A stretch of 64,000 bases of DNA. It comes from a virus. Position numbers and translations under genes: made by a program. Shown piece after piece: positions 1-64,000 of the stretch. Where the stretch lies: IMG/VR virus record IMGVR_UViG_3300043465_002420; one strand, written 5' to 3'. How positions within the stretch are numbered: the stretch's first letter is position 1; every line of letters begins with the position of its first letter. The notes beneath the pieces are model-generated. The model was not told the DNA's origin. It ran no database searches and saw only the letters and a list, made by a program, of their open reading frames with translations.

Positions 1-135
1 ATAGATCCTATCAAAAAAAATGAAGTTGCCGAAATATTTAAGTCTCACAAATTGAAATTCAAAGTTGTTCCAGACCAATTGGCATCGCAAAAAATTCATA
101 ACAGAACTCCATCTGAAAAGGTGGAAACAAAATGA
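1..135 (+). CDS. 3' end of a hypothetical protein (5' end outside window)
   Basis: Frame 1 is open from base 1 (IDPIKKNEVAEIFKSHKLKF...VETK) to TGA at 133-135 and overlaps the next start as ATGA. Confidence 0.5.
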   Translation: MDPIKKNEVAEIFKSHKLKFKVVPDQLASQKIHNRTPSEKVETK

Positions 136-3100
136 TAGATCCAAAACTGGTGAAAAAATGGGATATAGTTTTCGCTCTACAAGAAAAGGGATGTGGGTAT
201 TTCGCAACATATGAAGCAGTAGTCATTGTGCCACGACCTTGTACCGGAGGGTCAAGTGCTTATTGGACTCTTGCTTCTCCTTGCCCAGATGGTTGCACAT
301 CTTCTCCTCCTCCTCAATTGCCAACAAATCCTCCATGCGATCCTAATTACCCTGACAATGGAACGGAAAATGACATAATCGGGTGCTGCGAAGGTATAGT
401 TTCAGTCGAATGCTCCGGCACTTGCTGTAAATGCGGTGGTGTAGAGTGTTTGACAACGGAGACATGCTGTGACGATGTTTGTGTGAACTTACAAACAGAT
501 CGTGACCACTGTAATTCTTGTACCACCCCTTGCAATCCAGATCAAGACTGCTGTGATGGCGAATGCAAAAACATATACGAAGACAGCAATAATTGTAATG
601 GTTGCGGAAATGTTTGCCCTGAAGCTACACCAACTTGCTGCAATGGTGATTGCTGCACGACAGCGAATTGTTGTTTCGTTGATGACATCCTTACTTGTAT
701 TGATGTAACAAACAATCATGATCATTGCGGAAGATGCGACAATCCTTGTGCAGCCGAAGAAACATGCTGTTCTGGTGAATGCGTCAACACACAGACAGAT
801 AATGAGCATTGCGGATCATGTCCGAATGCTTGTCCTGTCGCATTCACATGCTGTTCTGGTGTATGCAAAGAATTATTTGGGGATGATCGTTTAAATTGTG
901 GCGATTGTGGCAAAACTTGCGTTGTAGGAGAAATATGCAAAAACGGTGTTTGCAAAGACGCTTGTGCTGCGAACGACTGCGAGTTTACTTGGGTTGATCC
1001 TCCGGGTTGTTGTAGCCGTTATGTCTGTTCGACTGAAAATGAGTATGCGTTTTCTTCTTCATACACTTCAATTACAGATTGCTCTGTCGATAGCCCTCCA
1101 AATATACCTTGCGATGGAAGCCCAGAATCTACAGGTTATTTTTACCTTACATGGAGTCCAGAGCCGTGTTGTACTGGATCTTGTCAATCTTTTTGTCTAG
1201 AACCAACTTGCACTTGGTCAGGTCCAGAAAACTCTACTTGTGGAGAGGGTTGTGCTTGCCAATCATTTGAAGGTCAACCTTGTGCATGTGGAACACTCAG
1301 AGACGATCCATGTATAAGAACAGTAGTACCTCCCGGACAATGGAATGCAACTGCGACATGTCCACAAGGATGCAACTGCCCCGGGAACGCCCCAATACAA
1401 AATGGAACAAATGGTCAAGTAGTCAGTTACGAATGCGTCAATTGCCTTGCTCCATGTGAAGCAGGAGAAAAATGCTGTTTCGGCACATGTAAAAACATAC
1501 TGACAGATCCTCTTAATTGCGGAGATTGTGGAAACAATTGTGGCGATCAGATTTTGGGAAACAAATGCTGTAATGGGAAATGCGTAAACATACTTACAGG
1601 GGATTTAAACTGCGGAGATTGCACAACTGTATGTCCATTTCCAGAAGTATGCTGCAATGGCGTATGCAAAAATCGTAACACTGACAATTACAACTGCGGA
1701 TCTTGCGGTTACGAGTGCCAGACTGGAATTGGGGAAACCTGCTGCAATGGGATTTGCGTAAACGAAAATACCGACAGAAACAACTGTGGCTCCTGCGGAT
1801 TTACATGTCCCAACGCAGATCAGTGCATTGATGGAAACTGCGTTCCATGCGTTCCTCCATGTCTAGAAGCTGGTACGGCTTGCTGCAACAATCAGTGCAT
1901 CGACATATTGTCTGACGAGAGCAACTGCGGTGGTTGCAATATACCTTGTGCTGGCAAGTGCTGCGGTGGCATTTGCGTATTAGATTTGAACACCATGTTT
2001 AACTGTGGTGATTGCGGAATAGAGTGTCCGCAATTGATCAACCAAATCAATCTGTGGCAGTGCTGTAACGGTCAATGCAAGAACCTAAAAACTGATCCAG
2101 AAAACTGCGGATTTTGCGGAAATGTATGTCAAGAACCTCCGGGTGACACATTTACAGTTCCAAAATGTTTCTTGGGAAACTGTGCGGAACCAGAATGCGA
2201 TTGTCAAGGATATGAAGCTGGAATGCCACCACAACCTGGGCCAGACGATGTGGCTTTCGTGGCTTCATGCGTTGGAAACACGGTAAGTTGTGATGGATCT
2301 TGTTATTTCAATGCTGTAGGCGGAGGATGGGTTCTGTATGAAGAGCCGGGCGGAACTGGATTTTCTGGTACCTGCGGAAAAGAACCAGATTACACATATT
2401 GCGTTGATGACAAATATGCATGTGTGGATGACAAATATGTTTGTGTCGGAGATATATATTATTGTGTAAAAAACATAGAAGGACAAGATATGCCAACTTA
2501 TTGTATACCTGCTGCATCGTTTAACGCTGAAACACAAGCACTAATCGGATCTTACATCGGAGCAGAAAACTGTGCCGCTGGTTGTAGCGGTGATGGAAGC
2601 GAGTGCGATCCTGCTTGTGGCAATGGATTAACCTGTTGTGATACACAATGCGTAGACACGCAAACTGACAGTGCCAATTGCGGTGGTTGTGGTGGCGGTC
2701 CTTGTGCTGCTGGCGAGGCTTGCAAAGATGGAGTTTGCACAGGATGTACGCCTCCATGTGCCGATGGTGAATCGTGCTGCGAAGGTGGAACGACATGCTG
2801 CGAAACTTGCTGTGCTGACGCATGTTGTCCAACTGGTCAATCATGTGTTGATGGAGTGTGTGCCACATGCGAACCACCTTGTACTGCTGGACAAACCTGC
2901 TGTGGAGGATCATGTTGTGATGCTGGAATAATATGCTGTGACCAAACATGTTGTGCTGAAGGTGAGTTCTGCGAAAACGGAAGTTGTGCAACATGCAACC
3001 CAGTGTGCTATCCAGACGAGACATGCTGCGATGCAACATGCGTTAGGTGGCAATGTGGAGAATGCCCAAATGCATGTGCTTCTGCTGAAATAGTTTGTTG

Positions 3101-4496
3101 CGGTTTGCCGGGTCAAGAAGTATGTTGTCCTGAAGGTCAAACTTGTGTTGAGAATGCGTGTTACGGATGTACACCTCCTTGTTCCGAAAGTCAGGATTGT
3201 TGCGATGAGGTATGCACAGAAGTTGGAACAGACACAAATTGTTCGGGTTGTGGTGACGCTTGTGGAGAAGGAACAAAATGCTGCGATAAAGTGTGTACTG
3301 CTACTGGAACTGACACAAACTGTTCGGATTGTGGCGATGCTTGTGCCGAAGGTCAGAGTTGTTGTGATGATGTATGCACAGAAATTGGAACCGACACAAA
3401 TTGTTCGGGTTGTGGTGATGCTTGCACAGACGGAAAATGTTGTGAGGGAGTGTGCAAAGAAACACAAACCGACAATGAAAATTGTGGCGATTGCGAAAAT
3501 GTATGTAATACAGCAGAAGGTGAAAAATGTGTTGCTGGAGTATGTGTTACTTGTGATCCACCTTGTACTGGACTTGATGTATGTTGTGATTTAACATGCT
3601 GCAAAGTTTGTTGCGGTCCAGAAGGTAGTAAGACATGCTGTGCTGAAGGAAAAATCTGTTTAAATGGTCAGTGTAGCGGTTGTGAACCAGAATGTACAGA
3701 ACCTGGACAAACTTGTTGCACCAATCCTAATCAGCCTAATCCTACAGAGGAGGAACCAAGTCCACCAATAGGACAATGTTGCCCTGCTGGAGTTCTTTGT
3801 TGTGCTGGTGGATGCTGCCCTAATGAAAATTTTTACTGTTGTGATAACAAAGTATGTTGCTTCAATGATCGTGCTTGTTGCAATGGAGTTTGCTGTGCTG
3901 AAGGTAAATTCTGCAATAATGGCGTGTGTGCTGATTGTAATCCAACATGCTACTCTGATGAAAAATGTTGTCCTGGAACTACTGGTAGCGGGGAATGTAT
4001 TAGGTGGCAATGTGGCGATTGCCCAAATGCATGTACACGATTCCAAACATGCACCAATAATGTTTGTTGCGATGCAGTAACGGAGGGTCCACTATCAGGG
4101 CAAACTGGTGTAGGTTGCGGAACTGTTTGTTGCGACCCCGGTATCACATGTTGCCGAGACATTTGTTGTTTAGACCCTGACGAAGAATGTTGCGATGGCT
4201 TTTGCGTAAATACCAATTCTATCGACAATAATAATTGCGGAGGTTGTGGCCAGCCATGTGTCGCTCCAGCAACTTGTTGTAATGGTTCGTGTAGAACAGT
4301 TTTTGCAGACACTTCTAGTTGCGGAAGTTGCGGGAATACATGTTCACTTGGAATGCTTTGCTGCCCTGATAACGGTGGCTGCGTTTACCCATCGTATTTA
4401 AATTGTGGTAGTTGCGGAAATGAATGTGAAGTAGGACAATCATGTTGCCCAGATGAACAAGGCGGTCACACATGCTTGGCTCAAGGTTCATGTTAA
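132..4496 (+). CDS. 1454-aa cysteine-rich repeat protein with ~20 STIG1-like motifs
   Basis: About 20 copies of C-x(4-6)-D-x(2-3)-[NH]C[GS]xCxxxC (e.g. CVNLQTDRDHCNSC, CKNILTDPLNCGDCG). Roughly one residue in five is Cys (by eye). No obvious signal peptide. Confidence 0.8.
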   Translation: MIDPKLVKKWDIVFALQEKGCGYFATYEAVVIVPRPCTGGSSAYWTLASPCPDGCTSSPPPQLPTNPPCDPNYPDNGTENDIIGCCEGIVSVECSGTCCKCGGVECLTTETCCDDVCVNLQTDRDHCNSCTTPCNPDQDCCDGECKNIYEDSNNCNGCGNVCPEATPTCCNGDCCTTANCCFVDDILTCIDVTNNHDHCGRCDNPCAAEETCCSGECVNTQTDNEHCGSCPNACPVAFTCCSGVCKELFGDDRLNCGDCGKTCVVGEICKNGVCKDACAANDCEFTWVDPPGCCSRYVCSTENEYAFSSSYTSITDCSVDSPPNIPCDGSPESTGYFYLTWSPEPCCTGSCQSFCLEPTCTWSGPENSTCGEGCACQSFEGQPCACGTLRDDPCIRTVVPPGQWNATATCPQGCNCPGNAPIQNGTNGQVVSYECVNCLAPCEAGEKCCFGTCKNILTDPLNCGDCGNNCGDQILGNKCCNGKCVNILTGDLNCGDCTTVCPFPEVCCNGVCKNRNTDNYNCGSCGYECQTGIGETCCNGICVNENTDRNNCGSCGFTCPNADQCIDGNCVPCVPPCLEAGTACCNNQCIDILSDESNCGGCNIPCAGKCCGGICVLDLNTMFNCGDCGIECPQLINQINLWQCCNGQCKNLKTDPENCGFCGNVCQEPPGDTFTVPKCFLGNCAEPECDCQGYEAGMPPQPGPDDVAFVASCVGNTVSCDGSCYFNAVGGGWVLYEEPGGTGFSGTCGKEPDYTYCVDDKYACVDDKYVCVGDIYYCVKNIEGQDMPTYCIPAASFNAETQALIGSYIGAENCAAGCSGDGSECDPACGNGLTCCDTQCVDTQTDSANCGGCGGGPCAAGEACKDGVCTGCTPPCADGESCCEGGTTCCETCCADACCPTGQSCVDGVCATCEPPCTAGQTCCGGSCCDAGIICCDQTCCAEGEFCENGSCATCNPVCYPDETCCDATCVRWQCGECPNACASAEIVCCGLPGQEVCCPEGQTCVENACYGCTPPCSESQDCCDEVCTEVGTDTNCSGCGDACGEGTKCCDKVCTATGTDTNCSDCGDACAEGQSCCDDVCTEIGTDTNCSGCGDACTDGKCCEGVCKETQTDNENCGDCENVCNTAEGEKCVAGVCVTCDPPCTGLDVCCDLTCCKVCCGPEGSKTCCAEGKICLNGQCSGCEPECTEPGQTCCTNPNQPNPTEEEPSPPIGQCCPAGVLCCAGGCCPNENFYCCDNKVCCFNDRACCNGVCCAEGKFCNNGVCADCNPTCYSDEKCCPGTTGSGECIRWQCGDCPNACTRFQTCTNNVCCDAVTEGPLSGQTGVGCGTVCCDPGITCCRDICCLDPDEECCDGFCVNTNSIDNNNCGGCGQPCVAPATCCNGSCRTVFADTSSCGSCGNTCSLGMLCCPDNGGCVYPSYLNCGSCGNECEVGQSCCPDEQGGHTCLAQGSC

Positions 4497-4529
4497 AAAA
4501 ACAGGCTTGATTTTCAAGCCTGTTTTTTT
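4495..4529. terminator. Bidirectional rho-independent terminator
   Basis: A7-CAGGCTTG-ATTTT-CAAGCCTG-T7 between convergent genes. Confidence 0.85.
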
Positions 4530-4548
4530 CTTTAATTTAGAATTTTTT

Positions 4549-4851
4549 CTATTCTTTGTAGGCTACCCATCGGTTACGAACAAATAAAAGATTTGCAAAA
4601 AAACCGCAAAAGGCAGAAATGAGATTTTCCGCAAACGGAACATATAGTTCGCCTACCGGATTAAGCACGAATGAAATTCCCAATGAAAACCAAAAACTGC
4701 TGCATTCATGACAAAGCATTGGAACATTGACATATGGTATCTTGGCTACCAAGTTTCTAAATGGTCTTGCAACATCGGTGTCGGACCAAGCATAAGCGAC
4801 ACCAAGACATGTGACTAAATAAATCAAAAATATCATAGGAAATAGACCCAC
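4549..4851 (-). CDS. Small membrane protein with CxxCxSxW motif (DUF1360-like)
   Basis: Hydrophobic segments flank LCHECSSFW. Confidence 0.55.
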   Translation of the reverse strand: MGLFPMIFLIYLVTCLGVAYAWSDTDVARPFRNLVAKIPYVNVPMLCHECSSFWFSLGISFVLNPVGELYVPFAENLISAFCGFFANLLFVRNRWVAYKE

Positions 4852-5252
4852 ATATAATCAAATTCTCGAACAACGGAGAAACTTCTAAATGTTTTTCCAG
4901 TAATAGTCTTGTTGAAATTAGCCCAAGCCTCATCACCAAGCTGAACCTTGAAGACTTTGCCTACAATTGAATTATTGACTCTTTTTAGCTTAATAGCTTC
5001 GAGTTCCTTGACTATCGCAGCCTTGTCCTTGTAATACTTTTCCAAGATATTTGGATCAGCAGTTACTTTATCGGAAAAGAACTTGCCAACCTTGCCCCTG
5101 CATGAACAGTTTGGGTTGGTCTTTAATGTTGTTAGGTCGGCAAGAATATCTGGGAATTCCGCCTTTAATTCAGCGAATAAAGTTTCATCCTTGATGATCA
5201 TATAAATAAGATCTGGCATCGTACCTAGATCTACAGTGATTGTAGTTTCCAT
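4833..5252 (-). CDS. Hypothetical protein
   Basis: 139-aa ORF with normal composition, tandem with neighbours; NPNCSCR motif. Confidence 0.65.
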   Translation of the reverse strand: METTITVDLGTMPDLIYMIIKDETLFAELKAEFPDILADLTTLKTNPNCSCRGKVGKFFSDKVTADPNILEKYYKDKAAIVKELEAIKLKRVNNSIVGKVFKVQLGDEAWANFNKTITGKTFRSFSVVREFDYMWVYFL

Positions 5253-5303
5253 AAAATTAATATAGTTTTATATTTTTATTTTTTTGATTTTTAAAAATAT
5301 TTT

Positions 5304-6666
5304 TTATAAATCAAAACAAATAGATCTACCGCCTCTAGCCTCAGACATGAATCGACTAAACAAAAGACCTTCAAATACTGGATCAACATCAGTAATTCCA
5401 AGACAATAGCAAATCAAAGAACCACAAGCACTTCCCCTGCCTGGCCCCACAGCTTGAGTTCCATCACCACCTATATTCTCTTTGCACCACTTTCTTGCCT
5501 CATCAGTCATCATTTTTTGAATAAGAAAATATGTACTAAATCCTTTTCGAGTAATAAGACTTAATTCTTCAATTATTCTGTCTTTATATTCTTTGGTCTT
5601 AGGCAAGTTTCTCTGCTTGAATCCTTGTATGACTAAATCTTTAAGCTTTTCGTCACAATCAGGCAAAATTGGTAATTTTAAACTTCTATCAAGTTCAACT
5701 CCTTTTGCCATTCTGCAAATCTCTACTGTATTCTTTTTAGCTTCACAAAAAATTTCATATGGAATAACATCACTATAATCTTTAGCCCATTTTTCGTTAA
5801 GTTCTTCCTCTGACTTCATCCATAAGTTGGCATCTTGCAATTCAAAAAAGTCTTTCATGGCATCTTCTTTCATTGCCTTTTGAATTTCTTGAATTGTTCT
5901 ATTTGTCTGTACCATTAACATAAGTCTTTGAAAGTGACTATCTTCCTTTCGACAATAATGACAATCATTTGTAAGAATTATTTTTAATTTATACTTTTCA
6001 TAAGCCTTGATGATAAATGCATCATAAGGCTTTTGTTTGACAAAATCTAAAAGCATAATTTCAAGAAAATAATTATCTCTACCAAACATCTCAATGTATC
6101 TTTCAATCATTTGAAATGCAGCTTCTTCACCACCAGAATCAAATGCTCTACCAACTTCGCTGTTATAGCAACAACTAGTAAAAAACAAACCTTCTTTATG
6201 TTTCTCAAGTTGTTCGTAATTTACTCTTGGCTTTCTATAAAATCCTTTTGTCCATCCCCAAGATGTAAGTCTTACTAGGTTTTTATAACCTATTTCACTA
6301 TGTGCAATCGCAAGAAGATGTGGACTAGCTCTCAATTCCTTTAATTCTATTTCGTTTAAGTTTTTAGAGAAATTTTGCATGTCTTGCAAAGAATCACTTG
6401 ATGGCTGTAACCTATTAACATATAGTTCTGCTGCGAATATAGGAGAAAGTTTGTTTTTACCAAACTTATCACAAATTTTCTCACAAGCTTTTATTTGTCT
6501 TGGAACAGCACCCAACATGCCATGATCACTAATAGTTAAAAAGTTTTGATTGATTTGGGTAGCTCTGAGTGAATATTCCTCACAAGTACCAAACCCATCT
6601 AAAACAGAAAAATCGGAATAACTAATGAAGGTGGAGATGTTCGAAACCGACAATCTCCACCTTCAT
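5304..6666 (-). CDS. dnaE: DNA polymerase III alpha, N-terminal half (PHP domain + start of palm); frame interrupted by a 7-nt gap at 6618-6624
   Basis: SD AAGGAG plus ATG 6666 gives MKVEIVGFEHLHLH then TAG. SDFSVLDG resumes 7 nt later, followed by TISDHG, AAELY, GFYRKPRV, LTNDCHY, GPGRGSACGSLICYCLGITDVDP and LLFSRF. The ORF ends before the catalytic PDxDxD. Confidence 0.85.
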
Positions 6667-6667
6667 T
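6624..6667 (-). promoter_or_regulatory. Hairpin spanning dnaE start codon to the gap
   Basis: Perfect 15-bp inverted repeat AATGAAGGTGGAGAT (6624-6638) / ATCTCCACCTTCATT (6653-6667), with a 3-bp upper stem and a GUUU loop in the mRNA. Confidence 0.75.
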
Positions 6668-6706
6668 GGAACTCCTTTCATAAATGTCATTGTTCAATCC
6701 TTTTGT

Positions 6707-6958
6707 TTACTTCCAGAGTTTATATTTTTCATACACTAGAGCTTCGCAATCCATAATTGCAATTCTTCTAGCGTACTTTCTTGGGGATAGGTATATTTTT
6801 TCGTCATCTTCATTAGATTCATCAGGCTTTACTTCACGCTCCATTGATATTAAATCATCAAGGATTTCAAGTGCTGTATTTTTTTCTATCTGATTAACTT
6901 TGTGAAGATGAAAAGCAAAAAACAATAAAAACAAAAAAGGAAAAATTAATTTTTTCAT
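6707..6958 (-). CDS. Hypothetical protein with hydrophobic N-terminus
   Basis: 83-aa ORF; ATGA overlap with the upstream small ORF. Confidence 0.55.
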   Translation of the reverse strand: MKKLIFPFLFLLFFAFHLHKVNQIEKNTALEILDDLISMEREVKPDESNEDDEKIYLSPRKYARRIAIMDCEALVYEKYKLWK

Positions 6959-7092
6959 TTTTGTTCTTTTTCAAAAAATGAATCATTGAAAGTGGCCATT
7001 TTGTAAATCACTCCCATTGCTACGGCTATTGAAACCAAAAGTATGGAAAATGAACCTACAAAAAATCCAATCCAGAAATTAAGATCAAACAT
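6955..7092 (-). CDS. 45-aa single-pass membrane protein (not in ORF track)
   Basis: SD AAGGAG, then MFDLNFWIGFFVGSFSILLVSIAVAMGVIYK...; ATGA overlap downstream. Confidence 0.6.
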   Translation of the reverse strand: MFDLNFWIGFFVGSFSILLVSIAVAMGVIYKMATFNDSFFEKEQK

Positions 7093-7165
7093 TAATTGCT
7101 ACTCCTTGTAGTGTGTCAAATCATCCTGATATAATATACCAAAAAAAATATCAAAGTAAACTAAT

Positions 7166-7387
7166 CTATTTTGCTTTGGTTAATGACTTTTGATCATCTG
7201 TTTGAGTTTTCTTCCATTTTTCAAATTCTTCTTGAAGAACTTGAGCCTGTTGCTCTAATTCTTTAAGTTTTGTTTGAGATTTATCGTAATAATCTTTTAA
7301 TTCTTGTTTTAATTTCTTCTTTTCACCATAAATGTCAGACACTTTTTGTGAAAAAGATACAAATTCTTCGCTCAATAGCCAATCCAT
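7166..7387 (-). CDS. Small coiled-coil protein
   Basis: 73 aa, K/E/Q/L-rich heptads, directly after spoVR. Confidence 0.6.
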   Translation of the reverse strand: MDWLLSEEFVSFSQKVSDIYGEKKKLKQELKDYYDKSQTKLKELEQQAQVLQEEFEKWKKTQTDDQKSLTKAK

Positions 7388-7395
7388 AATTCACC

Positions 7396-10300
7396 TTACC
7401 TTTTTGCTCGTATTCTTACATTTAAAGGATCATTGTCAAAACACTCAAAAACGATTTCGCTCCCATCATGACCTTTGGTCGATAGAAACACATCGTTTTG
7501 CCAAATAAACCTTAAAGAACAAAGAACATCACGAACATAAGGCTCGTATAGTGTTCTTCCCTCATAATTATGCTCCAACATAAGATAACCTTTGCCACGA
7601 TAATTTGGCTCAGTCAATCTAATATCTGGCAATCCACCATTAACATGCCTTGCCATAAGGAGTTTTTTTATTTTTTTATATTCATGACTTTCCAAGATTG
7701 TATCACCACTTGGATATTTTTTATATTCAAAATATTCTTGCTCTCTGCAAAAATCTTCAGTAAAAAATTCATGTATCAAAGTTAGATCATCGTAATACTT
7801 TCTAACTTCAAATATTTTTTCTTTTCCTAATTTTGCATTTGTATCCCAATTTTCTTTTTTGGTTGAATTTGTGCAATCATCCCATTCAGTTCCAAATTGG
7901 CCTTTATCCCATCTTTTTCTTATGTCCGAAAGAAGATTATAGCCTAGCTTATATGGATTAGTGCTATATTTTCCTCCAAGAACACCCATCTTATGTGCAG
8001 CATATTCTATGATTCCATCATCATGTGTTTTCTGGCCCAATGAAACATAACCCTGTTCTGCCATAATGACATGGTCGGTCATACTATTATGATTCATAAA
8101 TCCACAAGCCGAATATCGATGACTTGTTTCTACTGTAATGTCATACACTGTATCTTTTCCAATTTTTTCGATAGAAATAATTTCATCTTCAAGTTTTTGA
8201 TCAATAAACCATTTATGATTGTCAATATACTTCTTTAACTTTTGCTGTTTTCTAGATAATCCAAAACCTATTTGCTCATAATACTTTACCGCTTCCTGTC
8301 CGGTTATGCGTACATGCCAACAAGAATCTTTTTGTTTGCGTCTTGTTGATAATATGCAAAAATTCAACAAAACATTTTGTATTTGTCTGGAAAGAACTTC
8401 GCTTGCGGTGGAAAGAATAACACCAGCATCCCCCGCATAACCATCACAATCAAAATACGATCTTACAAAAGAAGCGATAACACTCTTGGGCGATTTAAGA
8501 ATAATTTCTGGTATTTGCTTAATCCTAGCACAGACTCCAGTTTTCATTCCCAAATAAACAAGTAGTTCTTCAAGTTCTTTTGAAGTTACAGAAATTCTAT
8601 ATCGACCATTTTTAGATGTGTCATCCCAACGAGATTTACAATCTATATTAAATAATTTCTTTGTAAGACGAATATAATTATCAGCTTGATCTTTATCTCC
8701 AGTTGTTAAGCCAAGAGTTCTCTTGCTTTTAGATATATGACCATCTCCAATCATATATCCAACAAATGAAGCAAATTCTTCATCCATAGAAAAAGGTAAA
8801 GATATACATTTTCTTTTATTTCTCATGCATGTCATAGACTGATCATCATATTGCTTGAGCAATTTGTCTAAATTGTCATTTTTTTCTTCACCTTTATAAT
8901 GATATTTTCTATAAACGACTTGAGACATAGTCGCTGATGCTTTTTTACAGATTTGCTTCAATTCTATCCTTTTATTGGGCAATTTATAATCGATTTTTTG
9001 ATATTTTTTCGTCCAAATATTTGAAAACGATATTTTAACTTTTTCTCCTACATTCATTTTATCAAGACGAACCCAATCATTATCACCCATAACTCTATGA
9101 TTATTTGAACCCTCAAAAACATATCCTCTTCTAGTTTCAATCCTATAAACATCACGATTTTCAAAAGTGAACCAATTTGTCACATTTCTAGATTTTTCAC
9201 CATCATAAACCATAACAGGCAACTTTTTATCAACAATTTCACCTAATGTCAAAATGCCCATATTTGTAGATACAAGAGAATCTCTTCGTCCGCAAGCCCA
9301 CCCCTCGTTTAATACCTTGGTTTGTCTCTGTGGGAAAAAATAAATTGATTCCTCATAGATCATAGACATAATATCTTGCTGCCATGGCTTCAATGGAGCA
9401 TTATCACGCAAGAATCCAAAAACATCTTTAACTGGTTCAATAAAAAATCCAAGCTCTTCTGCCAAATCTTTATCTTTAACCTTTTCGTTTTCTTTATCTT
9501 TAAAATCTTTGGTGTTGATATAAGAATCCATATAAAGTCTATCATTGCCAACTTTTAGTCGCCTTGGAAAACGATAATTTTTTTTATCAATAATGTTTTT
9601 ATCTTTAATTACTTTTTGATGCCAAGCTGATGCACCATCAATTAAATTGTCGATGCGAAGCAAATAATCAAGAAATTCAGTAACCTTTTCTTTACCCCAT
9701 CTAGCCATATATTTTCTTATACGACTCGCATGATTCGCCATGTTATTCAACATATTTGTGTCAGTGGCAGAAAAATGAATATTATTTTTAAAGAAATCAT
9801 TATGACCAGTAGCGTGAGCGATAACTGTCAAATGATCCAATAGAGTATTGCTATCTAAGCAATAGATGTAGCAAGGTGATGTATTATGGGTAATCAATCC
9901 ATATGCAATAAAATCATGAGAATCATGATCCAATGCAATATCAACAGTTTCGATCTCATCTCCATCAACAACATGCTCAACAACAAATAAAGGATTTGAA
10001 ATAATATCTTTAATTTCATTTGGAACACTTAATCCTTGATTTTCTGCTCTTTGTACAAATGAAGAAAAAGAATTAATCCCAACTTTTTGTTTCTCGAACA
10101 TTTTAATTGAATAACCAAGACTATGGTTGTTATATGTTGTGATTCCTACACTTTTTGCCCACATAATCAATTGTCGTTGAATGTAAGGCAACTCCATTCC
10201 AGAACTACGACAAAATTTTCTATCAAGTAATTTTTTAAGTAATTCTTGCTTATAGTTAAGCACAAAACCTATTCTATTGTAAAATTTATTTTCAGCCCAA

Positions 10301-11505
10301 ATTCCCTTAATTTTAACAACATTAATATATTTTTGATCACCTTTTTTACCCTTGCCATTTTTCAATGTTTTTAAATTAGAAAGAATTCCCATTTCCGAAA
10401 GCATAATCTGAACATCATCTGCCAATTTCTTATTATAACAACTAAAACCAACATGGTCAGCTACATAGCCATCAGTATCGAACAAACCACGAATAAAAGC
10501 ACATCTATAGGCAGGAGGAGACTTCCAAATAATATCTGGAATTATTTTTTCCTTAAATGTTTTACCTTTCTTTAAACCAATCGAATTAACAAAATCAACT
10601 GCGTTTTTTGAGCATAATGTTACATTGAAACAATTTGGTTTTTCGTAAATCTCTGCAACAACTCCAAATACCTTTTTAAATAAATCTACAACATGTTCTG
10701 CATATGTCCTGTGTTTTTTACCAACAGCAACGGTTAACATATTTTCAGCAGACTTTACTCCTATCGACCCATCTCCAACCAAAATTCCAAGAAGTTCCGC
10801 CAATTCTATCGTAATATGATTCGGTGGATAAATTTCTTTAATACAATGCCTAATGTTGGGCCTTGTTGATTCAAAAACTTGTTCGGATGACCAATCAATT
10901 CTTGGTGCATCCCAATTACTTTCATATGAATCAGTTCCTACAAAAATATCACCAGATACAACATCCGATGCTTTTTTCCAGATTAAACCATTATTAGAAA
11001 GAACACGCCATTTGTGATTTGGCGTACATACTAATGTTTGGCCATCTTTCAAACAAATTTTCTTAGTTTTAGAAGCGTTTTGTCTCTTTGTCGCAACAAC
11101 ATTCCTAGTTTCATTACCAACAATAACTTGATCGCCTACCTTCACATCTCCAGCTATAATTGTACCACGCTTAGTCAAAACTGGAGCATTAAGTTCACAG
11201 CAATTGATTACCATTTCATATATCTTATGCATTTGATTTTCATATCCACGCTGCAATTCTTCATATTGCATGCCAAACGACCAATGTGGATATCGTACTG
11301 GAAAACCACCATAAGCTGCTACTTCAGAGATTTCATCGTAGGTAAGAAGTTGCACTACAGTTGGATAAAAGTCTAAACCCCAATCTCTACAAACATTCAA
11401 AATTATTTGAGCATGTTCTTTTAATTGTTTTGGAAGTTGAACACCAGGAATAGTGTTATCGCCAATAAGAAGAGAAGAGCCATGCATAAACTTGTTAGAA
11501 GACAT
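7396..11505 (-). CDS. spoVR: SpoVR/YcgB family protein containing two inteins (526 aa after splicing)
   Basis: GGFPVRYPHWSFG, IYEMVIN|TSPCY, AHATGHNDFFKNN, YFFPQRQTKVLNEGWA|S, NPYKLG; operonic with yeaH and prkA. Confidence 0.92.
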   Translation of the reverse strand: MSSNKFMHGSSLLIGDNTIPGVQLPKQLKEHAQIILNVCRDWGLDFYPTVVQLLTYDEISEVAAYGGFPVRYPHWSFGMQYEELQRGYENQMHKIYEMVINCCELNAPVLTKRGTIIAGDVKVGDQVIVGNETRNVVATKRQNASKTKKICLKDGQTLVCTPNHKWRVLSNNGLIWKKASDVVSGDIFVGTDSYESNWDAPRIDWSSEQVFESTRPNIRHCIKEIYPPNHITIELAELLGILVGDGSIGVKSAENMLTVAVGKKHRTYAEHVVDLFKKVFGVVAEIYEKPNCFNVTLCSKNAVDFVNSIGLKKGKTFKEKIIPDIIWKSPPAYRCAFIRGLFDTDGYVADHVGFSCYNKKLADDVQIMLSEMGILSNLKTLKNGKGKKGDQKYINVVKIKGIWAENKFYNRIGFVLNYKQELLKKLLDRKFCRSSGMELPYIQRQLIMWAKSVGITTYNNHSLGYSIKMFEKQKVGINSFSSFVQRAENQGLSVPNEIKDIISNPLFVVEHVVDGDEIETVDIALDHDSHDFIAYGLITHNTSPCYIYCLDSNTLLDHLTVIAHATGHNDFFKNNIHFSATDTNMLNNMANHASRIRKYMARWGKEKVTEFLDYLLRIDNLIDGASAWHQKVIKDKNIIDKKNYRFPRRLKVGNDRLYMDSYINTKDFKDKENEKVKDKDLAEELGFFIEPVKDVFGFLRDNAPLKPWQQDIMSMIYEESIYFFPQRQTKVLNEGWACGRRDSLVSTNMGILTLGEIVDKKLPVMVYDGEKSRNVTNWFTFENRDVYRIETRRGYVFEGSNNHRVMGDNDWVRLDKMNVGEKVKISFSNIWTKKYQKIDYKLPNKRIELKQICKKASATMSQVVYRKYHYKGEEKNDNLDKLLKQYDDQSMTCMRNKRKCISLPFSMDEEFASFVGYMIGDGHISKSKRTLGLTTGDKDQADNYIRLTKKLFNIDCKSRWDDTSKNGRYRISVTSKELEELLVYLGMKTGVCARIKQIPEIILKSPKSVIASFVRSYFDCDGYAGDAGVILSTASEVLSRQIQNVLLNFCILSTRRKQKDSCWHVRITGQEAVKYYEQIGFGLSRKQQKLKKYIDNHKWFIDQKLEDEIISIEKIGKDTVYDITVETSHRYSACGFMNHNSMTDHVIMAEQGYVSLGQKTHDDGIIEYAAHKMGVLGGKYSTNPYKLGYNLLSDIRKRWDKGQFGTEWDDCTNSTKKENWDTNAKLGKEKIFEVRKYYDDLTLIHEFFTEDFCREQEYFEYKKYPSGDTILESHEYKKIKKLLMARHVNGGLPDIRLTEPNYRGKGYLMLEHNYEGRTLYEPYVRDVLCSLRFIWQNDVFLSTKGHDGSEIVFECFDNDPLNVRIRAKR
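8086..9294 (-). mobile_element. Intein 2 in SpoVR (403 aa) with LAGLIDADG homing endonuclease
   Basis: Starts CGRRDSLVSTNMG, has GSNNHRV and FVGYMIGDG / FVRSYFDCDG, ends MNHN followed by +1 Ser. Removal restores NEGWA-S. Confidence 0.9.
9883..11202 (-). mobile_element. Intein 1 in SpoVR (440 aa) with LAGLIDADG homing endonuclease
   Basis: Starts CCELNAPVLTKRG, has block B CTPNHKW and endonuclease motifs LLGILVGDG / FIRGLFDTDG, ends ITHN followed by +1 Thr. Removal restores YEMVIN-TSPCY. Confidence 0.9.
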
Positions 11506-12715
11506 TATCGGACTCCGTATTCAATTTAGCTTTTGATTTATCTGAACCCATTAATTTTTGAATAGCTTCTAATATTTGTTGATTTCTTTTTTCTTCTGTT
11601 AAAACAGCACCACCTTCTGCATTTATTTCAGTGGTCTTAATATTTTCTCTATTAAGATCTCCCTTTTCCAAAGCTTGATCAACTACATTTTTTATTGAGT
11701 TTGCGTAATTCCAAGGAAGTATTTGTGTTATTCCAACAAGATTTACGATTCTTTCTCCAAATGATTCTTTTAATGTGTTTATAAAAACTTGATTATCTTC
11801 TTCCCAATTGTCGCCATCGGTAAAATAAAATACATATATATTCCATTTTTCTGGGGGATATCGATTTTCAAATTGCTTAGAAATGAATTTCAAAGCAGAG
11901 CTACAAGTAGTGCCACCGCCAAATCTATAATTATAAAATTTTTCTTCATCTACTTCCATAGCAGAAGAATCATGCCAAACAAAAAGTCTATCTACTCTTT
12001 TGTAAAATCTTCTAATCCAAACATCAATCCACCAAGCCATATCAGAAACTATTTCGCACTTTTGCTGATCCATACTTCCAGATCCATCTCTAGCATATAT
12101 GATCAAAGCATTACTTGAAGGAACTTTAATTTCCTTGTATTGCCTATATCTTTTATCTCTTTTTATTGGCTTGATTGCCTTAATTGGATCTTTGCATCCT
12201 GGTACTATTTCCAAATCATTTATAGTTCCATCTGCTGCTTGTCTTTTTAGAGCTTCTAAAAATGTTCTTCTGTTATGCCTTAGTGATTCTGGGCCTACTA
12301 AAGATATGTTGTTATATTTTATTTTTACTTCATCAAATGTGTCGCTTACTTTTGGCTTTAGATTTGGAAGTTCTAATTCTCCCTGCATGAATTTTAAAAC
12401 TTCTTCAAGGTCAAGACTTATGGTAATTCCTTCACTTTCATCTTGACCAGCACCATTGCCATTACCCTTGCCCTTTTTGCCCTTGTCGATCACATCGCCA
12501 TCTTTGCCTTTTCCTCTTCCTGTTCCATTTCCATTATCGCCATAAAGGATTTGCGGAATATCGATTTTTGGAATGGATATCGATATTTTACCACGCTTAC
12601 CTCTAGACTTAACAATTTGGCCACTTTTGATAAATTTCTTTAGAGCTTTGCGTAGCTTGCCAGAAACAACATCAATAAAATCTTTGTGGTCTTCTTCAAT
12701 TCTTCTAGGACACAT
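11495..12715 (-). CDS. yeaH: YeaH/YhbH (DUF444) VWA-domain protein
   Basis: Gly-rich GxGxGxxGD segment, MIDAS-like DGSGSM, GGGTTCSSAL, YPPEKWNIYVFYFTDGDNW. Confidence 0.9.
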   Translation of the reverse strand: MCPRRIEEDHKDFIDVVSGKLRKALKKFIKSGQIVKSRGKRGKISISIPKIDIPQILYGDNGNGTGRGKGKDGDVIDKGKKGKGNGNGAGQDESEGITISLDLEEVLKFMQGELELPNLKPKVSDTFDEVKIKYNNISLVGPESLRHNRRTFLEALKRQAADGTINDLEIVPGCKDPIKAIKPIKRDKRYRQYKEIKVPSSNALIIYARDGSGSMDQQKCEIVSDMAWWIDVWIRRFYKRVDRLFVWHDSSAMEVDEEKFYNYRFGGGTTCSSALKFISKQFENRYPPEKWNIYVFYFTDGDNWEEDNQVFINTLKESFGERIVNLVGITQILPWNYANSIKNVVDQALEKGDLNRENIKTTEINAEGGAVLTEEKRNQQILEAIQKLMGSDKSKAKLNTESDNVF

Positions 12716-12751
12716 ATTTTAACAACCTCTTTACAAAAATTATTTGACATA

Positions 12752-14824
12752 TTATTCTTCTGCCAAATCGCCTCTAGCAAATATGCTTCCTACAAAATCA
12801 AGAACATCTGTTGCCGATCTTTCATTGTACCCGTATTGTTTTATCAAACGAGTCTTTATTGCATCGATCTTTTCTTGTATATCTTTATCAACTACTGTGG
12901 CACCAGAAACATTTAAAGCAGAAAGCTTAATAGTGTCTTTAACATCTTCAAACAATTTAGCTTCCAATGCTTTTTTCAATTTAGAATTAGAATCCCATCG
13001 GAATGTCTTATGCTTAATTGCAAGATCTCCAATGAATGCAGCGATTTGTCTTCGGAAATCATCAGCACCTTGCTCTGGGATATCTATTTTCGATTCAACA
13101 GCCCTCATAAGCCTTTCGTCTGGCTTTCTATCTTGTCCAGTAATTGGATCTTTGATTTTAGACTTATTGATATAGGCCATGATATTATCGATATAGTTGG
13201 TGCATAAACGAATTACTGCATCTTCATCGCCAACCAAGGCCTTTTGAACTTCTGCCTTCAAAATTTCAGTCAATTTCTTCACCACCAAATCAACACAAGT
13301 AATATATCGACCAACATCATCTTTATTATTTAGCAAAGAACTACCTTCTAGGCCATCTCTTAGTTCATTCAAAACCATGAACATATTTACATAATCATGA
13401 TTGTTCGCAAGGCAATTGGAAAGTTTGTCTTGAATATATCGAACAGAAACACCTCTAGTCATGCCTTCGTCTGGATATCTGTCTTTTAGCTCTTTGACCT
13501 GTTCGTCTGTCCAACCTGGTAAGAGCTTACCATCATACAATTCTGCTTTTTCAACCAAAGATATCTTTCCATCTTTGTCGTCATTTAGTCTTGTCAAAAT
13601 TGCCCATAATGCAGCAACTTCCAAGGTATGTGGAGCAATATGTTGCTTTACTTTTGTTGGCCCATAATCTTTTTCTAGAATCTTTAGCTCTTCTTCCCAA
13701 CGCAAAGTATAAGGAACATCAATCTTTACAGTTCTATCTCTAAGTGCTTCCATATATTGATTGCTTCTAAGTTTTTCATATTCTGGATTATTGGTGTGTG
13801 TAAATATAGCCTCATCGATACCAACTTGACTAAATTTCTTTGGCTTGATACTTTGTTCTTGTGATGCTCCTAAGAGATCGTACAAGAATGCTTGATCTAG
13901 CTTCAAAGCCTCTATAAATTCAATCATTCCCCGATTTCCCACACAAAATTCCCCGTCAAAATTAAAAGCTCTAGGATCAGAATCGGCACCGAATGTTCCA
14001 ATTCTGCCAAAGTTTATATCGCCAGTAAGTTCAGTACTATCTTGATTTTTTTCGTCTTTAGGTTGAAATGTTGCAATACCACAACGATCAGACTCACTAA
14101 ATGTCTTACGAATAACACGGATATGTTTTTCAAGAATCTTTTCCAAATCACCATCATATTTTTTCAACAATGCATTCATGAAAAATCTACATCTTGGATC
14201 TAGTTCTCCTTCGCATCGCAATTCATAAATTTCAGATCTTTCACTTTCTGGAACTGATTCTAACAAAGCACGATTAATTTCTTCCATGATTGGCTTTCGC
14301 ACTTCTGGTGGCAGTAGCTTTAATGGCTGCTCATGCATTGGGCATTCATCTTCATCTTTTAAGTAAATCCCATCGACACCTGTTGGAAGATTAATCCATT
14401 TAAAACTATACCAAGCTCCAGCATCGGTGGTGGAATAACGCTCCATTTCTCTTTTGAACAATCTGCAAAGAGTTGATTTTGAGCTTCCTACAGGACCATG
14501 AAGAAGCAAAATTCGTTTTTCTGTTCCGAAATGACCAGCAGCACCCTTGATGAATTTAACAAGAGAATCTTTAGTTGGTGTCAAGCCAATAATGGGATAT
14601 TCTGGGTTGTCGAAAAAATTATAATGTTTATATGTTTTGCGATATTCTTCTACTGGGTAGAATCCTTTTTCTATCACCATATCAAAAATAATTTGCCAAG
14701 AATTCCTAAGTAACTTTGGATTGGTGTAACACAAATCTACATATTCAGAAAACGACATTTCGTTATTGAGAATTTTAAATTTACTTTGATCAAATTTACC
14801 TATAAACTTATTTAAAGCGTTCAT
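12752..14824 (-). CDS. prkA: PrkA/YeaG AAA+ serine kinase/ATPase
   Basis: EKRILLLHGPVGSSKST (Walker A), DEKNQDSTELTG, DPRAFNFDGEF, NRGMIEFIE, HTNNPEY, EALRDR. Confidence 0.93.
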   Translation of the reverse strand: MNALNKFIGKFDQSKFKILNNEMSFSEYVDLCYTNPKLLRNSWQIIFDMVIEKGFYPVEEYRKTYKHYNFFDNPEYPIIGLTPTKDSLVKFIKGAAGHFGTEKRILLLHGPVGSSKSTLCRLFKREMERYSTTDAGAWYSFKWINLPTGVDGIYLKDEDECPMHEQPLKLLPPEVRKPIMEEINRALLESVPESERSEIYELRCEGELDPRCRFFMNALLKKYDGDLEKILEKHIRVIRKTFSESDRCGIATFQPKDEKNQDSTELTGDINFGRIGTFGADSDPRAFNFDGEFCVGNRGMIEFIEALKLDQAFLYDLLGASQEQSIKPKKFSQVGIDEAIFTHTNNPEYEKLRSNQYMEALRDRTVKIDVPYTLRWEEELKILEKDYGPTKVKQHIAPHTLEVAALWAILTRLNDDKDGKISLVEKAELYDGKLLPGWTDEQVKELKDRYPDEGMTRGVSVRYIQDKLSNCLANNHDYVNMFMVLNELRDGLEGSSLLNNKDDVGRYITCVDLVVKKLTEILKAEVQKALVGDEDAVIRLCTNYIDNIMAYINKSKIKDPITGQDRKPDERLMRAVESKIDIPEQGADDFRRQIAAFIGDLAIKHKTFRWDSNSKLKKALEAKLFEDVKDTIKLSALNVSGATVVDKDIQEKIDAIKTRLIKQYGYNERSATDVLDFVGSIFARGDLAEE

Positions 14825-14866
14825 CTGCTATCTCCGTTATATTTTCTGTAATGGCACAACTAATTC

Positions 14867-14895
14867 ATTATAAGGTGAATCTTTTATTTTGTAAA
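14867..14895 (-). promoter_or_regulatory. sigma70-like promoter of the prkA operon
   Basis: TTTACA-N17-TATAAT on the minus strand, with SD GGAG before the prkA ATG. Confidence 0.7.
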
Positions 14896-14912
14896 TAACT
14901 TTCTAAATTATT

Positions 14913-15278
14913 TCACTTTACTTCGCCCCATGCACTATCATTTTCAATATCATTTAATGGGTTAGATCTTTCAGCTTCGCCATATGGATTAGATCCCATA
15001 TGAGAATTTTCTTGTGCGTTAGACCTTTGATCTGTGACACCGCCAGGTCGTTCCATATTCCATTTATGTCTATAGTCATGACCTGAAGAATCACTGTTCC
15101 AAACATCTGTGCCAATTGGATTGGTGAATTTAACCCTACAAGCGGTAAGGAGTTTTGTTTTTGATTTGGATTTACATTTTGGACAGGAAACATTTTTATA
15201 TTTTCCTGTCTTATCGAAGTCGGCAATCTCTTCCCAAGATTTTTTACATTTATTACATTCAAAAGCATAATTCGGCAT
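14913..15278 (-). CDS. FmdB-family zinc-ribbon protein
   Basis: MPNYAFECNKC...CPKCKS (CxxC_CxxC). Confidence 0.75.
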   Translation of the reverse strand: MPNYAFECNKCKKSWEEIADFDKTGKYKNVSCPKCKSKSKTKLLTACRVKFTNPIGTDVWNSDSSGHDYRHKWNMERPGGVTDQRSNAQENSHMGSNPYGEAERSNPLNDIENDSAWGEVK

Positions 15279-15287
15279 TTTATAATC

Positions 15288-15572
15288 CTATAAATTTTGT
15301 AAATCTCTAAACTTTTTATAAACTGTAGAGATTTTATCTAATTTAGTATCAAGTTTATAAAAGTTCCACCAAAAAGATTTACTACAAAATTTAATAGCCT
15401 TATCAATAAGCTTTTGATTTAATGCCATATAAGTAAGTTCTACATTTTCTTGTTGTAGTGCTTGCTCTTCTGCCAATAGCTCTTTGTATTCTTCGGGAGA
15501 AATAGGCCTGTTCATTTCTTCTTCAAATTCTTCATCTTCTTCGTCATTATCTTCAAATTCAAATCGTTTCAT
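15288..15572 (-). CDS. Acidic hypothetical protein
   Basis: Start moved to MKRFEFEDND (GAGG SD), removing the overlap with the upstream gene. Confidence 0.6.
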   Translation of the reverse strand: MKRFEFEDNDEEDEEFEEEMNRPISPEEYKELLAEEQALQQENVELTYMALNQKLIDKAIKFCSKSFWWNFYKLDTKLDKISTVYKKFRDLQNL

Positions 15573-15573
15573 T

Positions 15574-16194
15574 TTAACCTCTGAATATGCATTCAAATAT
15601 GTTTGTAGCCGACATCCATATATCATCCAATCTTCTTTCGTTTAGGCCTAACAAAGTACGATTGTATTTGGCCAAAGGATGAAATGGATACTCATCTTTA
15701 TTTATCCATGAAGACAAATTAAAGTTACCCCAACCATTAGAATATGTCACAAAATTCACAATTTTATCTTCTTTTACATCACAATATAAATCAGATTTCT
15801 CTTCAAAATTAGAATTTAAGTCATTTACTAAATAAAAATCATTTTTTTTATAATTTTTTTTAGAATGCAAAAAACTATTTTGCTCTAGCTCACGAACACA
15901 AATTATATCAGAACTAACAATCAAAGCTGGTAAACTTAGCTTGTCTTTTTCAATAAAATAACGCAAATAAGACAAACTATCGCTTGTTTTTAAAATTTCA
16001 AAATTAAAATTGAGCTTTTTTGCCCACATAAACAAATTTCGTTTTATGTCTTTTCTTTGACATGCTATTGCTATTTTTGCTTCTGGTAAGTATTTAGAAA
16101 ATGAATAGGCACTAAGAAAAGCCATCCAATCACTTGAAATGCTATGATCGCAACAAATTAAAACACTTAAATTTTCGCCAGTACTTGTAATCAT
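15574..16194 (-). CDS. Hypothetical protein
   Basis: 206-aa ORF with normal composition. Confidence 0.65.
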   Translation of the reverse strand: MITSTGENLSVLICCDHSISSDWMAFLSAYSFSKYLPEAKIAIACQRKDIKRNLFMWAKKLNFNFEILKTSDSLSYLRYFIEKDKLSLPALIVSSDIICVRELEQNSFLHSKKNYKKNDFYLVNDLNSNFEEKSDLYCDVKEDKIVNFVTYSNGWGNFNLSSWINKDEYPFHPLAKYNRTLLGLNERRLDDIWMSATNIFECIFRG

Positions 16195-16220
16195 GCATTA
16201 ATTGAGAATGGAAGATCAAA

Positions 16221-16382
16221 TTAAATATGATCTTCTTTTTTTGATTTGTATACAGAAGTGAATTTTAGGTTTGTTGGCTTTGCTGGACTAACTTTTTTTG
16301 CCATAAGCATATTTGGAGAATTGGCACCTTTTGACTTAAAACCATAAAATTTTTCGTTCAAAAATTGTTGAAATGTTATCAT
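16221..16382 (-). CDS. 53-aa basic protein with capsid-targeting-like N-terminus (not in ORF track)
   Basis: MITFQQFLNEKFYGFKSKGANSP...; ATGA overlap with the upstream gene. Confidence 0.65.
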   Translation of the reverse strand: MITFQQFLNEKFYGFKSKGANSPNMLMAKKVSPAKPTNLKFTSVYKSKKEDHI

Positions 16383-16678
16383 TTTGCAGTTCCTATTGTG
16401 CCAACTGCTGGGGCTGTTGTTTTTTTATTTTGTTGCTGTTTAATCATATTTTGAATTGCAATAGGATCAGGCTGTAAAGGAATGCCTGATTTTTTCATAT
16501 TAGCCAATGAAGCTTTGTATTTAGGATCTTCTTGAGTCATTTTCCAAGTTTGAGCAGGTGTCAAAGGTTTGTTAGTTTTAGGGTCTGTACCATATATTTG
16601 TGGTAAATTTTTCAATAGATCGCTAAATGTTCCAACTTGTTTTTCATCCGACTCTAGCCAATTTTTAAAATTAATCAT
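16379..16678 (-). CDS. Hypothetical protein with capsid-targeting-like N-terminus
   Basis: MINFKNWLESDE start; AGGGG SD. Confidence 0.65.
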   Translation of the reverse strand: MINFKNWLESDEKQVGTFSDLLKNLPQIYGTDPKTNKPLTPAQTWKMTQEDPKYKASLANMKKSGIPLQPDPIAIQNMIKQQQNKKTTAPAVGTIGTAK

Positions 16679-16733
16679 TTATACCCCTTTTCAATCTATA
16701 TATATTTGTCACAAATCTTTAATTAGGTGAAAA

Positions 16734-16937
16734 ATGAAATTTTGTTGCTTTTACAATATGTTTTTTAGTGCTATTTTTGGATTTTTTCTTTGTTTTTTTA
16801 TTATTGGAACACAACTTATAAAAGAAAACGAAAAAGAAAAACATGATCACAAAACCTGTCAAAAATGCGTGTGCGAAAAAAAATGTAATTGTCCACATGA
16901 AAAAGAACCATGCGAAACTAAATGTTTATGCGATTAA
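16734..16937 (+). CDS. Small membrane-anchored Cys/His-rich protein
   Basis: Hydrophobic N-half, then HDHKTCQKCVCEKKCNCPHEKEPCETKCLCD; AGGTG SD. Confidence 0.45.
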   Translation: MKFCCFYNMFFSAIFGFFLCFFIIGTQLIKENEKEKHDHKTCQKCVCEKKCNCPHEKEPCETKCLCD

Positions 16938-18294
16938 TTATCTTGGTCGTTGAAATATTCTCTACCATGGGAGCAAAAATTGTATTCTTGGCAAATTCAC
17001 GACCAATTACATTAGAATTTTGATACTCCATACCTTTAACCAAAAAATCAGGTTTTATTTTCTTTATAATTTCGTATGGAGTGTCTTCATCGAAATGTAA
17101 AACATAATCAACACATTGCAAATTGGCCAGCAATAACATTCTATCTTCTAGTTTATTGATTGGTCTGTTTGGCTTCAATTTAGAAACAGATTCGTCTGCA
17201 TTTACAGCAACCAATAACTTATCTCCAAAACTTTTAGCATAATTCAAGTTACTTATGTGGCCTGAGTGAAGAATATCAAAACATCCATTTGTCATACACA
17301 ATTTAAAATTTCTATTTTCAAAAAATTCTGGTGTGACATACTTCGATTCAACTTTATTTAAAATTGAATTTATTTTATTGAAATCCAATGGCTTATTATG
17401 TTTTTCCTTTACATAAATAGAACCCATTTTAAAGGAAAATTTTGAAGCGTCTTTTAATGATATTCCATTTCCCAAACACAATCCGCAAAATGCTATAAAA
17501 CAATCACCAGCACCAATAACACTATTTGGAGCATCCAAAATTTCTTCACACTTGTAATCAAAATAATCACCATCATATCCATACAATCCATCACCACCAT
17601 TTGTTATGATTACATTTTTAGCATTGGTTATATTTATAATTTTTTCAATTTGCTTGTTGCGATCTGATTGCCCTGTAATATTCTTTGCTTCTATTGAATT
17701 GGGCTTTATAAGACTACAACCAAGCCATTTATAAATATCTGTTTTTGGATCAACAATTTTAATTTGACATTTATGATTTTTAGCTAAATTTGAAACTATG
17801 TTGTTATAAAAAACACCCTTATCATAATCGGAAAATATAATAACATCAAATTCTTGTTCCATAATACGATCAAACAAATCACAACAATATTTAGTTATTT
17901 CGCTCTCAGACAAACCACAATTAGACTTTTCCACATCCCATCTATATGTTGGAAATTCATTGCTATAAAATCTTTTTTTTCTTGAAATATTATTTGGAAT
18001 ATCAATAGAAAGAGAGGTGTCCAACCCATGTTTGCTTAAAATTGATTTTGCATTTGCATCAAGAAAAGAACAAAGAAATGTATTCTTATTGAAGTTTTTT
18101 AACTGGAATGCGACATTTGCTGCTCCGCCTGGGAAAACATTTGTCGGATCTTCATTATCAGAATGCATTACTGGTATGGGGAATTCTGGCGATATTTTTC
18201 TAACACTAACATCAAAGTATTCATCCAACATAGAATCACCTATGACAGCGATTCGTATGTTACTATTTTTTATTTTCTCTAAAATATCTTTCAT
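16918..18294 (-). CDS. hldE: Bifunctional heptose-7-phosphate kinase / heptose-1-phosphate adenylyltransferase
   Basis: VIGDSMLDEY, ISPEFPIPV, GGAANVA, SDYDKG, GAGD (PfkB); TNGCFDILHSGH, AVNADESV and STTKII (nucleotidyltransferase). Confidence 0.88.
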   Translation of the reverse strand: MKDILEKIKNSNIRIAVIGDSMLDEYFDVSVRKISPEFPIPVMHSDNEDPTNVFPGGAANVAFQLKNFNKNTFLCSFLDANAKSILSKHGLDTSLSIDIPNNISRKKRFYSNEFPTYRWDVEKSNCGLSESEITKYCCDLFDRIMEQEFDVIIFSDYDKGVFYNNIVSNLAKNHKCQIKIVDPKTDIYKWLGCSLIKPNSIEAKNITGQSDRNKQIEKIINITNAKNVIITNGGDGLYGYDGDYFDYKCEEILDAPNSVIGAGDCFIAFCGLCLGNGISLKDASKFSFKMGSIYVKEKHNKPLDFNKINSILNKVESKYVTPEFFENRNFKLCMTNGCFDILHSGHISNLNYAKSFGDKLLVAVNADESVSKLKPNRPINKLEDRMLLLANLQCVDYVLHFDEDTPYEIIKKIKPDFLVKGMEYQNSNVIGREFAKNTIFAPMVENISTTKIINRINI

Positions 18295-18344
18295 TTTTTG
18301 AACCCAAATAATTGTTTATGTAATTATTTGAGTTTACAAACAAA

Positions 18345-19217
18345 TTATTCAATACTTAATCCAAGACTTTGCATCTTTTGCACCCATTCTTCCTGTTCTC
18401 TTTTATTTTCAGAATCAATTTTTAAAACCTTAGTTCCTTGCAAAGATTTTGACAAAGCTTCAACTTCCAACCTTGTAAGCCTCATAGCTCCACGATGTTC
18501 ATGATAGTCCTCCCATGCTTCAATAGCCCAAGGAACAATAGGCTTTATAAGTTCTAACATGGCATCTGCGAATACTCTAATCTCCCATTGAGCATGAGGA
18601 TCGCAACGCAAGGCCAAAAAGTGCAAAAGATTATGCAAATCTACTTTCCAATACCACTCTGTATAAAAATTAACTGGTAGAAGCATCCTTGCTTGTTCTC
18701 TAGCCACACCTTTTTGAATTGCTTTTTCATATTCATCGTATGATTGATTGCAGATAGAATCTATCTTTTCAATAAAGTTAGAAGCATCAACTTCATTTAT
18801 TGATTCGCCACTTCCTTGTTTATTTACTGATGATTGTTGCCTCACATTTTCAATTTCTGGCTTATAAAATTCATCCTTCATCATTGAATATCTTCCACTG
18901 TATTCGTTAATTTTAGCGGTCCTATGCCTCACCATTTGTCTGGCTACGAATATGGGCATTTGCATATTGAATTTTATTTCAATCATCTCGAATGGGGTTG
19001 TGTGCTTGTGACGAAGCAGATAACGAATCAATCCTCTATCTTCATTAATGGTTTTAGTTCCATCTCCATAAGAAACTCTAGCAGCTTGAACTATTGCGTA
19101 ATCTGCGGTCTTCCTATCATCTGGAACAAGTCTTGGCATAACATCAACAATCGTCACATGACCCTTGTCCAAGCATTTGATTGTTTTTTCAGAAACATTT
19201 GTCAAAACATCATGCAT
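18345..19217 (-). CDS. thyX: Flavin-dependent thymidylate synthase
   Basis: AARVSY, HTTPFE, RHRTAKINEYSGRY (RHRx7S), EQARMLLP, QWEIR. Confidence 0.95.
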   Translation of the reverse strand: MHDVLTNVSEKTIKCLDKGHVTIVDVMPRLVPDDRKTADYAIVQAARVSYGDGTKTINEDRGLIRYLLRHKHTTPFEMIEIKFNMQMPIFVARQMVRHRTAKINEYSGRYSMMKDEFYKPEIENVRQQSSVNKQGSGESINEVDASNFIEKIDSICNQSYDEYEKAIQKGVAREQARMLLPVNFYTEWYWKVDLHNLLHFLALRCDPHAQWEIRVFADAMLELIKPIVPWAIEAWEDYHEHRGAMRLTRLEVEALSKSLQGTKVLKIDSENKREQEEWVQKMQSLGLSIE

Positions 19218-19330
19218 GATATTTTCCTTTTAAAAATCAATAATTAACATTTCAAATTATAGCAAAAATCAATCCAATTAAACAATAGATATAATCGACA
19301 ACAAACAAAGTAAATAATAACAAGGCAATT

Positions 19331-19810
19331 ATGTACAAAATATTAGTAATGCAAAAACCAGCAGCAAGAGACAGAATTGGAATAATCAGAAAATGGCTTG
19401 AAGAAAATACAAACGGAATAATTGCAGAAAAAGATGTTTTAATAGATGATCGAATCATAAGAGAACATTATAAAGAACATGCAGATAAAGACTTTTATCC
19501 GACAATGATACAATATTATGTCGGAAAAACAGTAAAAGTGTGGATAGTAGAAGTGGAAAATATAGCAGATTTAAAAGCAGCAATTGGACATCCAAAAGCA
19601 AAAGATGGATTTCGCAAAGAATTAATGGGAGATAGAATAAAAGAAGTAATAGAAAAATTTGGAGTAATGGACAATGGAATTCATGCTTCTGATTCTGAAG
19701 AAAGTGGGAAAAGGGAAATTAGCTTGTGGTTTGGAAATTCTTATTTGTCTCCATCGTCTTCAAATGAACTTCCACATTTTAAAGAATGGCTTAAAAATAG
19801 ATGTTCCTAA
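19331..19810 (+). CDS. ndk: Nucleoside diphosphate kinase (divergent, with C-terminal extension)
   Basis: MQKP, EHYKEHADKDFY, NGIHASDS (catalytic His), REISLWF. Confidence 0.85.
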   Translation: MYKILVMQKPAARDRIGIIRKWLEENTNGIIAEKDVLIDDRIIREHYKEHADKDFYPTMIQYYVGKTVKVWIVEVENIADLKAAIGHPKAKDGFRKELMGDRIKEVIEKFGVMDNGIHASDSEESGKREISLWFGNSYLSPSSSNELPHFKEWLKNRCS

Positions 19811-19865
19811 TATTAAAAGTAACCAATATCTCCCATCACAACATCTGGCAAATTAGGAAACATTT

Positions 19866-20072
19866 TTAAAATTTTATTTTTTTTTTATTCTTCTTTTTTT
19901 CAAGATCATCTACAGTCAATAGGGTTGGAGGTGTTCTAGTTACCATTCCCATGCCTAAAGGTCTTGCAAATTTCGCAACATCAGCAGTAGATGTCATGCC
20001 ACCAGAACCACCTGCTGGAGCAGCAGCAGTTGCTACCTCATTTTGAAACCAATTTTTAAAGTTTAATTTCAT
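19866..20072 (-). CDS. Hypothetical protein with capsid-targeting-like N-terminus
   Basis: MKLNFKNWFQNE start; Lys-rich tail; ATGA overlap. Confidence 0.6.
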   Translation of the reverse strand: MKLNFKNWFQNEVATAAAPAGGSGGMTSTADVAKFARPLGMGMVTRTPPTLLTVDDLEKKKNKKKIKF

Positions 20073-20554
20073 GCCATTCCACCCATTCCACCCATTGCAC
20101 TCATATCATCGCCACCTGCTGGTGCCGCTGGTGGAGTCCATCCGGTTGTTAAAAATTTGATTAAATCGTTTTTTGATAAGTAATACATATTTTGATCTGG
20201 TGAATCTTTTTTGAGTATTCCATCCTTCAAATAACTTCTATTTCCGCCCTTTGTTGGCTTAATTCTTATAGCTGCACCTTTTTCGGTAATTGAATCTGGT
20301 ACTATTTCCCAAGCAGACATTTTATAAGCAACTTCTTTATTTGGGCTTCCTAAAACAAAATGTGATGATATCCAAGGTTCACTAGAAAATATACTTTTTA
20401 AAGATTTCCAATCAATTCCAAATTCATCTTCGAGCGTATCAAAGTAATTACTACCCGCTGGGTCTTCTGATGCAATATCAGTCTCAGACCTCTTTTCTAA
20501 AGTTTGATCTATTTCTTCGAAAAATCTTTTAAAGTTATTGAATAAATAATTCAT
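20069..20554 (-). CDS. Hypothetical protein with GGM-rich tail
   Basis: MNYLFNNFKRFFEE start; ends AAPAGGDDMSAMGGMGGMA. Confidence 0.65.
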   Translation of the reverse strand: MNYLFNNFKRFFEEIDQTLEKRSETDIASEDPAGSNYFDTLEDEFGIDWKSLKSIFSSEPWISSHFVLGSPNKEVAYKMSAWEIVPDSITEKGAAIRIKPTKGGNRSYLKDGILKKDSPDQNMYYLSKNDLIKFLTTGWTPPAAPAGGDDMSAMGGMGGMA

Positions 20555-20574
20555 ACATTATATAGGAAACAAAA

Positions 20575-20946
20575 ATGAAAAACTTCTCAGAAACATATAA
20601 GGAAATACAATTAGCTTGGGATAAGTACCTTGCTCTAGAAGGCAAAGTTAAAGAATTAATCGATGATCACGATTTAATGCTTTTCTTTAAGCACAAAGGA
20701 GATGTTTACGGAACCAACGAAGATGGAAGGCTATCTTATGCCACCATGCTTGACAAAGAAGAAAGCAAAAAGCTAAAAGATGATCTTCGTATCATGGCAA
20801 TAAATCTCACACAAGCAGCAAACGAAGAACCAAGAGAATATATCTTTTCTAATGAAAATATTAAAAATATTAGAAAAAATATAGTCAGTCGTGAAGATGC
20901 AGAAAAAGAAATAAAAGAAAAAATGAAAAATAAAAATGAATTTTAA
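20575..20946 (+). CDS. Hypothetical protein
   Basis: 123-aa ORF; AGGA SD. Confidence 0.65.
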   Translation: MKNFSETYKEIQLAWDKYLALEGKVKELIDDHDLMLFFKHKGDVYGTNEDGRLSYATMLDKEESKKLKDDLRIMAINLTQAANEEPREYIFSNENIKNIRKNIVSREDAEKEIKEKMKNKNEF

Positions 20947-20982
20947 ATTTCATAAAAACGAATTTTTTTACTCGCTTGCGTA

Positions 20983-21861
20983 TTAACTTGCTATATCAGG
21001 AATATCAGTAAGATTAGAAAACTTTTCCAATAAGTCTGGATAAATGGCTAGTGCTTGATTCTTAGCTGTATTCACTACTGGTTCTGGGTGTGTTTTAGAA
21101 AAGAAATTGATTACTTGTTTTGGGTTTTTACCAATTTCATAAAACGCAATTAAATAATTATAAATTTTATCTTCCACATATAATCTATATGTAACTGGTT
21201 TGCTTCTCAAGAATCTATGTACCCAACCAAGTGCTGAATGACAATATACTTTACCGCCATTGTTTCTTACTTTTTCATGGATATAACCTTCTTCTCCAGC
21301 AAACCCCATAAAGTTGTCACTAAACCTTGGAAAAAATTCTTTTTTCATTAAAAACATAGCCGTTCCATGCATTGGAATTTCAAAAACTTCAGGTATTGGC
21401 GATTCAGTTTGCCATATACCAAAAAAATCACCCCGCCATTTTGGCTCCATATGTGTTGCTATACATGATTTATTTTCATTCAAAAGAGGGCCACACCACA
21501 TGTCTTTTTTAATTGAATCTTCGTCTATTCCTTTTAAAATATAATCTATTGCACCATTTTGAAGCATAACATGACTATCCAACAACAACACATAATCACC
21601 ATCTGCGTGTTCAAACACAGAGTTCTTAGCATGTGCTGGTCCTTTGTTTTTTGGACAATGAATATATTTAGAATGAGATAAATTAGCTAAATTTTTAAGA
21701 CCTTCTATTTCCTTGGGAGTATCGTCACATATTAATATTTGAACATCTTTACAGACTTCTTCTCTTCCTAAATGATAAAGCCTTAACGCAGAAGAAGTCC
21801 AAAAACTTCCCTCAAGATCATCGTGACAAGCCCATCCAATGGTCAACTTAATTTTAGACAT
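20983..21861 (-). CDS. GT2-family glycosyltransferase
   Basis: ILICDD, GPAHAKN, VLLLDSH (DxD-like), GFAGEEG. Confidence 0.8.
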   Translation of the reverse strand: MSKIKLTIGWACHDDLEGSFWTSSALRLYHLGREEVCKDVQILICDDTPKEIEGLKNLANLSHSKYIHCPKNKGPAHAKNSVFEHADGDYVLLLDSHVMLQNGAIDYILKGIDEDSIKKDMWCGPLLNENKSCIATHMEPKWRGDFFGIWQTESPIPEVFEIPMHGTAMFLMKKEFFPRFSDNFMGFAGEEGYIHEKVRNNGGKVYCHSALGWVHRFLRSKPVTYRLYVEDKIYNYLIAFYEIGKNPKQVINFFSKTHPEPVVNTAKNQALAIYPDLLEKFSNLTDIPDIAS

Positions 21862-21933
21862 AATTTTATTTATCTGTTAGTCAAACTTTATTGAAAATAT
21901 AATAGAATGATATTATTTTTTCTATATTAACTT

Positions 21934-22815
21934 GTGGAAAAAATAGCACTAATAAGACCGGGAGCCATCGGTGATATAATGATGGCTCTAAATTTTGTTC
22001 AAGAATTAAAAAGAAAAAAAGAAGTCACTTTTTTCTGTAGTTCTGGTATTCATTCGATTTTGCATAATTTCATAGCAAACAATAAAATCGTAAGTTTTCG
22101 ATCATTAGAACAATACAAACAAGAAGACTTCGACAAAACCATTCATCTTATTGGATATCCATTAAACGAAGGATATCCATATAAAAAAATGAATCGACAT
22201 TTGCTTGAATACTTTGCAAGCGAAATGGAAACTAACTTTTCATTTGATCAATTTACATTGACCCTGCCAAAGTTTCCAAAAAAAATAAAGAACAGAAATA
22301 CTCCTAGATATATAACTTTTCAAAATAAGACTGGTTGGTCTACTTACAAAGAATGGTGGGGATGGCAAGAACTCATAAATCTTATAAAAGAAAAAAATCC
22401 AAATATCGAAATATATCAAATAGGTGGAAAAAATGATCCACAAATAGAAAATACAGATGGTAGCTTTTGTGGAGATTCCTTCGAAGACAATATAGCAGCA
22501 CAAGCATGGGCAAATACCCACATTGGATTAGATTCAGTCTTTAATCATACAACCAATATAAATTGGCTCAACAAGGGAAAAACAAAAGGCATTATACTTT
22601 TTGGTTCCACACAAGCAGATGCAAGTGGATATCCACACAATGACAACATATCATTAGGATTATCTTGCCAACCATGTTTCAAAGAAGATCCAAAAATCAG
22701 CAGAGTTCCATTGGGATTATGTGACAATCCTCCAAATCAAACTTACGAAAATCCACAACATGCTTGCATGAAAGGCATAACACCAGAAATGGTTTTTGAG
22801 AAAATTAAATTATGA
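21934..22815 (+). CDS. GT9-like (heptosyltransferase) glycosyltransferase
   Basis: RPGAIGDIMM, HIGLDSVFNH, ILFGST, C-terminal CQPC...C...HACMKGITPEMV; GTG start. Confidence 0.75.
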   Translation: MEKIALIRPGAIGDIMMALNFVQELKRKKEVTFFCSSGIHSILHNFIANNKIVSFRSLEQYKQEDFDKTIHLIGYPLNEGYPYKKMNRHLLEYFASEMETNFSFDQFTLTLPKFPKKIKNRNTPRYITFQNKTGWSTYKEWWGWQELINLIKEKNPNIEIYQIGGKNDPQIENTDGSFCGDSFEDNIAAQAWANTHIGLDSVFNHTTNINWLNKGKTKGIILFGSTQADASGYPHNDNISLGLSCQPCFKEDPKISRVPLGLCDNPPNQTYENPQHACMKGITPEMVFEKIKL

Positions 22816-23438
22816 ATAAAACACTCTCGGATATTTATAAAAACTTTGATTACGAAAATAATAAAATAAAATCCATAGAAGAAATTGAAGTGACAAACTA
22901 CAAAGGAATTCAATGTGGCCAAGCAAATGGCTTTCATCATTTGTTAAATATACTTTTTTTAAAACAATCATTTAAAAATGTAATCGAATTGGGAACCCAA
23001 AAAGGTGGTACTAGTTTATTTTTAAAAGATTTAATGAGTTTATATGGAGGAAACAACTTTGTAACATTCGATAGAAATAAATGTGATTTAGATGTAAACC
23101 AAGTGGTAGGAAATATCTTAAAAGATCAAGAAATAATTAATTTGATAAAAACTAATATTCAAAAAGAAGGCAAGACGCTGCTTTTTTGTGATGGTGGAGA
23201 TAAAAAATGTGAATTCAACACTTTTTCTCCTTTTTTGAAAGATGGAGATTTTATCATGTTGCATGATTATGCACATGATAAAGAATTTTTCAATAAAGAA
23301 ATAAATGGAAAATTTTGGTTTTGGCACGAAGTTGAATTTTCTGATATTAAAGAATCGGTCGAAAAATATAACTTGATATCTTACAACACGGCACAAATGT
23401 CGACCTTTGTTTATGGTTGTTTTTTTAAAAAAGGTTAA
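22812..23438 (+). CDS. Class I SAM methyltransferase (CmcI/Methyltransf_24-like)
   Basis: VIELGTQKGGTS, LLFCDGGDK, GDFIMLHD. Confidence 0.7.
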   Translation: MNKTLSDIYKNFDYENNKIKSIEEIEVTNYKGIQCGQANGFHHLLNILFLKQSFKNVIELGTQKGGTSLFLKDLMSLYGGNNFVTFDRNKCDLDVNQVVGNILKDQEIINLIKTNIQKEGKTLLFCDGGDKKCEFNTFSPFLKDGDFIMLHDYAHDKEFFNKEINGKFWFWHEVEFSDIKESVEKYNLISYNTAQMSTFVYGCFFKKG

Positions 23439-23454
23439 AACAAATAAAAATTAA

Positions 23455-26400
23455 ATGAGAATATTACTTACGAGATATGGCGGAATTGGAGATCTAATAT
23501 ACATAGAACCTGTTATTAGAGCCATTAAAGAAAAATATAATCCGACAGAAATAATTTTCAGAACTCACAAAGATTATAATTGCGGTGAAGTTACAGTTCA
23601 GCCAAAAGAAGTATTAAAAGAAAACCCTTTTATTTCTGCAATTGTTTTTGACGACAAATATTATGGATTAGGCATTGAAACATATGGATTGTGTGTCGAG
23701 AATTTAGTTCCAAAAAACTTGGAAAAATGGGGTTCAGTAAATCCTTATTTTGATATGCACATTAATTTTCAAACAGAAATTGAAAAAAATATAGACAACC
23801 CAGATTTACATGCAATTGATGTGTTTGCAAACGCAGCAAATGTAAAAGTTAAAGACAGAATACCAAAAATTTATTATGATCAAAAAATAGTTCCAAAATA
23901 CGAACTTGTTGTGCAACTTAAAAGTGCAGAAGAAGATCGTGATTTAAGTAAAAACAATGATCTTATAGAAATGATTTCGAAAAGCAATTTGACAAAAATT
24001 TTTCTAGGAGAGCAAAGTTTAAACTATCATGAATTTGTTAGCATTATTGCTAACTGCGAAATATTCGTAGGAACAGAAAGCTGTGGTACTTTAATAGCCA
24101 CCGGACTGAATAAAAAAGTAATTACTATTTTTAAAAATAAAATAAGAATTAAAAATCGTTCTTACGAAAATGCGATGAATATAACTCAAGATGAAATTGT
24201 TAAGTTCAAATCAGAAATTCTAAATTACATAACAAAGGATGAAAAAATGAATGAAACTTCTAAATGTCTAGAATCAAGAAAAAAATCAGGTTATTTTGAT
24301 TTGTACCTTAAAGGAAAAGGAATAGACATTGGCTGTGGTAAAGACAAATTAATTGTCGAACAAGGATCTGTTGACGCTTGGGATTTAAGCAATGGCGATG
24401 CAATGTTAATGGAATGCATTGCAAATGAAACTTATGATTTTGTTTATTCTTCACATTGCTTAGAACATTTAAAAGATGTGGAAATAAGTCTTTTCAATTG
24501 GTCTAGAATACTTAAAAAAGATGGATATCTTTACTTCGTAGTTCCAGAATATGTTCTTTACGAAAGAATGACATTTCCATCTCTTTTCAATAAAGATCAC
24601 AAACAAACATTTTCATATTACATTACAAAAGAACAAGTAAAAAGAAACAACCATTACCATTACACAGATATAATTAAAATAATCGAAAATCTAAACATGG
24701 AAGTGGAAATTTCAAAACTCGAAGACGACAACTACGATTACAGCAAAGGAACTGCTGGCGATCAAACATTTTTAGATAATGCATTATCGCAGATTTTATT
24801 TGTTGCAAAGAAAAAAGAAAAAACTCCTGTAAGCCAAATGGGAGCAGATGATTGGGTTTTAAGTCACTACAAAAAAGGATATTTTGTCGATGCTGGATGT
24901 TGCGATGGTGAAGATATAAGTAATACTTACAAACTTGAAAAATTAGGATGGAATGGTTTATGCATAGATGTGATTCCAAAAAACTTTGATAGAAGACCAA
25001 AATCTAAAGTCATTGAAGCTGCATTACATGGAATAAAAGATTTGGAACTTGAATTTACGATATCAAAATCACCAGAAATAAGTGGCATAACTGATTATCT
25101 TGGGAAACAAGGAACGGCAGCTTATACTGGATGGAAACCATATGTAGACAAAACCATTAAAGTAAAGACGCAATTACTTCATGAAATATTAGATGCCAAT
25201 AACGCACCTAATTTTATCGAATACTTAAACATAGACATTGAGGGAGTGGAACTAGAGGTCTTAAAAACCTTTCCATTTGAAAAATATAAATTTGGATGCA
25301 TTTCTTTAGAACACAATTATGATGAGCCAAAACGAACACACATTAAAAATTTACTAAAAAATAAAGGTTACAATTACATAAAACAAGAAAAAGCAGACGA
25401 TTGGTTTGTATTAGACGAAAACAATACAAAAGTAAAAACAATTGGTTTGTGCATGATTGTTAAAAACGAATCAAAAATTATAGAAAGATGCTTGGATAGC
25501 GTCAAACCAATAATAGACTATGTTTGCATTGTAGATACTGGATCGACAGATGATACAATCGAAACTATCAATTCTTGGCTCGTTAAAAACAACATATCTG
25601 GAGAAGTTATATCAGAACCTTGGAAAAATTTCGCACACAATAGAAGTTTTGCCTTAGCCAAACTTCGTGAAAGAAAAAATATTGATTACGCACTGATGAT
25701 TGATGCCGATGAAGTTTTAAGATACGAAGATGGAATCGATATCGCTAAAGAAAAACAGAATATGAGCCATGATCTTTATCATGTAAATTGTAAATTTGGA
25801 AACATAGAGTACGCAAGAACATCTATAACAAAAAATAATATGCCCTATTATTACAAAGGTGTAGTTCATGAATTTCTTGAATGCCACGATCCAATTAAAA
25901 CCAGAGATTTTTTAAAAGGAGTTCACAATGTGCCATTACAAGATTCTGCAAGGAATGAAAGTAATCAAAAATTTCAAAATGATATCAAACTTCTAGAAGA
26001 TGAACTTAAAATAGAAGCCGATAAATTTATGATTTCAAGATATACATTTTATCTTGCCCAATCATATAGAGATTGCGAAGAAAAAGAAAAAGCAATTTAT
26101 TGGTACAACGAAAGATCAAAACAAGGATTTTGGAATCAAGAAGTTTATATTTCATTGTATCAAGTCGCCAAACTTAAAGAACAACTTGAATATCCCGGAG
26201 ACGACATAGTTCAAAGCTACATGAGAGCATATGAAGTATGTCCAGAAAGAATTGAAGCATTACATGGTGCGATCAACTACTGTAGAAGAAATGGCAGAAA
26301 TCACCAAGCATTCATGATGGCTACATACGCAAGATCAATCCCTGTAAATAAAACAGGTCTATTTTCAGAAAACTGGATATGGAACTATGGCATTGATGAC

Positions 26401-26544
26401 GAATACAGCATCATATCTTATTGGACTGGTCATATAAAAGAAGGAATTGCTGTAACTGAAAATCTTTTAAATAAAATTCCAGAGTCTCAAAAACCAAGAG
26501 TGTTGAAAAACATGGAATATCTTAAAGGAAAATTGACAAACTAA
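23455..26544 (+). CDS. Five-domain fusion: GT9-like + methyltransferase + FkbM methyltransferase + GT2 + TPR
   Basis: RYGGIGDL; KGIDIGCG...YSSHCLEH; SQMGADDW...FVDAGC...LNIDIEGVE; LCMIVKNE...VDTGSTD...MIDADE...VVHE; RYTFYLAQSYRD TPR-like helices. Confidence 0.85.
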   Translation: MRILLTRYGGIGDLIYIEPVIRAIKEKYNPTEIIFRTHKDYNCGEVTVQPKEVLKENPFISAIVFDDKYYGLGIETYGLCVENLVPKNLEKWGSVNPYFDMHINFQTEIEKNIDNPDLHAIDVFANAANVKVKDRIPKIYYDQKIVPKYELVVQLKSAEEDRDLSKNNDLIEMISKSNLTKIFLGEQSLNYHEFVSIIANCEIFVGTESCGTLIATGLNKKVITIFKNKIRIKNRSYENAMNITQDEIVKFKSEILNYITKDEKMNETSKCLESRKKSGYFDLYLKGKGIDIGCGKDKLIVEQGSVDAWDLSNGDAMLMECIANETYDFVYSSHCLEHLKDVEISLFNWSRILKKDGYLYFVVPEYVLYERMTFPSLFNKDHKQTFSYYITKEQVKRNNHYHYTDIIKIIENLNMEVEISKLEDDNYDYSKGTAGDQTFLDNALSQILFVAKKKEKTPVSQMGADDWVLSHYKKGYFVDAGCCDGEDISNTYKLEKLGWNGLCIDVIPKNFDRRPKSKVIEAALHGIKDLELEFTISKSPEISGITDYLGKQGTAAYTGWKPYVDKTIKVKTQLLHEILDANNAPNFIEYLNIDIEGVELEVLKTFPFEKYKFGCISLEHNYDEPKRTHIKNLLKNKGYNYIKQEKADDWFVLDENNTKVKTIGLCMIVKNESKIIERCLDSVKPIIDYVCIVDTGSTDDTIETINSWLVKNNISGEVISEPWKNFAHNRSFALAKLRERKNIDYALMIDADEVLRYEDGIDIAKEKQNMSHDLYHVNCKFGNIEYARTSITKNNMPYYYKGVVHEFLECHDPIKTRDFLKGVHNVPLQDSARNESNQKFQNDIKLLEDELKIEADKFMISRYTFYLAQSYRDCEEKEKAIYWYNERSKQGFWNQEVYISLYQVAKLKEQLEYPGDDIVQSYMRAYEVCPERIEALHGAINYCRRNGRNHQAFMMATYARSIPVNKTGLFSENWIWNYGIDDEYSIISYWTGHIKEGIAVTENLLNKIPESQKPRVLKNMEYLKGKLTN

Positions 26545-27332
26545 ACAATGTTGAAATTGTCATAATGTCTAGACAAGTACTCTCCCAAAATTTCTTTAGG
26601 ATCTGTACTTGTCTTTTCTAATTTGCTTCTAATTGCATGAAGATTATCTAAACCCCATGCCTTATCTTTAGTCTCTGCACAAACATTATCAATTTTATTG
26701 AAGTCGTAATTTTTATATTCATCTAAACCAATAAATTCATATATCTTTTTCATTGTTTCGATTGGGCTTTTTACCAAATCATCATATTTAACTAAATGCA
26801 AACATTCTGGATGATTTTTTATTCCATGAATAGTGCTTTGATATGGATCAGAAATATATTCTTCCCATAATACCTTTGCTCTGTTTTCTGTGCTAATGTG
26901 TAGTCTTTTACTTCTTAATGTGTTATCAACAAAATTATCTTCTTGCTTGTTGTTTATGATCAATTTTATATACGATGTTATGACTTCACTAATTGGTCTA
27001 ACAGTACAAATTATCTTTGGGCTAGAACTTACAAACATTTTTGCTGGGATTATGTTTCTTGGCCAACCTCTGTGCTTATCAAATACTATGTCCGTTTTAA
27101 ATTGATTGTAATAGGAATCAATTATAGCTCCATAAACACCATTAGATACGCTTTCTGCATCAAAAGTGTAGTTAGAGTTTAATTTAGAAAATGCTTCGTT
27201 ATTTAAGCATAATAAGTCCAGCAAAGGACTTGTTGGTGTAACTGTTATTTTTGAATTTTGACCTAAAATAGAACCAAGTAGAGTTGAACCACTTCTTGGT
27301 AATCCACTAAGGAAAAATATAGATTTTTTCAT
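26541..27332 (-). CDS. Sulfotransferase family protein
   Basis: LSGLPRSGSTLL (5'-PSB loop), VRPISEVITS, VKYDDLV. Confidence 0.8.
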   Translation of the reverse strand: MKKSIFFLSGLPRSGSTLLGSILGQNSKITVTPTSPLLDLLCLNNEAFSKLNSNYTFDAESVSNGVYGAIIDSYYNQFKTDIVFDKHRGWPRNIIPAKMFVSSSPKIICTVRPISEVITSYIKLIINNKQEDNFVDNTLRSKRLHISTENRAKVLWEEYISDPYQSTIHGIKNHPECLHLVKYDDLVKSPIETMKKIYEFIGLDEYKNYDFNKIDNVCAETKDKAWGLDNLHAIRSKLEKTSTDPKEILGEYLSRHYDNFNIV

Positions 27333-27781
27333 GTTTTCACCATGTAAACTGCATTCGAACCATAATAATCAATCGTTTTCTGACTTTGAAATCCAAACTT
27401 ATTCCAAAAGTTTTCAGATTCAAGAACAGACATAAGAACTTTTGGACTTGATTTTATTCTTAAAACCTGATCAACCAAAGCAAGTCCATAACCCTTACCA
27501 CGATGTGTTTTTTCTACACAAAGATCATGAATGTAATGACAGTCGGGATCTTCAATTTTTTTATAATTCTCGTTTATTGGGTAATATTCCCACAAAATAT
27601 AAGGAAACGAAATGATATATCCTACTATTTCCTTATTGATCTCACAAACAAAACACCCTTCTGGATGTCCTAATATTTTAGAACGAAAAGATTCACTTCC
27701 CTCATAGTAATTATCAGGATAACTACTTGTTCCAATGTGATCAATAAAATCAAAGTCTTCTGGTTTTGCGTGTCTAATCAT
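27329..27781 (-). CDS. GNAT acetyltransferase
   Basis: YIHDLCVEKTHRGKGYG acetyl-CoA motif, FWNKFGF. Confidence 0.85.
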   Translation of the reverse strand: MIRHAKPEDFDFIDHIGTSSYPDNYYEGSESFRSKILGHPEGCFVCEINKEIVGYIISFPYILWEYYPINENYKKIEDPDCHYIHDLCVEKTHRGKGYGLALVDQVLRIKSSPKVLMSVLESENFWNKFGFQSQKTIDYYGSNAVYMVKT

Positions 27782-27896
27782 GAATTCATCATAGTAATTT
27801 GGTCAGAAAACCCTACTTTTGTCCACAAAAAATTTTTTAAAATTAATATATATAAAAGCGACAAAAAATTTATAAAAAAAAAAAAAAGGAGTTGTC

Positions 27897-28757
27897 ATGG
27901 CAGATTTTAATGTAGATTTAAGCCCAAATTTAGTCAATTTGGGAACCGAAGGGAGCTTGGACACTAGCGTTCAAAATGGCAACTCTCTTCAGAGAAAATT
28001 GACTGGTGTAATGGTTGAATTTTGTGGCAATCAAAAAATAATTGGTCGCATTGACGATGGAGGACAGTTCAACGAAACTATCGAGAGAGTAAAAGACTAT
28101 GCGGGAATTACCAAGACCATTGGTGATAATTACATATTCGTAAACAACAACTTTGTTGACTACTATGAAGAGAGTACTAATACTTCCGATGAAGCAAACA
28201 ATTTGATTGCCATGTTTGATGAATCTGGAGTTGTATATAAAAAATTCACGGACATTGATGGCAGAACATTTTCATCTCTTGACAACATGGATAAGCTCAT
28301 TATTCCAGAACTAGATGCAGACGATCTCCTTCCATCGTTGACCTCTGATGCTAAAAATGCAATCACCGATTTTGTCGATGGTGGCGGAATTCTTATCATG
28401 TTTGAGCCAGATAGTGGCGATGTAATAGATGTCTTGAATGAACTATTCGGATGGTCACTTGACACAAATGGAGTATCTGAGCCTATTGATATTACTGAGG
28501 CTGGAGCCATTCTTTTCCCAAATGAAAGTGCTACCCTTCCTGATTTAAGTGCTACTGATTCACTCGACACAACTACCCTTCCAGTTAATTCTGTCAGCAT
28601 CTATACTGGTGATGGTTCCAATCAAACAGTTGTAGCCAAGATGCCATATGGCGATGGCTTTGTTTATGTTCTTGGATGGGATTGGTATGACGCACAGCCT
28701 GTTGGCGTAGAAGATGGTGGCTGGAATCACCTTCTGAGATCTATTTTAAATTCTTAA
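27897..28757 (+). CDS. Hypothetical acidic protein, possible class-I-GATase-like fold in C-half
   Basis: SD AAGGAG; FVDGGGILIMF and YGDGFVYVLGWDW resemble DUF4350/ThuA-type strands. Confidence 0.55.
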   Translation: MADFNVDLSPNLVNLGTEGSLDTSVQNGNSLQRKLTGVMVEFCGNQKIIGRIDDGGQFNETIERVKDYAGITKTIGDNYIFVNNNFVDYYEESTNTSDEANNLIAMFDESGVVYKKFTDIDGRTFSSLDNMDKLIIPELDADDLLPSLTSDAKNAITDFVDGGGILIMFEPDSGDVIDVLNELFGWSLDTNGVSEPIDITEAGAILFPNESATLPDLSATDSLDTTTLPVNSVSIYTGDGSNQTVVAKMPYGDGFVYVLGWDWYDAQPVGVEDGGWNHLLRSILNS

Positions 28758-28772
28758 TTCAAGGAGAAAACA

Positions 28773-28949
28773 ATGTTTACACTAGATGTACCAACCAGCA
28801 AGGTTGATCAATTTGATGTTCTTTTAGACAATATCAATGTCACTTACAGAATATTCGGTAAGAACGAAGACGGATCTATCACAAAGCTCAGTTTCAAGAA
28901 ACAAGCCTTGCTTGACAAGGCTACTGAAGAACTGAAAAAACTTTCTTAA
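28773..28949 (+). CDS. 58-aa hypothetical protein (not in ORF track)
   Basis: SD AAGGAG, MFTLDVPTSKVDQFDVLL...; followed by a terminator. Confidence 0.6.
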   Translation: MFTLDVPTSKVDQFDVLLDNINVTYRIFGKNEDGSITKLSFKKQALLDKATEELKKLS

Positions 28950-28958
28950 TCAATTATC

Positions 28959-28995
28959 AAAAGTCTTGGGTGTCTATTGGCATCCGAGACTTTTT
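28959..28995 (+). terminator. Rho-independent terminator between convergent genes
   Basis: AAAAGTCTTGGGTGTC-TATT-GGCATCCGAGACTTTTT, stem with G-U pairs plus T tract. Confidence 0.75.
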
Positions 28996-29005
28996 CATGT
29001 TTTTA

Positions 29006-29785
29006 TCATAGTGCTTTCGATGGATTCTTGCTATATCTCTCACACTGATTGATAACTTCGCACAAATATCGTTCATTATTGAAAAGCGATCTGTATGCAT
29101 CAGAACAACCACTTACGAATCTATCGTGTGTTTCGCAATGTACAACATCCACTTTTTCTGACCAATCTTCGCAGATGCCTTTTTCAAACAATATTTTTTC
29201 AGATCCCTCAATATCAATCTTTAAAAAGTCGATAACATCAAGACCATAATCTTTTATAATATCATTCATCGAAATTCCCAAAATATTTCCATCTTTATTT
29301 TCCTTTACAATTGTTCCCCAATCACCACCAATTTTTTCATCTATGGACAACATGCACTTTTTGTTCCAAATTCCAGCGTTCACACATTTGATGTTTTTGT
29401 ACGGCATTGTGTTTAAAAGCAACATGCGATAATTTTCTGGATCGGGTTCAATTGATATTATCAACTCTGATTGATATTTCATCGCAAAATAAACAGCTAC
29501 ATAGCCAACATAAGCACCTAGATCGACAACATTTCTTAGTGGTTTAATTAAGCCTTCGTATTCTTTCTCTTCGAATACTTGTAAAAAATTGTATATGTCA
29601 GTCGTAGCTTTTCTTACATATAAAGGATATTTAAAACCTTCTGGAATAATTGGAATTAATGAATCATAACGATCACCAGACTCGCAATATTTTATCAAAC
29701 TTGCAGTGTTTTGCTCTGTAATATCACATTGATGTATGGGATTCATAAATTTATGATAGTTTGTTTCATATATATTGATATGCAA
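29006..29785 (-). CDS. FkbM-family methyltransferase
   Basis: VDLGAYVG, SIEPDPEN, LKIDIEGSE. Confidence 0.85.
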   Translation of the reverse strand: MHINIYETNYHKFMNPIHQCDITEQNTASLIKYCESGDRYDSLIPIIPEGFKYPLYVRKATTDIYNFLQVFEEKEYEGLIKPLRNVVDLGAYVGYVAVYFAMKYQSELIISIEPDPENYRMLLLNTMPYKNIKCVNAGIWNKKCMLSIDEKIGGDWGTIVKENKDGNILGISMNDIIKDYGLDVIDFLKIDIEGSEKILFEKGICEDWSEKVDVVHCETHDRFVSGCSDAYRSLFNNERYLCEVINQCERYSKNPSKAL

Positions 29786-29806
29786 AACTTATAGGGAAAA
29801 ATTGTC

Positions 29807-30793
29807 ATGAAATCATTTATGGAATATGTACAACTGAAAAACGAAGGTCTCTTTGATTTTTTCAAATCGAAAAAACCTGCTTCTGCTCCTACTGGTGCTT
29901 CAACTGCTCCTACTGGTGCTTCAACTGCTCCTACTGGTGCTTCAACTGCTCCTACTGGTGCTTCTGACAGAGAGAAAAAAAGAAAGCCTTTAGATACTTA
30001 TGATCCTTACACTGCCAAATATAGTCCTCTAACGAGAGATGGACATAGCTATGTAAATTATAAGCGTATGTCGCCTGATGAAATTGCAGCAGCCGAAGAT
30101 CAAAGTGATAAAAACAGCATCGATGCATATTATGGAAAAGAAAAAGATCCTGGCATGAAAGCATTAATAGACCATGGCAATCCTGTGGATAAATTTAAAA
30201 AATTAGAAGACGATATTAAATATGGAAGATTTTCGTACAATACAAGCAATGTTCCAAAAATGATGCTTTTTATGTTGAATAATCATATGGATGGCAGCTA
30301 TATGCCATTTTTCGGTTCTTTGGTAAAAAACAATGCGGTTAAAATGATTCCATATGATCTCGCTTTGAGAACTATGGAATTAAACTTTGGAAGTAACTCA
30401 AGTATGATGGCACTTAGATCTTTTCTCGCAAGACATCTTATGGAAAAAACTCCAAGTAAAATACAAGGTTTAGAATCATTGGAGTTAATCAGAAAAAGTT
30501 TAGTATCAACTGATAAATGGGCAAAAACAATTTTATATACACCTGATTTCTTGCAACACATAAAAGAAGAAGATATAAAAGACATTTGGTTGAAATTCTT
30601 TGAAAGAAGACCAGACTTGGCGAAGAAATATTATGAAAAAAATGGCGAAAGAATGCGACTTAATCAAAAGTACAAACAAGCAAATGACACTAGATATCAA
30701 AAACCAAATGATATGGAAAATTTAATTTTTTCCATGTTTGGCGAAAAAAACGAATCATTCAAGACACATAAAAAATCATTATTTGACTGGTAA
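29807..30793 (+). CDS. Hypothetical protein with capsid-targeting-like N-terminus and APTGAST repeats
   Basis: MKSFMEYVQLKNEGLFDFF start. Confidence 0.7.
   Translation: MKSFMEYVQLKNEGLFDFFKSKKPASAPTGASTAPTGASTAPTGASTAPTGASDREKKRKPLDTYDPYTAKYSPLTRDGHSYVNYKRMSPDEIAAAEDQSDKNSIDAYYGKEKDPGMKALIDHGNPVDKFKKLEDDIKYGRFSYNTSNVPKMMLFMLNNHMDGSYMPFFGSLVKNNAVKMIPYDLALRTMELNFGSNSSMMALRSFLARHLMEKTPSKIQGLESLELIRKSLVSTDKWAKTILYTPDFLQHIKEEDIKDIWLKFFERRPDLAKKYYEKNGERMRLNQKYKQANDTRYQKPNDMENLIFSMFGEKNESFKTHKKSLFDW
29883..29965 (+). repeat. 21-bp in-frame tandem repeat x4
   Basis: CTGCTCCTACTGGTGCTTCAA units encoding (T)APTGAS. Confidence 0.9.
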
Positions 30794-30796
30794 ACT

Positions 30797-31132
30797 ATGA
30801 ACTTCACAGAATGGCTAAACAATCGTGATCCTGAAATGTTGAATGAAATTAAAAAACCATTCAAAAATTTCAATAAAGAAAAAAACCATCCAGAAGGTGG
30901 TCTTAAACCATCCTACGCCAAAAAATTAGGCATTCATGCAGGTATTGACACCAAGCGTGAGGCCGAAAAAAAAGGTGGCGTTCATAAAATGTCAGATAAA
31001 ACAAAGGCAAGAAGAAAATCATTCTGTGCCAGGATGTGTGGCCATAAAAAGAAGAATACATCATCAAAAACTGCAAATGATCCGAAAAGCAAAATCAATG
31101 CAGCTTTGAGGGTTTGGAAATGTCGCTGCTAA
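30797..31132 (+). CDS. Basic phage protein with RRKSFCARM motif (DUF6321-like)
   Basis: RRKSFCARMCG...KINAALRVWKC; N-terminus MNFTEWLN. Confidence 0.65.
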   Translation: MNFTEWLNNRDPEMLNEIKKPFKNFNKEKNHPEGGLKPSYAKKLGIHAGIDTKREAEKKGGVHKMSDKTKARRKSFCARMCGHKKKNTSSKTANDPKSKINAALRVWKCRC

Positions 31133-31707
31133 ATTTTATAAGCGTAAACAGTAAGATCATTTGACAAGTAATCATTTCTTATTACATATTTATCAGTGAC
31201 TGATTGCATCAAAAATGAAACATCATCTATTGTGCAATGTTTCATATCAACATCTTTGTTTTCACAAGAATCAGAAAGCAAATTAAACGCAATTCCTTTT
31301 TTGCACAAGCAAAACATTTTCTCAATTGTCTTTTGTGTTGTTTCTTCCCAATTATTTTTCAATGCAAAAACACCAGATGCAAAACACCAATCAAATTCCC
31401 CTTTAGTTTCAAATACAGATTGATTCAAGAAATTACCTTGGAACAAACCTTTCCATTTATCCTCGTACTTTTCCTTAGCTATAATGATGGCTGAATTTCT
31501 CAAATCAATTCCAAGATAATCATCAAAATGATAGCTTAAATCGCCATGACCACAACCAACATCCAAAACACTATCCGTGATCTCCAATCCAGATATTTCC
31601 ATCAATACCTTGAATCTTATTTTTTGGGTGTGTTCGTTGCTCCATCCTAATGACCTAACACCAACTTCTTTTCCGAACTTTTCTTGATATGTTTTTTCTA
31701 AATTCAC
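31129..31707 (-). CDS. Class I SAM methyltransferase
   Basis: SLGWS, QKIRF, SVLDVGCGHG, FASGVF. Confidence 0.8.
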   Translation of the reverse strand: MNLEKTYQEKFGKEVGVRSLGWSNEHTQKIRFKVLMEISGLEITDSVLDVGCGHGDLSYHFDDYLGIDLRNSAIIIAKEKYEDKWKGLFQGNFLNQSVFETKGEFDWCFASGVFALKNNWEETTQKTIEKMFCLCKKGIAFNLLSDSCENKDVDMKHCTIDDVSFLMQSVTDKYVIRNDYLSNDLTVYAYKI

Positions 31708-31728
31708 TATTTTTTCCTATGAATTATG

Positions 31729-31763
31729 ACGAACTACTAATTTAAAAAAAATTAGTAGTTCGT
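31729..31763. terminator. 15-bp perfect hairpin 3' of the tRNA
   Basis: ACGAACTACTAATTT-AAAAA-AAATTAGTAGTTCGT. Confidence 0.55.
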
Positions 31764-31829
31764 TGTAAATTAACCCGATCATATCTGAAAACCAACGGAA
31801 TTCGACCATTTAATCATATGATCAGGTAG

Positions 31830-31902
31830 TACCCCTAGCAGGATTCGCACCTGCGACCAATAAATTAGAAATTTATTGCTCTATCTCCTGAGCTATAGGG
31901 GC
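31830..31902 (-). tRNA. tRNA-Arg (anticodon TCT), CCA not encoded
   Basis: GCCCCTA/TAGGGGT acceptor, GCTC/GAGC D stem, ATAAA-TTTCTAA-TTTAT anticodon arm, GCAGG-TGCGAAT-CCTGC T arm. Confidence 0.9.
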
Positions 31903-31908
31903 AAAATT

Positions 31909-31937
31909 ATTATAATCAAAAAAATTAAAATTAACAA
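31909..31937 (-). promoter_or_regulatory. sigma70-like promoter of the tRNA
   Basis: TTGTTA-N17-TATAAT; G1 of the tRNA lies 7 nt after the -10 hexamer. Confidence 0.6.
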
Positions 31938-31981
31938 CGAATCATTGAAATAATAAAAAAATCAAATGAATATATATTTAC

Positions 31982-32569
31982 ATGGAAACACTACTCACCA
32001 AAGACCGCAAAGAAAAATTAAGTATTTACATTCAATTGGCAAATTGCTTAGAAGGCGACTTCGCAGAAGTTGGTGTATACAAAGGAGGAAGTGCCGAAAT
32101 AATAGCTATAAATAAAAATGAAAATAAAAATTTATATTTATTTGACACTTTCGAAGGAATGCCAGAAGTTAATGAAAATGTTGATAACTTTCATAAAAAA
32201 AACGATTTTAACGATACATCTTATTCAAATATTTGCTTGGGCTTAAGCCATTATAAAAATGTTTTTATTTACAAAGGAATTTTTCCAAATGAACATAGCG
32301 ATAAAATAAAAGATAAAAAGTTCTCTTTGGTTCACATAGATGTTGACATTTACAAAAGTTATATTGATTGCTTGAATTTCTTTTATCCAAAAATGATAGA
32401 TGGAGGAATTATTATTTTGGATGATTATTCTGCTCCGACATGCAAAGGTGCAAAAATAGCAGTCGATGAGTTCTTTTCAAATAAACTTGAAAAACCAATA
32501 TGGGAAACAAAACCTCAAGTGTGTATTGTCAAACAACCGACACTCATCAAACAACCAAAAATCAATTGA
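31982..32569 (+). CDS. TylF/MycF-family O-methyltransferase
   Basis: EGDFAEVGVYKGGS, LFDTFEG, VHIDVDIY, GGIIILDDY. Confidence 0.85.
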   Translation: METLLTKDRKEKLSIYIQLANCLEGDFAEVGVYKGGSAEIIAINKNENKNLYLFDTFEGMPEVNENVDNFHKKNDFNDTSYSNICLGLSHYKNVFIYKGIFPNEHSDKIKDKKFSLVHIDVDIYKSYIDCLNFFYPKMIDGGIIILDDYSAPTCKGAKIAVDEFFSNKLEKPIWETKPQVCIVKQPTLIKQPKIN

Positions 32570-33215
32570 GCCAATTCAATTTCATTTCATCTTTAGTCCA
32601 AGTGTTTTTAAAATCTAAATTCGGAATTGGATATGATTGTGTATCTAAGTTTAATTCGCCATATTCCTTTTTATTTACCATAGTTATTTCTAAGGTTTCA
32701 GGAACATTTTGAATATACTCACCAAAATTATTCCCATGAACATGAACTACATGATAATTTTCTATTATTTTATCTAATACTGATAATGATTTATTCTTTG
32801 GATTTATGGTCAAATGAAGTTCGAATGTGAAAGTGTTAACTTTGTCACAAAAGTGAATTACATCTAAAGTTTCAAAAAAATCCCACTCGTAACCTTCAAT
32901 ATCCATTTTCAACAATATTTTTTTTGCTTCTTGAACTTCTGTTATGTTTTTGAAATCATCATATCCAACGAGTTTCATTTGTTTTGCCCAAGGCTCCAGA
33001 TTTCCAGCAATATCATAACCTATTACTTTTTTATTTTTCTCTATTAATTGCTTTTCATAATGTATGTCACTACCCAATCCAAAACAAACAAACAAATCAC
33101 ATTCTTCAACAGATCGAATTGGAACAACATACCCACCATCTCCATTGCCTCCTATTCTGATTTTTTCAATTTTTCTAGGAAGCATGTTTTTCGCCATCCA
33201 ATCATAAATTTCCAT
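32562..33215 (-). CDS. Methyltransferase (FkbM/Methyltransf_22-like)
   Basis: RIGGNGDGGY, LKMDIEGYEW, HVHGNN. Confidence 0.75.
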   Translation of the reverse strand: MEIYDWMAKNMLPRKIEKIRIGGNGDGGYVVPIRSVEECDLFVCFGLGSDIHYEKQLIEKNKKVIGYDIAGNLEPWAKQMKLVGYDDFKNITEVQEAKKILLKMDIEGYEWDFFETLDVIHFCDKVNTFTFELHLTINPKNKSLSVLDKIIENYHVVHVHGNNFGEYIQNVPETLEITMVNKKEYGELNLDTQSYPIPNLDFKNTWTKDEMKLNWLN

Positions 33216-33391
33216 TTAATCTTTCCTTTTTACACAATAATAATGATTTTTCCACTACAAACAAGCAATATGCTGTCCAGTATAAGTAGATAGAAATTTA
33301 TTTTGGGAAAATATCCATTTTTAATTGAATATTTCCCGACTTAAAACGAACAAGATAATAGGAAGATAACTTTAACCCAAGGAGAATCAAA

Positions 33392-33826
33392 ATGATTCGA
33401 GAAGATGAAGAAAACATTCTAAATTGTAATTGCAGCAGGTATTACATTGTACCAATGGATAAAATGGCTGATTTAATGGGAATACCATTAGTTTTGGATG
33501 AATTTGGAATGGATGATAGAGATTACGATGTCACAAACAAAGTACTAGCTGCTGGTGGTGATTTCGTTAACCTTGAAACTGGCGAAGTTGAAGCAGATCC
33601 AGTCAAAATCGTCAAAAAATACAGAGTTGATGTAGATGGCAATAACGAAGTAATTATCGAAATTAGAGCAATTAAATCAACTGCTCATAGGTTCCTTATG
33701 AAAGGAGAACCAACAAGGGATGAATATGTCTTAAAAAGAACAAAAGAACTAGGATTAAATGGTATAGATCTGATCAATAACCTCGAAAAATTTCACGAAG
33801 AATACAAACAACTAACAGCCAGCTAA
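33392..33826 (+). CDS. Hypothetical protein
   Basis: 144 aa; SD AAGGAG. Confidence 0.7.
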   Translation: MIREDEENILNCNCSRYYIVPMDKMADLMGIPLVLDEFGMDDRDYDVTNKVLAAGGDFVNLETGEVEADPVKIVKKYRVDVDGNNEVIIEIRAIKSTAHRFLMKGEPTRDEYVLKRTKELGLNGIDLINNLEKFHEEYKQLTAS

Positions 33827-33836
33827 GGAGAAGATC

Positions 33837-34265
33837 ATGAAAAGGGAATGCGAAGATTGCGGAACTATTTTTTTAGATAACAGATATTTCAAAGGAGAAC
33901 TTCCAAAAAATGCATTTTGTCCACTCTGTTGTTCAGAGAGATATTTTGCAGATGTAGACCATGGAAATAAAGTTCTAAAAGAAGAAACTTGGAATTTTAG
34001 ATCAAATTGGAAAGCAAAAGTTTGGAATAGCTCCTCGCTATATGAAGAAGGTTCTGATTTTCTTCATATAGATATAAAACAAGGAAAACTTGAATTAGAA
34101 ATGGCAATTAAAAAAAGAGAAGGCTCTACTGATGAATTCCTTGTTTGGATTGGGAATAAACAATTTATTTGCAAAGCAGAACCAACAGATGAAGAAGCAA
34201 GGCACGAACAAGGAAAAATATTAAGTGAACATAGTCCTTTAGAGATATTGGACAAAGAAATATGA
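33837..34265 (+). CDS. Hypothetical protein with N-terminal zinc ribbon
   Basis: CEDC...CPLC; SD AAGGAG. Confidence 0.65.
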   Translation: MKRECEDCGTIFLDNRYFKGELPKNAFCPLCCSERYFADVDHGNKVLKEETWNFRSNWKAKVWNSSSLYEEGSDFLHIDIKQGKLELEMAIKKREGSTDEFLVWIGNKQFICKAEPTDEEARHEQGKILSEHSPLEILDKEI

Positions 34266-34396
34266 TTCCTTAGTTCACGCAAACCGCTTTCCCTTAACTA
34301 AGAGCATTCCTTAGTTCACTTTGCTGGACTAAGAACATTCCTTAGTTCACGGAAACCGCTTTCCCTTAACTAAGGACATTCCTTAGTTAAGGGAAA
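34261..34396. repeat. Intergenic array of palindromic 21-bp units ending in a 17-bp perfect hairpin
   Basis: (A/G)ACTAAG-RRCATTC-CTTAGTT at 34296, 34327 and 34368, plus a half copy at 34265; TTTCCCTTAACTAAGGA-CAT-TCCTTAGTTAAGGGAAA at 34360-34396. Confidence 0.85.
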
Positions 34397-34410
34397 CTAA
34401 CTTAAATTAC

Positions 34411-35124
34411 TTACAAAATCTTATTATTGATCCTCATAAGCCTAATATCTTTCTTCTTGTCATCTTTTTCTGGTGCTGTACTAACTCCATCTGCTTGATC
34501 ATAAGCAAATATTCCAAATTGTAATATCGTGTAAATATCACTTCTAAGCATTACATCAATTGATGTCGTAATGCCATTTTTAACAATACTAGATAAAAGC
34601 CTTTTAGCCATAACTGGATCAACAGAATAAGAATGTGTTCTCAAACAAAATCTATAATTGCAATTCAACTGACCATGAATTGGAATGCTACCCCAATAAT
34701 TATTCTGAAGTTGCTCAATGCTTCCCAAATATATAATCGCATTAAATGCTGGATGATGTGTGAAATTCTGTAAAACAATTGCATCATGTTCCAAAACAAT
34801 AATTGGTCTATCTATTTCAACACAATGTGACCAAAGTGCAACATGACTTAAAACAGTACAAATTTCAGTAAGTGCCAAGGCTTCATTTACAACTTTAACC
34901 CATTTTACCCAATTTTGATTTTTTAAATGTTCTGGAACTATTATTTCTCCAGTAGTTCCATTGAATGCTTCTGATACTTTACATGGCATTCCAACTTTAT
35001 CACAGCTTTCTGCACATCTTCTAGACATCGACTCAGAAAGCTCATGACCTTTTATCGTAATAATATATGCAGATTCTATTTCTGTATTATAATTGAAATT
35101 TAATGTTTCTTTTAGTTTTTCCAT
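34411..35124 (-). CDS. GT25-like glycosyltransferase
   Basis: AYIITIK, EICTVLSHVALW, IIVLEHDA, THSYSVDP. Confidence 0.7.
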   Translation of the reverse strand: MEKLKETLNFNYNTEIESAYIITIKGHELSESMSRRCAESCDKVGMPCKVSEAFNGTTGEIIVPEHLKNQNWVKWVKVVNEALALTEICTVLSHVALWSHCVEIDRPIIVLEHDAIVLQNFTHHPAFNAIIYLGSIEQLQNNYWGSIPIHGQLNCNYRFCLRTHSYSVDPVMAKRLLSSIVKNGITTSIDVMLRSDIYTILQFGIFAYDQADGVSTAPEKDDKKKDIRLMRINNKIL

Positions 35125-35126
35125 GG

Positions 35127-35804
35127 TTAAGCCTTAAAGGGAACATCATGTTCGTATATGGTAGTTTCTCCTGCCATGTCTGCTGCAAAAATACCAAATG
35201 ACACTATTGAAAACTCCTGTACCTTCATCATTACATCAACCGCAGTATAGATTCCTCTTTCAATCGCATGGGATACCAAATTTTTAGCAACCAATGGATC
35301 AATTGAGTAAGCGTGTGTTCTAAGAATGTAACGATAATTGTGACCCATTTGTGCATGTGGTGGTATGGGATTCCAATAATTACTTTTAACCTGTTCGCTG
35401 CTACCTAAATAAACAATTGAATTGAAAACATTATGATGTGTAAAAGGCTGAAGCATAATAGCATCATGTTCCAATGCTACCAAAGGCATATCTTCTTCTA
35501 TACACTTACACCAAAGAGAAAAATGAGAAAGCCAGCAGCAAATTTCTGGTTTAGTTAAACTATAATTTGTTAATTTCAACCACTTTAACCAATTGGTATT
35601 TCTAGCATGTTCTGGAACTTTGATCTTTTCGCCAGTGCCATCAAAGGCATCCCATATAACTGCTTTTTGACCAACCCTATTGCAAGACTCAAGACATCGT
35701 TGACCCATAAGCTCTGAATTCTTATGATCTTTGATTGTGATAATATAAGAATTGCTTACTTCTGTGTTATAGTTCCAATTAAGTGTTGGCTCTAATATTT
35801 CCAT
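35127..35804 (-). CDS. GT25-like glycosyltransferase (tandem paralog)
   Basis: SYIITIK, EICCWLSHFSLW, VALEHDA, THAYSIDP. Confidence 0.7.
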   Translation of the reverse strand: MEILEPTLNWNYNTEVSNSYIITIKDHKNSELMGQRCLESCNRVGQKAVIWDAFDGTGEKIKVPEHARNTNWLKWLKLTNYSLTKPEICCWLSHFSLWCKCIEEDMPLVALEHDAIMLQPFTHHNVFNSIVYLGSSEQVKSNYWNPIPPHAQMGHNYRYILRTHAYSIDPLVAKNLVSHAIERGIYTAVDVMMKVQEFSIVSFGIFAADMAGETTIYEHDVPFKA

Positions 35805-35805
35805 T

Positions 35806-35997
35806 TTACCTTAAGTCATCTATAAAAAATTCTTGATCGAATTCTTTTGGAAAGCATCCAAGGTCGAACATTTTCTTTATACACTTGTTATAAAGATCTG
35901 TAGTTGGACTTCTATGAATTGCATGGTTCCTTGCCATTATAGCAAGTTTTATTGAAATTTCTTTTAGTTCTTCAAATTCTTTTTTATAGTTTTTCAT
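35806..35997 (-). CDS. Hypothetical protein
   Basis: 63-aa ORF in a tightly packed minus-strand run. Confidence 0.5.
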   Translation of the reverse strand: MKNYKKEFEELKEISIKLAIMARNHAIHRSPTTDLYNKCIKKMFDLGCFPKEFDQEFFIDDLR

Positions 35998-36018
35998 ATA
36001 TTAAAATAGCGTGTAATT

Positions 36019-36234
36019 TCATTTTATCAAACTTGTTAATCTTCCTTTTTTGATTTTTTTAAGAATAAACTTTTTAACTTTTCTTTTTATCTTTGGAAAT
36101 CTTTTTTCAGATTCAACATTTTTACGAAGTTTTTTCAACTTTACAACTTCTACCAATAATTGAAATGTTAAATTTGATAAATATAATAAAATGCCAATAA
36201 TAATTATTGGCATCAATATAAAAAATATAATCAT
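36019..36234 (-). CDS. Small membrane protein with basic tail
   Basis: N-terminal TM segment, Lys-rich C-terminus. Confidence 0.45.
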   Translation of the reverse strand: MIIFFILMPIIIIGILLYLSNLTFQLLVEVVKLKKLRKNVESEKRFPKIKRKVKKFILKKIKKGRLTSLIK

Positions 36235-36678
36235 TTAACAACACTTTCCAATTCCACATTTATCTGGAGCAAGACAAGCAGTATGCTTTTTTCCTAAAAC
36301 ATATAACAAGCCAGATGGTGTTATTTCTATTTCTGCTATTGGGAACTGCGAAATAAACTCTTGTTCATATTCCATTTCCACAAAAATATCTTCAGAACAA
36401 AAAAGTTTATTAGCATGGTCAAATATAGTTTTTAATTTTGTACTAGTAAGTCTATGATCAACATCATCTGCAACTAATATCTGAAGCAAACAAGAAGTGA
36501 CCTCCCTAAGAGTTCCACCGCAATCTACAAAATCTTTTTTAACTTTTCCGATTTCAGTTACATGGAAATGAGGCGGTACAAAACTACCATCTGGCAGCAT
36601 TATCTGCATATGAACATATTCGTTTTCCAATAAAATATCTTTCAAAGCCTTAAGCGTTATCATTTTTTTGGTATCCAT
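36235..36678 (-). CDS. DUF6428-like protein
   Basis: VPPHFHVTEIG...FVDCGG...TACLAPDKCGIGKCC. Confidence 0.7.
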   Translation of the reverse strand: MDTKKMITLKALKDILLENEYVHMQIMLPDGSFVPPHFHVTEIGKVKKDFVDCGGTLREVTSCLLQILVADDVDHRLTSTKLKTIFDHANKLFCSEDIFVEMEYEQEFISQFPIAEIEITPSGLLYVLGKKHTACLAPDKCGIGKCC

Positions 36679-37037
36679 TTGTTTAAAGGAAATTCAACAT
36701 TAACCCATTTCGTAAGCGGAAACTCTATCTGCTTACCGTCATTTGAAACATAATAACATTTTATAACTCCACTTTTATATCCTTTAGTCAAAATTGAAGA
36801 TTGCCAATCTATCAGCTTATCTTCGTTTTTTGCACTCTCGTAACCATCGCTAAATCCAGTATTGTAATTGGTTAATCCCTCGTAATCAGCCTTGTCTTCT
36901 AATACAACTGCTTTGCTGTGCAAGCACTTGTATTCTTCTATTGAATTTTTCATTTCTGCATCCAAATACATGCAGTACGAAACAGGAATCAATGCAAGAA
37001 GAATGTATATCGCAATAACTGGAGAATTAAGTTTCAT
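36660..37037 (-). CDS. Hypothetical membrane-anchored protein
   Basis: Start moved to MKLNSPVIAIYILL; FSDGYESAK motif. Confidence 0.55.
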   Translation of the reverse strand: MKLNSPVIAIYILLALIPVSYCMYLDAEMKNSIEEYKCLHSKAVVLEDKADYEGLTNYNTGFSDGYESAKNEDKLIDWQSSILTKGYKSGVIKCYYVSNDGKQIEFPLTKWVNVEFPLNKWIPKK

Positions 37038-37386
37038 TTCTTTCTTTCTTGATTTTCTTGCCCAATTTAACAGCATCATCAACACCAGTCCAACGCAAAC
37101 ACTCTATGAAAGAATTGGTAGTTTCCATGTTCATTATTTCTGGACACTTCTCACACATTTCTTGAATATGTGAAACATCAGGGTAATGTCGCAAACATCC
37201 CTTAGCCATTTCTCGTACTTCTTTTGGAATTCTTTTTAAATTAAACGCAAGATCAATCAAGAATTTTCTTGTTTGTGCAATCGACCTAGTTCTTTCCTGT
37301 GGTAAAGTCATGTTTTCCCCGATATTCAAACAACTTAATATATTTTCTCCATTATCAAACTTCTCGTCAAACTCTTCTGCCTTCAT
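37027..37386 (-). CDS. BPSL0761-like protein with short N-terminal antitoxin-like extension
   Basis: MTLPQERTRS...KEVREMAKGCLRHYP; start MKAEEF by ATGA overlap, with an alternative start at 37311. Confidence 0.55.
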   Translation of the reverse strand: MKAEEFDEKFDNGENILSCLNIGENMTLPQERTRSIAQTRKFLIDLAFNLKRIPKEVREMAKGCLRHYPDVSHIQEMCEKCPEIMNMETTNSFIECLRWTGVDDAVKLGKKIKKERNET

Positions 37387-37619
37387 CTTAATCTCATAAT
37401 ACATCTGGCAGAGCAAGCCAATATTGCACAACCACTAACTACTGCTTCATATGCGATTTTCTCTTGCTCTTTTAACGCAAGTTGATATTTATTAGAAAGA
37501 ATATTATATCTTTTATGAGATTCAAACATCATTTCTTTGGCACTATGCAAAGAATTTTTAGCATTGTGAAGCCTAAAAGAAGCGTCTAAAACCTCTTGTT
37601 GTAATTCTTGTAAATTCAT
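37383..37619 (-). CDS. Small coiled-coil protein
   Basis: 78-aa ORF with ATGA overlaps at both ends. Confidence 0.55.
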   Translation of the reverse strand: MNLQELQQEVLDASFRLHNAKNSLHSAKEMMFESHKRYNILSNKYQLALKEQEKIAYEAVVSGCAILACSARCIMRLR

Positions 37620-37720
37620 TCATCGATCTCGTCAAGTTCTGGACTAAACAATATTACGATTTGAAACAATATCACCAAAAATAGCAATGCCAAAATTAAA
37701 TGATTCAAAGCCGCATGCAT
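37616..37720 (-). CDS. 34-aa membrane peptide (not in ORF track)
   Basis: MHAALNHLILALLFLVILFQIVILFSPELDEIDE; fills the gap exactly with an ATGA overlap. Confidence 0.45.
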   Translation of the reverse strand: MHAALNHLILALLFLVILFQIVILFSPELDEIDE

Positions 37721-37722
37721 TT

Positions 37723-38196
37723 TCACATCCTAAATTTATTGTTGACTTCGGAAAGGTCAGCAACTGTAACTATATGAATAAAGTCTTTTTCATATTCATC
37801 CCTTATGACACTAATCCAATTGTCGCCAACTTTAATTTCGACATTTAAATCGTTATCTTTTTTTGAAAGCCTTACATACGATATTGCAACAGTCTCAGAA
37901 CAATTGAATTCTTTTATTTCGGCAATAGTTTTTTTTACTGCCTTTTCATCTACTTCATTTTTTTCAGAAGAGACAACTTCTTCTGATTTGACATCTTTCG
38001 AATAGCTTTCAAACTCTTCTATGACAGTTTCAGAAGCGGTTTCCCCAAATCCATTATTATAGTCATATGGCTTACTCGAAAGGTATGTCACTCTGGCTTG
38101 TGTATTATTGATGCCACAGTAAAGAACTTTATTATCCCAATAAGTGAATTGATTGCGATATAGATTTGTCGTTCTTTCAATTACTCTGTATATCAT
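37723..38196 (-). CDS. Hypothetical protein
   Basis: 157-aa ORF. Confidence 0.65.
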   Translation of the reverse strand: MIYRVIERTTNLYRNQFTYWDNKVLYCGINNTQARVTYLSSKPYDYNNGFGETASETVIEEFESYSKDVKSEEVVSSEKNEVDEKAVKKTIAEIKEFNCSETVAISYVRLSKKDNDLNVEIKVGDNWISVIRDEYEKDFIHIVTVADLSEVNNKFRM

Positions 38197-38199
38197 TTT

Positions 38200-38613
38200 T
38201 TATTCCTTGTTCAGATCAATAGGAATCGCATGCACACCATTCAAATATGCATCAAGCACTTCCGCACCAGTCATATCCTTTTGCAATATAATTGCACCAC
38301 TCAGATCATCAACTAATTTATGAGCATAAAACTCACCACTTTTACTTTCAATCTTGCTCACGAATTTATCCTGTGTTGCTCTCCATTCTTTACTATGTCC
38401 TTCTCTTGTGTCATGAGTTGTTGTTAATTGATCGAGGTCGATTAGCACCTCTAATTTCATGACGCATTTCCCTTTTTTGTTACGCCTCCCAAGACCGAAA
38501 GAATTAACCTCAAACTTTTGACCATTTAAAAACATCTTCATTATACTTGGATCATTTGGATCGGTCACAATTTTCCATTCATCTTTTACTGGTCTTTGAT
38601 CTAGGTCACTCAT
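38200..38613 (-). CDS. Hypothetical protein
   Basis: Start moved to MSDLDQRP (SD AGGAG). Confidence 0.6.
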   Translation of the reverse strand: MSDLDQRPVKDEWKIVTDPNDPSIMKMFLNGQKFEVNSFGLGRRNKKGKCVMKLEVLIDLDQLTTTHDTREGHSKEWRATQDKFVSKIESKSGEFYAHKLVDDLSGAIILQKDMTGAEVLDAYLNGVHAIPIDLNKE

Positions 38614-38761
38614 GCTTTTCTCCTGTTGCCTTAAAAATTTCAACCGCTTTTTTCCATGCAGCCTCTATCTCAGGATTCTGTTCGATCTCACTTTCATTCG
38701 CAATAGCTTTCAAAACTGCGGATGTAATCAGGCTGTCAAGGTCATCCGTTTTTTGGCTCAT
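38606..38761 (-). CDS. 51-aa hypothetical protein (not in ORF track)
   Basis: SD AGGAG, MSQKTDDLDSLITSAVLKAIANE...GEKHE. Confidence 0.55.
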   Translation of the reverse strand: MSQKTDDLDSLITSAVLKAIANESEIEQNPEIEAAWKKAVEIFKATGEKHE

Positions 38762-38763
38762 TT

Positions 38764-38982
38764 CTATTCTCCTATTGGTTTGTTAAAGTTTACTAAAAGT
38801 TTTATTTCAGTAAATTCGGAATTAGGAGTAGAAACAACAGAATAAGATTCCATATAAAATTCTTTCCCAACCGCATATAATTTCTGTGCATTTGGGTCAA
38901 GAACGATGTTGTTTTCGTTTATTTTTTTCACTTCTGATGTCAATTTACGAAGTATATTTAATTCCTCTGGTGTTATGCCCAT
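38764..38982 (-). CDS. Hypothetical protein
   Basis: 72-aa ORF ending in TAG. Confidence 0.55.
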   Translation of the reverse strand: MGITPEELNILRKLTSEVKKINENNIVLDPNAQKLYAVGKEFYMESYSVVSTPNSEFTEIKLLVNFNKPIGE

Positions 38983-39008
38983 GATTGTTATCCTTCTAAT
39001 GTGACGAA

Positions 39009-40202
39009 CTACAAACTACTTTCTTCTAAATTGACCAACATCTGCTCTCTGACAGAAAGCAAATCTAAAGCCATTTTCAATTTAACTTTTAAATCTGCAT
39101 TTTCTTTTTGTAGCTCTTTGGTCACAGTTTGTGACCTTATAATTTCTGGATTGTAAATTTCCGACCACAGCTTTTTGTTCATGTCCAAATCTGGTATCTG
39201 AGCTTCATCAATTCCAAGATTCTTCCAATGCTGTGTCATTTCTTTTTGATGTTCTCGTATCGCTTTTTCGTATCGCTCAACTAGCGACTCCAATAAGCCA
39301 TGATAAGACTGGAGTTCCAGATTGTATCCAGTAATTCTTTTGTTGTATTCGTTGTTGATGTCGATAAGCCTTTTAAGTTCTTCAATGTATTCCCGTTGAG
39401 ATTTTTGAATCTCAAGATTGCATTCATTACCATCAAGTATAGATCTTTCGAGTTCAACTATGTATTGCTGTTGGCTTTTTCCAGCCTCACCTTCTTTTCC
39501 AAGATGTCCTACTACTCCAATTGTACCCTTTGTGTCAGTAGCTTCCCCCTTTGTGTCAGTAGCTTCCCCCTTTGTGTTGGTAGCTTCCCCCTTTGTGTGT
39601 GAAGTTCCTTCTGAATCCCATTCCTCCCATTCTTTACCGATATGTCTCTCTTTGATATCATCACGAAATTCGTTTCGTGATGATGCCTCATCTCCCTTAA
39701 ATTTAGCCAATTCCGCATGCAGTTTGTTTTCTCTATCTTTTTGATTTTGATGGAACAATTCGGGATCAGCTAGTTCGAGCATGTGTGAGGAACATTTTTC
39801 TTCGTCTGTTTTGTCTAATTCGCCCCTAAAAGTTACTTTCAAGACATACGAAGAAAGAATTGAATCGACAAGATGAGACACACCTACACATGCAACCGTA
39901 TAAACAGATGGACCAAAATATCGTTGGAATCCACCCCAAATAATTCTATTAAATTGCTTCATCGACAAGTCTATCGAGACTACAGATGCAGGTTCTGTCA
40001 TCTCAGACCATGCCTTCACAACAATTATTTCTTCGGAAATCTTACTACTATCTATGGACTCTATTTTCGTAAGACGCATTCTTCCTTGCTGACTAGCAGG
40101 GTGATGTTCAAGTCCATAAAGTACAATCTTATAAATGTGGAACGAATAAAGATTCATTTCTACTGAGACATACATTGGATCTTCATCGTTCTTCGTCATC
40201 AT
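39009..40202 (-). CDS. Hypothetical protein with TKGEAT repeats and C-terminal coiled coil
   Basis: Start MMTKND (GGAG SD); long heptad C-terminus. Confidence 0.65.
   Translation of the reverse strand: MMTKNDEDPMYVSVEMNLYSFHIYKIVLYGLEHHPASQQGRMRLTKIESIDSSKISEEIIVVKAWSEMTEPASVVSIDLSMKQFNRIIWGGFQRYFGPSVYTVACVGVSHLVDSILSSYVLKVTFRGELDKTDEEKCSSHMLELADPELFHQNQKDRENKLHAELAKFKGDEASSRNEFRDDIKERHIGKEWEEWDSEGTSHTKGEATNTKGEATDTKGEATDTKGTIGVVGHLGKEGEAGKSQQQYIVELERSILDGNECNLEIQKSQREYIEELKRLIDINNEYNKRITGYNLELQSYHGLLESLVERYEKAIREHQKEMTQHWKNLGIDEAQIPDLDMNKKLWSEIYNPEIIRSQTVTKELQKENADLKVKLKMALDLLSVREQMLVNLEESSL
39526..39598 (-). repeat. 21-bp in-frame tandem repeat x3.5
   Basis: CCCTTTGTGTCAGTAGCTTCC period on + strand; encodes TKGEAT[ND]. 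Confidence 0.85.
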
Positions 40203-40386
40203 TATTCTCCACGAAATATTCAACAATCAAAGGAACACCGAACTGCAAAAGAAAGATCATTGCCGATATCAAGAACAAAATATAATAACCGTTTTTCATT
40301 AAAGCATCAAGCTCACGACAAAGCCAATTGAAAAAAAAAGCCAAATTTTCCATGAACTCGTAATAGAAACTTCTCATAATCATCAT
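40183..40386 (-). CDS. Small membrane protein
   Basis: One hydrophobic helix, acidic tail. Confidence 0.45.
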   Translation of the reverse strand: MMIMRSFYYEFMENLAFFFNWLCRELDALMKNGYYILFLISAMIFLLQFGVPLIVEYFVENNDDEER

Positions 40387-40399
40387 ATTTTATTTTTTC

Positions 40400-42388
40400 T
40401 CAAACATTAAATGCCCACCTTACTTTACCACAATCCCATATTCTGCTTAATCCATTTTGTAATGCCCATTCTTTTTCACTTATATCTTTAGGACAGCCAG
40501 TATTGCATTTCATTTGACTCTGTTTGCTTATTCTTTCTTTTGGATAGCTCATATTCACATATGCATAATCAGAACCTAATTCTTCTTCTAATTTAAAATT
40601 TAAATTTTTATAAATAGAACCATTGCTCCACCTACTATCACTCCAACTTATAATCTTCTTGATTCCATTATTCTTGCACCAATTTACACAATGTGAAAAT
40701 AGTTTACTTGCACCACCAACTATCTGATGACCAGCCTTAAAACATAAACGAGTTAAAACCATTTCACCTTTTGTTTGTTTGCGATGATGGACACCTAAAT
40801 CCATTACACCAATTAATTCATCTTCGCAATATAAACCAAAACAAACTTTTGCTAAAGAATTACCACCTTGTACATGATGTTTATCACAAAAATCAGTAAA
40901 TTCCTTTTTGCTAATTTCTTTTGCTGTACATTTTCTTGCATAAAGTCTTTTTTCGAAAACTCCAAGTTTACTTAGAATGACACTTTTGATTACTTCTTGA
41001 TTGTTAAGCCATTCATCTTCGAAAATTGTTATAAGTTGAATGCCTTTTTCTTTACAAATATTAAACTTACTGATGTGGTAGTTACTTGGTCTTGGTTGAG
41101 GTGAGTTTTCATGATGCCAATATAAACCACAATATTCTATAGCAAACTTTAAATTAGAATCATATAAATCAAGCTCTTTGCTACCTAAAACTGTATGATC
41201 TGATTGAAAGTTAAAACCAAACGAATTCAACCAGTTTTGTATTTCTTTTTGAGTCTTGCCATATTTTCTCTGTGGATATGGAGAGCCATATCGTTCTATA
41301 TTTGTTTGCCTTATTTTTTCTTGTATTTCTGGAGATTGTATTGGATATTCAACACCAAATCTATCCAAGCATGTTTGTTTTACTTTTTCTTTGATTTCTG
41401 GTGATGAAGAAGCATATTCATGTCCAAATTTCTCCAAACATATTTGCCTTACTTTTTCTTGAACTTCTGGCGAAAGGAAAGGGTTTTCGTATCCAAATCT
41501 TTCCAAACATGTCTGTCTTACTTTTTCTTTGAATTCTGGTGAAGAAGAAGCGTATTCATGTCCAAACCTTTCTAAGTTCGTTTGTCTTACTTTCTCTTGG
41601 ATCTCTGGTGAGGAAGAAGCATGATCGTGTCCGAATTTTTCAAGACTCGTTTGTCTTGCTTTTTCTTTCATTTCCGAAGATTGCATAATGTACTCAACGC
41701 CATATCTTTCAATATTTGTTTCTCTGGTTTTTTCTAATATTTCTGGTCGTTGATTTGGATTTTCTACACCATATCTCTGAATATTAGTTTGCTTTATTTT
41801 TTCTCTTGTTTCCAAAGAACTTATTTGATACTCAACACCATATTTTTCAATGTTTGTTTGTCTAGTTTTTTCTAATATTTCTGGGGATTGCATGGCATGT
41901 TCATGTCCATATTTTTCAATATTAGTTTGTCTTGATTTTTCTTTAACTTCTGGTGATTGTAAAGAATATTCGACACCAAATCTTTCCAAGCATGTTTGTT
42001 TTACTTTTTCTTTGATTTCTGGTGAGGAAGAAACATGTTCGTATCCATATTTTTTTAAATTTGTTTGTTTCTTTTTTTCTTGTGTTTCCGATAATTTACT
42101 TGCATGTTCAACACCAAATTTTTTCATGCAAGTATCTTTGATTTTATTTATTATATCTTTTCTTTGAAAGTTATATTCAACACCATGTACTTTTAAATTA
42201 GATTCTTTAATTTTTTTTGCTACACAGACTCTGTTGGAACAGCAATCTTTTTCAATTATTTTACGAGAATTCACATAACTATATTTTTTTTTATTAGACT
42301 CATCTCCACAATAATCACAAGTGAAAACAATTGATTCACGAGCTTTAATTTTCTCAAATGGTTTGTCCAACTTTTCTAGGATCAGCAT
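40400..42388 (-). CDS. Putative free-standing endonuclease: Zn-binding N-terminus, 14 x 23-aa repeats, PD-(D/E)xK/Vsr-like nuclease, GNAT-like C-terminal domain (Hef-like)
   Basis: CDYC/CC..C; repeats [KR]QT[NC][LI]E[KR][YF]GxExxxxSPE[IV]xEK; ELDLY...AIEYCGLYWH; LYARKC...LTRLCFK...VGGASKLF...SWSDSRW...IWDCGK. Confidence 0.7.
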   Translation of the reverse strand: MLILEKLDKPFEKIKARESIVFTCDYCGDESNKKKYSYVNSRKIIEKDCCSNRVCVAKKIKESNLKVHGVEYNFQRKDIINKIKDTCMKKFGVEHASKLSETQEKKKQTNLKKYGYEHVSSSPEIKEKVKQTCLERFGVEYSLQSPEVKEKSRQTNIEKYGHEHAMQSPEILEKTRQTNIEKYGVEYQISSLETREKIKQTNIQRYGVENPNQRPEILEKTRETNIERYGVEYIMQSSEMKEKARQTSLEKFGHDHASSSPEIQEKVRQTNLERFGHEYASSSPEFKEKVRQTCLERFGYENPFLSPEVQEKVRQICLEKFGHEYASSSPEIKEKVKQTCLDRFGVEYPIQSPEIQEKIRQTNIERYGSPYPQRKYGKTQKEIQNWLNSFGFNFQSDHTVLGSKELDLYDSNLKFAIEYCGLYWHHENSPQPRPSNYHISKFNICKEKGIQLITIFEDEWLNNQEVIKSVILSKLGVFEKRLYARKCTAKEISKKEFTDFCDKHHVQGGNSLAKVCFGLYCEDELIGVMDLGVHHRKQTKGEMVLTRLCFKAGHQIVGGASKLFSHCVNWCKNNGIKKIISWSDSRWSNGSIYKNLNFKLEEELGSDYAYVNMSYPKERISKQSQMKCNTGCPKDISEKEWALQNGLSRIWDCGKVRWAFNV

Positions 42389-42416
42389 AATAAATCCTTC
42401 AGTAAATATATCATAT

Positions 42417-43841
42417 TTACTGCTTTAAAAGTTTTTTCTCAATCAATATCTTCCTTAATTTCTCCAATGGTGCTTTCCAACATCTTGGCTTTTCCTGCCT
42501 CAGAAGTGTGACATTGTCACCATACCAAGGAGACTTGTCACCACTATGACTCCAAACATAATAAGCAGAAATTGGAACCATTATAAATACTTCCTTCCCA
42601 AAACTTGCTGCCAAATGTGCTATAGAAGTGCAACTTGTTATAACAAAATCAAGATTTTTAATAAAGCCCAAAGTCTCTTGAAAAGAATCCATTTTTTCAG
42701 ATAAATCAATCAAATTGGGGAAATCCTTGATTTGCTCAAGATTATCATCCCTCTGTAAGCTATAAAATGTTCCATCCACATCTTTCAAAACTTCATATAA
42801 CTCTTTAACAGGATAAGAACGATGCAAATCATGATCATATAAAGGTGAACCAGCCCACCTGATGCCTATTTTTGGTGACTTTCCATCTAACTTGCACTTA
42901 TCATCATATTCTTTAGAAGATGAGATATAGGGCTTATCCCATAGGTCTTTATATTCAAGATTTAGATAGATAGGAAGATGCATTGAATATGTCCACTTTA
43001 AGTCTGGGATATCCTTCAATTCTTCCAAATTCGTAATCACAGGGAATCCACTATTCTTGAATATCTCAAGAAGTCCTTTTCTTTCATTCTTCCATTCTTC
43101 TTTGTGCCAAACTGCATACCAATAAGCATTGATTCCTCTTTCCTTGAGATGTTTCATGAACCTTATGTTAATGATCTCATCTCCACTTCCTGCTTCTGCA
43201 TAAATCACCAGATTTTTTACATCTTTTGCCCCTTCCCAGAAAGGAAGATTTAACTTCTTGTTCCTTGAGAAAATTGTCTCGCAGTTCCACAATCTCATTT
43301 TTGCCCCATCTAGTATAAAGTGCCTCAATCCTTCTTGGAATTTATCTCTGTAAAGGTAATATGTTCCAAGGTTGAACTTGATTTTGAGTGCGGTTTCTTC
43401 TGGAAGTTCTTTATAATTAGCAAGAACATGGTGCAATATCTCTTCCGCTTCTGTTTTCCTGTTGGAAAGGAAGAGAGCATATGCCTTTTCCAGTTGCAGA
43501 TCATAATCCATCGGAATCAGCTTTTCATTGGCATTGATATAAGTCAATGCTTTTTCGGGTTCGTTGTTGTGATTATAAAGATTTATTAGATTGAACCTAG
43601 TCACATACATCAGTTGTGGGCTGTGTGCATTCACAAGTGCCTTCTCACCATGCTTTATGGCTTCTTCATAATGTTGCAACTTGAAATAGCATTTACTGAT
43701 ATTATCTTGTTGCTCAAACGAGAAAGCGTTTTTAGCAAACACATCAAGCACTTGTTTGGCAAGACTCTTTGCACCTAAATTCTTGAGTGTCATTACGAAT
43801 GGCTCAAGATCATTAACACCAACATTTTCTTCTTTTTTCAT
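42417..43841 (-). CDS. TPR + GT9-like glycosyltransferase
   Basis: TPR helices, then EAGSGDEI, IGIRWAGSP, LDFVITSCTSIAHLAASFGK, SPWY. Confidence 0.75.
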   Translation of the reverse strand: MKKEENVGVNDLEPFVMTLKNLGAKSLAKQVLDVFAKNAFSFEQQDNISKCYFKLQHYEEAIKHGEKALVNAHSPQLMYVTRFNLINLYNHNNEPEKALTYINANEKLIPMDYDLQLEKAYALFLSNRKTEAEEILHHVLANYKELPEETALKIKFNLGTYYLYRDKFQEGLRHFILDGAKMRLWNCETIFSRNKKLNLPFWEGAKDVKNLVIYAEAGSGDEIINIRFMKHLKERGINAYWYAVWHKEEWKNERKGLLEIFKNSGFPVITNLEELKDIPDLKWTYSMHLPIYLNLEYKDLWDKPYISSSKEYDDKCKLDGKSPKIGIRWAGSPLYDHDLHRSYPVKELYEVLKDVDGTFYSLQRDDNLEQIKDFPNLIDLSEKMDSFQETLGFIKNLDFVITSCTSIAHLAASFGKEVFIMVPISAYYVWSHSGDKSPWYGDNVTLLRQEKPRCWKAPLEKLRKILIEKKLLKQ

Positions 43842-43844
43842 GTG

Positions 43845-44387
43845 TTATTCCTTTATAACTATTAATTTGATAAAAACATCTTGATAAACATTTACAAGGT
43901 GTTCTGCATATCTTGCGATTTCCTCATATTTGCCTTCAGCTTCAAGTTTTGCATAGTCTGCATGGATTGAATAGTTGTAATCTAAAACTTCCATGTCAAT
44001 TTGGTGAGTGATTGCATGTCCACTTGAACTTCCATAAGTTTCTTGATGCCAAAGACAGTATTTCTTGCTGAACTGCTTGAACATTTCTACGGTCAAAGCA
44101 CGACAGTGGGTGTAATCTCCGAAGAAGTTTCTTGCGAAGTGATGTGGGAAAGCTATGTCTACTACTGCACCATTTTTGCATACTCGATATATTTCTTTTA
44201 TGACATGACCCAAATCATGAATATGTTCTAGTATGTGGTGTGCTTTTACTTCCTCTACTGTGCTGTCTTCGAATGGAAGTTTTTCTTTTTCTAAGTTGTG
44301 GAGATATTCTGGTTTGGTATTTGGATCTGCGTCTACATTTACGAATCCCTCAAATCTTTTTAGTCCACCGCCAATATTGATCTTCAT
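43845..44387 (-). CDS. Class I SAM methyltransferase
   Basis: KINIGGG, FVNVD, AHHILEHI, DYTH. Confidence 0.8.
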   Translation of the reverse strand: MKINIGGGLKRFEGFVNVDADPNTKPEYLHNLEKEKLPFEDSTVEEVKAHHILEHIHDLGHVIKEIYRVCKNGAVVDIAFPHHFARNFFGDYTHCRALTVEMFKQFSKKYCLWHQETYGSSSGHAITHQIDMEVLDYNYSIHADYAKLEAEGKYEEIARYAEHLVNVYQDVFIKLIVIKE

Positions 44388-44436
44388 ATTTGTCCTTTTT
44401 GTAATGACTAATTCTTTCGTAATTGTCCTTGTTATT

Positions 44437-44466
44437 ATTATAAGATAGGAGGGTTGATTTTGGCAA
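44437..44466 (-). promoter_or_regulatory. sigma70-like promoter
   Basis: TTGCCA-N18-TATAAT on the minus strand upstream of the methyltransferase. Confidence 0.5.
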
Positions 44467-44544
44467 ATTTGTTTCTATATGTTCGCCAGACTGAGATATG
44501 GATTGGATTTGCGTCTATATGTTCGCCAGACTGAGATATGGATT
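44467..44544. repeat. 40-bp-period intergenic direct repeat x2
   Basis: TCTATATGTTCGCCAGACTGAGATATGGATT is identical at 44474-44504 and 44514-44544. Confidence 0.9.
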
Positions 44545-44950
44545 ATGTGGTTTTTTCTTTTATGAATTCATCTGGTCCATTTATGAAAATTTTGCCGTCA
44601 TATTGTATTATTGCTGGGCAGTTGTGTGTTTGGCAGAATGTTTGGATTTCTATAAGGACATTATCATCCATTTTCTTACCCATTTCGATAGCTCTGAGAT
44701 ATTGACCTTTGCTCCATTTTTCGACTGATATGATGACTTTTGATTTTTCTGGTTTGAGGTTTTCGGAGAAAAGACCTTGGAGCCAAGCACACTGGTAGGT
44801 TTTGCAGACTTCTGGTCTGGTTTCGTATATGGAGCAATTTCCTTTGAGAAAATGGCATGGTTTTCCTCCGCCAAATTTGTGGCTGTAGGATTCGCCTTTT
44901 AGCCAGATGCAACAGGCATTGCAATCTCCACATTCCCTATTGATAGTCAT
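44543..44950 (-). CDS. YkgJ/FliB-like CxxCxxCC Fe-S or zinc cluster protein
   Basis: CGDCNACC...CHFL...CSIYETRPEVC..YQC; start moved to MTINRE. Confidence 0.75.
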   Translation of the reverse strand: MTINRECGDCNACCIWLKGESYSHKFGGGKPCHFLKGNCSIYETRPEVCKTYQCAWLQGLFSENLKPEKSKVIISVEKWSKGQYLRAIEMGKKMDDNVLIEIQTFCQTHNCPAIIQYDGKIFINGPDEFIKEKTT

Positions 44951-46400
44951 CTTGGTATTGTATCGCTGCTGTTGTATATGTACCAGCAGAAACTTCTTTC
45001 CAGTTTGTTCCATACATTATAGTTTGAACTGGGGAGCTTCTATTTGTTCTTGTATTGTCTCCTAATCCACCATAAGAATTCCTTCCCCATAACCAAAGCG
45101 TTCCGTCTGTCTTTATTGCTGCTGTAAAGCCATAACTACTACATACAACTTGTTTCCAATTCGTTCCATATGCAATTGTTTGAATTGGTGATGATCTATT
45201 GTTTGTTACTCCTGCAATTTCAGGAGAAGGCTTTACAGCACCAACTCCAAGGCTTATCGTTCCAGTCCATGTTCCAGTGAAACTACTTGGAGTAAAAGTT
45301 ATGCTGACATTAGTACTTATCGCAGATACGGTAGTCCATAATACTGATTGTGTAGATGTATACACATTCATGCCTATGGACACTCCAGTAGTGTTAGATG
45401 TATTAAATGTATTGCCATTAATTTTAGAGCCAGAAACAGTAACTGGACTTGTGCCTGGATCACCACTAGTGGCAGGAGTAGGTTCAGTAGATACTGTCAA
45501 TTGTCCATAAGAATTCCTTCCCCAAGTCCAAAGAGTTCCATCAGTCTTTATCGCTGCACAATGGTGGGTTCCAGAAGACACACTTTTCCAGTTTGTTCCA
45601 AAGGCAACCGTCTGTACTGGTGATGATTTGCTTACTGTTGTATTGTCGCCAAGCTGACCATAAGTGGCATTATTACCCCAAGCCCACAAAGTTCCGTCTG
45701 TCTTTATCGCTGCCGTGTGATTGCCACTACATACAACTTGTTTCCAGTTTTTCGCAAATGTAACTGTTTGAACTGGTGAACTTCTATTTGTAATTGTGTT
45801 GTCGCCTAATTGTCCACTAGTATTCGCACCCCAACACCAAAGCGTACCGTCTGTCTTTATCGCTGCCGTGTGATTGCCACCAGACGCAATCTGTTTCCAA
45901 TCAGTTCCACCAGCAATAGTCTGTACAGGAGAGCTTCTGTGTGTAACTGTGTTATCACCTAATTGACCCAAATTGTTATATCCCCAACACCAAAAAGTAC
46001 CATCTGTCTTTATCGCTGCTACATAGCTGTCGCCACAAACAAATTGTTTCCAGTTTGTTCCAAATGTTACTGTTTGAACTGGTGATGATTTATTTATTAC
46101 TGTGTTATCACCTAATTGACCGAAATTGTTAATTCCCATGGTCCACAAAGTTCCATCTGTCTTTATCGCTGCTGAACTTAAACCAAAGCCAATATCAACT
46201 TGTTTCCAATTTGTTCCATATGCAACTGTCTGTATTGGCGAACTTCTGTGTGTAACTGTTGTATTGTCACCTCTCTGACCCCAAGAACCCTGACCCCACA
46301 ACCACAAATTCCCGCTTCTGAAGTAATCAGCACGAACATAATAGTCTTCGAAATCTACTGTCGTATTATCGGCATTCTTGAATCTAAATGGTGTTGACAT
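44937..46400 (-). CDS. RCC1/BLIP-II 7-blade propeller protein with ~93-aa insertion in blade 6
   Basis: Seven NWKQV...[13 protein letters not shown]...LGDNT..SSPVQT repeats; start moved to MSTPFRF (GGAGG SD); ends TAG. Confidence 0.85.
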   Translation of the reverse strand: MSTPFRFKNADNTTVDFEDYYVRADYFRSGNLWLWGQGSWGQRGDNTTVTHRSSPIQTVAYGTNWKQVDIGFGLSSAAIKTDGTLWTMGINNFGQLGDNTVINKSSPVQTVTFGTNWKQFVCGDSYVAAIKTDGTFWCWGYNNLGQLGDNTVTHRSSPVQTIAGGTDWKQIASGGNHTAAIKTDGTLWCWGANTSGQLGDNTITNRSSPVQTVTFAKNWKQVVCSGNHTAAIKTDGTLWAWGNNATYGQLGDNTTVSKSSPVQTVAFGTNWKSVSSGTHHCAAIKTDGTLWTWGRNSYGQLTVSTEPTPATSGDPGTSPVTVSGSKINGNTFNTSNTTGVSIGMNVYTSTQSVLWTTVSAISTNVSITFTPSSFTGTWTGTISLGVGAVKPSPEIAGVTNNRSSPIQTIAYGTNWKQVVCSSYGFTAAIKTDGTLWLWGRNSYGGLGDNTRTNRSSPVQTIMYGTNWKEVSAGTYTTAAIQYQDDYQ

Positions 46401-46887
46401 GAGCCTCCAGATAGAAAACCTTGACAAGATTCTTAGAAATTGAGTGCCACAAAAAAGGTTTGAACATGACCATGTCGCCAGCGTTAAGTTCAAATGTGGC
46501 TGAGTCATTCCAATTTTCTTTATTGAAGCAGTTTTCCTTTATGAATACTTGTAGTTCTTCCTGTACTTGCATTACATTGGAGTAGTTTTTTTCCTTGTGT
46601 CTATGCAATTTGAATGTAGTCTTCTCAAGTGGGATTATGCAGACCCAAAGGCTGTTCTGGTTGAAACTTTCGAAGTGGATGTTCTCGAATGGTTTTCTGA
46701 GTATTCCAGATTCTTTCGTAATGGTAATTTCTTGATTGAGGATTTCGCCAAAGACTTTGTGCAGGTTTTCTGGAACTAGGTTGAAGTCTACGATTTCTTC
46801 TCCGTAAGTGTTCTCCTTGAACTGGAGGTCTTTTACCACTTCATATAGATTTTGCGTGTTGTAGAAATTTTCTATCTGTATTATCAA
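46384..46887 (-). CDS. Putative 2OG-Fe(II)/cupin-like protein (DUF6445-like)
   Basis: MIIQIENFY, IHFE, MVMFKPFLWHS. Confidence 0.5.
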   Translation of the reverse strand: MIIQIENFYNTQNLYEVVKDLQFKENTYGEEIVDFNLVPENLHKVFGEILNQEITITKESGILRKPFENIHFESFNQNSLWVCIIPLEKTTFKLHRHKEKNYSNVMQVQEELQVFIKENCFNKENWNDSATFELNAGDMVMFKPFLWHSISKNLVKVFYLEAHVNTI

Positions 46888-48092
46888 AAGTCACCGTCCT
46901 TTATTGCTGCTGTGAATCCAAAACCACAATCGACACTTTTCCAAGTATTTCCATACAAAATCGTTTGAATTGGTGACGATCTAGAGGTTACTGTGTTGTC
47001 GCCTAATTGTCCATTATCATTCCATCCCCAAGCCCACAAAGTTCCATCTGCCTTTATTGCTGTGGTATGACTTCTGTTAAGAGAAACTTGTTTCCAGTTT
47101 GTTCCTCTGGTAATTGTCTGTACTGGTGATGATTTGCTTACATTTGTGTTGTCTCCAATATTACCATAAGCATTACTTCCCCAAGACCACAATGTTCCGT
47201 CTGTCTTTATTGCTGCTGTATAAAAAACTCCAGCAAAAACACTTTTCCAATTTGTGCCAAAAGCAACTGTTTGGACTGGCGATGATTTATGTACTGTTGT
47301 GTTGTCGCCAAGCCGACCTAGATAATTTCTCCCCCAAGTCCACAATGTTCCGTCTGTCTTTATTGCTGCTGTACATTGATAACCACAAGATACTTGCATC
47401 CAATTTGTTCCTCTGGTTACCGTTTGAACTGGTGATGATTTATTTACTATTGTGCTGTCTCCCAATGCACCATTTGTATTATATCCCCAAACCCATAAAG
47501 TACCATCCGTCTTTATTGCTGCACAATGTCCAGTTCCAGCAGATACTTGCTTCCAATTTGTGCCAAACGCAATCGTTTGAACTGGTGATGATCTTCTTGA
47601 AACTGTATTATTTCCCAATTGACCATAACCATTATTACCCCATAACCATAAAGTTCCATCGGTTTTTATTGCTGCTGTGAGTCCGTTCCCACAAGACACA
47701 TTTTTCCAGTTTGTTCCAAATGCAATTGTCTGTACTGGTGAAGATCTATTTGTGACACTTGTATTGTCTCCTAATTCACCATAACCATTATATCCCCAAA
47801 TCCACAAAGTACCATCAGTTTTTACAGCCGAAATGTGTCTATATCCACCAGATACTTGTTTCCAATTTGCACCCCAAGCAACCGTTTGTACTGGCGATGA
47901 TTTGTTTACAGTTGTATTATCACCTACGCCACCATAAGTATTAAATCCCCAACTCATCAGCATGGGAGTATCGAATTGGTTGAGTAGATTTGGGTATACG
48001 GAGATGAGGTAGTCCTTCTCGATCAAGGTCTTTCCAAGATCGACACCTTTCTCATCTATGAATCTAGTTGTGATGCTTCCTGTAACTGCCAT
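46884..48092 (-). CDS. RCC1/BLIP-II 7-blade propeller protein
   Basis: Seven ~51-aa blades. Confidence 0.88.
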   Translation of the reverse strand: MAVTGSITTRFIDEKGVDLGKTLIEKDYLISVYPNLLNQFDTPMLMSWGFNTYGGVGDNTTVNKSSPVQTVAWGANWKQVSGGYRHISAVKTDGTLWIWGYNGYGELGDNTSVTNRSSPVQTIAFGTNWKNVSCGNGLTAAIKTDGTLWLWGNNGYGQLGNNTVSRRSSPVQTIAFGTNWKQVSAGTGHCAAIKTDGTLWVWGYNTNGALGDSTIVNKSSPVQTVTRGTNWMQVSCGYQCTAAIKTDGTLWTWGRNYLGRLGDNTTVHKSSPVQTVAFGTNWKSVFAGVFYTAAIKTDGTLWSWGSNAYGNIGDNTNVSKSSPVQTITRGTNWKQVSLNRSHTTAIKADGTLWAWGWNDNGQLGDNTVTSRSSPIQTILYGNTWKSVDCGFGFTAAIKDGDF

Positions 48093-48093
48093 A

Positions 48094-48897
48094 TTATCCT
48101 TCTGGTGTAGGTGTAGTGGTAACTACTGGTTCTTCCACTACTGGTTCTTCCACTACTGGTTCTTCCACTACTGGTTCTTCCACTACTGGTTCTTCCACTA
48201 CTGGTTCTTCCACTACTGGTTCTTCCACTACTGGTTCTTCCACTACTGGTGTAGGCATGATGGGATCAGGCACTACTTCTTTCATTATTATAGTATCAAC
48301 AGAAATATGATCTGCTGCGTTTTCTATTTCGTTTAATTTTGCGAATTCCCAATCGAAAGCAGCTTGAACAACCTTGTCTATTTCCGAGATGATAATCTCC
48401 AAATCAGACTTCGTAATTTCCATCCAAGTCTGTGGGAATTTCCAGTATGCGGTAAGGTCGCCTATAGACAATATTTTTGAAGCATATACAGCACGACTTT
48501 CCCTGTCTGTGCTTACTGTTACTTCCTGTCCTTTAAGGGTTATCTTTATGTCTTTTATTTCCCTTGATCTTCTTTCTGAAGATAGTTGTTGTATCAAATT
48601 AGCTTTTGCTATTTGTAGTATAAGAGGTTTAACTTCATAGTTTGCTATTGCAAGGTCTTCTGTTATTTCCCAGTTAGGTCCAGTCAATTCCTCTATCTTT
48701 GGGTTGTATTCTGGTTTTATTTCCCTTACTTGGAATATCTTTGTTTCTTCGTTTATAGTCCATGGAACATTTGCTTCGTCTGGGAAATGAACCTTGATGT
48801 CTAGCTCAAGCTCCTCTTGGAGAATTGAACTGATCATCCTTGGATTCCATTTCAATAAAGTCTGAATTATATTTCCGTTGTTTATTATTGCGTACAT
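48094..48897 (-). CDS. DUF4376-like tail-associated protein with (VVEEP)8 tail
   Basis: TDRESR...YWKFPQTW...VQAAFDWE. Confidence 0.65.
   Translation of the reverse strand: MYAIINNGNIIQTLLKWNPRMISSILQEELELDIKVHFPDEANVPWTINEETKIFQVREIKPEYNPKIEELTGPNWEITEDLAIANYEVKPLILQIAKANLIQQLSSERRSREIKDIKITLKGQEVTVSTDRESRAVYASKILSIGDLTAYWKFPQTWMEITKSDLEIIISEIDKVVQAAFDWEFAKLNEIENAADHISVDTIIMKEVVPDPIMPTPVVEEPVVEEPVVEEPVVEEPVVEEPVVEEPVVEEPVVEEPVVTTTPTPEG
48122..48250 (-). repeat. Perfect 15-bp tandem repeat x8.6
   Basis: ACTACTGGTTCTTCC on + strand; encodes VVEEP. Confidence 0.95.
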
Positions 48898-48900
48898 GTT

Positions 48901-50057
48901 TTATATATCTCCGTTCGTTACTGCTGCTGTGTAATTGTTACCACAAGCTACTTGTTTCCAGTTTGTACCATATGCTGTCGTTTGAACTGGTGATGATTTT
49001 TTTACAACTGTATTGTCGCCTAACTGACCATAACCATTAGCTCCCCAATTCCATAAAGTTCCATCTGTCTTTATCGCTGCTATTTGACCATTAGCAGAAA
49101 CTTGTTTCCAGTTTGTTCCAAATGTGATTGTCTGTACTGGTGATGATTTGCTTGTAAGTGTGTTGTCACCTAATTGTCCTTGGCTATTACCTCCCCAAGT
49201 CCACAAAGTACCATCAGTCTTTATTGCTGCCATGCTAGGATACCCACTAGATACTTGTTTCCAGTTTGTTCCATAAGCAACTGTTTGTACTGGCGATGAT
49301 CTGTATGCTGTTGTGTTATCGCCTAAAGTGCCACTAAAATTAATACCCCAAGCCCACAAGGTTCCATCTGTTTTTATTGCTGCTGTAGTATAACCACTAG
49401 CAGAAACTTGTTTCCAGTTTGTACCACCTGCAATTGTTTGAACTGGTGAACTAATGTGTGTTATTGTGTTATTACCTAATTGACCATAAGTGTTTCTTCC
49501 CCAAACCCAAAGTGTACCATCTGTCTTTATAGCTGCTGTGTGATAACCACAAGAGACTTGTTTCCAATTATTTCCAAAAGTAACTGTTTGAACAGGCGAA
49601 GATCTTTGTATTACTGTGTTGTCGCCAAGTTGTCCATTATTGTTATATCCCCAAGTCCATAATGTGCCATCTGTCTTTATTGCTGCTATAATAAAATTTC
49701 CACAAGCAACACTTTTCCAGTTTGTGCCTCTAGCAATTGTTTGAACGGGCGATGATCTTGAAATCCCTGTATTATCTCCAATCGACCCATTGTCATTAAC
49801 TCCCCAGCACCAAAGTGTTCCGTCTGTCTTTATCCCTGCTGTTTGTAAAAATCCACAAGCAACACTTTTCCAATTTATTCCACCAGTCACTGTCTGAATT
49901 GGATTTGATTTATTTACAACTGTATTGTCGCCAAGCGGACCATAAGTAGTGTTTATACCCCAAGTAAACAGTGTATTCCCCACGAATTGGTCGAGAAGCC
50001 AAGCGTCAGAAACGAAAGCGGTTTTGAGGTCGCCATCAGGACCAGAAATAAAAGGCA

Positions 50058-50058
<1 letters not shown>
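48901..50058 (-). CDS. RCC1/BLIP-II 7-blade propeller protein
   Basis: Seven ~51-aa blades. Confidence 0.88.
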
Positions 50059-57443
<7,385 letters not shown>

Positions 57444-57459
57444 TTAAATTTACTTATAA

Positions 57460-58023
57460 TCATCTTTGAGGCGTTATGGCAAATCCAAACATAAAAAGAG
57501 TTCTTGGTGTGTTTCCATGGCAAACATCTACACTATGATAAAGTTCAGTTACCAAATAACACATCATGTCACCTTCATTTAAGTCATAGGTTTTATCTTC
57601 GACATGAATAGATCCACCACTTTCAGCTTTACTAGACAGAATATTACACCTTAATCCAACAAGTCCTTCGCCAACACTTGGATCTTTGTGTCTATAAACA
57701 TCTCCATCGTTATAAGTTACGCTAACCACAACACCATCTTTTCCATGTCCTTCTATGACTGGAGAATTTCCCACTGATGGAACCACTTTACGGATTCGAT
57801 CTTGTAAGTTTTTAACTAGTTCTGGATAGTTTATATTTTGGCTCATTCTGTTAGTGAGCCTCTTTTTTGTTGTGCTGAATTCTTTCTTATCCCAATCTCC
57901 AGTAATCCCATCTACGAATTGACCTTCAGCAACAGCTTTTGCAGTCCAATCTTTCAATGTTTGAATTTCTTCAGAGTTGATAAAGTTTCTTATAATCATT
58001 ACATTTTCATCTTTTTCTATCAT
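57460..58023 (-). CDS. 2OG-Fe(II) oxygenase (prolyl-4-hydroxylase-like)
   Basis: YRHKD (HxD), ESGG, LYHSV, R; start moved to MIEKDE (ATGA overlap). Confidence 0.75.
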   Translation of the reverse strand: MIEKDENVMIIRNFINSEEIQTLKDWTAKAVAEGQFVDGITGDWDKKEFSTTKKRLTNRMSQNINYPELVKNLQDRIRKVVPSVGNSPVIEGHGKDGVVVSVTYNDGDVYRHKDPSVGEGLVGLRCNILSSKAESGGSIHVEDKTYDLNEGDMMCYLVTELYHSVDVCHGNTPRTLFMFGFAITPQR

Positions 58024-58523
58024 TTTGACTGCCTTTTGTTTAAGTGTGGATAATCTATATATGGCGTTTTCTTTTTTAAGAAATCGCATAGTTTATCGAA
58101 TTTTTCATCTTCTTTTAAATCTAGAATCAAAAGATCATCTTGTCTGTTTTTGAAATACTCTGAAACTTTCGAATGATGTCTGTGATACCCTTCAATGAAT
58201 TTGTCTTTATCAAAAACAAAAGACTTCCATAGCATGAATCGAGTTTCTAATTGCCAAACAGGATCTGTGCTGGATCTATGAAGAGAAGCAGCACTTTCTA
58301 TCCAAGAATCTATATCTCTGGTTGTTAGTATGAATTTAGATTCTGGATACAATAAATCTAAAAATTTGAACCTTGCAGCAACCGCTGTATCTGTGCTTGC
58401 ATCAAAACTGTCTATTTCTTTATAAGACATTGGGCAATGAATAGCTGAATAACCAAGAACTTTCAATGCTTCAGTTAAAGAAGTAGTTCCAGTTCTGGTT
58501 AGTCCTATGCCAAATACTTTCAT
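58020..58523 (-). CDS. Sulfotransferase family protein
   Basis: MKVFGIGLTRTGTTSL, KFILTTRDIDSWIES, EKFDKLCDFL. Confidence 0.8.
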   Translation of the reverse strand: MKVFGIGLTRTGTTSLTEALKVLGYSAIHCPMSYKEIDSFDASTDTAVAARFKFLDLLYPESKFILTTRDIDSWIESAASLHRSSTDPVWQLETRFMLWKSFVFDKDKFIEGYHRHHSKVSEYFKNRQDDLLILDLKEDEKFDKLCDFLKKKTPYIDYPHLNKRQSK

Positions 58524-59047
58524 AGCTTGCTGAAAGCCTCGCAATCATATGAATATGCTTGTTTGATGAGATCTATCTGCTCTTGGCTTAAAGTTGGCAT
58601 GTCTCCATCTTCAGGTAAAGTAACAGTAACATTTAATCCAAGATATGTGCAGCAATCATTTAATCCCTTATCAGAATAAGGGAAATATTTGGCATTAACA
58701 CAATCTAGAACTCCCATCTTTTTCAATGACATGAAGTGTATGTTGTCAAGATTGTTCAAGCCTTCTTCGACAGAACAAGACAATCTCAAACATGAGTTTT
58801 TAAATCTTTCAACTGGGTCTCTGACAATGACGGCAAAATCTAAGTTCGAACAGTCTGTTACGCTCAAGTCTTTGATCTCTGGAACATTTATAATAGGCTT
58901 CCATTCTGTTTCAGTATTCACGAAATCAGAACTTGCTTCTGGATAGTGTTTTTTAATCAATTCTTTTAGTATTACTTGTGATCCGCTTCTTGTAGCAAGA
59001 GCTAGACCTATGTTGTCCTTATGCCACATAACACCTTTATTTGCCAT
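58520..59047 (-). CDS. Sulfotransferase-like protein
   Basis: TRSGSQ, IVRDPVERF. Confidence 0.6.
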   Translation of the reverse strand: MANKGVMWHKDNIGLALATRSGSQVILKELIKKHYPEASSDFVNTETEWKPIINVPEIKDLSVTDCSNLDFAVIVRDPVERFKNSCLRLSCSVEEGLNNLDNIHFMSLKKMGVLDCVNAKYFPYSDKGLNDCCTYLGLNVTVTLPEDGDMPTLSQEQIDLIKQAYSYDCEAFSKL

Positions 59048-59570
59048 GATAGTTCTCCTTTGTTTTTAAGTACAATTCATTATCGTTATGATATTTTTCA
59101 ACGATCAGTTTAATCTGATTATCGTTTAAAGATGGTTTCTTTTTACTTTCCTCTTCATTGAGTTTAGGAACTGGAGTTTCAAGTCCGAGCCATTCTGCAC
59201 ATTCATCAATTTGTTCTGGGAAAAGAAAGTATTTTATTCTATCGTTTAAAAGACCCATGCTTTCCATAGTCCAAAAATGAACTTCATCTTCGACCAATCC
59301 TTCTTCTACTGTTTTGTTTCGTCTTGCACACGCACTTCTGAATCTTTCGATTGGGTTTCTTACCATGCAGCATACTTCACATTCTGGAAGACCTAGTGTT
59401 AAATCATGCCCTTGCAAGTTCATGATTGGATGCCAAAGATCTTCATTTAAAACTTCTGGTTTAAATTTAACATGGTCTTTGGGTAACATTAAATTCATCA
59501 ATGCATGACTTCCACTTCGTGTCACTAGAGCTAAAGCCTTATTGTTTATCAAAGAGCAAATGCCTCTCAT
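59037..59570 (-). CDS. Sulfotransferase-like protein (paralog of the previous)
   Basis: TRSGSH, MVRNPIERFRS. Confidence 0.6.
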   Translation of the reverse strand: MRGICSLINNKALALVTRSGSHALMNLMLPKDHVKFKPEVLNEDLWHPIMNLQGHDLTLGLPECEVCCMVRNPIERFRSACARRNKTVEEGLVEDEVHFWTMESMGLLNDRIKYFLFPEQIDECAEWLGLETPVPKLNEEESKKKPSLNDNQIKLIVEKYHNDNELYLKTKENYHGK

Positions 59571-60829
59571 GTTATAGTTCCCATAAATTGAAGACCATTT
59601 ACTTGTATTGTGTAACCAGTACCACTTTTATTATTATATGTCTGACCGTTTTTAAGCTCCATTTTGTAGTATCTATAAGATGCAGGAGATGCTATAGCAT
59701 AGTTCAATATGCTATCATTGTTCGTTATTCCAGTCCTGTTGTCTATTGATGTCCAAATTGAATTGTCGCTGCTGCCGTACAGAGTCCATGCACCAGAAGA
59801 ACCAGTAATTGCTCGCATGTTGTAAGAACTGATGGTTACTGCTACTCCAAAATCAAGATAACCTGTGTCCGCTATTACTCCTGTGCCTACTGTAAATGGA
59901 CCCCAACTACTATAAAACATATAACCAGCATAGTAATCGTAAAATGGAGATAGACCAATAGTTGCATTTGTTGGTATTACAAAGCCAACAAAATGTTTAA
60001 ATCTCATTCCAAAATCCGACCAAGCCTTCGGAAAACCCGTCTTGTAGGCTGTTCCAGCGGTTTCCGTCAATATTGTGCCAGAACTATTTAAATACTTAAG
60101 GCTTGGAAATAAAGCGTAACCTCCGTGAAGCTCACAAGAAGTTTCTGGACTTTCGTAGCCCCAAAGCTGGATTTCACCAATTTGAAAAACATTCTCATAA
60201 AATACAACTCCGCTTTTAGTGTTACGACTAGACCTTCCACCTTTTGTGATTATCAGTCTGTAAATCTTGTATGCAGATGCACCAGTTACAGTATATTCCG
60301 AATAAGAGCAATTTTTGGCAAGCCTGTCTGTAGCATAAGGAAATCTACTTTGCGAAGATCTTGTGTCAATTGTAGTCCAATTAATTTGATCGTTAGAACC
60401 AGATAGAGTCCAGTCTTGTGGTGTCTCGTCAGCCATATTAGTGCTAATTACACCGTAGCTAGAAGTGGTGTTTCCATATACATTTTCCCCAAACGCATTA
60501 TACATTCTGTATTTCGTAATCACTACTGGAAGACCAAAGCTAAAATATGCCTTTTTATTAGAAGCTGTTTTATCAAAATTGTTTTTATAATGTGAATCCC
60601 AAGGATTCTGATATGGCAAAACACCAGTAAAAAGATCGTTTACATAATATTGTTGCTTTGCTGTTCCATCAATAATACTGCTTGTTTCATTATTGATGTT
60701 ATATACAATATCGCTGTTCCATACAAAATTATCTCTGGTGGTAAATTTATAATATGGTCGGTATTGTACATTCACTTGCGTGTTGTCGTATGTTGTTCCA
60801 CCTCCTACCAAAGCTCTTTCAGTCGGCAT
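59567..60829 (-). CDS. Protein with two discoidin/F5-8-type-C-like domains
   Basis: PQDWTLSGSNDQINWTTIDTR...YKIYRLII...GEIQLW; WTLYGSSDNSIWTSID...YRYYKM. Confidence 0.7.
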   Translation of the reverse strand: MPTERALVGGGTTYDNTQVNVQYRPYYKFTTRDNFVWNSDIVYNINNETSSIIDGTAKQQYYVNDLFTGVLPYQNPWDSHYKNNFDKTASNKKAYFSFGLPVVITKYRMYNAFGENVYGNTTSSYGVISTNMADETPQDWTLSGSNDQINWTTIDTRSSQSRFPYATDRLAKNCSYSEYTVTGASAYKIYRLIITKGGRSSRNTKSGVVFYENVFQIGEIQLWGYESPETSCELHGGYALFPSLKYLNSSGTILTETAGTAYKTGFPKAWSDFGMRFKHFVGFVIPTNATIGLSPFYDYYAGYMFYSSWGPFTVGTGVIADTGYLDFGVAVTISSYNMRAITGSSGAWTLYGSSDNSIWTSIDNRTGITNNDSILNYAIASPASYRYYKMELKNGQTYNNKSGTGYTIQVNGLQFMGTIT

Positions 60830-60838
60830 AATTCACCT

Positions 60839-62709
60839 TTATGTTAAATATCCTTGTAGCTGTATATCTCTTATTAGACCATAGAAGCCACCTCCAGACT
60901 TCTGGCTCGCAGTAGCCGAACTACCAAATATTGATATTCTGTAGTAAGAATATAAAGCTGGAGAAGCAATCGTAAAGGTAGCATCAGAACCAACTGTTGC
61001 GAGTGTTCTTGTGTCTAACAATGTCCATGTTCCAAAAGTATTTGCTCCATACACTCTAAATGAATAAGTAGGAATAGCACCAAACACATTACTACTCCAA
61101 AGTTTATATGAAGTCAATGTGATTGGGTAATCAAATCCCAGATATCCCTCTTTCGTAGATCCAGCAGTAACAAAGAAAGCATCAAGGCTATTTTTTGCAG
61201 CATTCCATGAAGCAATAGGGTAAGTAATGCTTAAAATATTTCCCATGTTAAATGCGGAACTGAATGGATCAGTATTCGTAACCACACCAGCACTTGTGTA
61301 ATATTTTGCCGTAGGAAGTAAGGTATTGTATCCATGCAACGCACATGGTGTTGTTGGGCTTTCATATCCCCACAATTGCACTTCTCCTAGTTGAGTGTCG
61401 TAGCTACAGCCACTCTTGCCACAATAAAAACCTGTTCTGCCTCTTGTCGAAAGTATAAGCCTATAAGATTTATAAGCTGCTGGTGATGATATGGAGAATT
61501 CCGAATAGCTGCTTGTCGCTGGGTCATTGGTGCTAGCATAAGGCAACATATCTTGGCTAGTTCTTGTATCGACTGTTGTCCAATTTATTTCATCGTTGCT
61601 ACCTTCTAACGACCATGCTTGTGGAGTCTGATTGCCTAAATCAGTATATTTTAGGTAAACCCCAATATTAGCCATAAAACCATTCCACATTCTATATTTC
61701 GTTATGACTGTTGGAATTCTAAAATCAAAAATGAATGTCGGTAGAGATTCGTTGTAATAAGTATAGCTATAAGAACTATTCAAGTTGTTCTGTAGTGGGA
61801 GGTAACCGTTTAATATACAATTGTTAAGGTTGTTGTTTACAGATGTAAAATATTGCCTGTAATCAGCATTTATGAATGTTGGATCATAAGTCACACCACC
61901 ACCAACTAAAGCTCTTGGTGTCGAATTAACACTTAATATCATCGTGGTAGGTGCTGCTGTCGTTGTAGTCGTGGTAGTAGTCGTAGGTGCTGCTGTCGTT
62001 GTAGTAGTAGTTGTGGTAGTAGGTGCTGCTGTCGTTGTAGTCGTAGTCGTGGTAGTAGGTGCTGCTGTCGTTGTAGTTGTGGTAGTAGTCGTGGTAGTAG
62101 GTGCTGCTGTCGTTGTTGTAGTCGTGGTAGTAGAAACAATATATAAATAATCAAAAGTAATTCTATCTAATCCAGTAGTAACACTACCATCTGTATAGTA
62201 ATAAATTGTAATAATATCGTCAACAAGAACAGAAGATGTGCTTTCAGCAACAAAAGAGCCACTACCACCATCAATACTAACAGTTGACCCTGATCTTGTT
62301 CGCTGAATATATCCATAATCATAACTTTCCTCACTTGATACAGTTATTTTGTAATAAAGAGTTCCAGTAGCATTTACTGTAAACCTTAAATTATGAGAAG
62401 TATCATTACCAAGTCCACCAACATATCCAACCAAACGATTTGATGTTGTTCCCAAACCACTATAAGAAAGATTTGTTGCATTGTTAGTATCAAAGAAAGT
62501 TAGAAGTGGTGTAGGTGCTGCTGTCGTTGTAGTCGTAGTCGTGGTGGTAGGTGCTGCTGTCGTTGTAGTCGTAGTCGTGGTGGTAGGTGCTGCTGTCGTT
62601 GTAGTCGTGGTAGTAGGTGCTGCTGTTGTTGTAGTCGTGGTAGTACCAGAGCTAGTAAAGGCTTTAAGCTGTCCTTTCAAAATCATTTTCCCTAGTATTT
62701 TTAATCCCA

Positions 62710-62710
<1 letters not shown>
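60839..62710 (-). CDS. Thr-rich mucin-like protein with two discoidin-like domains
   Basis: (T7-11 AAP) x4 and x5 tracts; PQAWSLEGSNDEINWTTVDTR; paralogous to 59567..60829 (RALVGGG.TYD). Confidence 0.75.
61943..62132 (-). repeat. Poly-Thr/AAP coding repeat, tract 2
   Basis: GTAGGTGCTGCTGTCGTTGTAG core repeated 5 times on + strand. Confidence 0.85.
62509..62644 (-). repeat. Poly-Thr/AAP coding repeat, tract 1
   Basis: Same core repeated 4 times. Confidence 0.85.

Positions 62711-64000
<1,290 letters not shown>

Follow-up and report, generated by a model that had tools for sequence, protein, structure and literature searches.

A probable ribosomal stop-hop in a phage dnaE gene, associated with homing-endonuclease cassettes

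The gene for the PHP-containing part of a phage DNA polymerase III alpha subunit (dnaE-N) is interrupted within its PHP motif by seven nucleotides that begin with a stop codon. The gene lies in the window, a 64,000-nt stretch of virus record IMGVR_UViG_3300043465_002420, on a 165-kb, 33% GC virus contig (G000; the virus record is 34% complete). The minus strand reads ATG (6666) ... CAT, then TAGTTAT, then TCC GAT (Table 1). The frame opened by ATG 6666 encodes MKVEIVGFEHLHLH and ends at TAG, while excision of exactly the seven bases TAGTTAT fuses this leader to SDFSVLDG, as was pointed out in the original prediction of a programmed translational bypass. With this skip the second His comes to lie 7 residues before the metal-binding Asp, which is the spacing of Taq and Mtb DnaE. 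In Mtb DnaE1 the CAT codon aligns to H16, and the Asp is D23 (PMC5636811). The dnaE-N body matches Pfam PHP (2.9e-29) and DNA_pol3_alpha (1.3e-24), and the nine PHP ligand positions are all conserved across the family. The protein of the open reading frame track starts at TTG 6653 (449 aa), and its N-terminus indeed lacks the His residues.

Table 1. Features of the dnaE-N locus, in window coordinates.
Feature	Position	Strand	Remarks
dnaE-N body, resumed at TCC	5304..6617	-	PHP and N-terminal polymerase part, 437 aa
7-nt coding gap TAGTTAT	6618..6624	-	stop TAG 6624-6622; near-matched landing triplet TAT 6620-6618
take-off codon CAT	6625..6627	-	encodes the second His of HxH in the PHP motif
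15-bp stem with 14-nt loop, formed from coding sequence	6624..6667	-	arms 6667-6653/6638-6624
SD-like AAGGAG, directly 5' of the stem	6672..6677	-	leader-internal SD, or SD for alternative ATG 6666
ATG of 22-codon leader, probable true dnaE-N start	6688..6690	-	weak SD AAGGA 6702-6698; start use presumed
slot of the HNH gene in L002, here two small ORFs	6707..7207	-	blastn of window against L002
conserved 73-aa coiled-coil gene, upstream flank of cassette site	7166..7387	-	present in many gapped and ungapped relatives

The seven nucleotides are not an assembly error. Five further JGI assemblies (L001 and L229-L232) contain the identical gap and diverge from the window at synonymous sites; L001 differs from it by 23 synonymous and 1 nonsynonymous changes. 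Values of dN/dS among gapped alleles range from 0.01 to 0.08, similar to those of ungapped pairs, and for the dnaE-N body of the window they are 0.01 against L001 and 0.075 against L002. Between the window and L002 the body has reached a pS of 0.58, while the gap is kept, the 30 stem bases are unchanged and the stem loop carries two synonymous changes. The gene is thus undecayed, with no relaxation of selection.

The gap proved to be one member of a large natural series. The 5' ends of 110 distinct relatives from IMG/VR and metagenome scans were scored, and the PHP motif was found to be interrupted at three positions, by 50 insertion sites in all. Gaps of 5, 6, 7 or 8 nt follow the last His (site A; 31 alleles), gaps of 40-44 nt with an internal hairpin follow the Asp (site B; 10 alleles), and gaps of 6, 15 or 46-48 nt follow the Leu of LDG (site C; 9 alleles). 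An in-frame stop (TAG, TGA or TAA) directly follows the take-off codon at 31/31 A sites and 9/9 C sites, and is absent after the presumed Asp take-off codon of site B. The downstream frame is open across all out-of-frame site-A gaps. The long gaps of L008, L021, L077 and L088 contain stops in the downstream frame, so that a frameshift at the take-off codon is ruled out for these alleles. The gaps of 5-48 nt (5, 6, 7, 8, 15 and 40-48 nt) span all three frames, and one hop would account for every length and frame. Among the 6-nt alleles, L035, L040 and L044 (Leu-stop-Leu) and L039 have the geometry of an in-frame stop-hop. Gaps at A and C occur together in four alleles (L076, L078, L079 and L094), which would need two successive hops. 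L189, whose 1-nt deletion is probably an error, was scored as ungapped, and L052, L075, L093, L197 and L198 were left unscored. A search with a degenerate pattern added one new allele, L228; candidates L205-207, L209 and L214-217 were rejected as chance matches outside dnaE, and a genome scan of G000 for further sites with a stem, a stop and a short gap within an ORF returned only off-frame chance matches.

Several details of the series may be recorded here. The two gaps of the double alleles lie within six codons of each other, 8 nt after the His and 46-48 nt after the Leu, and the second has a gene 60-like stem that holds the take-off codon and stop. The site-B alleles (L008, L012, L021, L063, L077, L095, L124, L178, L188 and L196) carry two tandem stems. 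L086 and L087 have the full stem and long leader and no gap, probably through a precise loss of the gap, recent in L086; partial stems are retained in L082 and L096. In three ungapped relatives (L128, L130 and L233) the segment from HxH to LDG is longer by one residue, so that at the sequence level the motif tolerates an additional residue in some lineages. Close to site C, at a distance of a few nt, the PHP motif also holds group I introns, at 2767-2992 of L032 (confirmed by Rfam, RF00028, 90.7 bits) and at ~2779-3005 of L047; L047 also has the HNH gene upstream. The 30-nt PHP motif is a hot spot for mobile inserts.

The hairpin at the foot of the gap was found as predicted: a perfect 15-bp inverted repeat whose 3' arm codes for HLHLH and terminates on the U of UAG. 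The 165-kb genome contains 18 perfect repeats of at least 12 bp, five of which reach 15 bp. The fold of this stem has a z of -4.1, equalled in 0/200 shuffles. Over the site-A alleles the mean folding energy is -22.8 kcal/mol (z -4.3), against -10.1 kcal/mol (z -0.1) in ungapped alleles, and the 12 core pairs form completely in all 27 single site-A alleles compared with a mean of 6.4 in 62 ungapped ones. The core pairs are intact in 299 of 300 cells, with compensatory change at 4 pairs. No shuffle or slid register matched the observed pairing, although the shuffle test is inflated by the relatedness of the alleles. The same leader is encoded in L005 by different synonymous codons, without gap or stem, and at B and C the position of the stem shifts with the site. 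The alignment of homologues thus bears out the expectation that relatives retain the gap and a covarying hairpin together. At 50/50 sites the distance from the end of a helix of at least 7 pairs to the final triplet of the gap is 3-8 nt (the minimum of 3 being set by construction). The corresponding control values are 14% for ungapped alleles at the same codons and 18% for random codons under the same energy cut.

The last triplet of the gap follows the take-off tRNA, being NAY after His and NTY/CTN after Leu. Among the 24 distinct alleles with a His site it is NAY in 20 and has a middle A in 21, and it matches the take-off codon at two or more of three positions in 23, the GTC of L036 being a single-position match. 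Position 1 is mismatched in 18 of the 24 and identical in 6. The third base differs from that of the take-off codon in 12 of the 20 NAY landings and is still a pyrimidine, a pattern suggestive of G34 wobble. The middle base is T at 8/8 Leu sites and always A at Asp sites. Middle A thus occurs at 27/30 His or Asp sites against 0/8 Leu sites (p=3e-6), a value that overstates the case because the alleles are related. This switch of landing triplet between sites would be hard to explain without the ribosome. In the window the landing codon is a near match to the take-off codon (CAT against TAT) and not a full one. The direct repeat said to flank the gap exists here as an ATT repeat, but it is not conserved in other alleles. 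Compensation of gap length by the offset of the SD-like tract showed no pattern among alleles and was discarded.

The proposed initiation signals need revision in part. AAGGAG, ATG 6666 and UAG stand in the sequence as stated; nevertheless the conserved start is ATG 6690. In 27/27 site-A alleles an in-frame ATG precedes the last His by 20-25 codons, a distance that in ungapped ones is mostly 12-15 codons, and the ATG at the 6666 position is missing from many site-A alleles; in L041 and L068 the upstream ATG overlaps the stop of the HNH gene as ATGA. From the conservation of the upstream ATG, the frequent lack of the other one and the overlap in L041, AAGGAG is probably an internal element of the 22-codon leader, adjoining the 5' foot of the stem. 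ATG 6690 is accordingly the probable true start of dnaE-N. SD motifs as such are in use in this genome (49/132 ORFs of G000, against 4 controls). An SD-like tract beside the 5' side of the stem occurs in 27/27 site-A alleles and in 0/4 double-gap alleles; an anti-SD duplex of -5 kcal/mol or stronger at this position is found in the same 27/27 and 0/4, and in 32/62 ungapped alleles. The internal AAGGAG could help landing once the stem has formed, and the double-gap alleles do without it. An extended pairing of AAGGAG with the landing region is perfect in L002 but was rejected as not general.

The origin of the gap was sought upstream of the gene. When the window was compared with L002 by blastn, both flanks matched and 6712-7207 did not. 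In the close relative L002 this slot holds a 273-aa HNH endonuclease (phrog_559 match, 3e-17), and in the window it holds two ORFs of 45 aa (~7092-6955) and 83 aa (6958-6707), without a Pfam match in either; the 83-aa ORF had no match in PHROGs, and no homologue of the L002 HNH protein was found in the 34% complete record of G000. The slot thus holds two orphan ORFs, so the nuclease is gone and the gap remains, and the gap of the window can be read as the tolerated scar of a lost nuclease cassette. Nuclease loss with retention of the gap has been described for several relatives of gene 60 (10.1101/2022.08.31.505936). In the series an HNH gene lies upstream of 13/39 gapped and 2/54 ungapped alleles (p=3e-4). 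These upstream ORFs, in which a Pfam search detected no nuclease domain, were assigned to HNH by PHROGs and by the motifs W-H-x-D-H, N-L-Q-P and N-x-x-K. The site-A label requires at least 12 gains or losses on the gene-body tree, and from this patchy distribution the gapped alleles appear to be mobile. Two comparisons illustrate the exchange. Immediately behind the landing triplet L076 and L070 enter a stretch of 99.4% identity, and the sequences preceding the triplet give no blastn match to each other. Relative to L011, L041 carries an inserted 269-aa HNH-family (phrog_559) gene and a new leader, identity stopping after the 73-aa coiled-coil gene and restarting at dnaE. We infer from this cassette pattern that the PHP stretch is probably the target of the nuclease and that the gap may confer protection against it. 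The idea of a switch that controls the phage polymerase found no supporting evidence: the gap travels with the HNH cassette and is repeatedly gained and lost, and because it is freely lost regulation is unsupported.

Together, these results make it likely that dnaE-N is read by a programmed ribosomal stop-hop, by which the scar left by a homing-endonuclease cassette is tolerated. According to this reading, an HNH gene of the free-standing kind would insert upstream of dnaE-N and substitute its own version of the first ~20-30 codons, and this replacement 5' end would bring the extra bases that interrupt the conserved HxH-S/T-D-F-S-x-L-D-G stretch. After translating the 22-codon leader the ribosome would pause with UAG in its A site and peptidyl-tRNA-His still paired to CAU. 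On its way out of the ribosome, the mRNA would then re-zip into the 15-bp stem, whose 3' arm consists of the codons just read; re-zipping would extract mRNA and drive the ribosome 3', and the push would stop once the stem is complete. At UAU, which matches in positions 2-3 and lies 3-6 nt behind the stem, the tRNA would pair anew, and decoding would restart at UCC to give ...HLHLH-SDFSVLDG with the canonical spacing from His to Asp. The hop, the stem as its driver, the exact landing site, the role of the internal SD and the immunity function are here deduced from comparative sequence data. Whether a second, independent bypass family is represented, in which just-read coding sequence refolds and the stem alone sets both the take-off and the hop length, seems to us a little short of an even call. 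With similarly guarded confidence, neither a matched codon nor a nascent-peptide signal may be needed, and the event may be efficient enough for an essential replicase. Such a family might also cover natural in-frame stop-hops, two hops within ten codons and the immunisation of a target at multiple positions, a tentative proposal that we hold slightly less probable than its opposite.

Other readings of the locus were weighed against the stop-hop. The slow stop and a 5' stem could in principle stimulate a +1 shift, and ordinary recoding at the stop would leave a PHP motif with 1-2 extra residues, by +1 shifts at 7-nt gaps, -1/+2 shifts at 5- and 8-nt gaps and readthrough at 6-nt gaps. The open downstream frame of the out-of-frame site-A gaps and the natural one-residue insertions of L128, L130 and L233 agree with this, and because such ungapped relatives exist the motif alone is also compatible with a shorter, 4-nt hop giving H-Y-S. 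We nevertheless consider recoding or a shorter hop unlikely, as three mechanisms would be needed at one site under one stem, the tracking of the take-off tRNA by the landing triplets would be left unexplained, and gaps of 40-48 nt whose downstream frame contains stops would not be covered. The +1 product, HLHLH-SY-SDFS, fits the motif worse, as had been argued from the start: its two extra residues are seen in no ungapped homologue. Removal at the RNA level, whether of a micro-intron that enzymes of the phage or the host cut and ligate, by group I trans-excision or through a jump of RNA polymerase behind the nascent hairpin, is in our view quite unlikely. It would suit the position of the gap at the base of a strong stem, the ATT repeat at both gap ends here and the true group I intron a few codons away in relatives (L032). 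Against it, the gap ends are unconserved, the ATT repeat is missing from other alleles, and both the interchange of three in-frame stops and the wobble-type landing are signatures of the ribosome. A group I intron needs a ribozyme core, a 5' exon ending in U and a terminal G, whereas the gap has 7 nt and no terminal G, and no Rfam match over threshold was obtained at the gap under conditions in which the L032 control intron was recovered. No RtcB was found in G000, again a record only 34% complete. Of the bypass or RNA-processing switch first proposed, a short-gap bypass is therefore best supported and RNA processing is disfavoured.

Gene callers report the open 449-aa frame from TTG 6653, and a start there or later would yield a PHP-truncated subunit for which the leader is irrelevant or only regulatory. 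This is very unlikely: TTG 6653 is buried in the stem and unconserved across frames, HLHLH is retained by the leader in all gapped alleles, and the nine PHP ligand positions are conserved throughout the family. AlphaFold gave a mean pLDDT of 82.9 for an ungapped relative with the leader and 74.9 for the truncated body without it, values obtained at different alignment depths; with the leader the first 20 residues stood at ~81, and without it segments 1-9 and 219-227 fell under 50. That the gene is a pseudogene or an assembly error, as its broken appearance might suggest, is scarcely credible in view of the recurrence of the gap in five other assemblies, the low dN/dS and the persistence of gap and stem bases to a pS of 0.58. 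Reassignment of TAG was rejected because the frame changes across the gap and TAG terminates 13/132 long ORFs.

The proposed stop-hop can be compared with known bypass systems, foremost T4 gene 60 and its MobA-cassette homologues (Manning & Atkins, 10.1101/2022.08.31.505936), where pairing of the exiting mRNA has been proposed as the driver (Wills et al., 10.1101/2024.12.09.627546). Both concern an essential phage replication gene with a stop right after the take-off codon, stem-loops and an HNH-delivered insert in which the nuclease cassette also brings a replacement 5' end. Both show recurrent independent insertion, frequent loss of the nuclease with the gap kept, and an adjacent HNH gene (here phrog_559, predicted) or a trace of its loss, the slot being replaced in the window. 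In T4 the host gene is the type II topoisomerase large subunit and the gaps measure 20-50 nt, whereas here it is dnaE-N (PHP and Pol III alpha) with a 7-nt gap. The T4 stem has a tetraloop, holds the take-off codon, the stop and the 5' part of the gap, and loops out the gap; the stem described here lies 5' of the gap, has a 14-nt loop and is made of already translated codons ending at the take-off. Landing codons of the T4 family are read by the same tRNA, whereas position 1 is mismatched in most alleles here, and the T4 mini-SD 5-7 nt 5' of the landing has no counterpart in the linear gap sequence. T4 also uses a nascent-peptide signal, in an N-terminal extension of ~46 codons; the leader here has only 14-22 codons and would probably lack that signal. 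The long site-C alleles L076, L079 and L088, which have a stem of the T4 type, stand closer to gene 60.

A 10-nt bypass in Streptomyces phage Hau3's terminase gene, confirmed by MS in E. coli with UUA changed to UAA (Antonov et al., PMC10732093), is similar in its short gap within a conserved region, nearby internal SD and stem, and slow A-site codon. In nature it is triggered by the hungry codon UUA, for which a role in regulation has been proposed, compared with a true stop TAG here, and four sites are known in Streptomyces phage terminases, compared with 50 in the dnaE series, represented here by a 33% GC phage. No nuclease link was seen in the passages of PMC10732093 consulted, in contrast to the HNH association here. 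In synthetic E. coli stop-hops 9 nt are read as one residue, at a low level and unprogrammed, and a 2016 review knew no natural in-frame stop-hop (PMC5009743). The hop over a stop between flanking codons has the same geometry in L035, L039, L040 and L044, which differ in being natural and in a conserved gene with a dedicated stem. On this comparison the putative stop-hop resembles T4 gene 60 and Hau3 in its working and belongs to neither family, and the literature search returned no report of bypass in dnaE. The double gaps of L076, L078, L079 and L094 recall the byps of Magnusiomyces mitochondria, mobile inserts that translation skips and of which one gene contains several. The byps are longer, contain an internal hairpin and are triggered by an unused codon.

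Very few systems are known to use programmed bypassing. The dnaE locus would shrink such a system to ~70 nt, and the exiting-mRNA driver proposed for gene 60 would be found here in a much smaller form. What happens at the mRNA exit has been called 'arguably the main unsolved problem' (Wills et al., 10.1101/2024.12.09.627546). Among the 50 natural variants the frame and length of the gap, the landing mismatch and the position of the stem all differ, which opens the driver model to direct testing in a reporter. The pattern also suggests a general route by which selfish nucleases break their own target without killing an essential gene. In practical terms, gene callers mis-start dnaE in this phage group.

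Some further observations concern the gene and its genome. DnaE is split into two genes ~9.3 kb apart, at 5304-6690 (-) of the window and G000:C1 91871-94612 (-). The split point lies just before the PDIDID motif and is common to the whole homologue family, whose N-parts are mostly ~400-490 aa. The C-part starts with a degenerate repeat of the preceding segment, and no intein match or obvious intein ends were found in the two halves. No close relative was found among cultured phages, the best record being the uncultured, ungapped 595-kb LR756511.1 (52.7%). Elsewhere in the window, a cysteine-rich 1454-aa protein with Stig1-like repeats (132-4496, +) is followed by a 16-bp hairpin resembling a bidirectional terminator (4495-4529), and 7396-14824 (-) holds a phage-borne PrkA - DUF444 (YeaH) - SpoVR operon in which the 1369-aa SpoVR contains two LAGLIDADG inteins, missing in some relatives (~535 aa). 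One tRNA-Arg(TCT) gene lies at 31829-31902 (-), and 40400-42388 (-) encodes a protein of 662 aa that has DUF7487 together with a weak Mom-family domain. The 2445-aa product of 50058-57395 (-) combines many RCC1 and collagen repeats with a C-terminal Peptidase_S74 chaperone and is a probable tail fibre.
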